A stretch of 64,000 bases of DNA, from positions 46,388 to 110,387 of the forward strand of contig CAKOIS010000001.1 of assembly GCA_934087065.1 (NCBI GenBank). The letters run 5' to 3'. How positions within the stretch are numbered: position 1 is the first letter of the stretch; every line of letters begins with the position of its first letter. Below are positions 1-64,000 of the stretch, in pieces. Below the pieces are notes generated by a model, which saw only the letters and a program-made list of their open reading frames with translations, was not told where the DNA came from and did no database searches. The position numbers and the translations under genes are program-made. The DNA is from an uncultured Bacilli bacterium. GTDB taxonomy: Bacteria > Bacillota_I > Bacilli_A > RF39 > UBA660.

Positions 1-612
1 GATGCACTTTTAATAACACATGACCATACAGACCATACATATGGTTTAAAAGTGTTTCTTAATAAAGTAAAACCAACTCTATTTATAACTCCAGAAGTAG
101 AAAATTTCTGTCTAGGCACAAAATATGAAAACTCAGAATACCTTACAGATGAAATGATCTATTATGGAACTCTAATCAAGCCAATTCCACTAAGCCATGA
201 TGCTCTTACTATTAACGGTTACTTAATAGAAAATGACACCGAAAGCTTAGTCTACATTACAGATACTGGTTACATCAACCAAAGAAACTTTATATATCTA
301 AAAAATAAAAATTACTATATATTAGAAAGTAACCATGATACAGAAATGCTTATAAAAGGACCTTACCCTGAATACTTGCAAAGAAGAATACTTAGCGACA
401 AAGGCCACTTATCAAATGAGTTATGTGCAGGCTACTTAAGTAGACTAATTGGACCAAATACAAAAAAAGTAGTTTTAGCCCACCTATCTGAATCAAACAA
501 CACAAAAGACTTAGCTTTATTAACTAACAAAAAAGTATTAGAAGAAAATGGCATAATATTTGATTCTCTTGAATGTGCAAGTCAAGATACTTTAACTGAG
601 GTAAGTATATGA
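1..612 (+). CDS. MBL-fold metallo-hydrolase (WalJ/YycJ-like); 5' end outside the window
   Basis: Frame 1 is open from base 1. The HxHxDH zinc motif (T-H-D-H-T-D-H) is encoded at 16..36, with later SNHDTEM and AHLSE segments. It lies directly upstream of rlmH, as yycJ does in Bacillus-type genomes. TGA stop at 610..612. Confidence 0.75.
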   Translation, partial: DALLITHDHTDHTYGLKVFLNKVKPTLFITPEVENFCLGTKYENSEYLTDEMIYYGTLIKPIPLSHDALTINGYLIENDTESLVYITDTGYINQRNFIYLKNKNYYILESNHDTEMLIKGPYPEYLQRRILSDKGHLSNELCAGYLSRLIGPNTKKVVLAHLSESNNTKDLALLTNKKVLEENGIIFDSLECASQDTLTEVSI

Positions 613-1046
613 TAAAAATAATATGTATAGGAAAAATAAAAGAAAAATATTTAATGGATGCTATTAATGATTACATGAAAAGGTTGTCAAAATATCACAA
701 AGTAGATTTAATTGAGCTAAAAGATAGTAATATATTAGAAGAAAAAAAACTAATACTTTCTCACTTAAACAAAAGTGATTACATAATAAGTATGTGTATT
801 GAAGGTATAGAGTACTCTACAATTGAACTAAAAGACAAAATTGATAACCTACTTACAAGTGGACAGTCAAATATTACCTTCATAATAGGTGGAAGTGATG
901 GGTTAGATAACGAAATAAAGACTATCTCAAACGAACTAATCTCTTTTTCAAAATTAACATATCCACATGGCTTATTTAGACTAATACTTTTAGAACAAAT
1001 CTATAGAGTATTCAAAATAATGAATAACGAAACCTACCATAAGTAG
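609..1046 (+). CDS. rlmH: 23S rRNA (pseudouridine1915-N3)-methyltransferase RlmH
   Basis: N-terminus MIKIICIGKIKEKYL and C-terminal SPOUT segment FIIGGSDGL...LSFSKLTYPHGLFRLILLEQIYR are typical of RlmH. ATGA overlap with the upstream gene. Confidence 0.85.
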   Translation: MIKIICIGKIKEKYLMDAINDYMKRLSKYHKVDLIELKDSNILEEKKLILSHLNKSDYIISMCIEGIEYSTIELKDKIDNLLTSGQSNITFIIGGSDGLDNEIKTISNELISFSKLTYPHGLFRLILLEQIYRVFKIMNNETYHK

Positions 1047-1132
1047 GTTTTTATTGTAAAAAAGTGTCCAATATAATGGACAAAATCATCAAAATTGTAA
1101 AAACTATCCACTACACTGGACAAAATCATAAA

Positions 1133-1172
1133 GTAAAACTCGGAGCAAATATTAACAAACTCCGAGTTTTAC
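1133..1172. terminator. Long perfect hairpin, likely bidirectional terminator after rlmH
   Basis: GTAAAACTCGGAG - 14 nt loop - CTCCGAGTTTTAC. The 13-bp perfect stem includes A/T tracts on both sides. Confidence 0.55.
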
Positions 1173-1268
1173 TATAACCCAAATTGTACACATCTCATAT
1201 TTTTTCTTGGTAATTATAGAAAAATCATGAATAATATGTTATAATTTAGTAGAAAAGGATAAATTGAT

Positions 1269-2141
1269 ATGGGAAAAATAAAGAAAAAATTAATAATAAA
1301 TGGAATGCTTTTAATACTAGGATGTTTACTAATTTCACTAACATTCAACGTCTTTTGTGTTCCAAATAAAATCGTGCCTGGTGGTTTAAGTGGCGTTGGT
1401 ATAATATTTGACCACTTATTTAACATAAAAACATCTTACGTACTACTAATAGGAAACATAATTTTAGTAACTATAGGTATAATCTGCCTTGGACTAAAAG
1501 ACACAATCCCATCAATAATAGGTGCCATTGTGTATACTCTAGTTATGTATCTAACTGAACTACTAAATGTCACTATTACACTAAGTAGTCCATTTTTGAA
1601 CATAATCACAATAGGAGTACTCTTTGGTATTGGCTGCACAATGGTGTACTTATCAGGTTGTAGTTTAGGTGGCTTAGACATAATAGGAGTGATATTCAAT
1701 AAAAAATTCGGCTTAACTCTAGGAACAGCATTATTTATAGTAAACGGCACAGTCTTAATTGTCGGCACATTCATATTCGGTGTAGAAATGCTCATAACTT
1801 CACTAATCATAAGATTTATAGAAAGCAAAATAATAGATAACTTTCTAACAGGAATAAGTGACTCAAAAATAGTATTCATTAATACAGACAAAAAAGAAGA
1901 AATAATATCATACATCATAACAGAAATAGAAGGTGGAATAAGTGAAATTCCAGTAAAAACAGGATACAAAAAAGAAAATTCTAGCATTATCATGTGCGTA
2001 GTGCCAACAGAAAAATACCTAATATTAAAAGAAAAAATAATAGAAGTTGACAATGATGCATTTCTAACAGTACTAGACTCATACGAAGTATACGGTGGTA
2101 CAAATAGGTATAAACTACCACTTCATGATTTAAGAATATAG
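1269..2141 (+). CDS. YitT-family membrane protein (DUF2179 C-terminal domain)
   Basis: Multi-TM N-terminal part with the VPNKIVPGGLSGVGII motif and a soluble C-terminal domain ending DSYEVYGG, the YitT/DUF2179 architecture. Confidence 0.7.
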   Translation: MGKIKKKLIINGMLLILGCLLISLTFNVFCVPNKIVPGGLSGVGIIFDHLFNIKTSYVLLIGNIILVTIGIICLGLKDTIPSIIGAIVYTLVMYLTELLNVTITLSSPFLNIITIGVLFGIGCTMVYLSGCSLGGLDIIGVIFNKKFGLTLGTALFIVNGTVLIVGTFIFGVEMLITSLIIRFIESKIIDNFLTGISDSKIVFINTDKKEEIISYIITEIEGGISEIPVKTGYKKENSSIIMCVVPTEKYLILKEKIIEVDNDAFLTVLDSYEVYGGTNRYKLPLHDLRI

Positions 2142-2166
2142 TGATATAATTAACTAGGAGGTAAAA

Positions 2167-2853
2167 ATGAATTTAATAGAAGTAAAAAATGTATATAAAC
2201 AATACAAAAACGGTGTAACAGCCCTAAGCGACATAACACTTTCTATTCCAAAAGGCGACTTTGTCTTTGTAATAGGCTCAACTGCTTCAGGAAAAAGTAC
2301 ACTAATAAAACTACTTTATAGACAAGAAAAACCATCACGTGGAGAAGTTTATGTAGGTGGAATAAACGTAAGCAAATTAAGAAACAGAAAAGTATATAAA
2401 TTAAGAAGAAAACTAGGAATAGTATTCCAAGACTATAAATTATTACAAAACCTAACTGTATTTGAAAATGTTGCATTTGCACTAGAAATATATGGTTTAC
2501 CTGAAAATGAAGTAAGAAAAAAAGTAATGAATGCAATAGAAAAAGTTGGATTAAAAGAAAAATTTAGAAGTTATCCAGATCAACTATCAGGTGGAGAGCA
2601 GCAGCGTGTATCAATCGCTCGTGCAATAGTAAATAATCCAAAAATACTAATATGTGACGAACCTACTGGTAACCTAGACCCAACAACATCAATGGGAATA
2701 ATGGAAATAATAAACAAAATTAATGAAGAAGGTACAACTGTTATAATGGCAACACATGACAAAGACATAGTAAATCATTACAAGAAAAGAGTTATCAAAC
2801 TAGAAAAAGGAATACTTGTAGGTGACACAGTTAAAGGAGGTTATGGGAAATAA
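2167..2853 (+). CDS. ftsE: Cell division ATP-binding protein FtsE
   Basis: Walker [13 protein letters not shown] signature LSGGEQQR, Walker B ILICDEPT. One-nt overlap (TAATG) with the downstream ftsX. Confidence 0.9.
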
Positions 2854-3752
2854 TGAAATACTTAAGAATAATAAGAAACAACATAAAAGACTCACTAAAA
2901 AGTGTCTTCCGTAACTTCTCACTTAGTATAGCAAGTATATCTTGTATAACAATAACACTAATACTAGTAGCAGTAGCCGTTTTACTAAGCGAAAACGTAA
3001 GCAAATTCACTTCTGACATAGAAAAAGACGTAACTATTGTAGTCTACATAAACAAAGATGCAACAGATACAGACATTGAAGCACTTAAAACAAAAATAGA
3101 ACTTTTATCAAATATAGATAGTATTACATTTATGTCAAAAGAAAGTATTAGAAAAGACATGTCAAAAGAAAGTGATGGACTTGGCACAATACTAAGCGAA
3201 TACGACGAAACAAATAACCCACTTCTAAACGAATACTTAGTCAAAGTAAAAGACACAGAAAGTATTGGCGTAACTGCAAAACTAATAAAAGAATTATCAG
3301 GCGTTTACCAAGTAAAATACGGTGAAGGCATGGTAGAAGAATTAGTCAAAATATTTGACATAGTTAAAAAAATAATGGTAGTCATAGTAATAGGACTTAT
3401 CATAGTAACAGCATTCCTAATAAGTAACACAATAAAAATAACTATCAACAACAGAAAAAGACAAATAGAAATCATGCGTTTAGTAGGAGCTTCAAACACA
3501 TACATAAAAACACCTTTCTTCTTTGAAGGCATTATACTAGGTTTCATAGGTAGCATAATTCCAGTATTATTAACTACTTTTGGCTACACTTACCTATATG
3601 ACAAAATGAATGGAATCTTGTTTACTGAAGTAATAACCTTAGTAAACCCAAGCACTATAATGTTAAAAACAATACTAATAATAGTATCAATTGGTGTAGT
3701 AGTCGGAGCAATAGGTTCATCCCGTGCAGTAAGGAGGTACCTAAAAATATAA
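2853..3752 (+). CDS. ftsX: Cell division permease-like protein FtsX
   Basis: TM1, then an extracellular alpha/beta domain, then three C-terminal TM helices (FtsX fold). Gene order is ftsE-ftsX. Confidence 0.85.
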   Translation: MKYLRIIRNNIKDSLKSVFRNFSLSIASISCITITLILVAVAVLLSENVSKFTSDIEKDVTIVVYINKDATDTDIEALKTKIELLSNIDSITFMSKESIRKDMSKESDGLGTILSEYDETNNPLLNEYLVKVKDTESIGVTAKLIKELSGVYQVKYGEGMVEELVKIFDIVKKIMVVIVIGLIIVTAFLISNTIKITINNRKRQIEIMRLVGASNTYIKTPFFFEGIILGFIGSIIPVLLTTFGYTYLYDKMNGILFTEVITLVNPSTIMLKTILIIVSIGVVVGAIGSSRAVRRYLKI

Positions 3753-4942
3753 TGAAAAAATTTCTAATAATTATAGTTTCACTTCTTATATTAATACTAC
3801 CACTTAAAACAAATGCAGCTGCAAGAACCTATGGGGACTTACTAGACGAATTAGATAGACTAGAAAGACAAAAACAAAAGCAGGACACAGAAAAACAAAT
3901 AAGTGAAGCTGAATACAACAGAGTGATTGGTGAAATGCGAGCAATTGAAGCAAAAGTAGCTGACTTAAATAATCAAATAATAACAGCATCAAACAAAATT
4001 GAAGAACTAGAAAAAACAATACAAGAAAAGAAAGAAGAAACAGATAACATTTTAGTATTTTTGCAACTTTCTAATGGAGAAAAATCTTATCTAGAGTACA
4101 TTTTTAAAGCAACCTCATTTACAGACTTTATCCATAGAATATCTGTAGTAGAACAACTATCTAAATATAATAAAGAACAAATTAATGAAATGAAAAGTCT
4201 TATAAAGCAAAACAACGAACTAAAAGACAAACTAGCAAAAGACATAGAAAGTGAACAAAAAAACAGAGATATACTACAAGACAAAATGTTTGAACTAGGT
4301 TCAAGAATAGACGAACTTGAAGAAGATTCAGTTTCAATAGAAGATTTAATCAAATCACAAAAACAATTAATAGAATTCTATAGACAAAAAGGATGTTCAA
4401 ATTCGTATGACCTACTATCTACTTGTATGGCTATTCCAACTTCAACAGGTTTTAAAAGACCTACTGAAACAGGAATAATCACAAGTACATATGGATATAG
4501 AACAAACCCACTTTACCCATCAAGCATATCTTTCCATAACGGAGTAGATATCGGTAACAAAAGTCCGGCTGAAGGGACACCAATTTACCCGGTAGCATCA
4601 GGTACAGTTGCGCTTCAAACACAATGGGGATGTGGTGGTAAAGTAATGTTTATATATCACAATATTAATGGAGTAAAATATACTTCTGTAATGATGCACT
4701 TACTAGACTATAACGGTTTAGAAGAAGGAGACGTTGTATCTGAAGGAGAAGTAGTTGCTCATATGGGTGGATACTCAACAGCAAGAAGTCATGGCGGCTA
4801 CGATTCATGTACAACAGGCGCACACTTACACTTGACAATTAGCCGTGGACACGTTACAATAGCTAACTATAAAGCTTCAGTAATTGACCCAGGAAGCGTA
4901 ATATATTTCCCAGGCGGATGGTGGTCTTCAAGAGTCTGGTAA
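3752..4942 (+). CDS. Secreted coiled-coil M23 (LytM) peptidoglycan metalloendopeptidase, PcsB/CwlO/EnvC-like partner of FtsEX
   Basis: Signal peptide MKKFLIIIVSLLILILPLKTNA, about 200 aa of heptad-rich coiled coil, and a C-terminal LytM domain with HxxxD (HNGVDI) and HxH (HLHL). One-nt overlap with the ftsX stop. Confidence 0.8.
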   Translation: MKKFLIIIVSLLILILPLKTNAAARTYGDLLDELDRLERQKQKQDTEKQISEAEYNRVIGEMRAIEAKVADLNNQIITASNKIEELEKTIQEKKEETDNILVFLQLSNGEKSYLEYIFKATSFTDFIHRISVVEQLSKYNKEQINEMKSLIKQNNELKDKLAKDIESEQKNRDILQDKMFELGSRIDELEEDSVSIEDLIKSQKQLIEFYRQKGCSNSYDLLSTCMAIPTSTGFKRPTETGIITSTYGYRTNPLYPSSISFHNGVDIGNKSPAEGTPIYPVASGTVALQTQWGCGGKVMFIYHNINGVKYTSVMMHLLDYNGLEEGDVVSEGEVVAHMGGYSTARSHGGYDSCTTGAHLHLTISRGHVTIANYKASVIDPGSVIYFPGGWWSSRVW

Positions 4943-4952
4943 GGAGGAACCT

Positions 4953-5879
4953 ATGTCATATACAACAAATATAAAAAACGAAATACTAAATAACGAATAC
5001 AATAAAACTGAACAAATAAGTGAATTATCAGCAATAATTAACATAAATGGAGAAATAGAAAACAAATCTATTTCTCTTTATACTGAAAACATAGGTGTAT
5101 CAAGAAGAATATACAAACTATTAAAAGACATCTTTAATATAGAAATAAACATAACAAAAGAAGAAATAAATAGACTAAACAAAAACTTTATAATACACAT
5201 GACTATAGAAGAAGATGTAGAAAAAATTCTAAAAACACTAGATTTATATGACTACACAAATAACACTAGAAAATATAAACCATCTGACTATATATGTGGA
5301 AACATTGAAGAAAAAAAAGCCTATTTAAGAGGTGCTTTCTTAATCTGCGGAAGTGTAAATGACCCCAAAACAAGTAGATACCATTTAGAATTTATAATAG
5401 AAAATGAAACAACTGCAAACTATATAAATGAGTTACTACAAGAATTAAACTTTAACTCAAAAATATTAAAAAGAGAAAAACACTACATGGTCTACTTAAA
5501 AGAAAGTGAAAGAATAAGCGACTTTATAAAATTATTAAATGCCTACAATTCACTATTCTATTATGAAGACATAAGAATATATAGAGACCACAAAAACATG
5601 ACAAACAGACTAAATAACTGTGAACAAGCTAACATTGATAAAATAGTATTTTCTTCAAACGAACAAATAGAAAACATACAAAAACTAAAACAAAGAGAAG
5701 ACTTTGACTTAATAGATGACAAAATAAAAGAAGTCTGTATCTACAAAGAAAAATATCCTGAAAGTTCAATGCAAGAACTAGCAGATATTATATCTTTAGA
5801 AACAAATACTAAAATAACAAAAAGTGGAATAAATCACAGATTTAGAAAAATAAAAGAAATGGTTTCACAAAAACATTAA
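4953..5879 (+). CDS. whiA: DNA-binding sporulation/cell-division regulator WhiA
   Basis: Degenerate LAGLIDADG-like double domain plus a C-terminal HTH (MQELADIISLETNTKITKSGINHRFRKI). Length and N-terminus (SYTTNIKNEI) are typical of WhiA. Confidence 0.85.
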   Translation: MSYTTNIKNEILNNEYNKTEQISELSAIININGEIENKSISLYTENIGVSRRIYKLLKDIFNIEINITKEEINRLNKNFIIHMTIEEDVEKILKTLDLYDYTNNTRKYKPSDYICGNIEEKKAYLRGAFLICGSVNDPKTSRYHLEFIIENETTANYINELLQELNFNSKILKREKHYMVYLKESERISDFIKLLNAYNSLFYYEDIRIYRDHKNMTNRLNNCEQANIDKIVFSSNEQIENIQKLKQREDFDLIDDKIKEVCIYKEKYPESSMQELADIISLETNTKITKSGINHRFRKIKEMVSQKH

Positions 5880-5880
5880 C

Positions 5881-5907
5881 TGTGAATAACTTAAAACTTA
5901 TTAACAA
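5881..5907 (+). repeat. 27-nt intergenic motif, copy 1 (TGTGAATAACTTAAAACTTATTAACAA)
   Basis: Differs from the copy at 6485..6511 at 1 of 27 nt. Its first 9 nt are a one-mismatch complement of the DnaA box TTATCCACA. Confidence 0.7.
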
Positions 5908-5930
5908 CTAGCTAAAGTTTGACAGCAAAA

Positions 5931-5969
5931 ACGAGCAATCTCCTATATTTACTGGAATTGCTCGTTTTT
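5931..5969 (+). terminator. Rho-independent terminator of whiA
   Basis: ACGAGCAAT - 17 nt loop - ATTGCTCGT, followed by TTTT. Confidence 0.7.
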
Positions 5970-6122
5970 ATAATGTTGTGATTTTTTCACTATCACACTG
6001 TTAAAAAGTATTGTTTTATCCACCTAATTCAGTCGCTTTTCTAACTAATACTCAAATATTTACACAAAATTCCAACTATTTTTGCCCATTTTTACACATT
6101 TTTCTAAAAAAATATAAAACTC

Positions 6123-6151
6123 TTGCCCATTTTAGTTAAATATTATATAAT
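6123..6151 (+). promoter_or_regulatory. Sigma-A-like promoter for a putative small antisense RNA
   Basis: TTGCCC (6123..6128), 17-nt spacer, TATAAT (6146..6151). Confidence 0.4.
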
Positions 6152-6157
6152 GTAAAT

Positions 6158-6240
6158 ATAGGAAGTAATCAATAAATTGAATGTCTACCTATATTTGTTA
6201 TAGTGACATTGCGCTAAGCGATGTCATTTCTTTATTTCTA
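6158..6240 (+). ncRNA. Putative ~80-nt small RNA, convergent with and overlapping the 3' end of the minus-strand small ORF
   Basis: It starts after the promoter at 6123..6151 and ends at a 9-bp hairpin (6204..6226) followed by a T-rich tract. There is no convincing RBS or ORF. The ends are predicted only. Confidence 0.3.
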
Positions 6241-6322
6241 TCACTAATAATAGCAATAAAAACAAAGCAATATTCACTAGAATCAACACGCATATTCTAT
6301 ACGATCTCTTCTTCATGGACAT
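6224..6322 (-). CDS. 32-aa hydrophobic peptide (type I toxin-like / small membrane protein): MSMKKRSYRICVLILVNIALFLLLLLVIEIKK
   Basis: GGGAGG at 6332..6327, ATG at 6322 (alternative ATG at 6316), TGA at 6226..6224. It has its own consensus promoter upstream and a single TM helix with charged ends. It falls below the length cutoff of the ORF track. Confidence 0.45.
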   Translation of the reverse strand: MSMKKRSYRICVLILVNIALFLLLLLVIEIKK

Positions 6323-6406
6323 TGAACCTCCCTTCCTTTTCAACCAAGTTCCCCTGATTTACTTTGAAATTTGGTAGACACCCAGCACTTCCTGCTCCAT
6401 ACTAAC

Positions 6407-6435
6407 ATTATAACGTAATTAGCAAGGTAAATCAA
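6407..6435 (-). promoter_or_regulatory. Consensus-like sigma-A promoter driving the small minus-strand ORF
   Basis: On the minus strand: TTGATT (6435..6430), 17-nt spacer, TATAAT (6412..6407). Confidence 0.5.
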
Positions 6436-6484
6436 TACTAAAAACAAATAAATTTTCGCTACAATTTTCAAAATCCGCAAAAAT

Positions 6485-6511
6485 TGTGGATAACTTAAAA
6501 CTTATTAACAA
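6485..6511 (+). repeat. 27-nt intergenic motif, copy 2 (TGTGGATAACTTAAAACTTATTAACAA)
   Basis: It starts with the exact complement of the DnaA box TTATCCACA and lies 16 nt upstream of the -35 of the giant repeat-protein gene. Confidence 0.7.
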
Positions 6512-6526
6512 ATTTATGAAAAATAA

Positions 6527-6555
6527 TTGATTTAAAACGTTATTTATGGTATGAT
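6527..6555 (+). promoter_or_regulatory. Extended -10 promoter of the first giant repeat-protein gene
   Basis: TTGATT, 17 nt, TGgTATGAT. The ATG at 6558 lies too close to the -10 to be used, which supports the ATG at 6585 as the start. Confidence 0.55.
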
Positions 6556-6584
6556 TTATGATAGAAAGTAGGGTGCAAAACTTT

Positions 6585-8804
6585 ATGAATGAAGAAGAAA
6601 AGAAAATAATAGAAGAAGAAGGTCTTTATTTCGTAGAGCCAGATAAGAAAGAAAAAAGAAAAAAAATACTAATAATTGTATTTGTATTTACTCTTTTTAT
6701 CGCGGCTACAGTAAGTACAACATACTCTGTAATAAACTTTATAAGTAATTACAAAATGAGACTAAATATAGACACAGATGGTGACGGCTTACCTGATTTA
6801 AACATAGACACAGACGGTGATGGCAAGTGTGACGTTAACTGCGACACAAATGGTGATGGAGTACCAGATATTGACATTGGTTACAAAAACATACAAAAAC
6901 CTTTCTTTAACATAGACACAGACGGTGATGGAAAACCAGACAAAAACTTAACAAATGTAAAAGACGAAAATGGAATGTGTATTAAAAACTGTGACACAAA
7001 TAACGATGGATATCCTGATACTAACATAGATTTTGACGATGACGGAATATGTGATTTAAACTGTGATACAGACAAAGATGGTAAATGTGATATTAACTGT
7101 GACATCAATAACGACGGCAAGTGTGATTTAAATTGTGACACTGATAAAGATGGAAAACCTGACACTAACATTGACGAAGACAAAGATGGAATTTGTGATA
7201 AAGCTTGTACAGGAAAAGAAAATGACTCATGCAAAATCAATTGTGATATAGACGGCGACGGCAAATGTGACAGAAACTGTGATACAAATAATGACGGCGT
7301 ATGTGATAAGAACTGCGATGTTAACGGCGATGGAGTATGTGACTATAACTGCGACACAGATAACGACGGCAAATGTAATAAAAATTGTGACACAAACGGC
7401 GATGGAATATGTGATAAATTCTGTGGGAACAAAGGAAGTGATGTTTGCCTTATTAACTGCGATACAGACAAAGATGGCATTTGCGACAAAAATTGCGATG
7501 TAAACGGAGACGGTAAATGCGACATAAATTGTGACACTAACAATGATGGAAAATGTGACAAAAACTGTGATACCGATAATGACGGCATTTGTGACAAGAA
7601 TTGCGATGGAAAAGAAAACGACTCATGTAAAATAAATTGTGACACAAATGGCGATGGAAAGTGTGATATCAACTGTGACACTGATGGTGACGGTAGATGC
7701 GATAAGAATTGTGACGTTAACGGCGACGGCAAATGTGACTATAACTGTACAGAGAATAATGATGTGTGCGTTAAAAATTGTGACACAAATAATGACGGAA
7801 AGTGTGACTTAAACTGCGATACAAATAATGATGGACAATGCGATAAGAACTGCGATACTGATAACGATGGAATTTGTGATAAATTCTGTGAAGGAAAAGA
7901 AAACGACTCATGTAAGCTAAACTGTGATACAAATGGTGATGGCAAATGCGACAGAAACTGCGACACAAATAACGATGGCAAATGCGATAAAAATTGTGAT
8001 GCCAACGGAGATGGAAAGTGTGATTACAATTGTGACTCAGACAGTGATAAATGTAAAAGAAATTGTGATACAGATGGAGACGGGAAATGTGAATTAAACT
8101 GTGATACCAACAATGATGGTGTATGCGACAAGAACTGTGACACTGATGGAGATGGTGTATGCGACAAAAATTGTGATGGAAAAGAAAACGACTCATGTAA
8201 ACTAAATTGTGACACTGATAACGATGGCAAATGCGATAGAAATTGTGATACAAATAACGATGGCGTATGTGACTATAACTGCGATACAAATGGTGACGGA
8301 AAGTGTGATAGGAACTGCGACATAGACAAAGACGGAGTATGTGACAAAAACTGTGACACTGATGGCGATGGCATTTGTGACAAAAACTGCGGAGCGCCTA
8401 TAGATATTGGAAAAGACGAAGAACACACAATAACATTTAAAGACTTAACAAATATGCAGAACATAAATATCTATCCAGGTTGGAGGAGTGCTAAATCTTT
8501 TGAAATAACAAACTCAAGTACAGTAGACTTAGTATACACAATAAAATTCACAAATGTAGAAAATACATTCACTACAAAAAACAACCTTAACTATGGTCTA
8601 ATAAGAGATGGAGAAGTACTAATAGATATAGACAAAGCAAAAGCACCTTACCAAGATGGAGATATGCTAAAAAGTGTAGTAATTAAACCTGGTGAAACAC
8701 ATACTTACCTATTTAAATTAATGTTTAAAGACACAAACGAAAACCAAGATACAGAACAAGGTAAGAAATTCACAACAAAAATTCAAATTGAAAACGTTCA
8801 TTAG
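6585..8804 (+). CDS. Membrane-anchored giant surface protein: acidic cytoplasmic head, one TM helix, about 44 Cys-rich DxDxDG (thrombospondin type-3-like) Ca-binding units, C-terminal TasA/camelysin-like module
   Basis: The start at 6585 (MNEEEKKIIEEEGLYF) matches the paralogue start MDEKEKRKIIEEEKLYF. TM helix ILIIVFVFTLFIAATVSTTYSVI. The 12-aa repeat is NCDTNNDGKCDK. The C-terminal motifs are YPGWRSAKSFEITN and NQDTEQGKKFTTKIQIE. Confidence 0.85.
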   Translation: MNEEEKKIIEEEGLYFVEPDKKEKRKKILIIVFVFTLFIAATVSTTYSVINFISNYKMRLNIDTDGDGLPDLNIDTDGDGKCDVNCDTNGDGVPDIDIGYKNIQKPFFNIDTDGDGKPDKNLTNVKDENGMCIKNCDTNNDGYPDTNIDFDDDGICDLNCDTDKDGKCDINCDINNDGKCDLNCDTDKDGKPDTNIDEDKDGICDKACTGKENDSCKINCDIDGDGKCDRNCDTNNDGVCDKNCDVNGDGVCDYNCDTDNDGKCNKNCDTNGDGICDKFCGNKGSDVCLINCDTDKDGICDKNCDVNGDGKCDINCDTNNDGKCDKNCDTDNDGICDKNCDGKENDSCKINCDTNGDGKCDINCDTDGDGRCDKNCDVNGDGKCDYNCTENNDVCVKNCDTNNDGKCDLNCDTNNDGQCDKNCDTDNDGICDKFCEGKENDSCKLNCDTNGDGKCDRNCDTNNDGKCDKNCDANGDGKCDYNCDSDSDKCKRNCDTDGDGKCELNCDTNNDGVCDKNCDTDGDGVCDKNCDGKENDSCKLNCDTDNDGKCDRNCDTNNDGVCDYNCDTNGDGKCDRNCDIDKDGVCDKNCDTDGDGICDKNCGAPIDIGKDEEHTITFKDLTNMQNINIYPGWRSAKSFEITNSSTVDLVYTIKFTNVENTFTTKNNLNYGLIRDGEVLIDIDKAKAPYQDGDMLKSVVIKPGETHTYLFKLMFKDTNENQDTEQGKKFTTKIQIENVH
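6765..8390 (+). repeat. In-frame 36-bp tandem repeat array (12-codon units) with a higher-order period of about 5-6 units
   Basis: The unit NCDT[ND][NG]DG[KIV]CD[KIRLY] repeats almost without interruption, punctuated by GKENDSCK[IL] variant units. Confidence 0.9.
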
Positions 8805-8863
8805 GACGTTTTTTTGTTTTAATAAAAATGTCAATACAAAAATAATGTTTGATTTACAGCGAC

Positions 8864-8892
8864 TTGACACACCATGCTTTTTGTGTTATAAT
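8864..8892 (+). promoter_or_regulatory. Perfect consensus sigma-A promoter for the 165-aa orphan gene
   Basis: TTGACA (8864..8869), 17-nt spacer ending in TGt, TATAAT (8887..8892). Confidence 0.65.
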
Positions 8893-8945
8893 CAAATTAT
8901 GAAAAAATTCAGCAGTATAATTTCGCTGAAAGAAAGGAGAAAATA

Positions 8946-9443
8946 ATGACAAAAATAGAACTATTTTCTATACCAATATATTTAATAAATGAAGAGCGTT
9001 ATTTAAAAACATTGACAGATAGAATGAATAATTATGTATGCAAATTTTCTGACGATAGAAAAGAAGAAGTAAAATCGGTTTGGAAAAAATACAATTACAT
9101 TAATAAGCCATGGAAATATAATCAAATAATAGGTTATGTTGAAATTGTATATAGAGATAATTCTATATACTTTGATATCTATAAAGTTTTTAAAAAGAGA
9201 GTAAGAGTAGCAAGTAATAGGAAAAGTTATATTTCGTATATGCCAACCAGTGGTTTTCACTTTAGCAACTTGAAAAATATGACAAACGAAGATATAAAGG
9301 TAGAAATAAACGAGTGGTTAAAAAATATTGAAAAGACATTTTGCAAAAATAAAGAAATATTAGATAAAAAGATGTTTGATGTTCAAATAGAGTACATCGA
9401 CTTAAAGTCATTAATAAATGACGCAAAAGAAAATGTACACTAA
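8946..9443 (+). CDS. Hypothetical cytoplasmic protein (165 aa, Lys/Tyr-rich), no family recognised
   Basis: AAGGAG RBS 7 nt upstream, its own consensus promoter and terminator, and no TM or signal sequence. It lies between the two giant paralogues. Confidence 0.6.
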   Translation: MTKIELFSIPIYLINEERYLKTLTDRMNNYVCKFSDDRKEEVKSVWKKYNYINKPWKYNQIIGYVEIVYRDNSIYFDIYKVFKKRVRVASNRKSYISYMPTSGFHFSNLKNMTNEDIKVEINEWLKNIEKTFCKNKEILDKKMFDVQIEYIDLKSLINDAKENVH

Positions 9444-9458
9444 GTGCATTTTCTTTTA
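9431..9458 (+). terminator. Weak rho-independent terminator
   Basis: ATGTAC - ACTAA - GTGCAT (one G-U pair), followed by TTTTCTTTTATT. Confidence 0.45.
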
Positions 9459-9520
9459 TTATATCTAGAGTTTTTTAAAAAAATATGGTAATATTATAAA
9501 TAGAATAAGAGGAGGATATT

Positions 9521-11191
9521 ATGGACGAAAAAGAAAAAAGAAAAATAATAGAAGAAGAAAAATTATATTTTGAACAAGAGGAACCTGTTAAGAAAAGAAA
9601 GTCAAAGACTGTTTTAATAGTTTTAGTGTTTATATTATTTATTGGTGTAACCTGTGTATCTTCATATATAGTTATGAATTATATACTACTTAAATCAAGA
9701 AATCTAAACGTTGACACTGATGGAGATGGATGGCCTGATTTAAATATAGACACAGATGGTGATAAAATTTGTAACGTAAACTGTGATAACAATAAAGATA
9801 ACAAGCCTGATTATAACATAAGCTATAAAAATATGATGGCTGCCTACTTTAATTTAGATACAGATAAAGATGGCAGACCTGATAAAAACATGATTAACCA
9901 AAAAGATGGAAATGGTATATGTATATTAAATTGTGATGTAGATAACGATAACAGACCAGACACTAATCTAGATTTTGATGGAGACGGGACAGCAGAACTA
10001 AATATAGACTTAAATAATGATGGTAAATGTGATATCAACTGTGATTATGTAGGAAACAAATATCCAACAATTAACCTAGATACAAACGAAGACAACAAGG
10101 CAGACCTAAACATAGATACAGACAATGACCAAAAACCAAACATAAACATTAATTATGGTACTAACTATAACGAAGCAATATTTAATATAGATACAGATGG
10201 CGATGGCATAGCAGATAAAAATCTTGTAAATCAAAAAGACAGTACAGGTAAATGTATATTAAACTGTGATACAAATAACGATGGATGGCCCGAAATCAAC
10301 ATAGATATAAATGGAGATGGCGTAGCAGACCTAAACATAGATACAACAGGAGACAACAAAGCAGACTTAAATATAGATTTAACTGGAAATAAAATATGTG
10401 ACTTAAACTGTGATACAAACAATGATGGTATAGCAGACACAAACATAGACACAGATAATGATGGAATAGCAAATATAAACATTGATATCAATAACGATGG
10501 CATAGCAGAAATAAATGTTGACACAACAGGAGACAAGAAAGCAGATACAAACCTATTAAATCAAACAGACAGTACAGGCAAATGCATATTAAACTGTGAC
10601 ACAAATAACGATGGAAGGCCAGATATGAATGTCGACTTAGATAACGATGGAATGCCAGACTTAAATATAAGTTTAAACAATAGTAATAGCATAAATGCGA
10701 ATGCAGACTCAGATAAAGATGGCGTAGCAGATAACTATCTAATAGATGCAAAAATATTAACTAAAGAAACAAAAGAAGAAAACATAGATTTAAATACAAC
10801 AAATGAATATAAATTCCCATATTTAGGAATGAATGACTTTGATAGCAGCATAGTAAAACCCGGTTGGACAAAAACAAAGAAATTTAACATAACAAATACA
10901 GGTGCTTCAACAATTACTTATTCAGTTTATTGGGAAGACATACTAAACGAATATCACTATGAAGTAAGACCATACTATACTTTATATAAAAATGGTACAG
11001 AAGTAGTAAGTGGAAAAGCAAATTATATTATAAACAACGGTGAAACACTTGTAGAAAACATAGAACTAAGTTCTAACCAAACTGATAAGTACGAATTAGT
11101 ATTTACATATGCACCAAATGTAGACCAAAAATTAATAGACAACAATGTAAACAGACTATATTATTCAGCATTAAAAATTGTTAAAAAATAG
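9521..11191 (+). CDS. Membrane-anchored surface protein, paralogue of 6585..8804 with Cys-poor DxDxDG repeats and a C-terminal TasA/camelysin-like module
   Basis: AGGAGG RBS. It shares the head (EEEKLYF), TM helix, first repeat block (NVDTDGDGWPDLNIDTDGD) and C-terminal motif KPGWTKTKKFNITN with the paralogue. Confidence 0.85.
   Translation: MDEKEKRKIIEEEKLYFEQEEPVKKRKSKTVLIVLVFILFIGVTCVSSYIVMNYILLKSRNLNVDTDGDGWPDLNIDTDGDKICNVNCDNNKDNKPDYNISYKNMMAAYFNLDTDKDGRPDKNMINQKDGNGICILNCDVDNDNRPDTNLDFDGDGTAELNIDLNNDGKCDINCDYVGNKYPTINLDTNEDNKADLNIDTDNDQKPNININYGTNYNEAIFNIDTDGDGIADKNLVNQKDSTGKCILNCDTNNDGWPEINIDINGDGVADLNIDTTGDNKADLNIDLTGNKICDLNCDTNNDGIADTNIDTDNDGIANINIDINNDGIAEINVDTTGDKKADTNLLNQTDSTGKCILNCDTNNDGRPDMNVDLDNDGMPDLNISLNNSNSINANADSDKDGVADNYLIDAKILTKETKEENIDLNTTNEYKFPYLGMNDFDSSIVKPGWTKTKKFNITNTGASTITYSVYWEDILNEYHYEVRPYYTLYKNGTEVVSGKANYIINNGETLVENIELSSNQTDKYELVFTYAPNVDQKLIDNNVNRLYYSALKIVKK
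9707..10740 (+). repeat. In-frame degenerate 36-bp repeat array (N[ILV]DxxxDGx[AP]Dx units interspersed with CxxxC-containing units)
   Basis: Examples are NIDTDGDGIADK, NIDINGDGVADL, NIDTDNDGIANI and NIDINNDGIAEI. A spacer unit of the form NQKD(G/S)xGxCILNCD occurs three times. Confidence 0.8.
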
Positions 11192-11196
11192 CAACA

Positions 11197-11225
11197 AAAT
11201 AGGAACATTAAATTCCTATTTTTTC
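11197..11225 (+). terminator. Rho-independent terminator
   Basis: AAATAGGAA - loop - TTCCTATTT, followed by a T run. Confidence 0.7.
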
Positions 11226-11263
11226 TTTTGTGTTAAAAAAATGAAAAAACTATCAAAAAAGGG

Positions 11264-11292
11264 TTGATTTTATCAAAAAAACTTGATACAAT
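11264..11292 (+). promoter_or_regulatory. Sigma-A promoter of the putative major TasA-like subunit gene
   Basis: TTGATT, 17 nt, TACAAT, then AAGGAGG (11303..11309) 9 nt before the ATG. Confidence 0.6.
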
Positions 11293-11318
11293 TTTTAATG
11301 TAAAGGAGGTAAAGAACT

Positions 11319-11879
11319 ATGGGAGAAAACAAAGGACAAACTATTTTCTTATCAGTAATTGGAATCGCAACTTTATTAGTAGCAATTATAGGTGCAACAT
11401 TTGCATACTTCACAACTACTATGGGAAATAAAAATGCCGTTACAGGTGGTGTTACTACTGCAACTATTTCAGCTGTAACATTAGCTGGAACTGAGTTTGA
11501 CGCAAAAAATGTAATGCCAGGTTGGACAAGTGATGAACAAACTTTCACTATTTCTGCTGCAACAATCACTGGTGACGCAACTGCTGATTATGTTTGTAAC
11601 ATTATTAAAACTGGTACAGGAGTATCAACTGATTTCCAATATGCAGTAACAACTGGTACAGCTGGTACTACATATGGTGAGTGGGCAGCTGTTCCAGCAA
11701 CTTCAACTGAAGTTGCTAAGGGAACACTTTCAGCATCAAGCAAAACTCACACTTACAAAGCTAAGTTCCAATTAGTTGAAACTAATGCAAACCAAAATGA
11801 ACAACAAGGTCAAAGCTATGGTGCTTCTATTACATGCGCATTAACTAAAGTTAATGGAAAAGCTGTAGAAGGTGAATAG
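11319..11879 (+). CDS. TasA/camelysin-family secreted protein with SipW-type signal peptide (putative major fibre subunit)
   Basis: The leader MGENKGQTIFLSVIGIATLLVAIIGATFAYFTTT matches the ..GGT[FL]AYF[ST]D class. It carries MPGWTSDEQTFTIS and NQNEQQGQSYGASITCA motifs, a Thr/Ala/Gly-rich mature part, and its own promoter and terminator. Confidence 0.8.
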   Translation: MGENKGQTIFLSVIGIATLLVAIIGATFAYFTTTMGNKNAVTGGVTTATISAVTLAGTEFDAKNVMPGWTSDEQTFTISAATITGDATADYVCNIIKTGTGVSTDFQYAVTTGTAGTTYGEWAAVPATSTEVAKGTLSASSKTHTYKAKFQLVETNANQNEQQGQSYGASITCALTKVNGKAVEGE

Positions 11880-11920
11880 TTTGAATTAACATAGTTAATT
11901 TACGATTATTAACAAAAATT

Positions 11921-11947
11921 AAGTTAGATTTACTTCTAACTTTTTTT
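11921..11947 (+). terminator. Rho-independent terminator
   Basis: AAGTTAG - loop - CTAACTT, followed by TTTTTT. Confidence 0.7.
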
Positions 11948-11960
11948 GTTGTTTATGTAC

Positions 11961-11989
11961 TTGAATTTTTCACATTTTTTTGGTATCAT
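11961..11989 (+). promoter_or_regulatory. Extended -10 promoter of the two-gene minor-subunit operon
   Basis: TTGAAT, 17 nt, TGgTATCAT. Confidence 0.55.
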
Positions 11990-12013
11990 ATTATATAGAA
12001 TACGGTGATAGAT

Positions 12014-12586
12014 ATGAAAGAGAAAGATATTAAAACATATATTTATTCAATAATAGTAGTTTTATCATTTATTTTGGTAGCTATAGGCGCATCTTTAGCA
12101 ATAGTTTATTATAAAGTAAATGGTAACAATGAAAACGGAAACGTTGATGTTAAAACAGCATATGTAACTGCGGCATTTCATGAAATACAAGGCTTTAACG
12201 ACGAAAATGTACTTCCTGGTTGGAGTAATGAAATGAAATTTGAAATAATTAACACATCAACAGAACAAAACGCTGTTGGTAGATATTCACTAGTTTGGGA
12301 TATCACAAAAAATGAAATAGACAGTAAAGATTTTATTTATACATTAACTGGAGAAAGCACATTAGATGGTCAAACAATTGAAGACAACACTCCAACAAAT
12401 AAATTAGTAACAGTAACTGGGCAACAAATAGTTCCTACTATAAGTTTTACTTTAGGTAGCGGAATAATTAACACAGGAGTTAAACATAGCTATGTGCTTA
12501 AGGTTTCATTCCTTGAAAGTGGAGAAAATCAAAATGAACTTCAAGGCAAAACTTTTAACTCAACAATAGTTGCACAAGGAAAGTAG
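12014..12586 (+). CDS. TasA/camelysin-like protein with an uncleaved-looking N-terminal TM anchor (putative minor/anchoring subunit)
   Basis: The ATG at 12014 is preferred; the ORF track starts at GTG 12005. TM helix IYSIIVVLSFILVAIGASLAIVYY without the AYF motif. It carries LPGWSNEMKFEIIN and NQNELQGKTFNSTIVAQ motifs. Confidence 0.7.
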   Translation: MKEKDIKTYIYSIIVVLSFILVAIGASLAIVYYKVNGNNENGNVDVKTAYVTAAFHEIQGFNDENVLPGWSNEMKFEIINTSTEQNAVGRYSLVWDITKNEIDSKDFIYTLTGESTLDGQTIEDNTPTNKLVTVTGQQIVPTISFTLGSGIINTGVKHSYVLKVSFLESGENQNELQGKTFNSTIVAQGK

Positions 12587-12594
12587 GTGTTAGA

Positions 12595-13188
12595 ATGAAG
12601 GAAAAAAATCAAGAAATATTATTATCAGTTGTAAGCATTCTAACAATTATAGTAGCTGTAATTGGTGTTACATTTTCATACTTTACTACTAAAATGACTG
12701 GTTCAGGAACAAGTGGAACAGTAACAACTGCAAAAGTTGGAAACATTACATTTGATGGAGGTAATGATTTAACAAATGCAAACGATATAGAGCCAGGCGA
12801 TACATTTGATAAGACATTCAGTATAAGTGTTCCAGCAACAGATGTATCAAACACTGTATATATAAGAATGGATTTCACAAACGAATTTCAAGACTTACAG
12901 TGGAGTATAAAAGGAACAGGTGCTAATACAAGTGTTATAACTGGTACAATACCAACAACATCTACAAAAACAACAGTAACACTTGTAACTAACAAAATAA
13001 CTAAAAACTCAGTAGCTCAAACATTTAATTATACATTAACAATAACACTACCTAATTTAGATAAAAATCAAGATTATGACCAAGGAAAAACATTCAGTGG
13101 TACATTATATGCAGACTTAGGCGATGGCGTTGATATGATATATTATAACAACACACATCCAAGTGGAACAACTACAAAACCACAGTAG
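12595..13188 (+). CDS. TasA/camelysin-family secreted protein with SipW-type signal peptide (second subunit)
   Basis: Leader MKEKNQEILLSVVSILTIIVAVIGVTFSYFTTK, plus EPGDTFDKTFSISV and NQDYDQGKTFSGTLYAD motifs. Confidence 0.8.
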   Translation: MKEKNQEILLSVVSILTIIVAVIGVTFSYFTTKMTGSGTSGTVTTAKVGNITFDGGNDLTNANDIEPGDTFDKTFSISVPATDVSNTVYIRMDFTNEFQDLQWSIKGTGANTSVITGTIPTTSTKTTVTLVTNKITKNSVAQTFNYTLTITLPNLDKNQDYDQGKTFSGTLYADLGDGVDMIYYNNTHPSGTTTKPQ

Positions 13189-13205
13189 CAGAAATGCTAC
13201 TTTTT
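13185..13205 (+). terminator. Rho-independent terminator
   Basis: GTAGCA-GAAA-TGCTAC followed by TTTTT. The stop codon lies in the stem. Confidence 0.7.
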
Positions 13206-13338
13206 ATATTGCCATTTATGTAGACATTTATATTGCCATTTATGTTGCCAAATATTCCATTATACATTACATATCATAATTATTTATTCTTTACTTTTTA
13301 CTTAAAATAAAGTAAAATACATTTAACAGGTGGTTAGT

Positions 13339-14244
13339 ATGAATAAAGAAGATTTTAAAAATACAGAAGATATGCTTAAAGATATTGAAGATGTATCATA
13401 TGAAAAAATTGGTTACCTAAAAGAACTAATAAGCCTAGAATATACTTCTCATAAAGATACTGACGAATATAATAAAGTTATATCTTTCTATATAGGTGCT
13501 ACTAAAAAAGAAAAAATATTATATGAAGAATTATCTAAAAATAAGAATTATCTATCTATTGCTGATAAAATTATAACAAATGAAGCAGGTAAACTTAATA
13601 ATAATATAATGTCTTATCAAAATGATTACAATTACATACTAATAAGAATGTTTAAAATTATAGATAAAACTTTAGATAATATGAATTCTAATAAAGTAGA
13701 CAAAGTAAATAATTTAATAACAGACTTACAAATGTATGAATTAGAGTTGTCTTCTTTATATTACTTAGACAAAATAATTAAAGAAGGAAAAACTAGCATA
13801 GGACTAGATAAACTTATTAGAAACAAATACATGCTTGCATTCACAAGTCCTTCTATCGAAAAGTTCATGATAGAAAGTAACTTTACCGCACCAAATATAT
13901 TAATCAAATTTACAGATTACTATATAGAAAAATTCAACTTACCAATTAGCATATACAAATCTAGACAAGAAGAAATATTTATAGACACATTAATAGACTA
14001 TATAATATATTTAGATAACATAAGTCTATTTGATATGTTAAACTTAGAAGTAAAAGCAGAAATTCATACAAGACTAACTTACATAAAAGGAATGTCTTTA
14101 GATATACCAAACGATGTAATAAATAGCATTATCTATCATCAAACATACAAAAATGACTTAATGAGAAGAATAATTAATTCTAATTTAATACAAGCTATGG
14201 AAGAAAAAGAAAAAACTTCAAAATTAATAAGAGTTCAAGAATAA
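13339..14244 (+). CDS. Hypothetical cytoplasmic protein (about 300 aa, predicted helical), no family recognised
   Basis: ATG at 13339 preceded by AGGTGG; the ORF track starts at GTG 13330. No TM or signal sequence. It lies immediately downstream of the TasA-like locus. Confidence 0.55.
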   Translation: MNKEDFKNTEDMLKDIEDVSYEKIGYLKELISLEYTSHKDTDEYNKVISFYIGATKKEKILYEELSKNKNYLSIADKIITNEAGKLNNNIMSYQNDYNYILIRMFKIIDKTLDNMNSNKVDKVNNLITDLQMYELELSSLYYLDKIIKEGKTSIGLDKLIRNKYMLAFTSPSIEKFMIESNFTAPNILIKFTDYYIEKFNLPISIYKSRQEEIFIDTLIDYIIYLDNISLFDMLNLEVKAEIHTRLTYIKGMSLDIPNDVINSIIYHQTYKNDLMRRIINSNLIQAMEEKEKTSKLIRVQE

Positions 14245-14259
14245 AACCTGAACTCTTTT
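14230..14259. terminator. Bidirectional terminator between convergent genes
   Basis: AGAGTTCA - 11 nt - TGAACTCT with A/T tracts on both sides. It overlaps both stop codons. Confidence 0.55.
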
Positions 14260-14824
14260 ATAATACCTTATCAACTAATCCATACTCTAAAGCTTCTTTA
14301 CTATCTAAATAATAATCTCTTTCAGTATCTCTTTCTATTTTCTTAATATCTTTACCAGTATTATTAGCAAGTATCTTATTTAACTTTTCCTTTAACTTGA
14401 TAATCCTTTCAGCATGTATCTTTATCTCAGTAGCTTGTCCTTGCACTCCACCAAGAGGCTGATGTATCATAACTTCTCCATTCTTAAGGCACACTCTTTT
14501 TCCTTTAGTCCCACTACTTAGAAGAAAAGCAGCCATAGACGCACACATCCCCACACAAATAGTACTAACATCACATTTAATAAAATTCATCGTGTCATAA
14601 ATAGCCATACCTGCTGTAACACTTCCACCAGGACTATTGATATAAAGATAAATATCTTCATTATTAAGACTATTCAAGTAAAGTAACTCACTTACTATTA
14701 AATTAGCTACTTCATCATTAATTTCTCCACTTAGAAAAACAATTCTATCCTTAAGTAACCTACTATAAATATCAAAACTCTTTTCTACTCCTTCCTCTTT
14801 ATCAATTATCATTGGAATAACCAT
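14258..14824 (-). CDS. clpP: ATP-dependent Clp protease proteolytic subunit ClpP
   Basis: [23 protein letters not shown], the catalytic Ser context [11 protein letters not shown], and MIHQPLGG. Confidence 0.9.
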
Positions 14825-14914
14825 TTTATCTTCACCTATATATATATTTACGAAAATTTAAAAAAAATATACAAAAATATCAAAAAAAATGATAGAATAT
14901 ATATAGAATAAAGG

Positions 14915-16573
14915 GTGATTAAAGTGGAAGACAAAGTAATAGTAGAAATAGAAGGTATTGGCAACGTTGTAACTAGTGTTAATAAAACTATATACGAACT
15001 TTTAGAAGAACAAAATCTAGAAAATGAAGTAATAGCTGTAATAATTGATAATGACATAACCGAGCTCAGCGCAAAATTAAAAGAAGACACTAAAATGAAA
15101 CTAATCAAAATAAAGGACAGAATGGGTGCCAAAATATATAGAAGTGGCTTAAAATTCTTATACATCACTGCAGTCAAAGAACTATTTGGAAGAAACACAA
15201 ATGTAGAATTGCTTCACAGTTTAGATAAGGGTATATACACAAGAATTAATCTTGAGTTAAATAACACTATGGTTGATGAAATAAAAGCAAAAATGCATGA
15301 GCTTGTCAGTAAAGACATTAGAATAACTAAAGTAGTAACAAGTAGAAAAGAAGCTATATCTTATTTTAATAGCATAAAAGAATACGAAAAATCTCTAACA
15401 TATAAACAAATGACTGGAGAAATGCTAACTCTTTATAGTATGCTTGACTATTATAACTACTTCTATACAAAAATGCCATACTCAACTAAAATACTTACAA
15501 GTTTTGATTTAACTTTAACTACAGATAAAGGCGTAATGTTAGAGTATCCTAGCACTTTTGATATGAAAATACCTGAGTACACACATATGCCACAAGTACT
15601 AAACGTATTTGATAACTATGCCGTATGGGCAGAAAAACTAGGTGTAAAATACGTAAGTGAAGTAAATAACGTAGTAATAAATGGTAAAATAAAAGAGTTT
15701 ATAGAACTAAACGAAATAAAACAAAATAATGACTTACTAGAAATAGCAAACAAAATACAAAACAACATAAATGATATAAAAATAGTCTTAATTGCCGGCC
15801 CGTCTTCTTCAGGCAAAACAACAACCTGTAAAAAACTAGCTTTATATTTAAAAAGCAAAGGACTAAATCCATTCACATTATCAACGGATGACTTCTTTAA
15901 AGATAGAAATGAAACCCCAAAAAACGAAAAGGGAGAATACGAGTATGACATACCTGAGGCGATTGATATAGATTTATTTAATGAAAAACTTGACGCTTTA
16001 TTAAAAGGAGAAGAAACTACTCTTCCAACATACAACTTTCTAACTGGAGAAAAAGAATACAAGCACCCACCAGTCTCCTTAAAAAATAGAGACCTTTTAA
16101 TAGTAGAAGGAATACACACACTAAATGAACTATTAACAAGCAAAATTCCAAGAAAAAACAAACTAAAAATATATATAAGCCCGTTTACACCTCTTGGATT
16201 AGACAGACACAACCATGTTTCAACTGTTGATTTAAGACTTATTAGAAGAATAGTAAGAGATGCTAGAACAAGAGGCTATAATGCTGAAAACACACTAAAA
16301 AGTTGGAGAAACGTTAGAATTAGTGAAGAAAAATATATATTCCCATACCAAAAAGAAGCAGACATAGTATTAAATACTGCTTTAATATATGAACTAGGAA
16401 TATTAAAAACATTTGCTGTCCCACTACTTTATAACGTAGGATACAAAAGTGAATTTTACACAGAAGCAATAAGAATAATAAACTTCTTAAAAATATTTTT
16501 AAACATACCAGAAAGTGCATTACCTGAAACAGCTCTTTTAAGAGAGTTTGTAGGTGGGGGATACTTTGAATAG
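14915..16573 (+). CDS. Uridine-kinase-family nucleoside kinase with N-terminal TGS/ThrRS-like domain
   Basis: P-loop IAGPSSSGKTTT in the central PRK/uridine kinase domain. The N-terminal ~90 aa form a beta-grasp-like region followed by an alpha/beta domain. GTG start. Confidence 0.7.
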   Translation: MIKVEDKVIVEIEGIGNVVTSVNKTIYELLEEQNLENEVIAVIIDNDITELSAKLKEDTKMKLIKIKDRMGAKIYRSGLKFLYITAVKELFGRNTNVELLHSLDKGIYTRINLELNNTMVDEIKAKMHELVSKDIRITKVVTSRKEAISYFNSIKEYEKSLTYKQMTGEMLTLYSMLDYYNYFYTKMPYSTKILTSFDLTLTTDKGVMLEYPSTFDMKIPEYTHMPQVLNVFDNYAVWAEKLGVKYVSEVNNVVINGKIKEFIELNEIKQNNDLLEIANKIQNNINDIKIVLIAGPSSSGKTTTCKKLALYLKSKGLNPFTLSTDDFFKDRNETPKNEKGEYEYDIPEAIDIDLFNEKLDALLKGEETTLPTYNFLTGEKEYKHPPVSLKNRDLLIVEGIHTLNELLTSKIPRKNKLKIYISPFTPLGLDRHNHVSTVDLRLIRRIVRDARTRGYNAENTLKSWRNVRISEEKYIFPYQKEADIVLNTALIYELGILKTFAVPLLYNVGYKSEFYTEAIRIINFLKIFLNIPESALPETALLREFVGGGYFE

Positions 16574-16585
16574 GAGGAAAATAAT

Positions 16586-17590
16586 ATGATTAGAATAGCA
16601 ATAAACGGTTTTGGTAGAATTGGTAGAATTGCCTTAAGACAAATAAGTAAGAAAAAAGATATGGAAGTAGTCGCAATAAATGACTTAACTGACCCACTAC
16701 AACTAGCTTACCTTTATAAATATGACTCAGTACATAGAACTTTAGACGAGAAAGTAGCGTATGACGATGACTACATAGAAGTAGACGGTAAAAAGATAAA
16801 AGTATTTAAAGAAAGTGACCCATCAAAACTACCTTGGAAAGACTTAAAAGTTGACCTAGTTTTGGAATGCACTGGTGCTTTCACTTCAAAAGAAAAAAGT
16901 TATCTTCATATAACTGCAGGTGCTAAAAAAGTAATCATAAGTGCCCCAGCAAAGGACGAATGTAAAACTGTAGTTTATGGAGTAAATGAAAGCATCTTAA
17001 CTAAAAAAGATGAAGTAATATCTGCTGCCTCTTGTACAACTAACTGCTTAGCTCCAGTATTAGATTTACTTAATAAATGCTTTATAGTAGAAAATGGTTT
17101 TATGTCTACAGTTCACGCAATGACAAACGACCAAGAAACACTAGACATTCCCCACAAAAAGGGAATAGAAAGTCGCCGTGGAAGAGCTGCTTCACTAAAT
17201 ATCGTGCCAACTTCAACAGGCGCAGCAAAGGCTATAGGAAAAATAATTCCAGAGTTAGATGGTAAACTTAGTGGCTCAGCTTATAGAGTTCCAGTAGGTG
17301 ATGGCTCTTTAATAGACTTAGTAGTAAACGTTAAAAAAACAGTTACTGCTGAGGTAGTAAACGATATGTTTAAAAACAACAAAAGTGATATTATCAAAAT
17401 AGTAAACGTACCACTTGTAAGTAGTGACATCATTGGTTGCACAGAAGGCGCTGTAGTAGATTCACTCCTAACAAGCGTGATACCTACTAATACTGGTTCA
17501 ATGATAAAAGTATCAGCTTGGTATGATAATGAATGGGGTTATACTGCACAAATGCTAAGAGTTGCTGAGTACTGGTGTAAAAAACGTTAA
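16586..17590 (+). CDS. gap: Type I glyceraldehyde-3-phosphate dehydrogenase
   Basis: NGFGRIGR Rossmann motif, active site SCTTNCLAP, C-terminal WYDNEWGY. Confidence 0.92.
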   Translation: MIRIAINGFGRIGRIALRQISKKKDMEVVAINDLTDPLQLAYLYKYDSVHRTLDEKVAYDDDYIEVDGKKIKVFKESDPSKLPWKDLKVDLVLECTGAFTSKEKSYLHITAGAKKVIISAPAKDECKTVVYGVNESILTKKDEVISAASCTTNCLAPVLDLLNKCFIVENGFMSTVHAMTNDQETLDIPHKKGIESRRGRAASLNIVPTSTGAAKAIGKIIPELDGKLSGSAYRVPVGDGSLIDLVVNVKKTVTAEVVNDMFKNNKSDIIKIVNVPLVSSDIIGCTEGAVVDSLLTSVIPTNTGSMIKVSAWYDNEWGYTAQMLRVAEYWCKKR

Positions 17591-17594
17591 AATT

Positions 17595-17615
17595 GCACAG
17601 AAAACTGTGCTTTTT
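17595..17615 (+). terminator. Rho-independent terminator of gap
   Basis: GCACAG-AAAA-CTGTGC followed by TTTTT. Confidence 0.7.
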
Positions 17616-17633
17616 GTATGTGTTTTTATGTTT

Positions 17634-17753
17634 AGGTGTGAAAAGAACCCTAAAAAAGTACGAAACAGGTGTAAAATCAGCCTTAAAAAACATCAAATCA
17701 GGTGTAAAATTGCATGTAAAAAACATCAAATCACGTGCAAAGTATTGATTTTT
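17634..17753 (+). repeat. About 3.6 copies of a 33-bp tandem repeat (AGGTGTAAAAT-N6-TAAAAAACATCAAATC)
   Basis: Units start at 17634, 17667, 17700 and 17733, exactly phased. Units 2 and 3 are identical at 27 of 33 positions. Confidence 0.8.
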
Positions 17754-17763
17754 CCCCCCCCCC
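17754..17763 (+). repeat. C10 homopolymer tract
   Basis: Ten consecutive C residues directly abut the tandem repeat, in an otherwise very AT-rich intergenic region. Confidence 0.95.
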
Positions 17764-17820
17764 GAAAATAAGGCAAAAAAAGAGACAAAGTTTTTTTAAT
17801 TTAAAATCTATAAATTTTTC

Positions 17821-17849
17821 TTTACAAAAGATTACTAAAATTATATAAT
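17821..17849 (+). promoter_or_regulatory. Sigma-A promoter of the orphan gene 17876..18457
   Basis: TTTACA, 17 nt, TATAAT, then an AAGGAGG RBS. Confidence 0.55.
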
Positions 17850-17875
17850 ATAAAACTAAACAAGGAGGAAAAAAT

Positions 17876-18457
17876 ATGTTAGAAACATTAAAAGCAATTA
17901 AAAGAACACTTTTAACTGAAAATATTTATGAAGGGGATATATTCTTTTTACAAGACGAAAATGAAAATAGCTTTGAAAAGGTGTATATTGCTAGCTACTC
18001 AATACCAAGATTTGAAAAAAGGAGAGTATTATTTAAAACAGGTGATTCACCATATTACGTTAAAGAATTACTTACTGGAAAGAAAATACCAGTATTGTAT
18101 TTAGAACGACTAGACTATGATTTAGCAAAACCTGGACATTGTTTTAAATTCAATATATTAAAAGACAAACTACCTGAATATTGTATAATTTATGATAAAA
18201 GCTATGCCAATTTTCAAGCGTGTTCTAACTTAGCTAAACGCGATTTAAATTATGTTAGTACAACATTAGCGACTTACGAAAATGAAGATAAACTTTTAAA
18301 TGAGAAAACAAATACCCACTTAATAGACGTAATTTTGAGTGAATGCTTAAAATACGTTAAAATGGTGAGTGAAAAAAGATATCAAAATGAACAACGCGAA
18401 AATGATGAGTTAGTAGCTAAAAGAATTTTAATTGAAAAATATCTTAATAGAAAATAA
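17876..18457 (+). CDS. Hypothetical protein (193 aa), no family recognised, inserted between gap and pgk
   Basis: Strong RBS, its own promoter and terminator, and no TM or signal sequence. Confidence 0.6.
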   Translation: MLETLKAIKRTLLTENIYEGDIFFLQDENENSFEKVYIASYSIPRFEKRRVLFKTGDSPYYVKELLTGKKIPVLYLERLDYDLAKPGHCFKFNILKDKLPEYCIIYDKSYANFQACSNLAKRDLNYVSTTLATYENEDKLLNEKTNTHLIDVILSECLKYVKMVSEKRYQNEQRENDELVAKRILIEKYLNRK

Positions 18458-18465
18458 ATAATCTT

Positions 18466-18501
18466 AAGCACAAGTGACAGCTAGATGTCTTGTGCTTTTT
18501 T
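18466..18501 (+). terminator. Rho-independent terminator
   Basis: AAGCACAAG - 14 nt - CTTGTGCTT followed by TTTT. Confidence 0.7.
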
Positions 18502-18587
18502 ATTTTTTCGTAAACAAATATGTACAATAATAATTTTTTTTAATTAACTTTTCCAAAACTAGTGTATAATAAATATAAGGTGGTAAT

Positions 18588-19721
18588 ATGTTAACATTAA
18601 AGAATATTGATGTAAAAAATAAAAAAGTAATACTAAGGGTGGATTATAACGTTCCAATCAAGGATGGCAAAATCTTAGACATTAACAAAATAGTTGCGTC
18701 TTTAGATACAATAAACTATCTACTTGATAATAATGCAAAAATAATAATAATGTCTCACTTAGGAAAAGTTAAAACAGAAGAAGATATAGAAAATAACACA
18801 CTTTTACCAGTAAAAGAAGTACTAAGTAAACTATTAAACAAAGAAATACTATTTAGTAAAGAACTTCAGGGCAAACATCTAGAAGAACTAGTATCAAACC
18901 TTAAAGAAAAAGACATCCTTCTTTTAGAAAACACAAGAGTCATGGACTATCCAAACAAATTAGAAAGTAACTGTGACGAGGCACTATCTCTATACTGGTC
19001 AAGCTTAGGAGAAGTATATATTCTTGACGCTTTCGCTTCTTCCCACCGTGCTCATGCATCAACCACAGGAATTCCTAAGTACTTACCTCATGCAGTAGGT
19101 TTTCTTGTAGAAAAAGAAATAACTGAACTTGATAAAATCAAAAACGAAACAAAAACACTCTTACTAGGCGGGGCTAAAGTATCAGATAAAATTGCTATGA
19201 TTAAAAACTTACTTCCTACTACAGACAAAGTTCTAGTTGGAGGTGCCATGTGTGCAACATTCTTAAAAAGTGAAGGATACGAAACTGGTAAAACTTTTGT
19301 AGATGACAACTTAATTAATGAATGCAAAACTCTTATAAAAACAGAAAAAATAGTATTCCCAGTAGATGTAGTAACAGAAACTGGTTCAAAAGAAATAGAC
19401 GAGTTAACAGAAGATGATATCATTTTAGATATCGGTCCACTTACAATAGATATGTTTGAAAAACTATTAAAAAACAAATCACTTATCTTGATAAATGGTA
19501 CAATGGGCAAGTATGAAGATAAATTATACGAAAACGGCACAAAAGAAATATTTAACTACTTAAATGGTAAAACTAGTAAAGTCATTGTACTAGGAGGAGA
19601 CGCTAACTCTGCCTCTACTAAATATAACTTTCAAGCTTACTATAAATCAACCGGCGGTGGAGCGTCACTTGAATACCTAAGTGGTGAAGTTTTACCAGCC
19701 CTAAAAATAATGGAGGACTAA
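18588..19721 (+). CDS. pgk: Phosphoglycerate kinase
   Basis: VDYNVP, IIMSHLGK, AFASSHRAH, GGAKVSDK and the C-terminal STGGGASLEYL. Confidence 0.9.
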   Translation: MLTLKNIDVKNKKVILRVDYNVPIKDGKILDINKIVASLDTINYLLDNNAKIIIMSHLGKVKTEEDIENNTLLPVKEVLSKLLNKEILFSKELQGKHLEELVSNLKEKDILLLENTRVMDYPNKLESNCDEALSLYWSSLGEVYILDAFASSHRAHASTTGIPKYLPHAVGFLVEKEITELDKIKNETKTLLLGGAKVSDKIAMIKNLLPTTDKVLVGGAMCATFLKSEGYETGKTFVDDNLINECKTLIKTEKIVFPVDVVTETGSKEIDELTEDDIILDIGPLTIDMFEKLLKNKSLILINGTMGKYEDKLYENGTKEIFNYLNGKTSKVIVLGGDANSASTKYNFQAYYKSTGGGASLEYLSGEVLPALKIMED

Positions 19722-20407
19722 TGAAAAAAATAATACTAAATCATAAAAGTTACTTATCTTATGAAGAAATAAAAGAGTATATAAAAAATATTAATAACAT
19801 TAAAACAAAAGAAGAACTAATCATTTTTCCAAGCATAAACTACCTAGCTTTATTCGCTTTATCAAAATACAAAGTAGGTGCACAAAACTTTTATAGCTAC
19901 AACTATGGCTCATACACAGGCGAAGTTTGCTTGGAAAGTTTAAAAAGCATGAACGTAAACTACACGATTGTATCTCACCCTGAAAGAATACTACTTAGAC
20001 TTGACTCATACGAAGAAATTAAAGACAAACTATTTAGAAGTCTTAACATGGGTTTTAAAACAATACTTTGTGTAGGACACGATAACTCATTAAAAACAAT
20101 AAAAAAAGAATTAAAGTTCTACCTAAAAGGAGTAGACTACAAAAGTTTAGACAACTTACTAATAGCTTACGAACCAGCTAGCCAGATAGACTCATCTAAT
20201 GTAAACTTAAGTGAAATTGCATACACTACCGACTTCATAAAAAAGTACATGCAAAAACACTATGATATAGACGCTCCTGTACTATATGGCGGAGGTGTGT
20301 CAAAAGACAACATCTCTGACACTCTAAAACTAACTGATGGAGTACTAATTGGAAAAACAAGCACAGACGTAACATCACTTAAAGAAATCTTAAAATCTAT
20401 AAACTAG
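19721..20407 (+). CDS. tpiA: Divergent triose-phosphate isomerase
   Basis: Position after pgk with a 1-nt overlap. N-x-K (LNHKSY), GSYTGEV, SHPER (His/Glu) and IAYEP (catalytic Glu) are kept, as is LYGGGV. The loop-6/loop-8 consensus is not conserved. Confidence 0.65.
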   Translation: MKKIILNHKSYLSYEEIKEYIKNINNIKTKEELIIFPSINYLALFALSKYKVGAQNFYSYNYGSYTGEVCLESLKSMNVNYTIVSHPERILLRLDSYEEIKDKLFRSLNMGFKTILCVGHDNSLKTIKKELKFYLKGVDYKSLDNLLIAYEPASQIDSSNVNLSEIAYTTDFIKKYMQKHYDIDAPVLYGGGVSKDNISDTLKLTDGVLIGKTSTDVTSLKEILKSIN

Positions 20408-20520
20408 ATTTTTTCTTTTTAGACAATTCACGCAGATTTTCCTACATTTAAAACATAATTAGACAAAACTCGCTTTTTTATGTAGTATAATGAACTCATA
20501 AAATAAAAAGGGAGATACAT

Positions 20521-21279
20521 ATGAAAAAGAAAATCTTAGTAGTAGACGACAATGTTAGCATAGTAAATATGATAAAAGAATATTTTGCTAAAAGTACAGA
20601 AGTAGAAGTAACAGACGAAGCACATGATGGCTTAGAAGCATGGGAAAAGATAGAGAAAAACAAATACGACTGCATTTTACTTGACTTAATCATGCCAAAA
20701 AAAGACGGAATTTATGTCCTAGAAAAGGTTAAAGAAAAAAATCTTACTCCAAACATAATAGTACTAACTAGCTATAATGAACAAGAAACAATAAGAAACG
20801 TAAGTGAGTTTGGCGTAAAATACTTTATCCTAAAACCATTTGACTTTATTGATTTAGAAAAAAGAATACTAGACGCTACTAAAGAAAGAAAACACTTAAC
20901 CGCAGTAAACTTACTTGAAAAATCACTTGATACTTCAATTACAAAAGTCTTACACGATCTAGGAATACCTTCGCACATAAAAGGCTATCAATACATAAGA
21001 GACGCAATAAAATTTGTATATAACGAACCTAAATTAATTGGTGGAATAACAAAAGAATTATATCCACTAGTCGGAGAAAAATACTCAGTAAGTAACTCAA
21101 GAGTAGAAAGAAGTATCCGCCATGCAATAGAAGTATCATGGAACCGTGGAGACTGGGAACTAATGGAAGAAATATTCGGCCACTCAGTAGACATAGATAA
21201 AGCAAAACCAACAAATAGCGAATTCATTGTAACAATTGCTGACAAACTAAGACTAGACACACTCAAAGTATCAAACTAA
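20521..21279 (+). CDS. spo0A: Sporulation master response regulator Spo0A
   Basis: REC domain (VVDDN...LLDLIMPKKDG) plus Spo0A-specific C-terminal segments HIKGYQYIRDAI, SRVERSIRHAIEVSWNRG and KPTNSEFIVTIADKLRL. Confidence 0.9.
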   Translation: MKKKILVVDDNVSIVNMIKEYFAKSTEVEVTDEAHDGLEAWEKIEKNKYDCILLDLIMPKKDGIYVLEKVKEKNLTPNIIVLTSYNEQETIRNVSEFGVKYFILKPFDFIDLEKRILDATKERKHLTAVNLLEKSLDTSITKVLHDLGIPSHIKGYQYIRDAIKFVYNEPKLIGGITKELYPLVGEKYSVSNSRVERSIRHAIEVSWNRGDWELMEEIFGHSVDIDKAKPTNSEFIVTIADKLRLDTLKVSN

Positions 21280-21301
21280 GCATTCAAATGAGTGCTTTTT
21301 T
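21279..21301 (+). terminator. Rho-independent terminator of spo0A
   Basis: AGCATTC-AAAT-GAGTGCT followed by TTTTTT. Confidence 0.6.
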
Positions 21302-21368
21302 CTCTTTTTAACCTAAATTACTTTAAAAATAAAGAAACATGTGCTAAAATATCTTTAGTAGGTGAAAT

Positions 21369-22877
21369 ATGAAAAAGATAATGTTATTAATATTAGATGG
21401 CTATGGAATAAATAAAAGTGACTTCGGTAACGCTATAAAAGAAGCAAAAACTCCAGTAATGGATAAGCTTCTAATGATGTATCCAAATTCAGAACTAGAA
21501 GCAAGTGGTACCTTTGTAGGTTTACCTAAAGGACAAATGGGAAATTCAGAAGTAGGACACATGACTATAGGTAGTGGTAGAGTAACTCCTCAGCCTTTAA
21601 CATACATAAATGAAAAAATAAAAAATAAGGAGTTTTTTGATAACGAACTATTAAATAACACAATAGACTACGTACTAGAAAACAACTCAAACCTTCACTT
21701 GATAGGCTTACTTTCAAACGGTGGGGTTCATTCTAGCATAAACCATTTCTATGCAGTACTTGCTCTAGCTAAAATGAAAGGTCTAAAAAATATTGTATTA
21801 GACATAATCACAGATGGAAGAGACACACCAACAAAAAGTGGAATAGACTTCGTTACAGAATTCATGGACAAAGCAGACAAATTAGGTATAGGCTGTATAA
21901 GCACAATAAGTGGTAGATACTACGCAATGGATAGAGATAATCGTTGGGAAAGAATAAAAAAAGCCTATAATGCAATCGTATACGAGTCAGGTAATAACTT
22001 TCCTAATTACAAAGTATGCTTTAACGAACACTATAAAAGAAACATAACAGACGAATTCATAAACCCAAGCGTAATCACACCAGGTAAATCTATAAAAGAA
22101 AAAGATGCGGTTTTATTTATGAACTATCGTCCTGAAAGAATGAAAGAATTAATAAGTGCATTAACAGACAAAAACTTCAAAATGTTTAGAACAAAGCATT
22201 TCGAAAACGTTAAATTTGTTTCACTATTTAATATACACAAGACAATACCTTTTGCCTTTGAAACAACTAAGCCAAATAACACTCTAGGAGAATACCTAAT
22301 GGAATTAGACTATACTCAAGCAAGAATAGCAGAAACAGAAAAATACGCACACGTAACACACTTCTTTGATGGTACAAAAGACTTAAATAGTCCAAACATA
22401 GAAAAGTTCCTAGTGCCTTCTCCAGATGTTCCAACATATGACATGAAACCTGAAATGAGTGTAGGAGAAGTAACAAGCACTGTTTTAAAAGAAATAGAAA
22501 ATGACTATGATTTTATACTTGTAAACTTTGCAAACCCAGATATGGTCGGACACACAGGAAACTATAAAGCCGTTGTAGACGCAATAGAAATATGTGATTT
22601 CTGCTTAGGAAAAATATACGAAAAAGCTAAAGAACACTTCTATGAACTAATAATAACAGCCGATCATGGTAATGCAGAAAAAATGCTAAATAGAGACAAA
22701 ACGCCAATAACAAGTCACACAACAAGCAAAGTTCCATTCATAATTTGTAACGACGAAATAAAACTAAAACCAGAAGGTACTCTAGCAGATATCGCACCAA
22801 CTATAATAGACTTATACGAAATAAAAAAACCAGACGTAATGACTGGAGAAAGTCTAATAATAAAAGAAACTGAATAA
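21369..22877 (+). CDS. gpmI: 2,3-bisphosphoglycerate-independent phosphoglycerate mutase
   Basis: ILDGYG, NSEVGHMTIGSGR (catalytic Ser), ITDGRDT, NFANPDMVGHTG, ADHGNAE. Confidence 0.9.
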   Translation: MKKIMLLILDGYGINKSDFGNAIKEAKTPVMDKLLMMYPNSELEASGTFVGLPKGQMGNSEVGHMTIGSGRVTPQPLTYINEKIKNKEFFDNELLNNTIDYVLENNSNLHLIGLLSNGGVHSSINHFYAVLALAKMKGLKNIVLDIITDGRDTPTKSGIDFVTEFMDKADKLGIGCISTISGRYYAMDRDNRWERIKKAYNAIVYESGNNFPNYKVCFNEHYKRNITDEFINPSVITPGKSIKEKDAVLFMNYRPERMKELISALTDKNFKMFRTKHFENVKFVSLFNIHKTIPFAFETTKPNNTLGEYLMELDYTQARIAETEKYAHVTHFFDGTKDLNSPNIEKFLVPSPDVPTYDMKPEMSVGEVTSTVLKEIENDYDFILVNFANPDMVGHTGNYKAVVDAIEICDFCLGKIYEKAKEHFYELIITADHGNAEKMLNRDKTPITSHTTSKVPFIICNDEIKLKPEGTLADIAPTIIDLYEIKKPDVMTGESLIIKETE

Positions 22878-22894
22878 CCAAATTCAGTTTTTTC
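22869..22894. terminator. Bidirectional terminator between gpmI and the convergent methyltransferase gene
   Basis: ACTGAAT - 6 nt - ATTCAGT followed by TTTTTT. Confidence 0.55.
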
Positions 22895-23670
22895 TATTTT
22901 CTAAGTATATCCATCACATGACTACTAGTCCCTAAAAACTCATGCTTTTCACAAATACTAAAGTGGTACTTTAAGTAAAGTTTAAACTCTTCCTCATCCA
23001 AACTATTAATCTCTCTTCTAAAATAATCAGTAAGTCCGTCTTGACTAATAATCTTTTCCCTAACCAACTTACACTCATTCTTTAACTTATCTATCTCTTC
23101 CAGTGTAACAAAACTATATAAATCATTTTCCTTACTCACCACGTGAAACTCTTCATTAACATTCCCCTTTTCAAAAGCAGCCTTTATATTCTTATCAATA
23201 AACCCATGTTTCATAATAGCATAATCATTAATATAATAACTAATAAAAATATAACCATTATCTTTAACTACTCTTTTAGCTTCATTTAAAGCTTTCACTT
23301 TATCTTCAAAACTAATTAAATGATACATTGGCCCAAATAAAATAACCACATCAAAACTATTACTTTTGAAACTACTTAAATCTACTGCATTTCCTAAATA
23401 ACTCTTAACACTAGGACAGTTTTTTTCTAACACTCTTAAATTATGCTTAACTAACTCAACAGCTGTCACATCATACCCTAAATTACTAAAGTACATACTA
23501 TACCTTCCAGTACCTGCACCAACATCTAATATCTTAGCATTCTCTAACTTACTTAAATACATATTAATATACTTAACTGCAGTCTCAAACTCAACTATCC
23601 CATGCCTTCTACTAAGCCTTTTATCTTCATTAAATTTATTATAATAATTAACTAGTTCTCTTTCATTCAT
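22894..23670 (-). CDS. Class I SAM-dependent methyltransferase
   Basis: Motif I ILDVGAGTGRYS, with an acidic residue after beta-2 (VTAVELV). Confidence 0.8.
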   Translation of the reverse strand: MNERELVNYYNKFNEDKRLSRRHGIVEFETAVKYINMYLSKLENAKILDVGAGTGRYSMYFSNLGYDVTAVELVKHNLRVLEKNCPSVKSYLGNAVDLSSFKSNSFDVVILFGPMYHLISFEDKVKALNEAKRVVKDNGYIFISYYINDYAIMKHGFIDKNIKAAFEKGNVNEEFHVVSKENDLYSFVTLEEIDKLKNECKLVREKIISQDGLTDYFRREINSLDEEEFKLYLKYHFSICEKHEFLGTSSHVMDILRK

Positions 23671-23724
23671 GCTTCTTCACCAACACTATAATAACAAATT
23701 TCTTAAAAATATTGAAGAAAAAAG

Positions 23725-23752
23725 TTGAAATTTAAAAAAAAAGTGGTAAAAT
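23725..23752 (+). promoter_or_regulatory. Putative promoter of the thrS leader
   Basis: TTGAAA, 16 nt, TGgTAAAAT. Confidence 0.4.
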
Positions 23753-23759
23753 TATATAC

Positions 23760-23960
23760 AGTTAAATGTTTTGATTAGGACACGACTAATAATAATTATT
23801 TACTAAGCGAATTGTGTATGGTGTAAGACAATTAAATAACTTATTAGTTACTACCTATGAACAGGACTCGAAAGATGTTCCCGGGGAAAACCTCGTTATT
23901 TAAATGAAGTTAAAAATGGATGGTACCGTGTCAAGCACTCCTTTAAAGGGGTGTTTTTTC
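23760..23960 (+). promoter_or_regulatory. T-box riboswitch leader (threonine specificity expected)
   Basis: T-box core AATGGATGGTACCGTG at about 23915..23930, then the terminator GCACTCC-TTTAAA-GGGGTG plus T6 (23936..23959). ACU/ACC Thr codons lie in the candidate specifier region (GTTACTACCTATGAA, about 23847..23861). It sits directly upstream of thrS. Confidence 0.75.
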
Positions 23961-23987
23961 ATTTAACAAAAAGAAAGGAAGATAAAA

Positions 23988-25751
23988 ATGATAAACATTA
24001 AAGAAAACGAAAAACTAAGTGTAATGAACCACTCATGCGCCCATTTACTAGCGCAAGCGGTGCAGCATTTATATCCAGATGCTAAATTCTGGGTAGGACC
24101 AGTTATCGAAGAAGGTTTTTACTATGACATTGATCTAGGTGACACAGTAATAAAAGAAGAAGATCTAGAAAAAATAGAAAAGGAAATGAAGAAAATTGCT
24201 AAAGACGGAAAACGTATAGTAAGACATGAACTTACAAAAGAAGAAGCTTTAGAAAGATTTAAAAATGATCCATACAAGATTGACTTAATTAGTAGAATGG
24301 ATGAAAATAGCGCTGTAATAAGTTGCTATACACAAGGAGACTTCACAGACCTTTGTAGGGGCCCACACGTTGAAACAGTAAAAGAACTAAAATACTTTAA
24401 ACTTCTAAAAGTAAGTGGAGCATACTGGAAAGGTGACTCTAAAAACAAAATGCTTCAAAGAATTTACGGAGTATGCTTTGATAATGAAGAAGATTTAAAC
24501 GTTTACCTTGCAGAACTAGCTGAAGCTAAAGAAAGAGACCACAGAAAAATAGGAAAAGATTTATCAATATTCATGACTAGTGACTTAGTTGGTAAAGGAA
24601 TGCCTTTATGGCTTCCAAATGGCGCTATCATAAGAAAACAACTAGAAAACTACATCTATGAAAAAGAAAGAAAAATGGGATACTTACACGTATACACTCC
24701 ATGTGTTGGTACAACTGAACTATATAAAACAAGTGGACACTGGGATCACTATAAAGAAAATATGTTCCCAATGATGAAAGTAGACGATGAAGAATTTGTA
24801 CTTCGTCCAATGAATTGCCCACATCATATGTTAATCTATGGAAATGAACTCCACTCATATAGAGACTTACCAATTAGAATAGGCGAATTTGCAACAGACT
24901 TTAGATATGAAGCATCAGGTGCAGTAAAAGGTCTAGAAAGAGTAAGATGCATGTGCCAAAACGATGCTCACTTATTTGTAACTCCTGAACAAATAAAAGA
25001 AGAATTCAAAAAAGTAGTATCACTTATACTTGATGTATACAAAGACTTTGGCTTTAAAAACTACAGTTTCAGACTTTCATTAAGAGACCCAGAAGACAAA
25101 GAAAAATATTTTGATGACGATGAGATGTGGAACACAGCAGAAGACAAACTAAGGGAAGTTTTAAATGAATATGGTTGTCCATACAAAGAAGCAATTGGAG
25201 AAGCTGCATTTTATGGTCCTAAACTAGACGTTGAAGTAAAACCAGCAGTTGGACCAGAAGTAACACTTTCTACTTGCCAATTAGACTTCTTACTTCCTAG
25301 AAGATTTGATTTATCATACATAGACAAAGATGGCTCAAAGAAAACTCCAGTAGTTATTCACCGCGCTATATTTGGAACATTTGATAGATTCACTGCATTC
25401 CTAATGGAAGAAACAAAAGGAGCTTTCCCACTATGGTTATGCCCAACTGAAGTTAATATAATTCCAGTAAACAATGACTATCACTTAGAATATGCAAAAG
25501 AAGTTTATAAAGAATTAGACGATATGAATATAAGAGTTAACCTAGATGATAGAAACGAAAAACTATCATACAAAATGAGAGAAAGCCAAACAAAGAAAAA
25601 TCCTATAACATTAATATTAGGAGATAAAGAAGCAGAAAACAGTACTATTAGTTATAGAAAATTTGGTAGTGCTGAAACATATACTCTTCCAAAAAGTGAT
25701 TTCTATAAGCTAGTAAAAGAAGCAATAGATGCAAGAAAACAAAACATATAA
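23988..25751 (+). CDS. thrS: Threonine--tRNA ligase lacking the N-terminal TGS domain
   Basis: It starts close to the editing-domain HSCAHLLAQAV motif. It has class II motifs (FVLRPMNCPHH; RVRCMCQNDAH; GPKLD) and a C-terminal anticodon-binding domain. It is 587 aa, versus about 640 for canonical bacterial ThrRS. Confidence 0.9.
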   Translation: MINIKENEKLSVMNHSCAHLLAQAVQHLYPDAKFWVGPVIEEGFYYDIDLGDTVIKEEDLEKIEKEMKKIAKDGKRIVRHELTKEEALERFKNDPYKIDLISRMDENSAVISCYTQGDFTDLCRGPHVETVKELKYFKLLKVSGAYWKGDSKNKMLQRIYGVCFDNEEDLNVYLAELAEAKERDHRKIGKDLSIFMTSDLVGKGMPLWLPNGAIIRKQLENYIYEKERKMGYLHVYTPCVGTTELYKTSGHWDHYKENMFPMMKVDDEEFVLRPMNCPHHMLIYGNELHSYRDLPIRIGEFATDFRYEASGAVKGLERVRCMCQNDAHLFVTPEQIKEEFKKVVSLILDVYKDFGFKNYSFRLSLRDPEDKEKYFDDDEMWNTAEDKLREVLNEYGCPYKEAIGEAAFYGPKLDVEVKPAVGPEVTLSTCQLDFLLPRRFDLSYIDKDGSKKTPVVIHRAIFGTFDRFTAFLMEETKGAFPLWLCPTEVNIIPVNNDYHLEYAKEVYKELDDMNIRVNLDDRNEKLSYKMRESQTKKNPITLILGDKEAENSTISYRKFGSAETYTLPKSDFYKLVKEAIDARKQNI

Positions 25752-25774
25752 GGTGGAATAATTCCATCTTTTTT
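25752..25774 (+). terminator. Rho-independent terminator of thrS
   Basis: GGTGGAA-TAA-TTCCATC followed by TTTTTT. Confidence 0.65.
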
Positions 25775-25846
25775 AGAAAGTAGGAACTTATGACAAGATT
25801 AGATAAAAAAAATTTAAAAGGTCAGTTGGAAAGGAAAACGCAAAAT

Positions 25847-25875
25847 TTGCATAATTCCTAAAAGTGTGCTATAAT
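25847..25875 (+). promoter_or_regulatory. Extended -10 promoter of the AMP-ligase gene
   Basis: TTGCAT, 17 nt, TGcTATAAT. Confidence 0.55.
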
Positions 25876-25904
25876 AAGCACACTTTTATTAAAAGGGGGG
25901 AATT

Positions 25905-27716
25905 ATGGAAAACTATTTAAAAGATTATAAAGAAAGTTTAAAAGATTTAACTGAAGAACAAGCAAACGAAAGGAACTTATATCTAAAAGGACTTCAAACA
26001 GGACTTTATTATGGTCCAACAACAGGACTATCAAGTATAGATAAACCATGGTTAAAATATTTTAAAAACGAAAACATATTAAAAACTATGCCCAGAATTA
26101 CAATATATAATTATCTATATGAATCCAACAAAAACAGCCAATTAAGTATTGCTTTAGAATACTTTGGAAGAAAAATAACTTACTTTGAACTATTTAGAAA
26201 AATAGAAAAAACAGCCAAAAACTTTAGTGCATTGGGAGTAAAAAAAGGAGACATTGTGACAATATGCATGCCATCAACTCCAGAAACAATTTACTCAATA
26301 TATGCTCTTAACAAAATAGGTGCAATACCTAATTTAATCGATCCTCGTTACAGCGAAGATATGATAAAAGATTTAATTGTTGAAGCAAATTCAAAATATT
26401 TATTAACAATAGACCTATGTAATGAAAAAATAAAAAAAATAGAAAGCGAAACAAACTTAGAAAAAATAATATCAGTATCTGCCACTAACTCTGTACCTAT
26501 AATTAGACACATAAAGAAAAATAATGTTGTAGAAAATGAAATATGGATGAACTGGACAACATTTACAAAAAAAGAAAGTACCTATGAAGAAAACAAATAC
26601 GTACAAGGTAAGTTTTCTGTATTAGTACACACTGGTGGAACAACAGGAAAACCAAAAGGAATAATGCTAACTGATGACAACATAAACTCAATAGTTTTCC
26701 AATATAAAAACGGTGATATAGCCTTATCAAAAAAACAAACTTTCTTAGATATTATCCCACCTTTCGCAGCATACGGAATATGTTCCTCTATACACATGCC
26801 ATTATCTTTAGGAATGAAAACAATACTTATACCTAAATTTAATCCAAATGAATTTGATAAACTAATTCTAAAACATAAACCAACACATGTCCTAGGAGTG
26901 CCAAGTTTTTGGGAAAACCTATCAAAAAATCCTGCTATGGCTAATGTAGACTTATCATTCTTACGAAGTCCAGGTTCAGGTGGAGATGGCATATTAGCCT
27001 CAAGTGAAGAAAAAGTAAATGAGTTCTTTAAAAGTCATAACTCAAGTTCAAAATTAATAAAAGGTTATGGAATGAGCGAAGTAAGCTCTAGTGCTTGTAC
27101 ATGTACTACTAATGCAAATGAATTAACAAGTGTAGGAATACCACTAATCAAAACAACAATAGGAATATTTGAACCAAATACAACAAATGAACTAGGTTAC
27201 AATACATCAGGTGAAATATGTATAACTGGTCCTTCGGTAATGAACGGATACTTTAATAACAAAATCTTAACTAATAAAACAATAAAAACACATTCTGATG
27301 GATTAAAGTGGGTTCACACAGGAGATTTAGGTTACATAACAGAAAATGGTATACTATACGTTACTGGAAGAATAAAAAGAATGATAGTAAGATATGATGG
27401 CTTTAAAATGTATCCAACAGCAATAGAAGAAGTAATTTCAAGAACTCCTGGAATAGAATCAGTTGCAGTAGTAAAGTCATATAATGAATTAGGAAATATT
27501 GTAAAAGCATTTATGGTAGCAAATAAAAATGTTAAAGACTTAGATTTATTAGAGAGTAAAGTATTAGAAAATTGTAAACTCTATCTTGCAGAAAGATCAA
27601 TTCCAGAAAAGTTTGAATTCATAGATGAATTACCTTTAACAAATCTAGGCAAAATAAATTATGACGAATTAGAAAAAAGAGAATTTTCTAAGAAAAAAGT
27701 GTTAAAAAATAGTTAA
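25905..27716 (+). CDS. AMP-binding (adenylate-forming) acyl-CoA/acyl-carrier ligase family protein
   Basis: A3 motif HTGGTTGKPKGI, A5 GYGMSE, A8 HTGDLGYITENGILYVTGRIKRMI and the terminal GKINY lysine. Confidence 0.8.
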   Translation: MENYLKDYKESLKDLTEEQANERNLYLKGLQTGLYYGPTTGLSSIDKPWLKYFKNENILKTMPRITIYNYLYESNKNSQLSIALEYFGRKITYFELFRKIEKTAKNFSALGVKKGDIVTICMPSTPETIYSIYALNKIGAIPNLIDPRYSEDMIKDLIVEANSKYLLTIDLCNEKIKKIESETNLEKIISVSATNSVPIIRHIKKNNVVENEIWMNWTTFTKKESTYEENKYVQGKFSVLVHTGGTTGKPKGIMLTDDNINSIVFQYKNGDIALSKKQTFLDIIPPFAAYGICSSIHMPLSLGMKTILIPKFNPNEFDKLILKHKPTHVLGVPSFWENLSKNPAMANVDLSFLRSPGSGGDGILASSEEKVNEFFKSHNSSSKLIKGYGMSEVSSSACTCTTNANELTSVGIPLIKTTIGIFEPNTTNELGYNTSGEICITGPSVMNGYFNNKILTNKTIKTHSDGLKWVHTGDLGYITENGILYVTGRIKRMIVRYDGFKMYPTAIEEVISRTPGIESVAVVKSYNELGNIVKAFMVANKNVKDLDLLESKVLENCKLYLAERSIPEKFEFIDELPLTNLGKINYDELEKREFSKKKVLKNS

Positions 27717-27783
27717 AACATCATACTTAACTATTTTTTTTATTTACTTTGTGATAAAATTTATATATAAAGGTAGTGATAAT

Positions 27784-30003
27784 ATGAGTTTTGGAGTATC
27801 ATTTTCAAGTCTAAGTCTCTTTTATAGTATATTACTAACTATAACATATTTCAAAAAGAAAAGAGCTAAAAACTATGAAACAAAATTATATGGATGGTTA
27901 ATAATAACAAATCTAATAGGACTCGTCCTAGCCATTGCGTGTTATTTCTTTGTATTAAATAAAGAAACATACGAAATAGCAAACTTTATAATCTCACGAT
28001 TTTATTTGATATATCTAACAACATGGATAATGATACTTACAATGTATGTAATCATGATATCAGTTAAACAAGAAAGCTTAGAAAAAACATGGGACAAATT
28101 ACTAAAATATATGATAATCATATGGTTTATAGCAAGTTTTATCACTTTTATCTTACCATTAAATTATGTAAACACAAATAATTTGGTATATTCATATGGA
28201 ACATCTGCAAACTTTACTTTCTTAATAGGCTTCCTATTTGAAATAGTATGCTTTATATTCATGTTAAAAAATATAAAGAGCATAAAAAATAAAAAATATT
28301 TGCCAATAATCTTATACATGATAGGCGGCACAATTGTAATGGCTATTCAAAAACTAAATCCGGGATTACTACTAATGACATCTGCTGAAACTTTTGTAAC
28401 ATTCTTAATGTATTTCACAATAGAAAACCCAGACATGAAACTAATAAACGAACTAGAACTAGCCAAAAACTCAGCCGAAAAGGCTAACCATGCTAAAACA
28501 GAATTCTTAAGTAGTATGTCTCACGAAATAAGAACACCTCTAAATGCAATTGTAGGTTTATCAGAAATAATAAATAAAACTGACGATGTAAAAGAAATAC
28601 ACGAAGACTCAAAAGATGTAGTAAATGCAAGCTACACACTTCTAGAAATAGTAAACAGCATTCTAGACATAAGTAAAATTGAAGCAGGAAAAATGGAAAT
28701 AGTAAAAGTTAACTATAATCCAAAAGACGAAATACAAAAACTTACAAAACTACTAGAAACTAGAATAGGCTCAAAAGACTTAAAACTATATGTTGAAATA
28801 GATGAAAAATTGCCAAACGTTTTATATGGAGACTTAAATAAGTTAAAACAAATAATATCAAATTTACTATCAAATGCAATCAAGTACACTGAAAGTGGTC
28901 GTGTAGATCTAAAAGTTGTGGTAGAAAACACAGACAAAATATGTAACTTAGAAATAATGGTAAAAGATACAGGCCGCGGTATAAAAGAAGACCAACTAGA
29001 TCACCTATTTAGCAAGTTTGATAGACTTGAAGAAGACAAAAATACATCAATTGAAGGAACAGGATTAGGTCTTGCAATAACAAAAAGTCTTGTAGAAATG
29101 CTTGGTGGTACTATAAATGTAGAAAGCACATATGGCATAGGAAGTGTGTTTACTGTAACAATTCCTGAAGAAATATCAGACGTTGTCTTAGAAACTACAG
29201 AAACCGAAAGTATTACTAAATATAACGGAGTAACTTCTCTTATTGTAGATGACTCAAAACTAAACCTTAAAGTAGCAGAAAAAATACTAGCTGAATATGG
29301 TTTAACTAGTGAAAGTGTACTAAGTGGAGATGAGTGTATAGACAAAATAAAATCAGGAAACAAATACGATATAATATTTATGGACATAATGATGCCTAAC
29401 AAGGGTGGAGTAGAAACTCTTAAAGAACTTAAGTCACTTCCTAACTTTAATACACCAGTAGTCGCATTAACCGCAGACGCAATGGAAGGGCAAAAAGAGG
29501 CGTATTTATCTGCTGGATTCATTGCATACTTATCAAAACCAATTGATCGTCAAGAACTAGAGTCTTTCTTAAAAAAAGAACTAAAAGACAAAGTAACACT
29601 AGAAAATACAAAAAGTTCTGTCAAAGAAGAAATCAAGCCTGCCAAAAAAGAAAATAATAAAGAAGAATTACTTACTAATGTTGGACTAGACCTAAAAAAA
29701 GCATATGAGTTCTTTATGGACATAGACACTCTTATCCCACAACTAAAAGAATACCTTGCTGAAAGTGTAGAAAACAAGCGTGTTATAAAAGAGTCTTATA
29801 ATAAGAAAGATGACATCAACTACGAAATAGTAGTGCACAAATTAAAAAGTGAAAGTAGAATGTTGGGACTTACTGACTTAGGAGAAATGTTCTATAATCA
29901 TGAACTAGCTGCTAAAAGAAAAGATTGGGACTATATAAATAAGGAATACACTTCATTAATAAACGAATATGATAAAGTATTAAATGTACTAGAAAAACTA
30001 TAA
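27784..30003 (+). CDS. Hybrid sensor histidine kinase / response regulator with C-terminal HPt domain
   Basis: About 7 N-terminal TM helices, H-box SHEIRTPLNAI, N/G boxes (LSNAIKYT; DTGRGI; GTGLGLAI), REC (IIFMDIMMPNKGG...ALTADA) and HPt (HKLKSESRMLG). The ATG at 27784 has a better RBS than the GTG at 27751. Confidence 0.8.
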   Translation: MSFGVSFSSLSLFYSILLTITYFKKKRAKNYETKLYGWLIITNLIGLVLAIACYFFVLNKETYEIANFIISRFYLIYLTTWIMILTMYVIMISVKQESLEKTWDKLLKYMIIIWFIASFITFILPLNYVNTNNLVYSYGTSANFTFLIGFLFEIVCFIFMLKNIKSIKNKKYLPIILYMIGGTIVMAIQKLNPGLLLMTSAETFVTFLMYFTIENPDMKLINELELAKNSAEKANHAKTEFLSSMSHEIRTPLNAIVGLSEIINKTDDVKEIHEDSKDVVNASYTLLEIVNSILDISKIEAGKMEIVKVNYNPKDEIQKLTKLLETRIGSKDLKLYVEIDEKLPNVLYGDLNKLKQIISNLLSNAIKYTESGRVDLKVVVENTDKICNLEIMVKDTGRGIKEDQLDHLFSKFDRLEEDKNTSIEGTGLGLAITKSLVEMLGGTINVESTYGIGSVFTVTIPEEISDVVLETTETESITKYNGVTSLIVDDSKLNLKVAEKILAEYGLTSESVLSGDECIDKIKSGNKYDIIFMDIMMPNKGGVETLKELKSLPNFNTPVVALTADAMEGQKEAYLSAGFIAYLSKPIDRQELESFLKKELKDKVTLENTKSSVKEEIKPAKKENNKEELLTNVGLDLKKAYEFFMDIDTLIPQLKEYLAESVENKRVIKESYNKKDDINYEIVVHKLKSESRMLGLTDLGEMFYNHELAAKRKDWDYINKEYTSLINEYDKVLNVLEKL

Positions 30004-30138
30004 AAAACATACACTAAAAAATGTAAACAAATTAATATTAGGAACTGTAAACAGAAGAGACTAAAATCTTTTCTGTTTATTTAATTTATCTAGAAAAATC
30101 CTCTGTAAACTTTACAAAAAAAATAAATAAAAAAACAC

Positions 30139-30167
30139 TTGATTTTTACACAATTTTGTCATATAAT
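30139..30167 (+). promoter_or_regulatory. Sigma-A promoter of the S10 ribosomal protein operon
   Basis: TTGATT, 17 nt, TATAAT, followed by a structured leader of about 125 nt before rpsJ. Confidence 0.6.
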
Positions 30168-30294
30168 GATATACGTATGACTGCGGAGAAGCGCAAGGTT
30201 GCTGATACACCCGGTTAAGTTGTAAATATTTAATTTAGTATCAGGTAATTTGTGTGGAGCGAGTCTATTTGAAATAGGCGAAGGAGGGTAATTT

Positions 30295-30603
30295 ATGGCA
30301 AAAGAGAAAGTTCGTATCAGATTAAAAGCGTATGATCACAGAGTGCTTGATCAAGCAGCTAGCAAAATTGTTGATACAGTAAAACGTACAGGTGGTGTTG
30401 TTTCTGGACCAGTTCCACTACCAACAGACATCGAAAAAATCACAATTTTAAGAGCTGTTCACAAATACAAAGATTCACGTGAACAATTTGAAATGAGAAC
30501 ACACAAAAGATTAATTGATATCGATAGTCCAAGTAAAGAAACAGTAGATGCATTATCTCACTTAGATTTACCAAGTGGAGTAGATATTGAAATCAAATTA
30601 TAA
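30295..30603 (+). CDS. rpsJ: 30S ribosomal protein S10
   Basis: [19 protein letters not shown]. It is the first gene in canonical S10 operon order. Confidence 0.95.
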
Positions 30604-30625
30604 GATTTAGTAGGGAGGAAAAACA

Positions 30626-31414
30626 ATGAAAGGAATCTTAGGACGTAAAGTTGGAATGACACAAGTATTCACAACTAACGGATTACTTATACCTGTAACT
30701 GTAGTAGAAGTTGAACCAAACGTTATAACTCAAATCAAAACAGTAGAAAAAGATGGGTATAATAGTATTCAATTAGGTGCTTTTACAAAAAGAGAAAAAG
30801 TATCTAATAAACCAGAAATGGGACATGTTAAGAAAGCAAATACTACACCTAAGCGCTTCTTAAAAGAAATTAAAGGATTAGATGTAGCTAACTATGAAGT
30901 TGGCCAAATAATCGGTGTAGACACATTCGAAGTAGGAGAACTAGTAGACGTAACAGGAACTTCTAAAGGTAAAGGTTTCCAAGGAACAATCAAGAGACAT
31001 AACTTTAGTAGAGGACCTATGGGACATGGTTCACACTATCATAGAGCTGTTGGTTCTCGTGGACCAATGAGACCAATGAGAGTCTTAAAAGGTAAGAAAT
31101 TACCAGGGCATATGGGTAATGAAACAGTAACAATTCAAAACCTAGAAATCATAGCAGTTGACGTAGAAAATAATTGCTTACTAATAAGTGGTAATATACC
31201 AGGACCTAAAAAAGGTTATGTAATAGTAAGAACTGCTATTAAAAACGGTGGAAAAGTTGAAGCTAAAGAATTAGTTTCATATGTAGTAGAAGAAGTTATA
31301 GAAAATAACGAAGTAGTAACTGAAGAACTAACTGAAACAGTTGAAGCTCCAGTTGCTGAAGAAGTAACAGAAGAAACTGCTACAGAAACTCCAGAAAAGG
31401 AGGATGCTGAATAA
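30626..31414 (+). CDS. rplC: 50S ribosomal protein L3 with an acidic C-terminal extension of about 50 aa
   Basis: [15 protein letters not shown] and the FQG motif. The core ends near [15 protein letters not shown], followed by an E/T/V-rich tail. Confidence 0.92.
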
Positions 31415-32037
31415 TGGCTAAATTAGATGTATTAAAACTAAACGGAGAAAAAGCTAGCACTGTTGAATTAAACGATGCTATCTGGAATATCGAAGTAAAC
31501 GAAATAGTATTAAGTGAAGCAGTAAGATTACAAATGGCTTCATTAAGACAAGGTACACATGATACTAAAGGAAGAAGTGAAGTATCAGGTGGCGGAAGAA
31601 AGCCTTGGAGACAAAAAGGAACTGGACGTGCTCGTCAAGGTTCAATTAGAGCCCCTCACTGGGTAGGTGGAGGAATTGTATTTGGACCAACACCAAGAAG
31701 TCATAGTTTCAAAATGAATAAAAAAGAAAGAAGACTTGCAATTAAAAGTGCTCTTTCAGACAAATTACAAAATAAAGAAATATGCGTAGTTGATAGTTTA
31801 GAATTAACTTCACCTAAAACAAAAGAATTTAATAACACATTAAATACTTTAAATTTAAATGGTAAAACATTAATAGTAACTGATGGAGAAAATGGTAATG
31901 TTGTATTAGCTTCAAGAAACATGGCTAACTTACATGTTATTGAACCATCAAGTATTAACGTTTTAGACCTAGTAGGTGCAGATAACTTACTTATCGACGT
32001 AGCAAGCGTTAATAAAATAGAGGAGGTGCTTAAATAA
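31414..32037 (+). CDS. rplD: 50S ribosomal protein L4
   Basis: GGGRKPWRQKGTGRARQGS motif; operon position. Confidence 0.93.
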   Translation: MAKLDVLKLNGEKASTVELNDAIWNIEVNEIVLSEAVRLQMASLRQGTHDTKGRSEVSGGGRKPWRQKGTGRARQGSIRAPHWVGGGIVFGPTPRSHSFKMNKKERRLAIKSALSDKLQNKEICVVDSLELTSPKTKEFNNTLNTLNLNGKTLIVTDGENGNVVLASRNMANLHVIEPSSINVLDLVGADNLLIDVASVNKIEEVLK

Positions 32038-32306
32038 TGAATATAGAAATAATAAAAGCACCAGTAATAACTGAAAAAACAAATAACTTAGCTAGTGCTA
32101 ACGTATACGTTTTCAAAGTTGACAAATCTGCCAACAAAACTCAAATTAAACAAGTTATTGAAAGCAAATGGAACGTTAAAGTTTTAAGCGTTAACACTAC
32201 TAATACACAAGCTAGAAAAAGAAGAGTTGGAAAGTACACTGGGTACACAACTCCTTACAAAAAAGCTTATGTAAAACTTAAGGAAGGCTCTACAATAGAG
32301 TTTTAG
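32037..32306 (+). CDS. rplW: 50S ribosomal protein L23
   Basis: IIKAPVITEK and FKVD motifs; operon position. Confidence 0.9.
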   Translation: MNIEIIKAPVITEKTNNLASANVYVFKVDKSANKTQIKQVIESKWNVKVLSVNTTNTQARKRRVGKYTGYTTPYKKAYVKLKEGSTIEF

Positions 32307-32318
32307 TAGGTGATTATA

Positions 32319-33149
32319 ATGGCAATAAAGAAATTTAAACCAATAACTAACGGAACTAGAAACATGAGTACTTTAGTAAATGAAGAAATCACAACAAGTA
32401 CTCCTGAAAAAAGTTTGTTAAGAAAAACTAAAAGCAATGCTGGAAGAAACAATCAAGGAAAAATCACTGTAAGACATAGAGGTGGCGGAGTTAAAAGAAA
32501 ATATCGTGTAATAGATTTCAAAAGAAATAAAGACGGTGTTATCGGGACTGTTACAAGTATCGAATACGATCCAAACAGAAGTGCAAACATTGCATTAATA
32601 ACTTATGCTGATGGAGAAAAAAGATACATTATCGCACCTTTAAACTTAAAAGTTGGTGATAAAATTGAAAGTGGAGAAAATGTTGATATCAAAGTTGGTA
32701 ATGCTCTTCCACTTATGAACATTCCAGTTGGTACAGTAGTACACAATGTTGAATTAAATCCTGGTAAAGGTGGACAACTTGCACGTGGTGCTGGTTCAAG
32801 TGCACAAATATTAGGTAGAGAAGGAAAATATGTTTTATTAAGACTTAAGTCTGGTGAAACAAGAAAAGTTATGGGAGTGTGTCGTGCAACTATAGGAACT
32901 GTTGGTAACTTAGATTACGAATTAGTTCATTTAGGAAAAGCAGGAAGAAAAAGACACATGGGATGGAGACCAACAGTACGTGGATCAGTTATGAACCCTA
33001 ACGATCACCCTCATGGTGGTGGTGAAGGTAAAGCACCAGTTGGTAGAAAAGGACCTATGACTCCATGGGGTAAACCAGCTCTTGGACTTAAAACTCGTAA
33101 AACAAAGAAAGCTAGCGAGAAGTTAATAGTATCTCGCAGAAATAAATAG
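32319..33149 (+). CDS. rplB: 50S ribosomal protein L2
   Basis: [14 protein letters not shown] start (the track ORF begins 9 nt earlier at a GTG). [14 protein letters not shown] motif. Confidence 0.93.
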
Positions 33150-33164
33150 AAAGGATTTGTGCGT

Positions 33165-33431
33165 ATGTCAAGAAGTTTAAAAAAAGGACCTTTCGTTTTT
33201 GACAGATTACTTAAGAAAGTACAAGCTCTAAACGAAAGTGGAAAAAAAGAAGTAATTAAAACTTGGTCACGTCGTTCAACTATATATCCAGATTTCGTTG
33301 GACACACATTTGCAGTTCATAATGGAAAAGATTTCATTCCAGTATACGTAACTGAAGACATGGTTGGACATAAACTTGGTGAGTTTGCATTAACTCGTAA
33401 GTTTGGTGGACATGCTGGCGAAAACAAATAG
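33165..33431 (+). CDS. rpsS: 30S ribosomal protein S19
   Basis: [10 protein letters not shown] start (the track ORF begins 6 nt earlier). HNGK and GHKLGEF motifs. Confidence 0.93.
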
Positions 33432-33442
33432 GAGGGTAAATT

Positions 33443-33784
33443 ATGGAAACTTATGCAATACATAAAGGTGCCATGATCGCACCTAGAAAAGCTAGAATGA
33501 CACTTGACCTTGTAAGAGGTAAAAAGGTTATTGAAGCAAGAATGATTTTATTAACAACTAACACTAAAGCTAGTCGTTTAATAAAGAAAGTATTAGATAG
33601 TGCTGTTGCAAACGCAGTAAATAATCTAGGACTAAAAGAAGAAGACTTATACGTTGTTGAAACTTACATCAACGAAGGAGTTACACTAAAAAGAAGTAAA
33701 ATCGCATCACGTGGAAGCGTTGACAAACGTGATAAAAGAACAAGTCACATCTTTGTAAAAGTTAGTGACAAGAAGGAGGACTAA
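33443..33784 (+). CDS. rplV: 50S ribosomal protein L22
   Basis: Operon position, length 113 aa, and ISPRKARLV-like APRKARMTLDLVRG. Confidence 0.9.
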   Translation: METYAIHKGAMIAPRKARMTLDLVRGKKVIEARMILLTTNTKASRLIKKVLDSAVANAVNNLGLKEEDLYVVETYINEGVTLKRSKIASRGSVDKRDKRTSHIFVKVSDKKED

Positions 33785-33787
33785 GCT

Positions 33788-34465
33788 ATGGGGCAAAAGG
33801 TAAGTCCAGTCGGACTAAGAATAGGAATCAATAAAGACTGGGAAAGCAAATGGTATGCACCAAATAAAGATTTCGCTAAATACTTAAACACTGATATTAA
33901 AATTCGAGAATATTTAGAAAAGAATCTTAAAGGTAGCTCAGTCGCTAGTATAGTTATTGAAAGAAATAACAAAAGAACAAATATCATAATCAACACTTCA
34001 AAACCAGGTGTAGTAATCGGCCGTGGTGGAGAAGAAATAGAAAAACACAAAAAAGCACTTGCAAAGTTAACTGGTGAAGATATTTACATTTCAATAGTAG
34101 AAATCAAACAACCAGACTTAAATGCAGCATTAGTTGCAGAACAAATTGCAATGCAAATTGAAAACCGTGTATCATTTAGAGTTGCTCAAAAGAAAGCAAT
34201 TAGAAACACAATGAAAGCAGGAGCAAAAGGTATCAAGACTTTAATATCTGGACGTTTAAACGGTGCTGAAATAGCAAGAAGTGAAGGATATAACGAAGGA
34301 ACTGTACCACTTCATACATTAAGAGCTGACATTGATTATGCTCATAAAGAAGCTGACACTATTTACGGAAAAATCGGTGTAAAAGTATGGATTTATAAAG
34401 GAGAAATCCTTCCTGCCAAAGGAAATAAGGGAGGTAAAGAAAATGCTAATACCAAAGAGAACTAA
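33788..34465 (+). CDS. rpsC: 30S ribosomal protein S3
   Basis: [13 protein letters not shown] and the KH domain GRGGEEIE. Confidence 0.95.
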
Positions 34466-34877
34466 GTATAGAAAACCTCACAGAATTAGTTACGAAGGCA
34501 AAAGTAAAGGTAAAAACGTATTATCATTCGGTGAATACGGCCTAGTTGCTAAAGAAGGTGCTTACATCACTGCAAGACAAATAGAAGCAGCGCGTGTAGC
34601 TATGACAAGAGAAATGAAAAAGTCTAAAAGAGGTAAAGTATTTATTAACATATTCCCTCATTTAGCAAGAACTAAAAAACCACTAGAAGTTCGTATGGGA
34701 AGTGGTAAAGGTAATGTTGAAGAATGGGTTGCTGTTGTAAAAGAAGGTAAAATCATGTTTGAAATGACTGATGTTACTGAACAGACAGCTAGAGAAGCAT
34801 TTCGTTTAGCTGGACATAAGTTACCTATTAAGACTAAATTCATAAAGAAAGAAGAGGTGCAAACTAATGAAAACTAG
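34443..34877 (+). CDS. rplP: 50S ribosomal protein L16
   Basis: [11 protein letters not shown] and RMGSGKG. Overlaps the rpsC 3' end. Confidence 0.93.
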
Positions 34878-35061
34878 TGAAATAAGAAAAATGACTACTG
34901 AAGAAATTAACTCAAAAATAGTTGAACTTAAAGCTGAGTTATGGAATTTACGTTTCAGTGGTGCTACTGGTTCTTTAGAAAAACCTCACAAAATCAGAGA
35001 GTTACGTCATGACGTTGCAAGATTAAAAACTGTACTTAACGAACGTAAGGAAGATAAGTAG
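34867..35061 (+). CDS. rpmC: 50S ribosomal protein L29
   Basis: 64 aa with the [11 protein letters not shown] motif; operon position. Confidence 0.9.
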
Positions 35062-35069
35062 GAGGATTT

Positions 35070-35327
35070 ATGGAAAAGACTAAAGAAACAAAAGTTGGAA
35101 AAGTTGTAAGCACAAGCATGGACAAAACAATCGTAGTATTAACAGAAACTTACAAAAAACACCCACTATACAAAAAAAGAGTTAAATACTCTAAAAAATA
35201 TAAAGCACATGATGAAGAAAACAAAGCAAAAGTAGGAGATACTGTTAGAATAGTAGCATGTCGTCCACTTTCAAAAACAAAAAGATATGTATTAGATAGC
35301 ATTATTGAAGAAGCTATCGTACTTTAA
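35070..35327 (+). CDS. rpsQ: 30S ribosomal protein S17
   Basis: [21 protein letters not shown] and PLSKTKR motifs. Confidence 0.92.
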
Positions 35328-35346
35328 GAAAGGAACGTGAGTATTA

Positions 35347-35715
35347 ATGGTACAACCAGAAAGCCGTTTAAAAGTTGCTGATAACTCTGGAGCAAGAGAA
35401 ATCTTAGTTATAAGAGTACTTGGTGGCTCATTCGTAAGAAGCGGAAATATTGGAGACGTTGTAGTAGGAACTGTTAAAAAGGCAATACCTAACTCTAACG
35501 TTAAAAAGGGAAAAGTCGTAAAGGCTGTAATAGTTAGAACAGTTAAAGGCGTAGAAAGACCAGATGGTTCACACATCAAATTTGATGACAATGCTTGTGT
35601 TCTAATTAAAGATGATAAGAGTCCTGTAGGAACACGTGTTCTAGGACCGGTTGCTAGAGAACTTCGTGATAAAGATTTCATGAAAATCGTGTCTCTTGCA
35701 CCAGAAGTATTATAG
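35347..35715 (+). CDS. rplN: 50S ribosomal protein L14
   Basis: [16 protein letters not shown]; 122 aa. Confidence 0.95.
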
Positions 35716-35727
35716 GAGGGGTACTAG

Positions 35728-35988
35728 ATGAAAATTAAAGTTGGAGATAAAGTAAGAGTAATTACTGGTTCAAACAAAGGTAAAGAAGGAAAAGTATCAA
35801 AGGTTTTAAGAAACGAATCTAGAGTTATTGTTGAAGGTGTAAATATTGTTAAAAAACACGTTAAACCTAACAGAACTAACGAAACAGGTGGAATTCTTGA
35901 AATTGAAGCTCCTATTCATATTTCAAATGTATTTGTTCTTTCTGAAGAAAAGAAAGAAAACAAAAAATCTAAGAAAGAATCTAAATAG
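35728..35988 (+). CDS. rplX: 50S ribosomal protein L24
   Basis: [23 protein letters not shown] motif; operon position. Confidence 0.9.
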
Positions 35989-35999
35989 GAGGAAATAAT

Positions 36000-36539
36000 A
36001 TGGAAACATTAAAGAAGAAATATAATGAAGAAATAACTCCTGCTCTTATAGAAAAATTTGGATACACTTCTAAAATGGAAGTTCCAAAACTAGAAAAAAT
36101 AGTTCTAAACATGGGTGTAGGAGATGCAACTACTGATTCTAAATACTTAGATGCTGCTGTTAAAGAATTAACTGTAATAGCTGGACAAAAACCAGTTGTA
36201 ACAAAAGCTAAAAAATCAATTGCAGGATTTAAATTAAGAGAAGGAAACAAAATTGGTTGCAAAGTTACACTTCGTGGAGAAAGAATGTATATATTCTTAG
36301 AAAAATTAATAAATATCGCACTACCTCGTGTACGTGACTTTAGAGGAATCTCAAAAGGAAGTTTTGATGGAAGAGGAAACTATACTTTAGGAATTAAAGA
36401 ACAACTTATATTCCCAGAAGTAGACTACGATCAAGTAATTAAAACTAGAGGCTTAGACATAGTTATGGTAACAACTGCTAAAACTAATGAAGAAGCTTTA
36501 GAATTACTAAGTAGTTTCGGTTTACCTTTCAAGAAATAG
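36000..36539 (+). CDS. rplE: 50S ribosomal protein L5
   Basis: KIVLNMGVG and [19 protein letters not shown]. Confidence 0.95.
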
Positions 36540-36551
36540 GAGGTCTAAGTA

Positions 36552-36737
36552 ATGGCAAAAACAAGTAAAAAAGTTAGTCAAAAAAGAGGAAGCAAGTTTG
36601 AAGTAAGAAATTACACTAGATGTGAAAGATGCGGAAGACCTCACAGTGTATTAAGAAAATTTGGACTATGCCGTATTTGCTTTAGAGAACTAGCTTATAA
36701 AGGTCAAATACCTGGCGTTAAAAAGTCTAGTTGGTAA
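36552..36737 (+). CDS. rpsN: 30S ribosomal protein S14, type Z (zinc-binding)
   Basis: 61 aa with CERCGRP...CRICFRE (CxxC..CxxC). Confidence 0.93.
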
Positions 36738-36753
36738 GAAGGGAGGACTTATT

Positions 36754-37146
36754 ATGAATGATTTAATATCAGATATGCTTACAAGAATGCGTAATGCGCT
36801 TGCTATGAAATATACAAGTGTAGAAGTAATTGGTTCAAAAATGACAAAAGAAATCGCTACAATATTAACAAATGAAGGATACATTGAAGGATTTGAAGTT
36901 GTAAAAGATGGTGCAGCTGAAAAATTACTAATAAACCTAAAATATGGTGCTAAAAAAGAAAGAGTTATAACAGGACTTAAAAGAATCAGTAAACCTGGCT
37001 TAAGAGTATATGTTAAAGCTAACGAAGTACCTAAAGTATTAAATGGTTTAGGAATAGCTATAGTATCTACTTCTAAAGGAGTAATGACAGATAAGGAAGC
37101 AAGAAAAGAAAACCTTGGTGGAGAAATTCTTGCATACATCTGGTAA
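36754..37146 (+). CDS. rpsH: 30S ribosomal protein S8
   Basis: DMLTRMRNA and [26 protein letters not shown]. Confidence 0.95.
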
Positions 37147-37155
37147 GGAGAAATT

Positions 37156-37692
37156 ATGAGTAGAATAGGTAAAAGAGTATTAGTTATACCTGAAGGTGTA
37201 ACAGTTGAAGTTAATAATAGCGATATCAAAGTATCAGGAAAACTAGGAAGTTTAGAACTAGCAGTTAAACCTGGAATCAACGTAACAGTTGAAGATAAGA
37301 ACGTAACAGTTACAAGAGATAACGATTCTAAAGAATTAAGAAGCTTACACGGAACAACAAATGCAAACATCAAAAACATGATTGAAGGAGTAAGCACAGG
37401 ATTCAAAAAAGAATTAGAAATAAATGGTGTTGGTTACAAATTCCAAGTAGCCGGTAACACTCTAACAATAAGTGCAGGATATAGTCATCCAGTTAAAATG
37501 GAAGCTCCAAAAGGAATAACTTTAGAGAGCCCAAGTCAAACTGAATTAAACATAAGCGGTTTTGACAAACAAGCTGTTGGAGAATTTGCTGCACAAGTTC
37601 GTAAAGTACGTGGACCAGAGCCATACAAAGGTAAAGGTATTAAGTACAAAGGCGAATTTATAAGACGTAAGGAAGGAAAGAAAGCTGCATAG
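37156..37692 (+). CDS. rplF: 50S ribosomal protein L6
   Basis: MSRIGKRVLVIP, GVGYK and PEPYKGKGI. Confidence 0.95.
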   Translation: MSRIGKRVLVIPEGVTVEVNNSDIKVSGKLGSLELAVKPGINVTVEDKNVTVTRDNDSKELRSLHGTTNANIKNMIEGVSTGFKKELEINGVGYKFQVAGNTLTISAGYSHPVKMEAPKGITLESPSQTELNISGFDKQAVGEFAAQVRKVRGPEPYKGKGIKYKGEFIRRKEGKKAA

Positions 37693-37705
37693 GAGGTAAG
37701 AAAGT

Positions 37706-38059
37706 ATGATTAAGAAAGAAAGTAAAAACGTAAGTCGTTTAAAAAGACATGCTCGTATAAGAAAAAATTTATCTGGTACAAGCGCAACACCAAGATTAAA
37801 CATATTTAGAAGTAATACTAATATTTATGCACAAATCATAGATGACGAAAAAGGTGTTACTTTAGTAAGTGCCTCAAGCTTAGATATGAAACTAAATGGT
37901 TCAAACATTGAAAATGCTAAAAAAGTAGGAACTGAAATTGCTAAAAGAGCACTAGAAAAAGGAATTACAGAAGTAGTATTCGATCGTGGTGGATACCAAT
38001 ATCACGGAAAAGTTGAATCATTAGCTGATGCAGCAAGAGAAGCTGGACTTAAATTCTAA
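37706..38059 (+). CDS. rplR: 50S ribosomal protein L18
   Basis: [24 protein letters not shown] and [12 protein letters not shown]. Confidence 0.93.
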
Positions 38060-38076
38060 GGGAGGGACTATAAGAA

Positions 38077-38619
38077 ATGGATAATATTAGAGAAAAAAAT
38101 AACAAAGAAAGAACAAATAAAAGAGAATTTGTTAAGAAAAGTCCTTACGAAGAAAAAGTAATATCAATTGGACGTGTATCAAAAACAACTAAAGGTGGAC
38201 GTACAATGAGATTTACTGCAACAGTTGCTGTTGGAGACAGAAAAGGTAAAGTAGGTTTAGGAACAGGAAAAGCTAACGAAGTACCAAACGCAATTTCAAA
38301 AGCTATTAAAGCTGCTGAAAAAAATGTGATAACAGTTAACCTAGTTGAAGGTAGAACACTAAGTCATGAAGTAATTGGTAAATGCGGAGCTGCTAAAGTT
38401 TTAGTAAAACCTGCAAAAGCCGGTAGTGGAATCATTGCTGGTGGACCAGTTCGTAACGTACTTGAACTTGCTGGGGTTAAAGATATCGTATCAAAAAGCC
38501 TAGGAAGTAATACACAAATAAACACTGCAAAAGCTGCTATGGATGCATTAAAACAACAAAAAAGCATAAGCCATATCGCAAGTTTACGTGGTAAAAAAGT
38601 AGAGGAGATTATAGGATAA
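38077..38619 (+). CDS. rpsE: 30S ribosomal protein S5
   Basis: [23 protein letters not shown] and AGGPVR. Confidence 0.93.
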
Positions 38620-39062
38620 TGAAATTAAATGAATTAAAAATGAATCCTGGGTCTACTCAAAAGAGAAAAATTGTTGGTAGAGGACCAGGAAGTGGATTAG
38701 GAAAAACATCTGGTCGTGGTGAAAAAGGTCAAAAAGCTCGTTCAGGAGCAAGTATCAAGCCATGGTTTGAAGGTGGACAAAATCCATTATACAAAAGAAT
38801 TCCAAGAAGAGGATTCAATAATACAAGATTTACTATTAGATATGCTATAGTAAATGTAAGTGATCTTAACAGATTTGAAGACGGTTCAACTGTAACACCA
38901 GAAATGCTAAAAGAAGCTGGATTAGTGAAAAAAGAATTAAACGGTATCAAAATTTTAGGAAGTGGAGAACTTACTAAAAAGTTAACTGTTAAAGCCAATA
39001 TATTCACAAACGGTGCTATAAACAAAATAGAAAGTAACGGTGGAAAAGTTGAGGTGATTTAG
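38619..39062 (+). CDS. rplO: 50S ribosomal protein L15
   Basis: [34 protein letters not shown]. Its start overlaps the rpsE stop by 1 nt, which leaves no room for rpmD. Confidence 0.93.
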   Translation: MKLNELKMNPGSTQKRKIVGRGPGSGLGKTSGRGEKGQKARSGASIKPWFEGGQNPLYKRIPRRGFNNTRFTIRYAIVNVSDLNRFEDGSTVTPEMLKEAGLVKKELNGIKILGSGELTKKLTVKANIFTNGAINKIESNGGKVEVI

Positions 39063-40319
39063 ATGTTTGCAACATTTAAGCAAATATTTAAGAAAACTAA
39101 CAAAGACTTAAAAAGTAGAGTACTATATACACTTGGTGCATTATTCATTTTCGCATTAGGAAATGCAATAACTGTACCAGGTATGAGTGCTATAACAGAA
39201 AACTTGGGTTTTCTAGAATTATTAAATGCAATGAGTGGTGGAGGACTAAAACAATTTAGTATATTTGCTCTAGGTGTAATGCCATACATTACTGCTTCAA
39301 TACTACTTCAAGTACTTCAAATGGACTTAATGGGAATAACATATTTCCAAGAGTTAAAAGAAATGGGAGAAGAAGGTAGACGTAAAATTAATCAAATAAA
39401 TAGATACCTTGGTATAGGATTTGCTCTTATAGAAGGTTACATTTATTCAATTATGTTTATGGGAAAAACCGCAACTCCACTTGAATATGTAGAAATAAGT
39501 TTAATCTTAACTGCAGGTACAGCATTCTTACTATACCTAGGAGATCAAATAACTAATAAAGGTTTAGGAAACGGTATAAGCCTAATTATCATGGCTGGTA
39601 TCGTAAACACAATGCCTAGAATGATGATAGAAGCATTTAATGCACTAGCAATAAATGGCTCAAACACATTCTTAGGAATACTATCATTTGTAATATTTAT
39701 ATTACTATATATTGGAATAATAGTTGGAGTAATATACGTACAAGAAGCTGAAAGAAGAATACCTATACAATATTCAAACAGAAGTGCAGGTACTTACAAA
39801 GCAAATACATCATTCTTACCATTAAGAATAAACTCTGCTGGAGTTATGCCAGTAATATTTGCATCAGCCGTACTAGCAATACCAACTACACTAACATATA
39901 TCATAAAAAATGAAAGTTTTAAATTATTCGTTGATAAATACTTATCAACACAAACTCCTATTGGATTTGTAGTATATATCTTACTAATAATAGCATTTAC
40001 TTATGGCTATACATACTTAGCAGCAGTAAATCCAGAAGATATATCAAAAAATCTAAACAAACAAAACGGTTACATTCCAGGAATAAGACCTGGTACAGAA
40101 ACAACAAAATACGTATCAAAAGTATTATCAAGAATTACATTTATGGGAGCTATATTTATAGCAATAATCGCTGCAATTCCAATTATATTTAGTTGGATTT
40201 CAGATATGCCAAGTATAGTAACTCTAGGTGGTACAAGTATTCTAATCGTTGTAGGAGTATTACTAGAAACATATAAACAACTTGAAAGTTCAGTAGCATC
40301 TCGTGCTTATAGGAGGTAA
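39063..40319 (+). CDS. secY: Preprotein translocase subunit SecY
   Basis: 10-TM protein with FALGVMPYITASI and the GISLII plug/pore motifs; position after rplO. Confidence 0.93.
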   Translation: MFATFKQIFKKTNKDLKSRVLYTLGALFIFALGNAITVPGMSAITENLGFLELLNAMSGGGLKQFSIFALGVMPYITASILLQVLQMDLMGITYFQELKEMGEEGRRKINQINRYLGIGFALIEGYIYSIMFMGKTATPLEYVEISLILTAGTAFLLYLGDQITNKGLGNGISLIIMAGIVNTMPRMMIEAFNALAINGSNTFLGILSFVIFILLYIGIIVGVIYVQEAERRIPIQYSNRSAGTYKANTSFLPLRINSAGVMPVIFASAVLAIPTTLTYIIKNESFKLFVDKYLSTQTPIGFVVYILLIIAFTYGYTYLAAVNPEDISKNLNKQNGYIPGIRPGTETTKYVSKVLSRITFMGAIFIAIIAAIPIIFSWISDMPSIVTLGGTSILIVVGVLLETYKQLESSVASRAYRR

Positions 40320-40324
40320 TAAAA

Positions 40325-40984
40325 ATGAACATCATTTGGATTGCTCCACCTGCCGCTGGCAAGGGAACATTTAGTGGTTTATTAAAAGAAAAATATGGTT
40401 TTAACCATATAAGTGCTGGTGATGTACTTCGTGAACAAGTCTCTCTTGGTAGTGACATTGGTAAAGAAGTAGAAAGTATTATTTCTAAAGGTGAAATGGT
40501 TAACGACGATTTAATGAAACGTCTTATAGAAACTAAATTAAAAAGTCTAGACCTAAATGTTCCATTCATGATGGATGGTTACCCTAGAAAAATAAACCAA
40601 GCACACGACTATGAAGAAATACTAAGTAGTCTAAACTTAAGTGTTGATAAAGTAATATTTATTAACATTGATAAAGAGACAGGCCTTAAAAGAATACTAG
40701 GGCGTGCAACTTGTCCACAATGTAAAAAGACATATAACTTATTAACAGGGTATAACACACCTAAAAATGCAAATCTTTGTGACGATTGTAACGTAGAACT
40801 AATAACTCGTACAGATGACACAAAAGAAGCATACGAAAAAAGATATGACATTTACATGACAGAAACAGCCCCAGTAATTGAGTACTACCGTTCTTTAGGT
40901 AAACTAATTACTATAGACGGAACAAAAGAGCCTGAAGTTACACTAAGTAACTTAGAAACTCTTCTAGGAGTTAAAAATGGTTAG
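40325..40984 (+). CDS. adk: Adenylate kinase (zinc-lid type)
   Basis: P-loop APPAAGKGT (the canonical GPPGAGKGT with two Gly-to-Ala changes), DGYPR, and lid CPQC...CDDC. Confidence 0.88.
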   Translation: MNIIWIAPPAAGKGTFSGLLKEKYGFNHISAGDVLREQVSLGSDIGKEVESIISKGEMVNDDLMKRLIETKLKSLDLNVPFMMDGYPRKINQAHDYEEILSSLNLSVDKVIFINIDKETGLKRILGRATCPQCKKTYNLLTGYNTPKNANLCDDCNVELITRTDDTKEAYEKRYDIYMTETAPVIEYYRSLGKLITIDGTKEPEVTLSNLETLLGVKNG

Positions 40985-41723
40985 TACTAAAACTGAAAGT
41001 GAATTAAGTCTTATGCGTTACGCTGGAAAAGTAGCTTATGAAACATTAAACCTAATGGAGACTTTGATACATGAAGGCGTAACAACTAAGCATCTTGATA
41101 TAGAAGCAGAAAAATTTATTAGAAGCAAAAACTGCACTCCTTCTTGTCTTGGATACGAAGGATTTCCTAGTAGCATATGTGCTTCAATAAATGACGAAGT
41201 AGTTCACGGTATCCCAAGTAACAGAACTCTAAAAAATGGTGACATAATCACTATTGACCTAGTAGTAACTTATAAAGGATACATGGCAGATACTGCAAGA
41301 ACTTACAAAGTAGGGCACGTTAGTAAAGAAAAAAGTGATTTACTTAAATACACTGAAGAAGCTCTATATAAAGGCTTAAGTGTAATAAAGCCCGGAATAA
41401 TACTAAACGACGTTTGCACTGCTATAGAAAGTGTAGCAAAAGAACATAATTACGGTGTAATTCGTGAACTTACCGGTCATGGTATCGGTGAAGATATGCA
41501 CGAAGACCCAGACATACCAAACTATAGTAATAGTGAATCTAACCTAGTTCTAAAACCAGGTATGACACTAGCAATCGAGCCAATGTTTAGTTTACATAGT
41601 AGAAAAGTATGGATGCTTGAAGATGGTTGGACAATAACCACACAAGATGGTAGCCCTGCCGCACACTTTGAGCACACAATAGTAGTAACTGATAACGGTT
41701 ACGAAATACTAACAGGAGAGTGA
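40977..41723 (+). CDS. map: Type I methionine aminopeptidase
   Basis: VHGIP, DLVVTYKGYMAD, TGHGIG, EPM and HFEHT metal-ligand contexts. Confidence 0.92.
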   Translation: MVSTKTESELSLMRYAGKVAYETLNLMETLIHEGVTTKHLDIEAEKFIRSKNCTPSCLGYEGFPSSICASINDEVVHGIPSNRTLKNGDIITIDLVVTYKGYMADTARTYKVGHVSKEKSDLLKYTEEALYKGLSVIKPGIILNDVCTAIESVAKEHNYGVIRELTGHGIGEDMHEDPDIPNYSNSESNLVLKPGMTLAIEPMFSLHSRKVWMLEDGWTITTQDGSPAAHFEHTIVVTDNGYEILTGE

Positions 41724-41726
41724 AAA

Positions 41727-42069
<343 letters not shown>

Positions 42070-42078
42070 GAGGTAATT

Positions 42079-42444
42079 ATGGCACGTATTAAAAATATTG
42101 ATTTACCAAAAGACAAAAGAATAGTTGTAGGTTTAACTTATATCTACGGAATTGGTCCTTCAAGAGCAAAAAAAATCTGTGAAGTGGCTAATGTTAGCGA
42201 AGACATCAGAGTAAAAGACTTAACAAATGATCAAGTTAACGACTTAAGAAAAGCATGTGATGCTTATGTATTAGTTGGTGACTTAAAACGTGAAGTTGAA
42301 ATGAACATTAAAACAAAAATGGAAATCAACTCATATCAAGGAACTAGACACAAAAAAGGTCTTCCAGTAAGAGGACAAAGAACTAGTAGAAATGCTAGAA
42401 CTCGTAAAGGTAAAGCTAAAACAATAGCAAATAAGAAGAAATAG
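42079..42444 (+). CDS. rpsM: 30S ribosomal protein S13
   Basis: [15 protein letters not shown] and GLPVRGQRT. Confidence 0.95.
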
Positions 42445-42455
42445 GAGGTTAAATA

Positions 42456-42839
42456 ATGGCATATAATAGAAGAAAAAGAAAAGTCAAGAAGGATATAACT
42501 AGTGGTGTATGTCACATTCATGCTACATACAACAACACCATTGTAACAATAACTGACGAAGACGGTGGAGTAATAAGTTGGGCTTCAAGTGGTTCTATTG
42601 GATACAAAGGAAGCAAAAAGAAAACTCCATTCGCTGCAGGACAATCAGCAGAAGCTGCTGGTAAAGCTGCATATGATATGGGACTAAGAAAAGTTGCCGT
42701 ATACGTAAAAGGTATAGGTGGAGGAAGAGAAACAGCTATCCGTTCTTTAGGAACAGCTGGGCTTGAAGTAACATCAATTACAGATGTAACACCAATACCA
42801 CATAACGGTTGCAGACCACCTAAGAGAAGACGTGTTTAG
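42456..42839 (+). CDS. rpsK: 30S ribosomal protein S11
   Basis: [15 protein letters not shown] and [16 protein letters not shown]. Confidence 0.95.
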
Positions 42840-42854
42840 GAAAGGGGAATATAT

Positions 42855-43805
42855 ATGTTAAGATTTGAAAAACCAGATTATAAAGTTGTTGAATATGACG
42901 AAACAAACTTTTATGGAAAATTCGTACTTGAACCACTAGAAAGAGGTTTTGGTACAACAATTGGAAACGCATTAAGAAGAGTAATGCTATCTAGTCTTCC
43001 AGGAAGTGCTATTAAATCAATCAAAATTGATGGAGTACTTCACGAATTCCAAAAAATAGACGGAGTTAGAGAAGACGTAACAGAAATTATTCTAAACTTA
43101 AAAAAACTAGTATTAAAAAAATTTACTGAAACAGACAAAAAGCTTTACTTAAAAGCTTCAAAAGAAGGAGTAGTAACAGCTGCTGACATCACACCTGATG
43201 CTGACGTTGAAATAATTAACAAAGACTTAGTTATTTGTGAACTATCAAAAGGTGCAAGCATAAACATGGAAATACTAGTATCTAATGGACGTGGGTATGT
43301 TGATGCAAAAATAAACAGAAAAGAAATGAAAGACTTAGAAGTTGGAGTAATTCCAGTTGACTCTTTATTTAGTCCAATTGAAAGAATCAGTTATGAAGTA
43401 GAACCAGCTCGTGTTGGTCAAAGTGAAAATTATGACAAACTAATTATGGAAGTATACACAAACGGTGCTATAACTCCACAAGAAGCAATAGCCCTAGCTA
43501 GTAGAATTCTAATCGAGCACTTTGAAATATTAACAAAACTTAACAAAATCTCAGATATGACAGGACTTCTTGCAGATAAAGAAGAAGACCCAATACAAAA
43601 AACATTAGAAACACCAATTGAAGAATTAGACCTATCTGTAAGAGCATACAACTGCCTAAAAAGAGCAGGACATCATACATTACAAGATTTAACTTCAATG
43701 AGTGAATCTGAAATGATGAAAATAAGAAACTTAGGTAAAAAATCATTAAAAGAAGTAATAGATAAAATTAAAGATATGGGACTTAAGTTCCGTGATGAAG
43801 ATTAG
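42855..43805 (+). CDS. rpoA: DNA-directed RNA polymerase subunit alpha
   Basis: GFGTTIGNALRRVMLSSLPG, and the C-terminal domain IEELDLSVRAYNCLKRAG. Confidence 0.95.
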   Translation: MLRFEKPDYKVVEYDETNFYGKFVLEPLERGFGTTIGNALRRVMLSSLPGSAIKSIKIDGVLHEFQKIDGVREDVTEIILNLKKLVLKKFTETDKKLYLKASKEGVVTAADITPDADVEIINKDLVICELSKGASINMEILVSNGRGYVDAKINRKEMKDLEVGVIPVDSLFSPIERISYEVEPARVGQSENYDKLIMEVYTNGAITPQEAIALASRILIEHFEILTKLNKISDMTGLLADKEEDPIQKTLETPIEELDLSVRAYNCLKRAGHHTLQDLTSMSESEMMKIRNLGKKSLKEVIDKIKDMGLKFRDED

Positions 43806-43814
43806 GAGGTAAAA

Positions 43815-44159
43815 ATGGCTTTATATAGAAAACTAAACAGAGATACTAAACAAAGAAGAAGTATCCTTTCTGGTTTAACAAAAACAGTTTTAACTAATGG
43901 TAAAGTTGAAACAACAGAAGAAAGAGCTAAAGAAGCAAGAAAATACGTTGATAAAATGATTACTTATGCTAAAAAAGGAGATTTAGTTTCAAGAAGAAAA
44001 GCACTTGCTTTCTTAGAAAATGATACTGAAACAGTTAAATATTTATTTGACACATTAGCTCCTAAATATGCAGAAAGAAATGGCGGATACACAAGAATTA
44101 TCAAACTAGCTGAAAGAAGAGGAGACGACGCTTTAATAGTTAGTTTAGAACTAGTTTAA
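43815..44159 (+). CDS. rplQ: 50S ribosomal protein L17
   Basis: KLNRDTKQRRSIL and YAERNGGYTRI. Confidence 0.93.
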   Translation: MALYRKLNRDTKQRRSILSGLTKTVLTNGKVETTEERAKEARKYVDKMITYAKKGDLVSRRKALAFLENDTETVKYLFDTLAPKYAERNGGYTRIIKLAERRGDDALIVSLELV

Positions 44160-44163
44160 TATT

Positions 44164-44190
44164 GAACTCTCAAGTAGAGTTCTTTTCTTT
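44164..44190 (+). terminator. Rho-independent terminator of the alpha operon
   Basis: GAACTCT-CAAGT-AGAGTTC followed by TTTTCTTTT. Confidence 0.65.
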
Positions 44191-44200
44191 TGCAAAAAAA

Positions 44201-44226
44201 TGTGGATAACTAGAAACTTATTAACA
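44201..44226 (+). repeat. 27-nt intergenic motif, copy 3 (TGTGGATAACTAGAAACTTATTAACA)
   Basis: It starts with a perfect DnaA-box complement and differs from copy 2 at 3 positions. Confidence 0.65.
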
Positions 44227-44318
44227 GCCAAACAAAAAGTAAAAACTTTATGAAAATTAAACATAAACACTTTAACAAAAGCAAAATTTGTGATAAACTT
44301 ATTACGATAGGTGATAAT

Positions 44319-45518
44319 ATGAAAGAAGAAATAAAAAAGAAAAAGAAAAAAAATAACAAAGCAACATTCAATTTACTTGAAGTAATAGTAATAATAGTAA
44401 TGACTAGTCTTATAGTAGGTGTATCAACTGGGATAGTAGTATACAACAATTACTATGAAATAGATAAAAAGAACAATAAAGGCAACACAAACTACTTAAA
44501 AGAAATAGAAGCAGCATATAACAACATATTAAATAGCTATGTAGAAAAAGTAGATGAGTCAGAACTTACTAACGCTGCCATAAAAGGCATGTATAGCTAT
44601 CTAGGAGACCCATATACTAGTTATTTAGATAAAGACTCAACAACAAACCTAATGGATCGTTTAAACGGAGAATATAAAGGAATAGGCGTTGAAATAACAA
44701 GCACAGAGGGTGGCACAATGGTAATGACCGTATTTGATGGTAGTCCTGCTTCAAAAGCAGGTATACTTGTGGGAGACATAATAACAAAAGTTGCTGACAC
44801 TGACGTACAAAATAGCACACCTAGCGTAGTATCAAGTCTTATCAAAAGAACAGAAGGTACAACAACTATAGAAGTATTAAGAGGTGGAATATACAAAACT
44901 CTTGAAATAAATGTAGAAAAGGTTAGCATTCCATCAGTATTAAGTAACAACTTTGATGGTGTAGGATATATAAAAATAACAACATTCTCAAATAACACTT
45001 ATGAACAGTTCAAAACAGCCCTTTCTAGCCTTGAAAAAGAAAATATTGATAGTTTAGTCATAGACGTCAGAAATAACGGTGGTGGCTTCTTAAATGCAGC
45101 CGTAGACATCGCAGAACTATTTATAGAAAAAGGTAAAAATATTTATGGACTTGAAAGTAAAGAAAAAACCGAATACTATAAAGACTCAACAAAAGAAAGT
45201 AGAAACTACAAAGTAGGAATACTTATGAATAGTGCTTCAGCTTCAGCTTCAGAAATACTAGCAGCCGCTTTAAAAGAAAGTTATGGTGCAACTTTACTCG
45301 GATTAACTAGTTATGGAAAAGGCACAGTTCAAGAAACGTCAGAACTTGAAACAGGTGGAATGATAAAATACACAACCGCTTACTGGTTAACACCAAATGG
45401 TAACAAAATTAACAATATTGGATTAAAACCAGACGTTGAAATCACAGGAGACTATACTGACGACATGGATTATTCAAGTGATACACAACTACTTACTGCT
45501 ATTAAAAATATGAAATAG
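44319..45518 (+). CDS. S41-family carboxy-terminal processing protease (CtpA/CtpB-like)
   Basis: ATG at 44319 preceded by AGGTGA; the track ORF starts upstream at 44250. TM anchor, PDZ (GIGVEI...GSPASKAGI..GD), and catalytic context SASASEILAAAL...GKGTVQ. Confidence 0.85.
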   Translation: MKEEIKKKKKKNNKATFNLLEVIVIIVMTSLIVGVSTGIVVYNNYYEIDKKNNKGNTNYLKEIEAAYNNILNSYVEKVDESELTNAAIKGMYSYLGDPYTSYLDKDSTTNLMDRLNGEYKGIGVEITSTEGGTMVMTVFDGSPASKAGILVGDIITKVADTDVQNSTPSVVSSLIKRTEGTTTIEVLRGGIYKTLEINVEKVSIPSVLSNNFDGVGYIKITTFSNNTYEQFKTALSSLEKENIDSLVIDVRNNGGGFLNAAVDIAELFIEKGKNIYGLESKEKTEYYKDSTKESRNYKVGILMNSASASASEILAAALKESYGATLLGLTSYGKGTVQETSELETGGMIKYTTAYWLTPNGNKINNIGLKPDVEITGDYTDDMDYSSDTQLLTAIKNMK

Positions 45519-45604
45519 CAGTTTTTCTTTACACTAAGAAAAATTAAAATTTGCATGAAGTCCCCATTATATGGTATAATATTCTCAGTGAGAGAAGGTT
45601 ACCT

Positions 45605-46129
45605 ATGAAATTAGAAATTGGTGACGTAATCAAGATTCACTGTTACAAGCATAACGGCATGATATATAAAACATGGGACAAAGCCATTGTACTTGATATC
45701 AAGAAAGACTTTATAGTATTGGGAAACAACAAAGTCTTAGTAACAAAAAAAGATGGAAGAAGTTGGCATACAAAAGAGCCAGCAATTATGTTCTTCTACA
45801 AAAACAGGTGGTTTAACATAATAGCGCAACTAAAAAGAAATGGACTATTTTACTATTGCAATATAGCTAGTCCTTATGTAATTGATAACGGTGTAATCAA
45901 ATATATTGATTACGACTTAGACTTAAGAGTATTTCCAGACGGTGCTTTTAAAGTATTAGATAGAAACGAATATAACTATCATAGAAAACTTATGAAGTAT
46001 CCTAAAGAAATAAACGAAATTATTAAATACGAATTAACTTCACTAATAGAAATGAAAAGAAATGGAGTTAACCCATTTAATAAAGAAACAGTAGATTACT
46101 ATTATAAGATTTATCAAAAAATCAATTAA
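45605..46129 (+). CDS. DUF402 nucleoside tri/diphosphate phosphatase (Ntdp/YgaC family)
   Basis: IKIHCYKHNGMIYKTW...REPAIMFFYKNRWFNII...YYCNIASPY...KYIDYDLDLRVFPDG closely follows the Ntdp pattern. The ATG at 45605 has an RBS. Confidence 0.85.
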   Translation: MKLEIGDVIKIHCYKHNGMIYKTWDKAIVLDIKKDFIVLGNNKVLVTKKDGRSWHTKEPAIMFFYKNRWFNIIAQLKRNGLFYYCNIASPYVIDNGVIKYIDYDLDLRVFPDGAFKVLDRNEYNYHRKLMKYPKEINEIIKYELTSLIEMKRNGVNPFNKETVDYYYKIYQKIN

Positions 46130-46217
46130 AAATAGTAATCTTTTTCTTTGCAAAACATATACTAAACTATGAAAAAATAAAAAAATGTAAAAATTTAAAT
46201 TTTTTTCAAAAAAAGTG

Positions 46218-46246
46218 TTGCATTATTTAAAAGTACGTGGTATTAT
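46218..46246 (+). promoter_or_regulatory. rRNA operon promoter P1
   Basis: A-rich UP-like tract, TTGCAT, 17 nt, TGgTATTAT. Confidence 0.55.
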
Positions 46247-46341
46247 ATTACCCGTTGGTTGTGAAAGGCCGCGGAAAATATCTACAAAATACAGCATTTC
46301 AAACAAATTTGTAAAAAAATTAAAAAATTTGAAAAAAAGTG

Positions 46342-46370
46342 TTGCATTTAACAAAAGTTAGTGGTATGAT
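46342..46370 (+). promoter_or_regulatory. rRNA operon promoter P2 (duplicate of the P1 module)
   Basis: AAAAAAGTGTTGCAT, 17 nt, TGgTATGAT, followed by the same CCCGTTGGTTG[TC]GAAA box as P1. Confidence 0.55.
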
Positions 46371-46477
46371 ATAACCCGTTGGTTGCGAAAAGCACTCAAC
46401 AAAAACCTAGAAAAAACATCGACAAAATTGATAAATGTTGAATGATGTAAAAAAATAAAAAAAAGTTAAAAAAAGTG

Positions 46478-46507
46478 TTGACTTTTAGTTCTGGGTTATG
46501 ATATATT
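46478..46507 (+). promoter_or_regulatory. rRNA operon promoter P3
   Basis: AAAAAGTGTTGACT, 18 nt, TGaTATATT. Confidence 0.45.
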
Positions 46508-46613
46508 ATATAAGCAACCGCAAATAGTAGTTGCGAAAATGATCTTTGAAAACTAAGTAAAATGAATGAGTTTTGTTAGGATAAAATAATCAATTCCAAA
46601 ATCGAATAGATTT

Positions 46614-48184
<1,571 letters not shown>

Positions 48185-48456
48185 TATGGAGTAAATACTA
48201 GTAGAAAAAGAACCGTATATATCATTCGGGGTTAGCCGTAAGGAAATATGATATGTGTAAAACTAACTAAACACATTTTACTTAGCTTTGAGAGATTATT
48301 TCTCTCAGTATTGTAATTTTTATACAATAATTGTTCTTTGAAAACTTGATAATGTGATGTTCATATTGCTCAAACGAGCAGCAATATGAAAACTTAATTT
48401 TTTGGTAATTTATTGAAAGATAAATATTAAGAAATCTCATCAAATTAGGATATAGT

Positions 48457-51377
<2,921 letters not shown>

Positions 51378-51440
51378 ATTTTAATTTGATATTTTATCAC
51401 ATTATCTTGTTTTGAGAGAACGATTATGGTATAATAATTT

Positions 51441-51546
51441 TGTAGGTGACGATAGCAAAGTGGACACACCTGTTCCCATCTCGAACACAGAAGTTAAGCA
51501 CTTTAACGGCGAAGATAGTGTAAGCGAAAATAGCAAGTTGCCTACT
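51441..51546 (+). rRNA. rrf: 5S ribosomal RNA (short, about 106 nt)
   Basis: Helix I GTAGGTGAC/GTTGCCTAC, and CCTGTTCCCATCTCGAACACAGAAGTTAAGC. The helix IV/V region is visibly shorter than in Bacillus 5S. Confidence 0.8.
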
Positions 51547-51615
51547 TTTTTTTGTGCAAAAATTTTAATAAACTATTGATTTTTATATAAAGATAATGTA
51601 TAATACAATTTACAT

Positions 51616-51692
51616 GGCGTTATTGGTGAAGTGGTTAACACGCCAGATTGTGGCTCTGGTATGCGTGGGTTCGATTCCCACATAGCGCCCCA
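51616..51692 (+). tRNA. tRNA-His (anticodon GTG) with encoded G-1 and CCA
   Basis: Hand-folded. Acceptor GCGTTAT/ATAGCGC plus G-1:C73. Anticodon stem CCAGA/TCTGG with loop TTGTGGC. T arm GTGGG-TTCGATT-CCCAC. 3' CCA. Confidence 0.9.
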
Positions 51693-51703
51693 GAATAAAA
51701 AAC

Positions 51704-51733
51704 AAACGGTTTGATTAATTCAAATCGTTTTTT
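51704..51733 (+). terminator. Rho-independent terminator of the rRNA-tRNA operon
   Basis: AAACGGTTTGA-TTAAT-TCAAATCGTTT followed by a T run. Confidence 0.6.
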
Positions 51734-51796
51734 CTGTATACACAAGAACCCGTACTAGTAATTAGCGTTATCATATAATATATTGAAGGTGATAAT

Positions 51797-52117
51797 ATGT
51801 TAAATATAACATTACTTAAAAATATACTAATAATTTCAATCGCATCCTCAATAATATCAACTTCTTTAATACAAAGAATAAAAGAAGGAACCAAATGTAA
51901 AAAACACATGTGTACAAAATGTTTCTTAATATCTATGATAATTGGTATCTTATTTAGTTTGTCTTTCACAGACTTAAAATTTTACGAAACACTATGGGTA
52001 GGATTGATAAGCTTTATTGGTGCTGATGCTGTATACAAAACATTTGAAGATAAAATATTTAAGTCATTAAGTAACATAGAAGATGCAATAACAATTGAAA
52101 GAAGTGATAAATCATGA
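51797..52117 (+). CDS. Holin-like small membrane protein (2-3 TM, charged C-terminus)
   Basis: 106 aa. TM segments ILIISIASSIISTSLI, FLISMIIGILFSLSF and LWVGLISFIGADAVY, then a highly charged tail. ATGA overlap with the downstream M23 gene. The layout is reminiscent of A118/Hol118-type holins (from memory). Confidence 0.55.
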   Translation: MLNITLLKNILIISIASSIISTSLIQRIKEGTKCKKHMCTKCFLISMIIGILFSLSFTDLKFYETLWVGLISFIGADAVYKTFEDKIFKSLSNIEDAITIERSDKS

Positions 52118-52800
52118 TGTTCAAATATCCTACAAATTATGTAGCGATTACACAATATTATAGCACATCTCATAAAGCATTGGATTTAGGTTGGAACTCT
52201 AACTATGGTGGCTCAAATATGCCGGTCCACGCGGCAGAAGATGGCACAGTAGTGGCTGTAGTAAAAAACTACAACAAAACAGATAAGGATACACCAAACT
52301 ATGGTAATTATGTAAAAATAAAGCACAACGAAGAATATCAAACACTATATGCTCATCTAGCTTATGGAAGCGTAACATTAAACGTAGGAGACACAATCAA
52401 AAAAGGAGAACAAATTGGGCTTATGGGTAACACAGGTTACTCAACAGGAAATCACTTGCATTATGAAGTCTATAAAAATGGTAACAAAATAAACCCAATT
52501 GAATGCACATACGTATATGTTGACCAAACAATATCAAAAAACACATCAGCTACAAAAGACTTGCTATTTTATAAAGAAGAATCAAAAGAAGATGACTCAA
52601 AAAACTTAGAAAAATTACAAAAACAAATTGATGACTTAACAAAAGAAAACGAGGCTCTAAAAAAAGAAAACAAAGAACTTACAGATAAAGTTAATAATTT
52701 GCAAAAATTTTCATTTTCCTATACAGCCCTAAAAACATCATACTACAAAATAAAACTATACGAAAACGAAACATTATTAATAAAGGACAACCAAAATTAG
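52114..52800 (+). CDS. Signal-less M23 peptidase with C-terminal coiled coil (endolysin-like)
   Basis: H..D (HKALDL), and GNTGYSTGNHLHYEV (HxH). No signal peptide or TM. C-terminal heptads LEKLQKQIDDLTKENEALKKENKELTDKVNNLQK. Confidence 0.8.
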   Translation: MMFKYPTNYVAITQYYSTSHKALDLGWNSNYGGSNMPVHAAEDGTVVAVVKNYNKTDKDTPNYGNYVKIKHNEEYQTLYAHLAYGSVTLNVGDTIKKGEQIGLMGNTGYSTGNHLHYEVYKNGNKINPIECTYVYVDQTISKNTSATKDLLFYKEESKEDDSKNLEKLQKQIDDLTKENEALKKENKELTDKVNNLQKFSFSYTALKTSYYKIKLYENETLLIKDNQN

Positions 52801-52805
52801 CTGTC

Positions 52806-53675
52806 CTATTTTTCTATATACAAATTAATTACTCCATCATTATTTAACTTTAAAAGCTGATTATTTATATCATTAACCACATTTCTCTTCTTTTTAGGAT
52901 GAACCAAATATCTAACATGCATACTCACATACTTGTCCATAATATCTATATAAACAATTGGATCAAGTTTATTATAATAAATTCTATAATTACTATTATT
53001 ATTTAACTCATTAACCATCTTGCTTGGTATGCTTTTTATAATATCATTATTATTAACAATACTATACAAGATGCCTTTAACCTTTCTAATATCACTATCC
53101 ACACTGACTCTAACTTCTGTCTCATTCCAAACATACTTAAAAACCTTAACATAATTAACAAGAGGCTCACTTATAACCTTAGAATTAGGAATGTGCACAA
53201 TACTACCAGTACTCTGAAAAGTATCCGCATCCACCTCCAAGACTTCAAAACTCAAATTACTTATATTAACAACATCGCCAATATGCCCACTTATCATAAT
53301 TCTATCCTCAATTTGAAATGGTTTAGTAAGTCTAATATAAATACCAGCAAAAAAGTTAATAATCGTATCCCTAAGACTATAAGCAATCGCAGCCGATACA
53401 AAACTAAAAAGCGTAATAAATTTTAACAAAAAATCTTCCCAAATAATAATACTCATTATAACCAAAAACAAATTGCATACAAAACTGACTTTTTTTCTAA
53501 AATTAAACCTAGTCTTATTTTTCTTAACAACTTTTCCAAAAAAGAAATTAAATAACCTCTCTACCATCTTTACTAAAACAAATAACAAAATTGTATCAAT
53601 TAACAAGCTTGCATAAGGCCCCTCCATACCAGTCACGCTAGAAATTAACTTGTTTAATTTATCAACATATTTCAT
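52806..53675 (-). CDS. Mechanosensitive ion channel (MscS family)
   Basis: Three TM helices followed by the MscS beta domain (IRLTKPFQIEDRIMISGHIGDVVNISNLSFEVLE...IVHIPNSKV). Confidence 0.8.
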   Translation of the reverse strand: MKYVDKLNKLISSVTGMEGPYASLLIDTILLFVLVKMVERLFNFFFGKVVKKNKTRFNFRKKVSFVCNLFLVIMSIIIWEDFLLKFITLFSFVSAAIAYSLRDTIINFFAGIYIRLTKPFQIEDRIMISGHIGDVVNISNLSFEVLEVDADTFQSTGSIVHIPNSKVISEPLVNYVKVFKYVWNETEVRVSVDSDIRKVKGILYSIVNNNDIIKSIPSKMVNELNNNSNYRIYYNKLDPIVYIDIMDKYVSMHVRYLVHPKKKRNVVNDINNQLLKLNNDGVINLYIEK

Positions 53676-53803
53676 GCTTTTCCCCTCCTTTTAAGCACAA
53701 GAACACAAATTATACCACAAATAGTATATGAAAATCAAGTAAACTACTTTAAAAAAAAACTAACTTTTGATATAATTAATCTATAATAGAAAGAGGGAAA
53801 AAA

Positions 53804-54586
53804 GTGAAAAGGATAATTACATATATAACATTAATAATAATATTTACTACGCTTGGGTTTTTAGGCCTATTTAATCAACCTAAAGAAGTACCAAATACAG
53901 ATATACTAAATAACACATACTACTTATTTAACACAAATACTGGAGAATACGAAAGTATGTTGATAACCAAAGACGTAATCGTCTCAAACGTTGCCGCACT
54001 AGACTTAAATAACTGTAGTAACTACACATATAGTGACAAAACAAAAATAGTAAAACTAAACTGTGGACGTGCATTTACAATACTATCAGGCACAACAGAC
54101 ACCCTTGCATTAAACATGAGTGACAAAACATACTATTTTTACAAAGATAAAGAAAACACATTTATAAAAGAATTCAACTCTTACTTTAATGAAAGCAAGC
54201 ATATCTTTGAAACAAACACAAATGAACTACTAAAAACAAAAAAAATAACATTTGAAAAATTAACTGAACTATTTAACACACAAGAAACTAGCTACATCTA
54301 CGTAAAACCAAACACTTGCGACTACAAATGCATGATTATAGAAAGTAGACTTAACACTCTAGAAAACTCATACTATATAGACAATAAAGACATCACAGAC
54401 TTCTCATACATAAACGAAGAAAAACTAAAAAAAGACTTGCCTTTCTTTATAATCATAACAAATACAGGAAGTTACTATGGTCAAGAAAACACAATAAGTA
54501 CAAGTAAATACATAGAATTTAGTGGCTTTCAAATGGAAGACTTAAAATCGTACCTAGGAGGAACAAATGAAGAAGAAAATAACTAA
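53804..54586 (+). CDS. Hypothetical membrane-anchored/secreted protein (260 aa)
   Basis: GTG start with an AGAGGGA RBS, N-terminal hydrophobic anchor IITYITLIIIFTTLGFLGLF, and four Cys. Its 3' end overlaps the xfp start by 20 nt. Confidence 0.55.
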   Translation: MKRIITYITLIIIFTTLGFLGLFNQPKEVPNTDILNNTYYLFNTNTGEYESMLITKDVIVSNVAALDLNNCSNYTYSDKTKIVKLNCGRAFTILSGTTDTLALNMSDKTYYFYKDKENTFIKEFNSYFNESKHIFETNTNELLKTKKITFEKLTELFNTQETSYIYVKPNTCDYKCMIIESRLNTLENSYYIDNKDITDFSYINEEKLKKDLPFFIIITNTGSYYGQENTISTSKYIEFSGFQMEDLKSYLGGTNEEENN

Positions 54587-56894
54587 AGAAGAAATTAATG
54601 AGTTAGATAGATACTTTAGATTAGCAAATTACCTTTCAGTCGGCGAGCTTTACTTACTAGATAATCCGCTACTTAATAGACCTCTTGATATAAAAGACAT
54701 AAAATCAAATGTTGTAGGTCACTGGGGAACAGCACCAGCACAAAATTTTATCTACACTCACTTACAAAGAATAATAAAAAAATATGATTTAAACATGATT
54801 TACATTTCAGGTCCAGGACATGGTGGACAAGCTATGATAGCAAACGACTATATTGATGGCTCATACGCTCATATGTATCCTGAATTTAAAGAAGGTGACG
54901 AAACATCACTAAAAAAACTATTTAAACAATTTAGCTTTCCAGGTGGAGTAGGCTCACATGTTACTCCAGAAGTTCCAGGAAGTATTAACGAAGGTGGGGA
55001 ACTTGGCTACAGCTTAAGCCATGCATATGGTGCAGTACTAGATAACCCTAACTTAATCGCGTGCTGTGTAGTTGGTGACGGTGAATCTGAAACTGGTCCA
55101 CTCGCATGTAGCTGGCAACTAAATAAACTAATAAACCCTGAAACAGACGGAATAGTTTTACCAATACTAAACCTAAACGGCTACAAAATTGCAAACCCAA
55201 CTATCTTATCAAGAATTCCAAAAGACGAGCTAATTGCATACTTTCAAGGAATGGGATACAAGCCTTACTTAGTTAAAGGCGACGACCCTAAAAAAATGCA
55301 TAAACTAATGGCTGAAACATTAGACGAAATAATATCATACATAAAAAAAATCAAAAAAGAAAGCAAAACTCATACGTTTAGACCATTCTATCCAATGATA
55401 ATACTTGAAACACCAAAAGGTTGGACTGGTCCTAAAGAAGTCGTTGGTTCATTTAAATCGCACCAAGTACCAATAATAGTAAATAAAGAAAACGCTAGTA
55501 ACTTAAAAATACTAGAAAGTTGGCTTAAAAGCTACAAACCAGAAGAATTATTTAACACTGATGGTACAATAAAAGAAGACATAAAATCGTTCTGCCCACC
55601 TTTAGAAAAAACATGTGGACTAAACCCTAGCACCAATGGTGGAATAAAAAAAGAACTAATCTTGCCTGAAAACTTAGACAAATACGCTCTAGCAATAAAA
55701 CGTGGACAAACACAAAGTGAAGACATGAGAAACCTAGGCGCATACATAAAAGATGTTGTTTCACTTAATAAAGACAACTATATGATTTTTGGCCCAGACG
55801 AAGCACTATCAAATAGACTTAATCATGTATTTGAAGCAACAACAAGAAAATGGAATACAAAAATTATAAAACAAGATGAACTACTTGGAAGAAACGGAAG
55901 AGTAATAGATAGTATATTATCAGAACACGCTTGTGAAGGAATGTTAGAAGGCTACTTACTAACGGGAAGACATGGATTTATCCACAGCTATGAGGCATTT
56001 GTAAGAATTATTGATTCAATGGTTAGTCAACATGCAAAATGGATTAAAATGTCCAAAGAAATACCTTGGAGAAAAGAAATATCAAGCTTAAACATACTAC
56101 TAACAAGCCACTGCTGGCAACAAGACCACAATGGTTTCACACATCAAGACCCAGGGTTCATTAATCACTTACTACCAAAGAAAAGTGACACAATTAGAAT
56201 ATACTTACCATTTGATACAAACACACTAATTTCAACATTTGACCATATTTCAAGAACTAAAAATTATATCAACCTAGTAGTCGCATCAAAACATAAAAGA
56301 CCACAGTGGCTAACAATGGAAGAAGCAATTAAGCACTGTACTAAAGGAATAGACGAATTATCATGGGCAAGCACAACTAATGGTAAAACTCCAGATATAG
56401 TTCTAGCCTGTGCTGGCGACACTCCAACATTAGAAGTTTTAGCTGCAGTTTCTATTCTTAAAGAAAAAAAGCCTGAATTAAAAATAAAGGTAATAAATGT
56501 TGTAGACTTAATGAAACTAGAAAGTAACGATAAACATCCACATGGTTTAACTGACAAAGAATACGATAAACTATTTACTACAAACAAACCAATATTATTT
56601 GCTTTCCATGGCTACCCTAACATAATACACGAACTAACATACAACAGAACTAACAAAGATATGCACGTAAGAGGTTACGTTGAAGAAGGAACAATAACAA
56701 CACCATTTGATATGAGAGTACTAAATAAAATAGATAGATATCACTTAATTCTAGACATAATCAAATATTTACCAAAACTTCAAAAAGATAAAAGTCTTCA
56801 AGAATATTGCGTATCTATGTTAGAAAAACACAAAAAACACATAACAGCATACGGATGTGACATGAAAGAAATAACTTCATGGAAATGGAAATAG
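54567..56894 (+). CDS. xfp: Phosphoketolase (xylulose-5-P/fructose-6-P phosphoketolase)
   Basis: YFRLANYLSVGELYLLDNPLL, GHWGT, the ThDP motif GDGESETGP, and EGGELGYSLSHAYGA. 775 aa. Confidence 0.92.
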   Translation: MKKKITKEEINELDRYFRLANYLSVGELYLLDNPLLNRPLDIKDIKSNVVGHWGTAPAQNFIYTHLQRIIKKYDLNMIYISGPGHGGQAMIANDYIDGSYAHMYPEFKEGDETSLKKLFKQFSFPGGVGSHVTPEVPGSINEGGELGYSLSHAYGAVLDNPNLIACCVVGDGESETGPLACSWQLNKLINPETDGIVLPILNLNGYKIANPTILSRIPKDELIAYFQGMGYKPYLVKGDDPKKMHKLMAETLDEIISYIKKIKKESKTHTFRPFYPMIILETPKGWTGPKEVVGSFKSHQVPIIVNKENASNLKILESWLKSYKPEELFNTDGTIKEDIKSFCPPLEKTCGLNPSTNGGIKKELILPENLDKYALAIKRGQTQSEDMRNLGAYIKDVVSLNKDNYMIFGPDEALSNRLNHVFEATTRKWNTKIIKQDELLGRNGRVIDSILSEHACEGMLEGYLLTGRHGFIHSYEAFVRIIDSMVSQHAKWIKMSKEIPWRKEISSLNILLTSHCWQQDHNGFTHQDPGFINHLLPKKSDTIRIYLPFDTNTLISTFDHISRTKNYINLVVASKHKRPQWLTMEEAIKHCTKGIDELSWASTTNGKTPDIVLACAGDTPTLEVLAAVSILKEKKPELKIKVINVVDLMKLESNDKHPHGLTDKEYDKLFTTNKPILFAFHGYPNIIHELTYNRTNKDMHVRGYVEEGTITTPFDMRVLNKIDRYHLILDIIKYLPKLQKDKSLQEYCVSMLEKHKKHITAYGCDMKEITSWKWK

Positions 56895-57107
56895 ACGTAT
56901 TTACTATTCAAAAATATTAAGAAACATATAATATACTAGGAAGACAAAAAACTTCCTAATAAATATAAATCTTCCTCCTATAACTTTAATAGGCGTCTAT
57001 AAAATAAATTTTTAAAATAATAACTCCTTAAAGGGAGTTTTAAAATTATGAAAGAAACCCAGTGTTTCTTTTCTTTTATATAAGTGTTATAATTATCATG
57101 AAAAGAG

Positions 57108-57395
57108 ATGATTATCATGAGATTAAATGGAAAAGATATTAACATAGAAGACATAATAACTGAAGTAGATATAGATGCAAATATACCTAAAAAAAGAAAC
57201 AACAACTTAGTCCTAAGAGACTCTCAAATAGAAGTACTAAAAAAATATAACATAAATTATGAAACTCACACTTCACTAAAAAGTCTTATATTTGAAATAG
57301 AAGAAATACTAAACTACGAAACAGACCTAGAAGACTTAGAACAACTTAGCGAAGAATTAGAAGAAATGAGTTACTACAATTACACAAATAAATAG
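57108..57395 (+). CDS. Hypothetical small acidic protein (92-95 aa)
   Basis: An ORF with two possible ATG starts (57108 or 57117) and a Glu/Leu-rich C-terminus. No family recognised. Confidence 0.45.
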   Translation: MIIMRLNGKDINIEDIITEVDIDANIPKKRNNNLVLRDSQIEVLKKYNINYETHTSLKSLIFEIEEILNYETDLEDLEQLSEELEEMSYYNYTNK

Positions 57396-57476
57396 TTTTT
57401 CACAAAAGTTATACATATTTATCACAGGACTTTCACATAATTATTGGATAATTATAAACAGAAAGGAGAAATAAGT

Positions 57477-59231
57477 ATGAAAAGATATTTAAAAAATATA
57501 ATAATTATAGTCTTAATAGGCTTAACTTGTACAGGAATATACTTTACAATGGATTATATAAAAGATAATCAAGTAACTTCAAATGACAAAACTATGGAAG
57601 GCATGACACCACCCGATATGACTAACAATGAAATGCAAAAACCAAGTGGCGATAGTTCTTCACTTACAGAAAAACCAGACGGAAGTACTGATAATATAGG
57701 CGAGCCACCATCCAAACCTGATGAAAATAACTCTTCTATGCCAAACTTCCAAAACTCCTCTAATACTTTGGAAACAAAATACATATTAATATTTGGCGTA
57801 GAAAGCCTAGTCCTAGCAGTCCTAATAAGCTACCTAATAATGTCTAATCTAAACAAAAAGACAATTAAAGAAACTTTTGTAACAAGTGACAAAATAATCA
57901 TATACGTATTACTTACAATAGTCTTAACTGGTGCTTTCACATTTACTGACAAGCTTGTAACAGAAAACTACTTTCTAAATACAGGCGAAACCAACAAAGA
58001 AAAGCCAAACGATAACCAAGGCTCAACAATAAATACAAACACAACATACAAAGCTGCTACTGAAATAACTAGCGACACTACAATAAAAGATAAAGATTAC
58101 ACTTCAACTGAAAGTGACGAAAACGCTCTTCTTATAAATGGAAAAGTATCTGTAACAGCAAGTGATATAGAAGTAACTAAAACAGGAGACTCTGATGGCG
58201 GCGACGCTACTTCATTTTATGGCACAAACTCAGCTATCTTAGCAAAAGGAGGAAGTACTTTAACAATAAAAAATGCTACTATCACAACAAATGCAACTGG
58301 TGCTAACGGAGTATTCAGTTATGGTGGTTCAGCTACTACAAACAATACAAACTCAGATGGAACAACAGTAAATATTTCTGACTCAACAATAACCACAACA
58401 AAAGATAACTCAGGCGGAATAATGACTACAGGTGGCGGAACAACCAGTGCTACAAACCTAACTATCAAAACATCAGGCACATCTTCTGCTGCAATAAGAA
58501 CTGACCGTGGAGGAGGTACTGTAACAGTTAACAAAGGTACCTACACAACAAATGGAAAAGGTTCTCCTACCGTTTACTCAACTGCTGATGTGACTGTCAA
58601 AAATGCAACTCTTACATCTACAAAAAGTGAAGGCATTGTAATTGAAGGAAAAAATAGTGTAACTCTAGAAAACGTTAAACTTACAAGCACAAATAACACT
58701 CTAAACGGAAAAAGTACAACATACAAAGGTATCTTCTTATATCAGTCAATGAGTGGAGACGCACAAGATGGAACAAGTTCGTTTACTAGTAAAAACAGCG
58801 AAATAATAACTAACAAAGGAGACACATTCTATGTAACAAACACATCAAGCGTAATAAACTTAACAAATAACACAATAACAAATAAAGACACAACAGGTGC
58901 TTTCCTAAGAATTCAAAAAGACTCGTGGGGATCAACAGGCGCAAATGGTGGGTATGTTACATTAAATATGACAAACCAAACAGCATCAGGAGATATTATT
59001 GTAGACGAATTATCAACACTAAAAATGAACCTTTCAGAAAAAAGTAGCTTTACTGGTTCCATTAACACTGACAACACAGCAAAAAGTATAACTCTTAAAC
59101 TAGACAAAACTTCAACACTAAAACTAACTGCTGATACGTACGTTACAAGCCTAGACAATATAGATGAGACAAACTCAAACATAGACTTCAATGGCTACAA
59201 ATTATACGTTAACAACAAAAGCATAAACTAA
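57477..59231 (+). CDS. Membrane-anchored surface protein with Thr-rich right-handed beta-helix-like repeats (Cthe_2159-type carbohydrate-binding domain family)
   Basis: ATG at 57477 preceded by AAAGGAGA. N-terminal TM, a Pro/Ser-rich linker, two further hydrophobic segments, then repeated (V/I)T(V/I)xN(A/G)T(I/L)T blocks and GGxTxSAxNLTI-like turns. Confidence 0.7.
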   Translation: MKRYLKNIIIIVLIGLTCTGIYFTMDYIKDNQVTSNDKTMEGMTPPDMTNNEMQKPSGDSSSLTEKPDGSTDNIGEPPSKPDENNSSMPNFQNSSNTLETKYILIFGVESLVLAVLISYLIMSNLNKKTIKETFVTSDKIIIYVLLTIVLTGAFTFTDKLVTENYFLNTGETNKEKPNDNQGSTINTNTTYKAATEITSDTTIKDKDYTSTESDENALLINGKVSVTASDIEVTKTGDSDGGDATSFYGTNSAILAKGGSTLTIKNATITTNATGANGVFSYGGSATTNNTNSDGTTVNISDSTITTTKDNSGGIMTTGGGTTSATNLTIKTSGTSSAAIRTDRGGGTVTVNKGTYTTNGKGSPTVYSTADVTVKNATLTSTKSEGIVIEGKNSVTLENVKLTSTNNTLNGKSTTYKGIFLYQSMSGDAQDGTSSFTSKNSEIITNKGDTFYVTNTSSVINLTNNTITNKDTTGAFLRIQKDSWGSTGANGGYVTLNMTNQTASGDIIVDELSTLKMNLSEKSSFTGSINTDNTAKSITLKLDKTSTLKLTADTYVTSLDNIDETNSNIDFNGYKLYVNNKSIN

Positions 59232-59239
59232 CAAACTAA

Positions 59240-59272
59240 ATGTTAATAACTCCAAAATTATTAACATTTTTT
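59240..59272 (+). terminator. Rho-independent terminator
   Basis: ATGTTAATAA - 8 nt - TTATTAACAT followed by TTTTTT. Confidence 0.65.
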
Positions 59273-59327
59273 CTTTATAGAAAACACTACTTATGATATA
59301 ATATTAACAAGAATAGGAAGTGAAGTC

Positions 59328-61973
59328 ATGAATAATTATTACCAAATGTCTGAAAAAGAAACATTAAAAAAACTAAAAACAACAAAAGAAGGATTAACAA
59401 CAAAAGAAGCAGTAAAAAGAATAAAACTCTACGGCAAAAACTCACTTCCAAAATCAAAACAAAAGTCATACATTCAAGTATTTTTGTCAGAATTTAAAAA
59501 CCCAATATGTTATATCTTACTAATAACAATGATTTTATCTTTTACAATAGGCGAATACATAGATGCAATTTTTATACTCTTTGTAGTACTAATAGATGCC
59601 TTACTTGGTTCAGTTCAAGAATACAAAAGTTCTAAAAGTGCTGAAGCATTAAAAAAAATAGTAAAAGTAGAAGCAAAAGTACTAAGAGACAACAAAGAAG
59701 TAATTATAGAAAGTTCTGACTTAACAATTGGCGACATAGTCTATTTAGAAAGTGGAAACATAGTCCCAGCAGACTTAAGACTCCTTGTTGTAAATAATCT
59801 AGAAGTAGATGAGTCCATATTAACAGGTGAGTCTATCCCACGTGAAAAACACACTAAAAAAATAACTAAAGAAGTAACTATAAACGACAGAACCAATATG
59901 TGTTACCTAGGCACAAACATAACAAGAGGCCGCGCGATAGGTGTAGTTACATCTATTTCAAAAGACACAGAAATAGGTAGCATTGCAAAAGAAGTTTTAA
60001 ATAGCTCTATAACTCTAACACCACTTCAAATAAGAATGAACAAATTCACAAAAGACCTAAGCCTAATCGCAGCCATTCTTGCTGTAATCGTAACATTCAT
60101 TTTATACATAAAAGGCTACACTGCAAAAGAAATATTTTTCCTAGTTATTGCACTAAGCGTATCAGCTATTCCTGAGGGCTTGCCTGTAGTAATAACACTC
60201 GCTTTATCTATAAGTAGTGACAAAATGGCTAAAAAGAATGTAATAGTAAAAAAACTAAATGCAGTTGAAGCACTAGGCAGCACTACACTAATTGCAAGTG
60301 ACAAAACAGGCACTCTTACACTAAACGAGCAAACGGTTAAAAAAATAGTTTTACCAAACAACGACACATATATAGTTACAGGTGAAGGCTATAACGGTAT
60401 CGGAAAAATTGAAGGTAAAAATGTAAATAAAGTAAAAAATATCATAAAAGAAGGACTATATAACAACGAAGCAACACTTTCACTTCAAAACGATGAATGG
60501 GTCTCATTCGGTGACTCAATGGACATAGCTCTTTTATCTTTAGGCTACAAATATGGTTTAGAAAACATAGATTTAAGAACAAACGTAATTGATAGAATTC
60601 CATACGAGTCCGATAACGGCTATTCAGTTGCATTCTATAAAGAACAAGATGATATGTATATAACAATAAAAGGTGACTTAGAAAAAGTACTTAAGTTTAC
60701 AAAAAAAACAACTAACAAAGAAAAGATCAGAAAACAAAATGAACTTTTAGCAAGTGATGGTTACAGGGTATTAGCTTTCGCAAGTGCAAAAATAACTTCT
60801 TTTAAACAAAAAGATATTTATAAAGAAAGTGATATTCCGCCCCTTAAATTTAGTGGCTTAGTTGCATTCCTAGACCCAATTAGACCTGATGCTAAAGAGG
60901 CAGTAGAAAAATGTAAAAGTGCTGGAATAAAAGTAGTCATGATAACTGGAGATCACCCACAAACAGCTTACAAAATTGCCCGCAACCTAGGAATTTGCTC
61001 AAACGAAACAGAACTATCTACTGGAGAAGAGTTATCTAAATTTCTAAAAAAAGACCAAAGTACTTTTGACGAATACATAAAAACTAAAAAAGTATTTAGC
61101 CGCGTTACACCAATGCAAAAACTAGAAATAGTCTCTTCATACAAAAGATTAGGTGAATTTGTAACAGTAACCGGGGATGGTGTAAACGATAGCCCCGCCC
61201 TAAAAGAAGCAAATACAGGTGTTGCCATGGGAAGTGGAACAGACATAGCAAAAGAGACTTCTTCACTTATCATTACAGACGATAAATTTTCCTCAATAGT
61301 AAAAGGTGTAGAAGAAGGACGTGGTGCATACGACAACATTAGAAAAGTAACATATATGCTTTTATCTTGTGGTGTCAGTGAAGTCGTGTTTTATTTGTTC
61401 TCAATTCTATTAGACTACTCTGTACCACTAACTGCAATTCAACTCCTCTGGCTAAACCTAGTAACAGATGGAATACAAGATGTCACTCTTGCATTTGAAC
61501 AAACTGACAAAGACGTACTAAAAAGAAAACCAAGAAGCACAAAAGAAAACTTATTTGATAGATTACTAAAAAACGAAATACTTCTAATGGGACTAACAAT
61601 GGGAATAATTGTCTTCGGTGTTTGGGTCTACTTAATAGATGTACTAAAACTCCCAACAGTAGTCGCAAGAAGTTACATTCTATTTCTTATGGTATTCATG
61701 CAAAACATACACTGCTTTAACTGTAGAAGTGAAACAAAAAGCATATTTAGTATTCCACTAAAAAACAACAAAAAATTAGTTTTATCTATCTTAATAGTAT
61801 TATTTATACAATTTGTAGTAGTAGAAAATAGTGTATTATCGCATCTTTTAGAAACAGAAACAATTCCACTATTACATGTACTATGCTTGTTCTTAGCTTC
61901 TCTTCCAATTATAATCGTTTCAGAAATAATGAAATACTTTGAAAGAGACAAAATAAGGAGGGGAAAATCTTGA
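59328..61973 (+). CDS. P-type (P2) Ca2+-transporting ATPase
   Basis: TGES, DKTGTLT, TGDHPQTA and GDGVNDSPALK, plus 10 TM helices with PEGLPVV in M4 (the Ca-site signature of SERCA/PMCA-like pumps). Confidence 0.88.
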   Translation: MNNYYQMSEKETLKKLKTTKEGLTTKEAVKRIKLYGKNSLPKSKQKSYIQVFLSEFKNPICYILLITMILSFTIGEYIDAIFILFVVLIDALLGSVQEYKSSKSAEALKKIVKVEAKVLRDNKEVIIESSDLTIGDIVYLESGNIVPADLRLLVVNNLEVDESILTGESIPREKHTKKITKEVTINDRTNMCYLGTNITRGRAIGVVTSISKDTEIGSIAKEVLNSSITLTPLQIRMNKFTKDLSLIAAILAVIVTFILYIKGYTAKEIFFLVIALSVSAIPEGLPVVITLALSISSDKMAKKNVIVKKLNAVEALGSTTLIASDKTGTLTLNEQTVKKIVLPNNDTYIVTGEGYNGIGKIEGKNVNKVKNIIKEGLYNNEATLSLQNDEWVSFGDSMDIALLSLGYKYGLENIDLRTNVIDRIPYESDNGYSVAFYKEQDDMYITIKGDLEKVLKFTKKTTNKEKIRKQNELLASDGYRVLAFASAKITSFKQKDIYKESDIPPLKFSGLVAFLDPIRPDAKEAVEKCKSAGIKVVMITGDHPQTAYKIARNLGICSNETELSTGEELSKFLKKDQSTFDEYIKTKKVFSRVTPMQKLEIVSSYKRLGEFVTVTGDGVNDSPALKEANTGVAMGSGTDIAKETSSLIITDDKFSSIVKGVEEGRGAYDNIRKVTYMLLSCGVSEVVFYLFSILLDYSVPLTAIQLLWLNLVTDGIQDVTLAFEQTDKDVLKRKPRSTKENLFDRLLKNEILLMGLTMGIIVFGVWVYLIDVLKLPTVVARSYILFLMVFMQNIHCFNCRSETKSIFSIPLKNNKKLVLSILIVLFIQFVVVENSVLSHLLETETIPLLHVLCLFLASLPIIIVSEIMKYFERDKIRRGKS

Positions 61974-62929
61974 CTTTAATTCTAACAGCAATAATTCTAT
62001 TTGTAATCGGACTAGTTTCACTTATAAGATTTTCAGACATATTTGTAAGTGCAGCTTCTAGTCTTAGTATTCACTTAAAAGTTCCTAAAATGTTAATTGC
62101 TTTAACAGTCGCTGCCTTTGGTACCTGTGCTCCAGAACTAGCAATATCATTTAACTCAATAAGTGGTGGTAACCCTGACATGACTCTTGCAAATGTAATC
62201 GGTTCATGCATAGTAAACATACTATTAATTGTAGGTATAGCTGCAATCGTTAGACCCATCAAAGTAAAAGAAAGAACAATAAAAAAAGAACTTCCTTTAT
62301 TAGTAATCATAACTTCAGCTTTCTTTGTTTTATTAACAGACTCACTATTTAAAAAAGGTGCATCTAATACTCTATCTCGTGCTGATGGTATAATGCTTCT
62401 TTGCTGGTTTATCCTATTCATGTTCTACATAATCGGATTAGTAAGAAAAAACAAAAACGAAGAAACACTTATTCCTGAATATAGTCTAAAAAAATCTATA
62501 ATTTTAATAATACTCACACTCATTGGAATAATAGTGTCTTCAGACATAGTTGTAGATAACGCTGTAATGCTTGCAGAAGTTTTAGGAATAAGCCAAAAAA
62601 TAATATCAATGACAGCCATAGTAATAGGAACCTCTCTTCCTGAACTAACAATGACAGTAAACGCGGCTAGAAAAGACGAATTTGATATGGCAGTAGGTAA
62701 CATAATAGGGACTAACATATTTAACATATGTATAGTTTTAGGTCTTCCTATTAGCATATATGGAACAGTTTCTTCAAACGCATTCACAATAGTGGACTCA
62801 AGCATTGTCTTACTTGCATCTATCATATTTTATATATTTGGAAAAAGTGGTAAAGTCTTATCAAGAAGAGAAGGAATATTAATGTTTTTAGTATTTTTAA
62901 TATATTATGTATACTTATTTATAAGTTAA
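61970..62929 (+). CDS. Ca2+/Na+ antiporter (CaCA family, YrbG-like)
   Basis: Two alpha-repeats, GTCAPELAIS and GTSLPELTM. The TTG start overlaps the ATPase stop (CTTGA). Confidence 0.85.
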   Translation: MTLILTAIILFVIGLVSLIRFSDIFVSAASSLSIHLKVPKMLIALTVAAFGTCAPELAISFNSISGGNPDMTLANVIGSCIVNILLIVGIAAIVRPIKVKERTIKKELPLLVIITSAFFVLLTDSLFKKGASNTLSRADGIMLLCWFILFMFYIIGLVRKNKNEETLIPEYSLKKSIILIILTLIGIIVSSDIVVDNAVMLAEVLGISQKIISMTAIVIGTSLPELTMTVNAARKDEFDMAVGNIIGTNIFNICIVLGLPISIYGTVSSNAFTIVDSSIVLLASIIFYIFGKSGKVLSRREGILMFLVFLIYYVYLFIS

Positions 62930-62950
62930 CCATCAATTTGATGGTTTTTT
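62928..62950 (+). terminator. Rho-independent terminator
   Basis: AACCATCA-ATT-TGATGGTT followed by TTTT. Confidence 0.65.
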
Positions 62951-63004
62951 CTTTAACATTTGAACCTTTTATGATATAATTGATTTAGAAAGAAGTTGAT
63001 TAAT

Positions 63005-63631
63005 ATGTTAAAAAAATTAAAACCAATAGGAGTATATAGAAAGTGTGACTGGGTAACAATGACAGGAACAGCTTCCGCTATAACAGGTATATTACTTGCA
63101 AGTAATGGAAAAACAACCTACGCAGTGTTCTGTCTCATATTCTCAGCAATATGTGACGCATTTGATGGCGTTGTAGCAAGAAAGTTTGGTAGTCTAAAAG
63201 ACTATGAAGTATACGGTATAGAACTAGACTCACTAAATGATGCTATTGCTTTTGGCGTCCTTCCAATGATGATCGTGCAAAACTTGTCTACTCACAATAT
63301 ATACTTATTCATAATTAGTGTATTTTTCTGTATTGCTGGAGTAATAAGACTAGCTTACTTCAATATGTTGTCAACACTAAAAAAAGGAGACAGTAAGGAA
63401 TTTATTGGTATGCCTATAACTTGTAGTGCTATCATAATTCCTCTAGTTTACTTCCTAACATTTATAGTGGCAAAAGACTATAGAAGTATCATATTTCTAG
63501 TAACATTACTTATAACAGGAATATTATTTATAACACCAATAAAATTAAAAAAACTATCAACAAGAGAAAAAGTCGCCCTTTCATTAATAGGAATAATTAC
63601 AATTATAATAACAATAATAAAAATATGGTAA
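63005..63631 (+). CDS. pssA: CDP-diacylglycerol--serine O-phosphatidyltransferase (CDP-alcohol phosphatidyltransferase family)
   Basis: DAFDGVVARKFG....GIELDSLNDAIAFG fits the D-x2-D-G-x2-A-R...G-x3-D-x3-D motif. Multi-TM. The ATG at 63005 is preferred over the TTG at 62996. Confidence 0.8.
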   Translation: MLKKLKPIGVYRKCDWVTMTGTASAITGILLASNGKTTYAVFCLIFSAICDAFDGVVARKFGSLKDYEVYGIELDSLNDAIAFGVLPMMIVQNLSTHNIYLFIISVFFCIAGVIRLAYFNMLSTLKKGDSKEFIGMPITCSAIIIPLVYFLTFIVAKDYRSIIFLVTLLITGILFITPIKLKKLSTREKVALSLIGIITIIITIIKIW

Positions 63632-63675
63632 GTTACTATATTTTTACTTATTTATAAACAACAAAGGAGGAACTT

Positions 63676-64000
63676 ATGAAAAAAATATTAACAGTCTTAA
63701 TACCAGTATATAATACAGAAAAATATATAAAAAGATGCCTAGACAGCTTACTTTTAAAAGAAACAAATAGTGATGTAGAACTTCTTATTGTTAGTGATGG
63801 AAGTAAAGATAACTCAGTAAATATTATTAAAGAGTATGTAAAAGTTTACCCAGAAACTATAAGACTAATTGAAAAAGAAAACGCTGGCCACGGCTCAACA
63901 ATAAACGTAGGCATAAAAGAAGCAAAAGGAAAGTACTTTAAAGTAATAGATAGTGACGACTGGGTAAACAGTATAGACTTTATAAAATTTGTATCAAGAC
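63676..64000 (+). CDS. Family 2 glycosyltransferase, 3' end outside the window
   Basis: Not in the ORF track because it is open at the window end. AAGGAGG RBS. MKKILTVLIPVYNTEKYIKRCLDSLL...LLIVSDGSKDNS...DSDDW is typical GT2. Confidence 0.8.
   Translation, partial: MKKILTVLIPVYNTEKYIKRCLDSLLLKETNSDVELLIVSDGSKDNSVNIIKEYVKVYPETIRLIEKENAGHGSTINVGIKEAKGKYFKVIDSDDWVNSIDFIKFVSR

Follow-up and report, generated by a model that had tools for sequence, protein, structure and literature searches.

TasA-like modules on small subunits and on membrane-anchored DxDxDG-repeat proteins in a candidate surface-fibre locus of an uncultured gut Firmicute

The window that we analysed, a stretch of 64,000 nucleotides from an uncultured gut Firmicute, contains five plus-strand genes that an earlier note on this DNA had read as a TasA/camelysin-like fibre locus: two encode large proteins, termed here g1 (6585..8804, 739 aa) and g2 (9521..11191, 556 aa; together, the giants), and three encode small subunits, p3 (11319..11879, 186 aa), p4 (12014..12586, 190 aa) and p5 (12595..13188, 197 aa). 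The open reading frame (ORF) list and gene calls made independently for public contigs of identical sequence agree on these co-directional genes and on the lengths of their products. Terminator-like hairpins on the same strand lie at the end of g1 (8790..8813) and at 13184..13201, the latter closing a g2-p3-p4-p5 unit. A sixth plus-strand ORF (8946..9443, 165 aa), with its own promoter and terminator, lies between g1 and g2; the earlier note overlooked it, along with the absence of sipW from the window and the hypervariability of p3 between sister lineages.

All five proteins have one homologous C-terminal TasA-like jelly-roll module, with similarity far above chance. An HMM of this module, built from 74 sequences related to the small subunits, of which p3 was the only one from the window, matched p3 (E = 9e-47), p5 (3.8e-44), p4 (1.9e-38), g1 (6.8e-26 to 1.2e-25, residues 624-746 of the 748-aa ORF) and g2 (2.8e-7, residues 414-531), which bears out the proposal of a module common to the five genes; the motif strings quoted for it all occur in the translations, and the second motif is indeed degenerate in g2. 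On the plus strand, the module spans 8391..8801 in g1 (residues 603-739, as delimited by HMM, AF2 and Foldseek; pLDDT 90-97), and its divergent counterpart in g2 spans 10760..11188 (residues 414-556).

Transitive profile matches, together with the best structural match of g1, support placing the module in the TasA/camelysin/BsaA superfamily, the kinship originally claimed for it. In profile searches, PF12389 was matched by 33 of 74 distant relatives (best 1.4e-10), TIGR04088 by seven, BsaA TIGR04090 by five and TasA NF046066 by three, and precomputed PF12389 annotations are present on p3 homologues at 42-45% identity. The camelysin assignment thus holds for the distant relatives but not directly for the window proteins, none of which reached the curated cut-offs of PF12389 or TIGR04088 (p3 scored 16.9 bits against PF12389, below the cut-off of 22.5, and TIGR04088 yielded nothing). 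Profile searches of PDB sequences did not reach TasA, and hhalign against TasA was weak (probability 12%). In structural comparison, the top PDB match of the g1 AlphaFold model in Foldseek, among 350,542 chains, was the TasA fibre 8AUR (E = 2e-5, with a modest TM-score of 0.35 on the target), followed by matches that included the archaeal thread 7PNB, the bundling pilus 7UEG and carbohydrate-binding modules, but the p3 model returned only generic jelly-roll matches.

Both giants are built from an acidic N-terminal head, a basic patch, a single hydrophobic helix, a DxDxDG array and then the module. In g1, these are the cytoplasmic head (residues 1-26, EEEKKIIEEEGLYF), the transmembrane (TM) helix (about residues 27-52; AF2 helix 21-57), the array (6765..8384, residues 61-600) and a low-confidence hinge in the AF2 model (residues 588-602), all on the plus strand; g2 has the head motif of g1 (EEEKLYF), the TM helix and an array at residues 63-400. 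The head motif EEKKIIEE[ED]GLYF is kept across species, and all 108 module-bearing relatives have exactly one predicted TM helix, with a net charge of +2.45 before it and +0.61 after; in 48 of them the helix starts at residue 90-150, giving a cytoplasmic domain of ~90 aa. Sequence parse and AF2 thus support what had been proposed for g1 and g2, that is, single-pass, N-in (type II) membrane proteins with a long DxDxDG array between helix and module, and hundreds of metagenomic proteins that carry no annotation have the same architecture. The g1 match begins at HMM position 55, and the giant module therefore has no counterpart of the donor-strand segment found near the N-terminus of the small subunits.

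Where the TM helix ends on the outer side, many giants retain a leader-like [GA]-A-T-[YV]-[SA] motif (e.g., IVGATYS|AFHY and IGATIA|TTW, and AATVS|TTYS in g1), and giants may therefore be cleaved themselves: as SipW substrates, they would be released as long-linker subunits within or cross-linking fibres instead of serving as anchors, the new N-terminus acting as donor strand ahead of a Ca-repeat spacer and an acceptor module. The HMM also aligns the TM region of g1 with the small-subunit leader, although this stretch alone is not significant. We consider such release unlikely, because the strict leader motif occurs in only 10 of 144 distinct giants, because conserved cytoplasmic heads, among them the ~90-aa domains, are unexpected for a disposable signal peptide, and because AF2 continues the helix through the post-TM segment of g1 (pLDDT 84-96).

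The array of g1 comprises about 44 Cys-rich 12-residue repeats (N-C-D-T-[DN]-x-D-G-x-C-D-x) and that of g2 about 25 Cys-poor repeats (N-[ILV]-D-x-[DN]-x-D-[GN]-x-[AP]-[DE]-x), with 39 and 17 DxDxDG-like motif matches, respectively; those in g1 are spaced by 12 residues in 27 of 38 intervals, and the composition of its array is 25% D, 15% N, 14% C and 11% G. AF2 renders the g1 array as a regular ladder with one beta-bridge pair every 12 residues, one per repeat, plus an Asn ladder (pLDDT 93-97 for residues 60-160, lower mid-array). DxDxDG is reportedly an established Ca-binding loop, and the arrays are probably Ca2+-binding stalks, stiffened by Ca2+ into what is probably a solenoid with one strand per turn; with a rise of 0.48 nm for each repeat, predicted stalk lengths would be roughly 21 nm (g1) and 12 nm (g2). 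RTX beta-rolls (GGxGxDxUx) and thrombospondin type-3 repeats (DxDxDGxxDxxDxC) likewise consist of tandem short Asp/Gly-rich loops, and the paired Cys of the g1 array are a further likeness, but the period here is 12 residues, not 9, and Ca binding is predicted. The thrombospondin type-3 model of Pfam (TSP_3), a check proposed in the earlier note, found no match in the window proteins, and no structural analogue of the array was among the top 50 PDB matches of the g1 model. Since the same array bears Flg_new, Big_2, MucBP and cadherin-like (adhesin-type) tips in other proteins, it appears to be a generic stalk.

The N-terminal 33 aa of p3 are nearly invariant and include a helix ending GATFA|YFTT, with a predicted SipW-type cleavage site at A29|Y30, after which come a predicted donor strand and the jelly-roll. 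In the AF2 model of p3 (helix 8-30, eight strands), residues 27-45 have pLDDT below 50, as in a segment disordered in the monomer, and sit where TasA has residues 28-38, its donor-strand position (PMC9674648). The leader of p5 is GVTFS|YFTT, and its C-terminal tail is IYYNNTHPSGTTTKPQ; that of p4 is a variant, AIGASLAIVYYKV, of a class found again in other loci whether or not sipW is adjacent. A gene for a SipW-type peptidase (TIGR02228, 102 bits against a cut-off of 51.85) lies immediately 3' of the small-subunit genes in 53 related loci, and the homologues directly upstream of it also bear GATFA[YW]F, which supports assigning the leaders of p3, p4 and p5 to the SipW-cognate class, as first suggested for two of them.

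A search for sipW itself came back empty for the window and 10 kb past either end (84 kb around the locus), and adjacent sipW is absent throughout the subclade to which this locus belongs (roughly 20 loci). If there is no dedicated SipW, the N-terminal helices might keep all five proteins on the membrane as an anchored coat, with no fibre in this lineage; the N-terminal helix is also unusually conserved for a signal peptide. This seems very improbable to us: the leader motif is the same in loci with and without adjacent sipW, the cleavage motif is intact here and nearly identical to the one on homologues linked to sipW, archaeal bundling-pilus loci that lack a linked peptidase still form fibres (PMC9245690), and the 84 kb searched are only part of the genome. 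The near-invariant helix, along with the resemblance of NKGQTIFLSVIGIATLLVAIIGA to a class III leader, could also be read as the conserved assembly helix of type IV pilin-like proteins with an archaeal class III signal (KG|Q). That the small proteins are such pilins is barely credible, given the 53 loci with adjacent SipW, the lack of Glu at position +5, the ties of the family to PF12389 and TIGR04088, and the absence of any prepilin peptidase or pilus ATPase among the recurrent neighbour clusters identified, including the 40 most frequent.

p3 is hypervariable, with alleles exchanged between lineages: sister lineages that agree at 97-98% in their housekeeping proteins have p3 proteins of 42-68% identity, and alleles are common to divergent lineages at 94-97%. 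p5 is conserved between sister lineages (90-96% identity). The g2 module is 35% identical between the same kind of sister lineages (g2 stalk, 68%; housekeeping proteins, 97-98%), and it co-varies with p3, with a partial Mantel r of 0.31 (p = 0.007) once the g2 stalk is controlled for and of 0.44 (p = 0.0002) once p5 is; p4 and p5 showed no such link. Because g2 and p3 adjoin, the co-variation could stem from physical linkage. The giants might also be stand-alone adhesins or surface spacers whose tip recognises a glycan or some other ligand, kin to fibres by ancestry and regulation but outside the fibre, a view favoured by the adhesin-type tips on the same stalk elsewhere and by the carbohydrate-binding modules among the structural matches. 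We regard this as distinctly unlikely, since giants and small subunits occur together in about 40 loci of many species, the giant tip is homologous to the subunits themselves, and the g2 tip co-varies specifically with p3.

The reading that we favour, with a probability of roughly 0.55, is a donor-strand fibre with a variable major subunit, held at the membrane by anchored stalks bearing an acceptor-only domain; the locus would then specify pilus-like surface fibres of the TasA/BsaA superfamily. p3, p4 and p5 would be exported by Sec, a SipW-type peptidase with its gene elsewhere in the genome would cut them after GATFA or GVTFS, and the freed N-terminus (YFTTTMGNKNA...) would serve as the donor strand completing a neighbouring subunit's sheet, as in TasA. 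p3 would be the abundant, exposed major subunit under diversifying selection, and p4 and p5 minor subunits (adaptor or tip). g1 and g2 would not be released from the membrane; because their module would have an acceptor groove and no adjacent donor strand of its own, it would accept that of the cell-proximal subunit, thereby ending the fibre and anchoring it. The stalks would take this giant-subunit junction across the cell wall, and g2 may be matched to p3. The layout is widespread and may reveal how TasA-type fibres are tied to the cell.

Bacillus subtilis TasA/TapA/SipW (tapA-sipW-tasA; PDB 8AUR, 5OF1) likewise has a jelly-roll subunit whose leader is of the GGTxA|xF type, the PGD/PGW and C-terminal Q-G motifs, a donor strand directly after the cleavage site (PMC9674648; predicted here), and a SipW-type peptidase, which is linked in most loci related to this one. 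It differs in that the present locus has neither sipW nor a TapA homologue and that the direct sequence similarity of its proteins to TasA is at the detection limit. TapA, to which the earlier note had likened the giants, is a secreted nucleator that has been proposed as the donor of the first strand (PMC9674648, PMC10151520), so that the analogy is mechanistically inverted: the membrane-anchored giants would be acceptor-only, with no adjacent free N-terminus. The BsaA of Clostridium perfringens (sipW-bsaA-bsaB-bsaC; TIGR04090, the family matched by five of the 74 relatives) is a SipW-dependent TasA-like subunit from an anaerobic Firmicute, whose oligomers are reportedly membrane-anchored and proposed to grow at the base, retaining the newest subunit through its leader (PMC11580942); BsaA subunits are locked by a Glu-catalysed N-K isopeptide bond, and a dedicated stalk or anchor protein is not described for them.

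The giants may resemble TafF of the haloarchaeal tat-fimbriae (tafi), a predicted anchor subunit with a TasA-like domain (PMC11821415), more than TapA, and SLH or LPXTG anchors with such a domain are predicted in AbpX loci (bioRxiv 10.64898/2026.01.04.697558). Both are predicted terminal subunits in which an acceptor domain, joined to an anchoring element, takes the last major subunit's donor strand. The anchor concept is therefore not new, since anchor subunits with TasA-like domains had already been predicted in other systems, although for the architecture itself, of which the earlier note knew no example, we found no published description. In contrast to these anchors, the giants are held by a type II helix at the N-terminus, behind a conserved cytoplasmic head (TafF is C-terminally anchored and Sec-exported alongside Tat-exported subunits), place a DxDxDG rod of 300-540 residues between membrane and module, and come as two paralogues per locus. 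In sortase-assembled Gram-positive pili, the basal pilin is a minor subunit whose addition stops chain growth and attaches the pilus to the envelope. Its fold and chemistry are unrelated, and the present system makes use of no sortase or LPXTG motif, but its functional logic is the same as that proposed for the giants.

Five co-directional forward-strand genes make up the locus, as the earlier note had claimed: two encode giant proteins (g1, 6585..8804, 739 aa; g2, 9521..11191, 556 aa) and three encode small subunits (p3, 11319..11879, 186 aa; p4, 12014..12586, 190 aa; p5, 12595..13188, 197 aa). Independent gene calls on identical public contigs returned the same five lengths, and every motif string quoted in that note was found in the translations. 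The C-terminal module said to be common to all five is more than a chance resemblance: an HMM built from 74 distant small-subunit relatives, with p3 as the sole window sequence included, matched p3 (E 9e-47), p5 (3.8e-44), p4 (1.9e-38), g1 (6.8e-26; residues 624-746 of a 748-aa ORF) and g2 (2.8e-7; residues 414-531). In the giants the match begins near profile position 55, and the donor-strand segment of the small subunits is absent from the HMM alignment.

Two further ORFs accompany these genes. Between g1 and g2 lies a 165-aa ORF (8946..9443), passed over in the earlier note. Its promoter (8864-8892) agrees fully with the sigma-70 consensus (12/12 plus TG), and it has a terminator of its own (9425-9457). 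The window's own lineage (loci L001-L003, L088, L089) carries this ORF, the sister loci L005-L008 and L022 do not, and neither Pfam nor NCBIfam gave a significant match. Directly downstream of p5, a 301-aa ORF (13339..14244) is conserved in the window's lineage alone (9 loci) and has no family match, and its translation shows no obvious hydrophobic helix. PADLOC returned nothing for either of these or for a 193-aa ORF.

The small subunits and their relatives differ in several details. At least 90% of p3-type subunits retain a cysteine pair, C93 (11595..11597) and C173 (11835..11837) in p3, that neither p4 nor p5 has; the two residues may be disulfide-bonded, in an anaerobe's extracellular protein. 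At their C-terminus, p5 (13140..13185) and many p3 homologues (alignment A2) share a conserved tail, (V/I)YYNxxxPxGTTxxP, which the window's p3 and p4 lack. The C-terminal tail of TasA forms an inter-subunit contact in the TasA fibre, and by analogy this tail may do the same, or may serve as a modification site. Some relatives (P0126, P0152, P0191 and L009 8562..9806) carry the leader and small-subunit domain at their N-terminus, followed by C-terminal extensions of 414-1098 aa, and are candidate adhesins at the tip of fibres of this type.

Direct profile matching did not place the module in the camelysin family: in the Pfam scan, PF12389 (Peptidase_M73) produced a single sub-threshold hit, to residues 134-169 only of p3 (16.9 bits against a cut-off of 22.5; E 0.006), and no match in p4, p5, g1 or g2. 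Membership of the TasA/camelysin superfamily, which the earlier note had proposed, is nonetheless supported by intermediates and by structure, and at the sequence level the link through intermediates is solid. A word-indexed search found 481 homologues of p3, several of which (42-45% identity, E about 1e-26) have a precomputed PF12389 match on record, and an exhaustive profile search recovered 4,648 representative clusters at E up to 0.001. Among 74 relatives taken from the more distant listed matches, PF12389 is found in 33 (best 1.4e-10), TIGR04088 (SipW-dependent signal) in 7, BsaA TIGR04090 in 5 and TasA NF046066 in 3. The top Foldseek match of the full-length AlphaFold2 (AF2) model of g1 (106 aligned sequences; module pLDDT 90-97) among 350,542 PDB chains was the TasA fibre, 8AUR_A (E 2e-5, probability 1.00; TM-score 0.35 on target), with the archaeal thread 7PNB and the bundling pilus 7UEG lower in the same list. 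Structural support for a TasA-like fold comes from g1 only, because the AF2 model of p3 (pLDDT 72.8) gave generic jelly-roll, CBM and FimG matches only. With p3 and alignments A2 and A3 as queries, PDB searches by sequence and by profile did not reach TasA (best matches AbpX 9RHP, at E 0.15, and unrelated proteins), and hhalign of A3 against Bacillus subtilis TasA gave a weak match (E 0.0024, probability 12%) spanning the leader to the PGD motif only. The C-terminal module of g1, used alone as a query, found three near-identical fragments because of the word-index limit. On reading the five translations, no HExxH motif was seen.

The first 33 residues of p3 (M..NKGQTIFLSVIGIATLLVAIIGATFAYFTT) are near invariant among proteins that are otherwise 40-50% identical, and the cleavage context (at the slash) is alike in p3, GATFA/YFTT, and in TasA, GGGTWA/AFND. 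TIGR04088 matches no window protein at E up to 1; the GATFA/YF motif recurs on homologues encoded beside sipW, and the window leaders are putative members of the SipW-cognate class. A scan of species-representative genomes yielded 79 related loci, every one of them from uncultured gut Bacilli, 'Tenericutes', Clostridium sp. CAG:628 or CAG:524, or Erysipelotrichaceae MAGs; the whole set, window included, numbers 88. In 53 of the 88, belonging to subclades other than the window's, a TIGR02228 peptidase gene lies immediately downstream of the small-subunit genes; the linked peptidase scores 102 bits against TIGR02228 (archaeal-type signal peptidase I; cut-off 51.85) and 97 bits against the SipW model. 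In the window's subclade, two giants precede three to nine small genes, housekeeping genes follow, and a SipW-type peptidase is never adjacent to the small-subunit genes. Searches for sipW found none in the 64-kb window (HMM on all ORFs; tblastn, none below E 0.01) or in the 10 kb beyond each end. One ORF of about the right size (17876..18457) was rejected: its translation is unlike a signal peptidase and has no Pfam match. Because loci with a linked sipW and loci without one have the same leader motif, and because bundling-pilus loci of archaea likewise have no linked peptidase (PMC9245690), a SipW-type peptidase is expected to be encoded elsewhere in the genome.

A type IV pilin or class III signal (KG/Q, invariant helix) was also considered for these leaders and rejected on neighbourhood evidence: neither a prepilin peptidase nor a pilus ATPase is among the identified recurrent neighbour clusters, and none of the 40 most frequent clusters looks like one. 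The p3-type leader has Leu at +5, where the criterion for bacterial type IV pilins is Glu. In 33 related loci (e.g., L026 7358..9895, L036, L052, L037), a YfhO / PgfM-like membrane glycosyltransferase gene (PF09586, E 7e-142), absent from the window, adjoins the small-subunit genes and suggests O-glycosylation of the Thr-rich subunits.

The giants share a single plan. In g1, an acidic conserved head (EEEKKIIEEEGLYF) is followed by a basic patch, one helix (residues 21-57, pLDDT 84-96), the repeats, a hinge modelled at low confidence, and the module. Its array comprises about 44 repeats of N-C-D-T-[DN]-x-D-G-x-C-D-x (D 25%, N 15%, C 14%); that of g2 has about 25, with I/L and A/P at the Cys positions. 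There are 39 copies of the motif D-x-[DN]-x-[DN]-G in g1 and 17 in g2, with a period of 12 residues. The AF2 model places beta-bridges every 12 residues and the repeat-initial Asn is nearly invariant, which together suggest a one-strand-per-turn ladder; at 0.48 nm per repeat, the stalk would reach a predicted length of about 21 nm in g1 and of 12 nm in g2. Calcium binding by the repeats is putative, being read from the DxDxDG motif only. The thrombospondin type-3 model, against which the earlier note would have had these repeats compared, gave no match (TSP_3, PF02412) at E up to 1; the sole Pfam hit on them is a sub-threshold DUF6802 (23.8 bits vs 27), and their NCBIfam matches to Sdr/Clf adhesins reflect composition.

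With g1 as the query, a search gave 877 proteins, and among the best 120, which we examined, 108 carry the module at the C-terminal end. All 108 have exactly one predicted transmembrane helix with positive-inside charge, and in 48 of them (about 45%) the start of this helix falls at residue 90-150, with a cytoplasmic domain of ~90 aa in front of it (e.g., P0344, P0276, P0293: ...INLKEFMLLD..KQDE...MYE....V..KH.EKVLN.AFD). Where a source name is given, it is 'hypothetical protein', and the Pfam domains on record are none for 101 and PF12733 only for 7. In the remaining 12, these repeats are coupled to C-terminal anchors or to Flg_new, Big_2, MucBP or cadherin-like domains, so that, judged by domain content, the array is a generic stalk: a reusable module with various tips that merits its own family definition. 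The NCDxxxDGxCD form of the array accompanies Flg_new, Big_2, MucBP, cadherin-like and RCC1 domains in the gut Firmicute surface proteins P0288, P0290, P0309, P0316, P0353 and P0376.

Variation across the locus is concentrated in two places. Relative to the window, the sister lineages L005, L007 and L022 show ~92% identity in flanking DNA and 97-98% in housekeeping proteins, and their g1 and p5 are 95-96% and 90-96% identical, whereas p3 is only 42-68% identical. Against the same sisters, the g2 module is 35% identical, as against 68% for the g2 stalk, and DNA homology breaks exactly over the g2 module (10525-11226) and over the p3 domain (11425-11875). Conversely, p3-type alleles are 94-97% identical across lineages whose other locus proteins are 30-65% identical (L005/L025/L020; L007/L010). 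Such likeness between otherwise divergent lineages indicates horizontal exchange of these alleles as serotype-like cassettes. L005 (9262..10588) has two tandem p3 paralogues. In partial Mantel tests over 15 loci, divergence of the g2 module tracks that of the major subunit (r 0.31, p 0.007, with the g2 stalk controlled; r 0.44, p 0.0002, with p5 controlled), and p4 and p5 show no residual correlation with the g2 module. Because the g2 module and p3 adjoin, linkage is an alternative cause of their co-variation. Uncultured, small-genome gut Bacilli appear to invest in a hypervariable, horizontally exchanged surface fibre, the pattern expected under host-immune or phage pressure.

The window also bears on the nature of the organism. 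Spo0A and a hybrid histidine kinase (20521..21279, 27751..30003), FtsEX-PcsB, PBP5 and M23 peptidases, together with GerQ just outside the window (L088 952..1281), indicate that this 'Tenericutes'-labelled organism is a walled and probably sporulating Firmicute. At 59328..62929, at a distance of 46 kb, the gene of a P-type cation ATPase (881 aa) stands directly before that of a Na/Ca-exchanger-family protein (319 aa), a pair that could act in calcium export.

A TasA/BsaA-type donor-strand fibre is the best-supported account of the locus. The exposed, diversifying p3 would be the major subunit and p4 and p5 minor subunits, and g1 and g2 would be membrane-anchored stalks whose acceptor-only module takes the donor strand of the cell-proximal subunit. 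The data show the homology, the fold, the topology, the anatomy of the repeats, the SipW linkage among relatives and the pattern of variation; cleavage, polymerisation, anchoring, dependence on Ca, the length of the stalk and the pairing of g2 with p3 are inferred. In the monomer AF2 model, residues 27-45 of p3 are disordered. The arrangement fits the polarity of the TasA fibre, in which the N-terminal strand (28-38) inserts into the next subunit (PMC9674648), as well as BsaA, which forms membrane-anchored oligomers and for which growth from the base has been proposed (PMC11580942), and TafF, the predicted terminal anchor of haloarchaeal tafi (PMC11821415). Its main rival is that the giants are cleaved as well: since many of them retain, where the helix ends on the outer side, a motif like that of the leaders, they could be released subunits with long linkers. 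Two other rivals dispense with the giants as fibre anchors or with cleavage, casting the giants as stand-alone adhesins or the proteins as an uncleaved surface coat; against all three we favour the anchored donor-strand fibre. In its full form, to which we give roughly one chance in three, that reading posits an undescribed and widespread class of Gram-positive gut pilus: a TasA-type donor-strand fibre would be built on and ended by a dedicated type II membrane protein, whose Ca-dependent 12-residue solenoid stalk would cross the wall and whose conserved cytoplasmic head (the ~90-aa domain in many relatives) could couple the fibre to the cell interior, and the major-subunit genes would behave as serotype cassettes, passed from species to species and paired with the tip of just one stalk of the two.

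Much of this has precedent, in that the TasA superfamily, SipW dependence, donor-strand assembly and the idea of a dedicated anchor are known or already predicted. The earlier note knew of no TasA-family system with this architecture, and our literature searches agree: they found no paper pairing TasA-family proteins with DxDxDG stalks, no description of an N-terminal type II anchor combined with a conserved cytoplasmic head, a 12-residue DxDxDG stalk and a C-terminal TasA-like module, and no account of two giant paralogues per locus, wide occurrence in gut Bacilli or cassette-like exchange of a major subunit. The layout is conserved across dozens of species and hundreds of clusters of metagenomic proteins, and hardly any of those clusters has a Pfam domain or a name.

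How TasA-type matrix fibres attach to the cell that produces them is unsettled: opinions differ on the role of TapA, and the anchors of archaea and of AbpX loci exist as predictions only. TapA is the proposed donor of the first strand (PMC9674648, PMC10151520), and nucleators of its type are secreted, offer a free N-terminal strand to the first TasA subunit and have a macroglobulin-like central domain (PMC9674648, PMC9245690). The giants therefore do not qualify as the functional TapA analogues that the earlier note suggested, since their module is C-terminal, behind a membrane helix and stalk, and has the subunit fold rather than the TapA fold. They resemble TafF-type anchors in combining, within a fibre locus, a single transmembrane helix with a predicted TasA-like acceptor module (g1, g2 and 108 of the best 120 relatives), and differ from them in being anchored N-terminally; the locus, whose membrane-anchored stalks bear a predicted acceptor-only subunit fold, provides a genetically explicit candidate for such an anchor.

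Follow-up and report, generated by a model that had tools for sequence, protein, structure and literature searches.

A cysteine-rich array of 12-residue calcium-loop repeats in a predicted surface stalk protein of uncultured gut Bacillota, with a predicted TasA-like C-terminal domain

In the Sdr/Clf proteins the anchor and the functional domain are separated by a long acidic repetitive region; their SD repeats and SdrD B repeats are calcium-stiffened or repeat stalks, the SD repeats have no cysteine, and LPXTG stands at the C-terminus. The disulfides of thrombospondin type 3 are long-range and connect adjacent repeats across some 20 residues or more, and the Tenebrio molitor antifreeze protein is a disulfide-braced beta-helix with 12 residues per turn, cysteines at i and i+6, and no calcium motif. 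A short calcium-binding motif, Dx[DN]xDG, defines a class described by Rigden and colleagues that takes in the EF-hand, dockerin, the FG-GAP 'calcium blade' and others (PMC3123361). Fibres are built in Bacillus from TasA with TapA and SipW, where TasA fibres form by donor-strand exchange and TapA works through strand complementation (PMC9674648, PMC10151520); archaeal bundling pili (PMC9245690) are set beside them for comparison.

The locus compared with these systems here lies in a 64-kb stretch of DNA (64,000 nucleotides, referred to below as the window) from an uncultured Bacilli bacterium, probably a gut anaerobe. An ORF of 748 amino acids (6558..8804, + strand) encloses an in-frame array of 12-residue units, and we put at roughly 55% the probability that this array serves as a stalk, stiffened by calcium and probably stapled by disulfides, on which a TasA-like fibre is presented or anchored. 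Within a large uncharacterised family from uncultured gut Bacillota the protein is an extreme variant; for this family a first search returned 1229 matches at E<=1e-5 and all source names seen are 'hypothetical'. No entry for the exact 748-aa protein was found in the assembly index.

The stalk gene is defined by the ORF listing, by an ortholog of equal length in MAG UBA11492 and by the gene call in a related strain (locus L007). Translation may in fact begin at the second ATG (6585), as in the L007 gene call, since an AGGG-like ribosome-binding site precedes that codon by about 10 nt. The first 36 residues (6558..6665, +) form a putative cytoplasmic segment with the motif IIEEEGLYF, common to a neighbouring paralog and 5 of 120 listed homologs, and with KKEKRKK at its end, placing positive charge directly before a single hydrophobic helix at aa 37-59 (6666..6734, +; best 19-aa Kyte-Doolittle window, mean 2.45). 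This helix reads as a signal anchor or a SipW-type signal peptide, and the K/R-rich N-terminus followed by one helix backs the original proposal that the repeats are extracytoplasmic. To the eye, the helix is similar to the signal regions of three small proteins encoded downstream. No riboswitch or small RNA was found by Rfam in the 680 bp upstream of the gene, and a consensus scan places a terminator-like hairpin, a pattern match only, over its stop codon (8790..8813, +).

The repeat array itself spans 6765..8390 (+; 542 aa), where the ORF and Tandem Repeats Finder both bear out the in-frame 36-bp repeats of the initial annotation; the tandem-repeat analysis proposed there returned arrays of period 36 and 72 over 6960..8391, plus a longer period of 285 bp. 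There are about 43 units, 12 residues long except for two of 11. An early hand count of about 36 canonical and 8 degenerate units has been revised: 28 fit the consensus N-C-D-x-[ND]-x-D-G-x-C-[DEN]-x, and cysteine occupies positions 2 and 10 in 33. Units of the form x-C-x-G-K-E-N-D-S-C-K-[IL] number four (aa 216, 348, 443 and 538) rather than five, and FCGNKGSDVCLI, NCTENNDVCVK and NCDSDSDKCKR occur once each, as first reported. The segment has 138 aspartates, a net charge of -86, and 78 cysteines, not about 90 as estimated, every one of them within 39 CxxxC pairs. At 14.4%, its cysteine content is about 15-fold above the 0.95% of the 27 other genes in the window, in keeping with the suggestion that such richness is unusual for an exported protein of the Bacillota. 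The exclusion of cysteine from exported proteins by Firmicutes is documented for aerobic species (PMC2823432). The 38 Dx[DN]xDG motifs, 35 of which have Asp or Glu at +9, are consistent with the estimate of about 40 potential calcium sites and place the array in the linear-motif class of that name.

The array had been likened to thrombospondin type 3. What stands of that identification is the Dx[DN]xDG calcium loop in its generic form; profile scores and PDB searches by sequence and by fold lend no support to anything closer. Pfam TSP_3 (PF02412), with a cut-off of 25 bits, scores 8.3 on a stretch of just 11 residues and has no match at E<=0.1 over the whole protein; TSP3_bac (PF18884) reaches 11.6-12.6 bits, also against 25, over profile positions 1-10 of 22; and the EF-hand (EF-hand_5), FG-GAP, Dockerin_1 and Excalibur models match the same 8-11 array residues equally weakly. 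A phmmer search of the PDB with the array returned no match at E<=1, thrombospondin included. AlphaFold2 gave eight units a pLDDT of 60.6, with nothing but single beta-bridges every 12 residues, and Foldseek found no PDB match at E<=10 for this repeat model, which is of low confidence and too weak for a test of TSP3 or beta-helix structure.

The likeness to thrombospondin type 3 (PF02412; 1UX6) and bacterial TSP3 (PF18884) lies in the tandem acidic Dx[DN]xDGxxD loops, the little regular secondary structure, and cysteines that in the array, too, would stabilise a chain otherwise held by calcium; units without cysteine, D-T-D-G-D-G-x-P-D, fit TSP3_bac profile positions 1-10. However, the array period is fixed at 12 residues, the next loop beginning at once, loop position 12 is Ile or Cys rather than Asp/Glu, and the cysteines lie in local CxxxC pairs, unlike the long-range inter-repeat disulfides of thrombospondin. 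The structural settings of the EF-hand, the propeller blade and dockerin do not suit a bare 12-residue tandem, and the structural context of such a Dx[DN]xDG tandem is previously undescribed. With the Tenebrio antifreeze protein the array shares, by analogy only, a 12-residue period and two cysteines per unit in place of a hydrophobic core, but its cysteines are at i and i+4 and it has a calcium motif; no similarity was detected by Foldseek with the low-confidence model, and no relationship is claimed. The resemblance to Sdr/Clf is one of layout, a long acidic repetitive region between anchor and functional domain that is thought to span the wall. Matches to the NCBIfam models for ClfA, ClfB, SdrC and SdrD are compositional and fall on the SD-repeat part of the profiles, with 84-100 bits where the cut-offs are 999-2500. 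The proteins are also anchored from opposite ends, by a membrane helix at the N-terminus here and by LPXTG at the C-terminus in Sdr/Clf.

Beyond the array, the C-terminal 137 residues (8391..8801, +) were modelled by AlphaFold2 as a beta-sandwich (mean pLDDT 86), predicted from the model to have a TasA-like fold. Its best PDB match in Foldseek, and the sole one with E<=0.001, is the TasA fibre 8AUR (E 8.7e-4), at a modest TM of 0.50 with many generic beta-sandwiches close behind; carbohydrate-binding modules and Ig-like domains rank directly below TasA, and other donor-strand pilins lower down. By sequence, the domain gives a sub-threshold match to the TasA/camelysin family Peptidase_M73 (PF12389) over profile positions 55-165 at E 0.01, with 16.1 bits against a cut-off of 22.5. 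A phmmer search of the PDB with the domain found no match, and its profile matched there only short Ig-like stretches of Hydin. The domain family is large, with 2693 representative clusters in the profile search, and six of ten small homologs sampled among the profile matches with E<=1e-23 pass the PF12389 threshold (22.7-35.6 bits).

The domain is also homologous to three small proteins encoded downstream, with hhalign probabilities of 96-98%. The stalk gene is followed by a paralog of the same architecture (9521..11191, +; 556 aa), with units that are mostly NIDxDGDGxPD/AD, few CxxxC pairs and a TasA-like C-terminal domain of its own. Next come small TasA-like protein 1 (11319..11879, +; 186 aa; hhalign 96.4%; Peptidase_M73 at E 0.006, below threshold), protein 2 (12005..12586, +; 193 aa; hhalign 98.4%, E 8.6e-15), which has a PGW motif, and protein 3 (12595..13188, +; 197 aa; hhalign 96.4%), where a consensus scan marks a terminator-like hairpin at the end of the gene (13184..13201). 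The signal regions of proteins 1 and 3 close with FAYFT and FSYFT, motifs recognised by eye only, and none of the three small proteins has an NCBIfam match for a SipW-cognate signal. Homologs of protein 3 were found in close relatives only; both source names shown are 'hypothetical protein', with no link to TasA by name.

This synteny is conserved in relatives of the species: at five loci (L001, L002, L004, L007 and L012), one or more stalk genes stand ahead of three or four genes for small subunits. The site between the stalk gene and its paralog receives unrelated insertions, and a 165-aa inserted ORF had no PADLOC match. Two other ideas raised by the neighbourhood and composition were set aside. 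A role in cell division was considered because ftsE-ftsX-M23 genes lie upstream here and in L005, and PBP/MraY/FtsW genes downstream in L006, but the context in L012 differs again. Radical-SAM thioether (ranthipeptide-like) modification was dropped: no radical-SAM-like enzyme was seen among the neighbour genes scanned or read, and the protein is large and exported.

The comparison with the Bacillus TasA system (PF12389; 8AUR) starts from the TasA-like beta-sandwich that the C-terminal domain has in common with the three small neighbours, and extends to the FAYFT/FSYFT-type signal ends and to a SipW-type peptidase beside a distant homolog. There, at locus L005, the homolog P0023 is immediately followed by an archaeal/SipW-type signal peptidase (TIGR02228, 89.5 bits against a cut-off of 51.85). 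A resemblance to TapA lies in the notion of an accessory protein with the subunit fold. The differences are several: TasA and TapA have neither a calcium-loop stalk nor a long N-terminal membrane anchor, the TasA-like domain here is C-terminal, after 540 residues of repeats, the direct PF12389 score is below threshold, and SipW was not found in the window. A tblastn search with the L005 peptidase matched nothing in the window or at the other loci except L005 itself, and a simple motif search of the window for a signal peptidase turned up only an unrelated P-type ATPase.

The protein could instead be a stand-alone calcium-dependent adhesin or wall spacer with no role in a fibre, its stalk projecting the beta-sandwich towards a carbohydrate or host ligand and the small neighbours being independent secreted paralogs. 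Arrays of NIDxDGDGxPD are likewise present in surface proteins of a clearly different kind, some of which (P0016, P0086 and P0092, for example) have a hydrophobic segment at the C-terminus. Among the Pfam matches of these proteins are PF09479, PF02368 and, with one protein going by the name 'MucBP domain-containing protein', PF06458, so that the repeat is a general-purpose stalk module. The standing of carbohydrate-binding modules and Ig-like domains in the Foldseek ranking, the stalk gene's own terminator-like hairpin and the entry of insertions between it and the paralog point the same way. We nevertheless judge this explanation unlikely, since the end domain is homologous to small proteins with SipW-like signals, the five-gene arrangement is conserved, and a SipW-type peptidase adjoins in one lineage.

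The initial annotation had the cysteines bracketing each unit in thrombospondin fashion, but they prove to covary over the junction between units, C10(i)-x3-C2(i+1). Every cysteine of the array sits in a C-D-x-N-C pair that spans a unit junction, where homologues have P-D-x-N-I. Among 928 junctions from 120 listed homologs, 196 are C/C and 732 are non-C/non-C (mostly P/I, A/I, P/L and P/V), with no case of C/non-C or non-C/C (Fisher p = 5e-207); in the same set there is no coupling of positions 2 and 10 inside one unit. Lone CxxxC pairs between P/I junctions are frequent among the homologs, so each pair must be self-sufficient. From the sequence, the pair is most likely a local disulfide; because an extended link would hold Cys i and i+4 too far apart for one, a turn is required.

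The same pairs might instead be metal or redox sites, either thiolates of Zn, Fe, Cu or Ni with nearby Asp or reversible thiol/disulfide switches, which would make the array a metal sink, a store or a redox sensor in an anoxic gut. The habitat is probably anoxic (related sequences come from gut metagenomes, one Hadza sample among them), neither thioredoxin-like CxxC ORFs nor a thiol-disulfide oxidoreductase were found in the window, and 39 evenly spaced dithiol sites stand on an acidic scaffold. Firmicutes usually avoid exported cysteine (PMC2823432), and so large an investment in it suggests that its chemistry matters. Yet two thiols are by themselves poorly suited to holding a metal, the majority of the family functions with few cysteines or none, and the more distant positional ortholog at L012 has only three CxxxC pairs. 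The pair also swaps cleanly, with no intermediates, for the non-ligand hydrophobic P/I, which is the signature of a packing contact rather than of a ligand set. Overall, a metal or redox function seems improbable.

The DNA of the array bears on how stable it is. Over the C-terminal two thirds, Tandem Repeats Finder detects a higher-order repeat of 285 bp (7488..8309, +; 2.9 copies, 75% match), equal to 95 aa or eight units and not the five to six first supposed; its order is one GKEND unit, three canonical units, one 11-mer and three canonical units, and the GKENDSCK units at aa 348, 443 and 538 are spaced accordingly by 95 aa. Length instability had also been expected. One event supports it: the L007 ortholog, known from one metagenome assembly, is shorter by precisely one higher-order repeat (aa 461-555; 7938..8222, +), as seen in protein and DNA alignments, the edges being ambiguous within a common stretch of about 15 nt, GATGGCAAATGCGA. 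Against it, the DNA identity of the units is only 64%, as diverged as random back-translation predicts, and two independent assemblies agree in length, the UBA11492 ortholog having 748 aa, all 78 cysteines and zero indels at 8% nucleotide difference. Third codon positions hold 144 of the 183 differences from UBA11492 and the dN/dS of the array is 0.042; the array is under purifying selection. That its present length or order is an artefact of assembly, as the initial annotation feared, whether through collapse, expansion or chimerism, is highly improbable, for although three short-read contigs of related strains break off inside the array and L007 gives the shorter version, the window has no sign of collapse, the frame is unbroken along the whole array, no exact repeat is longer than 27 bp, which with 64% unit identity falls far short of what would make a k-mer assembly collapse, and UBA11492 matches it without an indel.

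We return, then, to a calcium-rigidified stalk bearing a TasA-like fibre. The analysis shows the anatomy of the stalk protein, the covariation of its cysteines, purifying selection, the homology of the C-terminal domain and the synteny kept with the small subunits in relatives of the species; calcium binding, disulfide chemistry, rigidity and a fibre-anchoring role are what we infer from the sequence. With the N-terminus in the cytoplasm and the C-terminus outside, the array would form the stalk, outside the cell, of a surface protein anchored in the membrane, each 12-residue unit being one compressed calcium loop (D3-x-[DN]5-x-D7-G8-x-x-D11). A four-residue link would join successive loops, closed in most relatives by a Pro...Ile contact (P-D-x-N-I); here a Cys...Cys pair (C-D-x-N-C) would take the place of that contact, most likely as a local disulfide. 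Together, 38 calcium loops and 39 such staples would yield a stiff, protease-resistant and very acidic rod, holding the TasA/camelysin-like beta-sandwich off the membrane and through the wall. The C-terminal domain would then probably accept or nucleate the three small TasA-like subunits, as the base of a fibre in the manner of TapA. A more far-reaching proposal, which we regard as doubtful, is that the unit represents an undescribed fold, a rod with one calcium per unit and i to i+4 disulfides replacing Pro/Ile, serving as a wall-spanning base for a TasA-type fibre in wall-bearing 'Tenericutes-like' gut Bacillota. Bolder still, the 39 regularly spaced dithiols may be redox- or metal-active, the stalk sensing or buffering the extracellular redox or metal state.

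The perfect exchange of Cys/Cys for Pro/Ile amounts to a natural experiment on the bracing of calcium-loop repeats, and offers a simple rule for designing protein rods that are stiff and depend on calcium. The export of 78 cysteines by a member of a lineage in which avoidance is expected raises the question of how, and whether, such anaerobes oxidise their secreted proteins. The TasA-like domain on a membrane-anchored stalk suggests a route of fibre attachment different from that of Bacillus TapA, and the stalk protein gives a first handle on a large unannotated family of uncultured gut Bacillota.

The open reading frame listed at 6558..8804 (+; 748 aa), which encodes what we call the stalk protein, contains at residues 70-611 (6765..8390) an array that splits in frame into about 43 12-residue units, of which two are shortened to 11 residues. 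The array also includes two longer irregular stretches close to its N-terminal end. Tandem Repeats Finder reports arrays of period 36 and 72 throughout the segment, along with a higher-order repeat at 7488..8309 (285-bp period, 2.9 copies, 75% match). The initial annotation, made from the sequence alone, described this in-frame, Cys-rich 12-residue array correctly in substance, and only its counts need revision: there are 78 Cys instead of about 90, four GKENDSCK units instead of five, and a higher-order period of eight units (95 aa) instead of five to six. Cysteine makes up 14.4% of the array, compared with a mean of 0.95% in 27 other genes of the window; there are also 138 Asp, the net charge is -86, and 35 of the 38 Dx[DN]xDG motifs carry an acidic residue at +9.

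With the unit numbered N1-C2-D3-x-[DN]5-x-D7-G8-x-C10-D11-x12, a striking regularity emerges at the junctions between units. Whenever a unit is missing one Cys, the Cys that faces it in the adjacent unit is always missing too, and two junction types alternate, '...G-x-P-D-x-N-I-D...' and '...G-x-C-D-x-N-C-D...'. Counting every [DN]-G-x-X-[DEN]-x-N-X-D across the 120 top-ranking homologs gave 928 junctions, comprising 196 C/C, no C/non-C, no non-C/C, and 732 non-C/non-C, though a p-value for this pairing is not a true probability because repeats and homologs share kinship. The non-C/non-C junctions are most often P/I, followed by A/I, P/L and P/V, and positions 2 and 10 inside one unit have no comparable coupling. 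The lack of a single exception among 928 junctions is strong evidence that the two junction residues touch. These C/C pairs might be metal- or redox-active dithiols; the simplest reading is that a disulfide would take the place of a small hydrophobic contact. Lone CxxxC pairs between P/I junctions are common among the homologs, so a single pair suffices by itself.

The array had also been likened to thrombospondin type 3 repeats. Of that label the calcium loop of generic Dx[DN]xDG type stands, while family membership is not supported: the Pfam TSP_3 model has no match on the whole stalk protein, and short pieces of the array reach 8.3 bits with TSP_3 and 11.6-12.6 bits with TSP3_bac (cut-offs 25). 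The EF-hand, FG-GAP, dockerin and Excalibur models give equally weak matches on the same 8-11 residues, and a phmmer search of the array against all PDB sequences found nothing. The loop is known from a dozen or more structural contexts that are unrelated to one another (PMC3123361). Compared with bacterial TSP3, the non-Cys units (D-T-D-G-D-G-x-P-D) resemble a maximally compressed motif, each loop giving way directly to the next. An eight-unit AlphaFold2 model, for which 27 repeat blocks were aligned in register, was weak (pLDDT 60.6), with no helices and with single beta-bridges at unit positions 2 and 12; Foldseek found no match for this weak model in the PDB.

In the rest of the stalk protein, a charged N-terminus (aa 1-36, with KKEKRKK at its end) precedes one hydrophobic helix (aa 37-59), which places the array and everything C-terminal to it outside the cell. 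The last 137 residues form a seven-strand beta-sandwich in a confident model (pLDDT 86), for which the TasA fibre 8AUR (TM 0.50) is the top PDB match and alone reaches E<=0.001; other donor-strand pilins and many generic sandwiches follow. Matches of Peptidase_M73 (Pfam; camelysin/TasA) to this domain and to small protein 1 (see below) are sub-threshold only. A profile of the domain recovers 2693 representative clusters among 1.84 billion proteins, and 6 of 10 sampled small members of the family pass the PF12389 cut-off.

Downstream on the same strand lies a paralog of 556 aa (9521..11191, +) with the same architecture and mostly P/I and A/I junctions, followed by small proteins 1 (11319..11879, +), 2 (12005..12586, +) and 3 (12595..13188, +), all three of which align with the C-terminal domain profile in hhalign (probabilities 96-98%). 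In two of the three, FAYFT or FSYFT ends the signal region. No archaeal/SipW-type signal peptidase gene was found within the window; at locus L005 such a gene (TIGR02228, 89.5 bits; cut-off 51.85) comes directly after the distant homolog P0023. The gap between stalk gene and paralog (8805..9520) is a variable insertion spot when compared with related loci L001, L002, L003, L004 and L007, spanning 78 bp in three relatives versus 717 bp here, where it holds a 165-aa ORF (8946..9443; PADLOC found nothing), a perfect sigma-70-like promoter (8864..8892) and terminator-like hairpins on its flanks. Two other strains carry a CBASS defence system (SMODS, E2, 2TM effector) in this gap. The intergenic region upstream of the stalk gene is unusually long (5880..6557, about 680 bp); it contains a terminator-like hairpin (6202..6228), and Rfam gave no match.

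The model with the best support comprises four elements, and we infer its mechanism throughout. The array would form a rigid, acidic stalk, loaded with calcium and stapled at its unit junctions; the N-terminal helix would anchor this stalk in the membrane, and the stalk would hold the TasA-like domain out past the wall. On the analogy of TapA and TasA (PMC10151520, PMC9674648), the domain may serve as base or nucleator for a fibre composed of the three small subunits. With its N-terminus tethered, such a domain cannot donate an N-terminal strand, though it could accept one. The stalk protein could instead be a stand-alone adhesin, a proposal to be weighed against gene order: in five related loci, too, three or four genes for small subunits come after the stalk gene(s). 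Neither the calcium-loop motif nor the TasA-like domain is new in itself; in nothing we found was there a description of the loop in a bare 12-residue tandem, of a CxxxC staple with strict covariation, or of a membrane-anchored protein in which such a stalk is fused to a TasA-like domain.

Three short-read contigs stop within the array, and an assembly artefact might be suspected, yet the ortholog in the closest genome, the MAG 'Bacillota bacterium UBA11492', argues against this and for strong selection on every unit, having the same 748 codons, no indel and all 78 Cys at 91.9% DNA identity, with 144 of 183 differences at third codon positions and an array dN/dS of 0.042. Synonymous divergence from that ortholog is 0.64 in the array (6765..8390 versus L004 8375..10000) and 0.23-0.26 in the C-terminal domain, whiA and the M23 peptidase gene, with dN/dS about 0.04 in all four; possible causes are conversion within the array, an exchange involving a more distant strain, and local hypermutability. 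Array units have a mean DNA identity of 64.2%, versus 64.6 +/- 0.5% in random back-translations of the same protein with window codon usage, and the longest exact repeat is 27 bp (18-41 bp in simulations); by these two measures neither recent duplication nor recent homogenisation is apparent. The L007 strain lacks exactly aa 461-555 (285 bp, one higher-order repeat), with the crossover within a shared stretch of about 15 nt, and we read this as a probably real deletion allele because a k-mer assembler should not collapse 75%-identical copies. In L012, a more distant species, the positional ortholog (493 aa) has three CxxxC pairs only, and the Cys count of the stalk protein is the highest in the list of 120 homologs (next 51, 33 and 32), so the Cys-rich expansion is lineage-specific.

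The window (32% G+C) includes whiA, ftsEX with an M23 peptidase, clpP, glycolysis genes, a Spo0A-like regulator, ribosomal protein operons and an rRNA operon. The rRNA operon is complete (16S, 23S, 5S), with a tRNA after it (46613..51689), and its 16S could place the organism precisely. Depositors labelled small-subunit relatives 'Tenericutes bacterium' or 'Mycoplasmatota', and human gut metagenomes are among the samples. About 50 kb from the calcium-loop genes, a P-type cation ATPase with a calcium-pump-like domain set (59328..61973) adjoins a Na+/Ca2+ exchanger family protein (62090..62929). A 584-aa protein (57477..59231), which combines a hydrophobic segment at the N-terminus with a right-handed beta-helix domain (Pfam Beta_helix), is likely another surface protein.

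In one branch of the family (P0003, P0008, P0018, P0032, P0114 and others) the membrane helix is preceded by a conserved N-terminal domain, cytoplasmic and about 95 aa long (...YLPxxLKVxKxGxKLxF...; no Pfam match), which suggests signalling or partner binding inside the cell. At L006, the distant homolog P0003 (10001..11752) lies directly upstream of a PBP (transpeptidase with PASTA), mraY and ftsW, approximately the position of ftsL in many division/cell-wall clusters, maybe by coincidence. Long Cys-free NIDxDGDGxPD arrays are found in P0016, P0024, P0066, P0086, P0092 and P0117 as modules of quite different large surface proteins, with precomputed Pfam matches that include PF06458 (one is named 'MucBP domain-containing protein') and PF09479, and in some cases a hydrophobic segment at the C-terminal end. 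Because the arrays occur in such different surface proteins, the 12-residue repeat appears to be a mobile stalk module in these gut Bacillota.

Follow-up and report, generated by a model that had tools for sequence, protein, structure and literature searches.

Paired cysteines that alternate with a hydrophobic pair in the calcium-loop-like repeats of two tandem proteins from an uncultured Bacilli bacterium

Tandem Asp-rich loops of the DxDxDG type are found in the type 3 repeats of thrombospondins (TSP-1, TSP-2 and COMP), where they form an irregular extracellular region with interspersed Cys residues; in TSP-1, this region is described as carrying many Ca2+ sites and as undergoing thiol-disulfide isomerisation (PMC2289535). 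A more general Dx[DN]xDG loop has been defined, in which the linear motif is followed by a later acidic ligand (Rigden et al. 2011, PMC3123361), and in bacteria the Excalibur domain (DxDxDGxxCE) is described as an extracellular loop of this type with a conserved Cys just after it (PMC1876623). Among matrix proteins of Bacillus, TasA is reported to form fibres by donor-strand exchange with the assistance of TapA (PMC9674648, PMC10151520), while BslA of Bacillus subtilis is reported to be governed by the oxidation state of a C-terminal CxC (bioRxiv 10.1101/138099). Here we describe two tandem paralogous genes, ORF A and ORF B, from an uncultured Bacilli bacterium, whose products carry long arrays of 12-residue units resembling such loops. 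They occur in a window of 64,000 nucleotides, which is the whole stretch of DNA that was analysed, together with the following features.

6558..8804, plus strand: ORF A, the Cys-rich paralogue, 748 aa
6666..6743, plus strand: hydrophobic segment of ORF A, residues 37-62, read from the sequence
6771..8390, plus strand: repeat array of ORF A, residues 72-611, 45 units, all 12 residues long except two that have 11
8391..8801, plus strand: C-terminal domain of ORF A, residues 612-748, TasA/camelysin-like beta-sandwich with a sub-threshold match to Pfam Peptidase_M73
9521..11191, plus strand: ORF B, the Cys-poor paralogue, built like ORF A, 556 aa, AlphaFold model
9608..9691, plus strand: hydrophobic segment of ORF B, residues 30-57, containing Cys45
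9713..10741, plus strand: repeat array of ORF B, residues 65-407, 28 units
9770..9784, plus strand: isolated putative clasp of ORF B, Cys84-Asn-Val-Asn-Cys88, between Ile76 (position 12 of the preceding unit) and Pro96 (position 8 of the following one)
10742..11188, plus strand: C-terminal beta-sandwich domain of ORF B, residues 408-556, strands predicted at 420-555 with pLDDT 70-93
11319-11879, 12005-12586 and 12595-13188, plus strand: three genes, each for a small secreted protein resembling TasA

ORF A has a charged region at its N-terminus, followed by a hydrophobic segment that may be a signal-anchor or else a signal peptide of the TasA type, by 45 units of the putative calcium-loop type and by a C-terminal beta-sandwich domain. 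The equivalent hydrophobic segment of ORF B is modelled as a helix at residues 26-59, and the two products share 59% identity over their first ca. 136 residues and 17% in the C-terminal domain. The start of ORF A given in the sequence-only reading, 6585, is a typing error for 6558. Units were tiled as D1-x-[DN]3-x-D5-G6-x7-X8-D9-x10-N11-Y12. Over 1520 units, the consensus gives D/N3 in 98%, D5 in 95-97%, G6 in 83-88% and D9 in 91-94%, with D1 at 100% because it served as the selection criterion; position 11 is Asn in ca. 91%, with Asp in second place, and the hydrophobic positions 2, 7, 8, 10 and 12 make up ca. 40% of the unit. At the DNA level, the ORF A array shows a 36-bp periodicity and a higher-order repeat of 285 bp (8 units) at 7488-8309.

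The units exist in two states that are defined by positions 8 and 12. In ORF A, 39 units have Cys at both positions (37 in the 12-residue tiling, the two 11-residue units having likewise a C-x3-C) and the six others combine Pro8 with Ile12 (five units) or Leu12 (one unit). ORF B has six Cys8/Cys12 units, all with non-Cys units on both sides, 21 units with Ala or Pro at position 8 and Ile, Leu, Val or Met at position 12, and one I/A unit. All 78 Cys of ORF A thus fall in 39 C-x3-C pairs, with successive gaps alternating between 4 and 8 (or 7, 20, 46). The 13 Cys of ORF B comprise Cys45, the only unpaired one, for which orthologues have the same single Cys in the hydrophobic segment, and six pairs (CNVNC, CDINC, CDLNC and three CILNC), exactly those listed in the sequence-only reading. 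That reading had also held that Cys always comes as a C-x3-C pair, being otherwise replaced by Ala or Pro together with Ile, Leu or Val, that no unit junction has a lone Cys, and that one paralogue is dominated by Cys and the other mostly hydrophobic. The tiling bears this out, with Cys in 39/45 units of ORF A against 6/28 of ORF B, no lone Cys among the tiled units of either protein, and only two departures from the wording of the hydrophobic pair, one P/M and the I/A unit, both in ORF B. Each C-x3-C of ORF B stands isolated between non-Cys units, which shows that a Cys is partnered by the residue at i+4 on its own stretch of chain and not by one in an adjoining unit. In ORF A, identity between units is 46% at third codon positions against 81% at positions 1 and 2, and the Cys codons of the array are mixed (54 TGT, 24 TGC), indicating that the units are old duplicates that have still kept 39 pairs out of 39.

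The same pattern was found outside the source genome, and it is far beyond chance. A register-checked census of 209 proteins, composed of homologue clusters and ORFs from named genome contigs, gave 3516 units, a raw count that overstates the number of independent events because units within one protein descend by duplication: 1117 were C/C, 2389 had no Cys and 10 appeared to be mixed. Nine of the latter resolved into register shifts and one into a C-x4-C with a one-residue insertion, so that the number of true lone-Cys units is zero in this set as well. The 120 homologue clusters contributed 327 C/C units, 1193 non-Cys units and a single apparent mixed unit, which was out of register. Over 1845 unique two-unit windows, mutual information between positions 8 and 12 reached 0.70-0.72 against at most 0.31 for every other pair, and position 12 of one unit was discordant with position 8 of the next in 554 windows, which again places the partner at i+4. 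C/C and hydrophobic units differ at no other position, and within hydrophobic pairs the two residues compensate each other's volume only weakly (chi-square p=0.026). Cys makes up as much as 10-13% of residues, and in relatives up to 122 C-x3-C pairs follow one another. In 29 ORFs of other genomes, 2027 of 2089 Cys belong to this motif; the 62 others are either single in the membrane segment or part of a C-x11-C (replacing two successive Asn11), a C-x4-C or a pair that lies far apart in the sequence of the C-terminal domain.

Comparison of orthologues further indicates that the state of a unit is conserved and that, when it changes, both positions change together. Full-length orthologues of ORF A were found in Bacillota bacterium UBA11492 (95% identical) and Clostridium sp. 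CAG:628 (78% identical), in which 37/37 tiled C/C units and 6/6 hydrophobic units of ORF A align with units of like state; for ORF B, 23 of the 24 homologues that were aligned have C/C at the units of residues 77, 127 and 238. State changes at orthologous units were always concerted (e.g. CC>AV, CC>PV, CC>PI and AI>CC). Orthologue lengths vary greatly and the hosts are uncultured gut Bacilli represented by MAGs.

An array fragment (ORF A residues 61-349) was modelled with AlphaFold, alongside the whole of ORF B. C/C and P/I units share one backbone pattern of period 12, with bridges at positions 10 and 12, and DSSP assigned no helix to the arrays of either model. The best parts of the arrays reach a pLDDT of 85-97; in the ORF A fragment, it averages 84 and stays at 94-97 over ca. 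100 residues. A scan of idealised backbones showed that a disulfide between residues 8 and 12 is sterically feasible when residues 10 and 12 are in beta, residue 9 in alpha-R or bridge-like and residue 11 in left-handed conformation. Among non-Gly residues, Asn and Asp adopt the latter most readily. With residues 8-12 fully extended, the C-beta atoms would lie 13.6 Å apart on the idealised backbone. A Foldseek search of the fragment against 350,542 PDB chains gave no match at E<=10, the method being weak on models with little secondary structure.

The repeat matched no family in Pfam-A; TSP_3 and TSP3_bac were absent from the hmmscan results at E<=0.01 for whole proteins and at E<=10 for array fragments. 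With thrombospondin type 3, the arrays share the tandem Asp-rich loops in an extracellular protein, the lack of regular secondary structure and the placing of Cys between loops. Compared with the thrombospondin motif DxDxDGxxDxxD, most units have D1, D/N3, D5, G6 and D9, but Y12 (Cys or Ile/Leu/Val) stands where the motif has its last Asp; the Asp that comes next is D1 of the unit that follows. The period is a uniform 12 residues, whereas long and short motifs alternate in thrombospondin type 3, and the Cys covary within a C-x3-C motif, whereas thrombospondin has C-D-N-C motifs in which each Cys reportedly pairs with one in an adjacent repeat. The unit consensus (1520 units), Dx[DN]xDGx-X-[D] with Gly at position 6 and an acidic residue at 9, agrees with the generic Dx[DN]xDG loop, and a capacity of the units to bind calcium would follow from this motif. 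An EF-hand was considered and rejected because DSSP gives no helices, Cys, Ile, Leu or Val occupies position 12 and no EF-hand family of Pfam was matched; no PDB sequence matches the repeat, EF-hand proteins (polcalcin) surfacing only at E of ca. 1. Both kinds of loop have a conserved apolar residue at position 8, but it is Ile, Leu or Val in EF-hands and Pro, Ala or Cys here, position 12 is a bidentate Glu in EF-hands instead of a hydrophobic residue or Cys, and the present loops abut directly, one per 12 residues, without flanking helices. The Excalibur domain, as described in its source, differs in having the Cys at position 9 instead of 8 and in being a single domain of ca. 37 residues and not a 12-residue tandem unit, and it gave no Pfam match. 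Matches to the NCBIfam models of MSCRAMM Clf/Sdr adhesins had 40-100 bits where the cut-offs are 999-2500, and they were confined to the Ser-Asp repeats of these models, which reflects Asp-rich composition.

Taken together, we favour, with a probability of roughly 0.6, an array of Dx[DN]xDG-type calcium loops in which a local disulfide (i,i+4) and a hydrophobic pair can take each other's place. Loops of 12 residues would follow each other head to tail, forming a long helix-free array from the N-terminal hydrophobic segment to the TasA-like end domain. Positions 8 and 12 would lie on either side of the short D9-x10-N11 connector and pack together in a site having two isostructural states, a Cys8-Cys12 disulfide or Pro/Ala against Ile/Leu/Val. 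A lone thiol at either position would be selected against, and units would therefore switch state only pairwise, probably often by duplication or replacement of a unit and not by stepwise point mutation. ORF A would then be a heavily clasped stalk and ORF B a mostly unclasped one. The sequence-only reading had expected the two positions to touch; mutual information, concerted changes and the similar predicted backbones support their behaving as one structural unit, from which we infer the side-chain contact and, in C/C units, the S-S bond. An even number of Cys is described as a signature of disulfide-bonded exported proteins (PMC2823432). When this criterion (Daniels et al. 2010) is applied, the count is even for ORF A (78), for ORF B outside the hydrophobic segment (12) and, after the hydrophobic segment, for 85 of 88 anchored homologues, so that Cys parity would favour a disulfide; moreover, every extracellular Cys of the family outside C-x3-C is also paired.

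Other explanations have to be weighed against this clasp. The Cys may stay reduced in an anaerobic gut and serve as a small hydrophobic pair only, a lone Cys being sterically bad or an odd thiol hazardous. The hosts are gut Bacilli and presumably anaerobes, no thioredoxin-like oxidoreductase or Dsb-like gene was detected either within the window or around the related loci, and Firmicutes are described as generally excluding Cys from exported proteins and as tending not to rely on disulfides (PMC2823432), all of which counts against the disulfide; the alternative state is, besides, a purely hydrophobic pair. We nonetheless consider reduced Cys unlikely, because Ala/Cys, Cys/Ile and Pro/Cys would fit by volume and yet occur in none of the 3516 units, and because the even-Cys bias (85/88) and the pairing of the other extracellular Cys at expected spatial neighbours are difficult to reconcile with it. 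The C-x3-C could also be a thiolate site for Zn, Fe, Cu(I) or Cd, perhaps with Asp9 and Asp1 of the next unit, in which case ORF A would act as a metal sponge at the surface or as a stalk stiffened by metal. C-x3-C binds metal in some proteins such as the Sco-type copper proteins, carboxylates flank the Cys here (C-D-x-N-C-D) and Cys density is high. However, no His or extra ligand covaries with the Cys state, non-Cys units conserve Asp9 and Asp1 to the same degree, and isolated pairs such as those of ORF B are unable to make four-Cys sites within one chain; the state that replaces the Cys, a packed hydrophobic pair, suggests that the side chains are buried and touch each other instead of forming an open chelating site, so that a metal site appears quite unlikely.

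Coupling between chains, with position 8 meeting position 12 of another chain through disulfides or hydrophobic contacts in parallel in-register oligomers, would yield the same covariation within units, would bury the ca. 40% of hydrophobic unit positions and would be called for if residues 8-12 were extended, which would preclude a contact within the chain. Nevertheless, the monomer is modelled with high confidence, differences in unit number and state pattern between ORF A and ORF B and in length between orthologues are awkward for strict in-register pairing, and direct evidence of oligomerisation is lacking, which makes this arrangement improbable. Finally, two ancestral unit types may have been amplified with both residues inherited together and no structural coupling. 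The arrays did grow by tandem duplication, as seen in the higher-order repeat of ORF A, and a switch between states costs at least four nucleotide changes, making unit replacement a likely route. We regard amplification without coupling as highly improbable since third codon positions of ORF A are near saturation with both Cys still present in 39/39 units, the pattern is common to 209 proteins from many species, orthologous units switch between species always in concert and the number of decayed, lone Cys is zero.

Both arrays are followed by an end domain that may be related to matrix proteins of the TasA type. The TapA/TasA/camelysin family (Peptidase_M73) is matched weakly by the end domains and the three small downstream proteins, always below the Pfam cut-off of 22.5 bits, as with the C-terminal domain of ORF A (E=0.01, 16.1 bits) and the product of 11319-11879 (E=0.006, 16.9 bits). 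Alignment showed that all share the motifs PGW...F.I.N...Y.L/F...NQ..QGK.F, and Foldseek of the whole ORF B model returned generic beta-sandwiches only. A related contig (L001) has the same gene order. TasA and TapA of Bacillus have neither the putative calcium-loop stalk nor the Cys clasp of ORF A and ORF B. BslA, as it is described, provides a precedent for control of a Firmicute biofilm-matrix protein through the oxidation state of a short Cys motif, but it has an unrelated fold and one CxC with intermolecular bonds instead of dozens of local C-x3-C. The tandem pair of a Cys-rich and a Cys-poor gene is kept in at least three other species-level genomes and in one related strain, and this conservation is the one observation that points to a redox role of the stalk pair. 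If true, ORF A and ORF B would represent two versions of one stalk, the former redox-sensitive and the latter redox-insensitive.

The window carries two neighbouring paralogues, one Cys-rich (ORF A) and one Cys-poor (ORF B), which are followed downstream by three genes for small secreted proteins. The features concerned are listed below, with coordinates of the window.

6558-8804, + strand: ORF A, 748 aa
6666-6743: hydrophobic segment of A (residues 37-62)
7488-8309: 285-bp (8-unit) higher-order repeat in A, found by Tandem Repeats Finder
8946-9443: 165-aa ORF between A and B, not recognisable
9521-11191, + strand: ORF B, 556 aa, paralogue of A
9608-9691: hydrophobic segment of B (residues 30-57)

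A and B have a common plan in which a charged N-terminus is followed by one hydrophobic segment, a long array of 12-residue units and a C-terminal domain of ca. 135-150 residues. The repeat arrays have a 36-bp period (Tandem Repeats Finder) and their unit is best written D1-x-[D/N]3-x-D5-G6-x7-X8-D9-x10-N11-Y12; in this D1-first phase, X8 and Y12 are the two positions that an earlier, sequence-only reading had numbered 10 of one unit and 2 of the next. Several long ORFs (88-172 aa) also occur on the minus strand inside the A array (6881-8289); they are not genes but arise from the repeat periodicity. The N-terminal hydrophobic segments of both proteins (…FIAATVSTTYSV…, …FIGVTCVSSYIV…) are similar to the signal peptides of the small TasA-like proteins encoded downstream (…IGATFAYFTT…, …IGVTFSYFTT…), a likeness suggesting that one peptidase might cleave them all, so that A and B would not stay anchored in the membrane.

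All 78 Cys of A occur as C-x3-C (39 pairs). Of the 13 Cys of B, twelve make up six C-x3-C motifs (CNVNC, CDINC, CDLNC and three CILNC), the same six that the sequence-only reading had listed for this protein, and the remaining one lies in the hydrophobic segment. Tiling of A gave 37 units with Cys at both positions 8 and 12 (C/C), two further 11-residue units with C-x3-C, five Pro/Ile units and one Pro/Leu unit, and tiling of B gave six C/C units, 21 with Ala or Pro at position 8 and Ile, Leu, Val or Met at position 12, and one Ile/Ala unit. No tiled unit of A or B has a lone Cys, so that the absence of single-Cys units, first reported from hand reading, now extends to a tabulation of both positions across all units. 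The proposed division of the paralogues is also borne out, 39 of the 45 units of A (87%) being C/C while B is mostly hydrophobic (6 of 28 C/C, 21%). The claim that Ile, Leu or Val is the partner in non-Cys units holds for nearly all of them and has to be relaxed for one Met unit and for the Ile/Ala unit.

Database searches at E<=0.001 returned 923 clusters with B as query and 1253 with A, and the repeat family is common in uncultured gut Bacilli of human, mouse and rabbit. Canonical units of the best 120 clusters were C/C in 327 cases and non-Cys in 1193, with a single out-of-register artefact. Scanning species-representative genomes with A yielded 24 loci, nearly all labelled uncultured Bacilli of rabbit, mouse and human gut; they include a full-length match at 95% identity in Bacillota bacterium UBA11492 and one at 78% in Clostridium sp. 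CAG:628. An apparent lack of Cys-rich relatives of A was traced to length filters and to contigs that end within repeats, and was discarded, since this genome-contig scan found many. Orthologues in rabbit-gut Bacilli MAGs include a 1904-aa ORF whose 244 Cys are all in C-x3-C (122 pairs; L006, 3607-9318) and a 1154-aa ORF with 132 of 132 Cys so arranged (L007, 1865-5326), sizes which imply several-fold variation in array length between species.

A register-checked census of 209 proteins comprised 3516 units, 1117 of them C/C, 2389 non-Cys and 10 apparently mixed, all 10 of which proved to be register shifts or a one-residue insertion. The apparent lone-Cys units obtained with looser patterns (76+10, 38, 10 and 8 listed) were likewise all explained by a register shifted by 4 or 8 residues or by the insertion of one residue (C-x4-C). 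In 29 ORFs of related loci, 2027 Cys have their partner four residues away and 62 do not; the latter correspond to single Cys within the hydrophobic N-terminal segment, to C-x11-C replacing two successive Asn11, to C-x4-C with a one-residue insertion, or to a long-range pair that is conserved in the C-terminal domain. The variant in which both successive Asn11 are Cys is present in L013, L015, L016, L017, L019 and L021 (e.g. EVCLDTNGDKKPDIC, residues 275 and 287 of the L013 ORF), the proteins of which also carry the long-range pair (e.g. residues 874 and 983 of the L013 ORF). Both types of pair suggest further disulfides in the family.

A pure duplication history, in which the two Cys would be found together only through shared ancestry of the units, was weighed against several observations. 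The C/C units of A are 81% identical at codon positions 1 and 2 but only 46% at position 3, and the Cys codons are mixed (54 TGT, 24 TGC), which indicates that the units are old and that Cys has been kept by selection. In the orthologues of A with 95% and 78% identity, the units aligned with its 37 tiled C/C units and with its 6 hydrophobic units are without exception in the same state, and where the state of an orthologous unit of A or B does vary from one species to another, both positions have always changed together (e.g. CC>AV, CC>PV, CC>PI, AI>CC). Across 1845 unique two-unit windows, mutual information is highest between positions 8 and 12 (0.70-0.72), followed by positions 2 and 10 (ca. 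0.30) and by position 7 with position 2 of the next unit (0.26), and C/C and non-Cys units differ at no other unit position. Together, these sequence comparisons argue that the pairing pattern is more than shared unit ancestry, and duplication as sole cause appears highly improbable. A search for volume compensation between Pro/Ala and Ile/Leu/Val gave a weak signal (p=0.026).

Every C-x3-C of B is flanked by non-Cys units (e.g. Ile76 ... Cys84-x3-Cys88 ... Pro96) and, family-wide, the states of position 12 and of position 8 in the next unit are discordant in 554 of the 1845 windows. The functional partner is thus the residue four away and not the Cys across the calcium loop, and a loop-closing pairing of Cys12 with Cys8 of the next unit is ruled out. 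The idea that a disulfide compensates for lost calcium ligands was also rejected, as the C/C fraction is equal in degenerate (42/120) and canonical (468/1384) units (odds ratio 1.05, p=0.84).

No Pfam family matched the array at its cut-off, TSP_3, TSP3_bac, EF-hand, dockerin and Excalibur being absent even at E<=10 and DUF6802 matching below cut-off; an identity with NCBIfam Clf/Sdr adhesins was dismissed, their matches lying far under cut-offs and being due to Asp-rich composition. PDB sequence searches with A and with a 111-residue array sequence gave nothing significant. Foldseek found no PDB match at E<=10 for an array-only model, and for the whole-B model it found only generic beta-sandwiches, via the C-terminal domain. 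The C-terminal domains of A and B have sub-threshold camelysin/TasA matches and motifs in common with the three small downstream proteins. In sequence, the array unit corresponds to the generic Dx[DN]xDG loop as defined in PMC3123361, where the apolar position 8 of EF-hand loops is also described. In function the array is like the "calcium wire" of the thrombospondin type 3 region, which combines Asp-rich loops with disulfides and for which PMC2289535 reports redox isomerisation, but in the Pfam and Foldseek searches neither the profile nor the fold of that family matched the array. Tandem units of a uniform 12 residues whose clasp alternates strictly between C-x3-C and a hydrophobic pair were not described in the literature searched.

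The AlphaFold2 model of B (24 homologues) has a pLDDT of 85-91 over residues 60-170, and that of A residues 61-349 (46 sequences) has a mean pLDDT of 84, with 94-97 over A residues 70-170. In both models DSSP assigned no helix to the array and isolated beta-bridges at positions 10 and 12, with a strict period of 12 and identically for C/C and P/I units. Since the first bridge of each model is a position 12 and the last a position 10, the bridge that closes each loop from D1 to D9 would link position 12 of one unit to position 10 of the following one; successive Asn11 would then be cross-strand neighbours, which fits the natural C-x11-C variant. When an idealised backbone was scanned, fully extended residues 8-12 placed the C-beta atoms 13.6 Å apart, and disulfide geometry arose when residues 10 and 12 adopted a beta conformation, provided that residue 9 was alpha-R or bridge-like and residue 11 left-handed. 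An 8-12 disulfide would thus be sterically feasible, which is an argument of feasibility and no demonstration. Asn and Asp have residue propensities compatible with a left-handed conformation, and position 11 (ca. 91% Asn, ca. 4% Asp) would fit this role, or equally that of a ligand or of a ladder.

The array is most likely a chain of Dx[DN]xDG-type loops, with calcium binding predicted from the motif. In this reading, positions 8 and 12 would pack against each other at a small site, occupied in some units by a local disulfide and in others by Pro/Ala facing Ile/Leu/Val, and selection would purge lone thiols. We give the local disulfide clasp a probability of ca. 0.6. It is favoured by the even, paired pattern of Cys, by the pairing of all other extracellular Cys in the family and by the alternative state being a buried-type hydrophobic contact. 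Such an even pattern has been published as a sign that exported proteins fold oxidatively (PMC2823432). In addition, consecutive nearest-neighbour pairs (1-2, 3-4 ...) would presumably be the easiest to oxidise during export without an isomerase.

Against a disulfide, the hosts are gut Bacilli, presumably anaerobes, Firmicutes usually keep Cys out of exported proteins (PMC2823432), and a CxxC motif search revealed no thioredoxin-like oxidoreductase gene in the window or in the 24 related loci. Given these points, reduced thiols might merely pack at positions 8 and 12, an explanation which we regard as unlikely beside the even pattern of Cys; that C-x3-C forms a thiolate metal site, replaced in other units by a hydrophobic pair, seems slightly less likely again. 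An intermolecular 8-12 contact, for which the residue four away would be met in another molecule, is more doubtful still.

The tandem arrangement itself is maintained at L003, L004 and L005, where a Cys-rich gene (78 Cys each) precedes a Cys-poor one (11-14 Cys), which indicates that the differentiation of A and B is conserved and presumably functional. A and B are possibly a redox-sensitive and redox-insensitive pair, as the sequence-only reading had put forward.

In a related strain (contig L001), a truncated A orthologue, 96% identical to the C-terminal part of A, lies upstream of a B orthologue. Housekeeping genes of this contig are 90-99% identical to those of the window (gap 99%, udk-like 97%, spo0A 96%). 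By contrast, identity is only 53% for B, 39% for the first small TasA-like protein and 71% for the second (L001 3815-6915, window 9521-12586), and returns to 94% for the third. The stretch made up of B and one or two of the fibre-subunit genes next to it has the appearance of a cassette that is hypervariable or has been exchanged. L001 also harbours, between its A and B orthologues, a CBASS-type defence module (1135-3494; SMODS nucleotidyltransferase, E2-CBASS and SUa-2TM effector) at the position occupied in the window by the 165-aa ORF (8946-9443), and insertions seem to be favoured at this intergenic hotspot.

So clean a pattern is unusual, and so heavy a Cys load is surprising in Firmicutes; the chemistry and biology are what we infer from them. 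The all-or-none Cys pair constitutes a clean natural experiment, since each of thousands of units is in one of two states and none is intermediate. In it a disulfide and a hydrophobic contact would substitute for each other within a very small repeat, and it would pin one contact of an unsolved fold in a large repeat family that is absent from Pfam, NCBIfam and PDB. From 39 to 122 consecutive Cys pairs in exported proteins are unexpected for Firmicutes, thought to exclude exported Cys: should oxidation take place in vivo, these gut anaerobes would need a means of making many local disulfides outside the cell, and should it not, dense thiol pairs would be displayed on the cell surface. A further, improbable reading is that the array has a minimal calcium-loop fold not seen before, in which each Ca2+ is bound by a single 12-residue loop and the packing site between loops has repeatedly switched between a C-x3-C disulfide and a hydrophobic pair. 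The conserved tandem of a fully clasped A and a mostly unclasped B would then supply two stalks for TasA-like fibres, whose stiffness or stability would differ in redox and calcium response. If this is true, the responses of A and B could differ, e.g. along the lumen-to-mucosa oxygen gradient of the gut, and the array would represent a structural element that senses redox potential outside the cell, in a lineage of Firmicutes from which exported Cys would not otherwise be expected.
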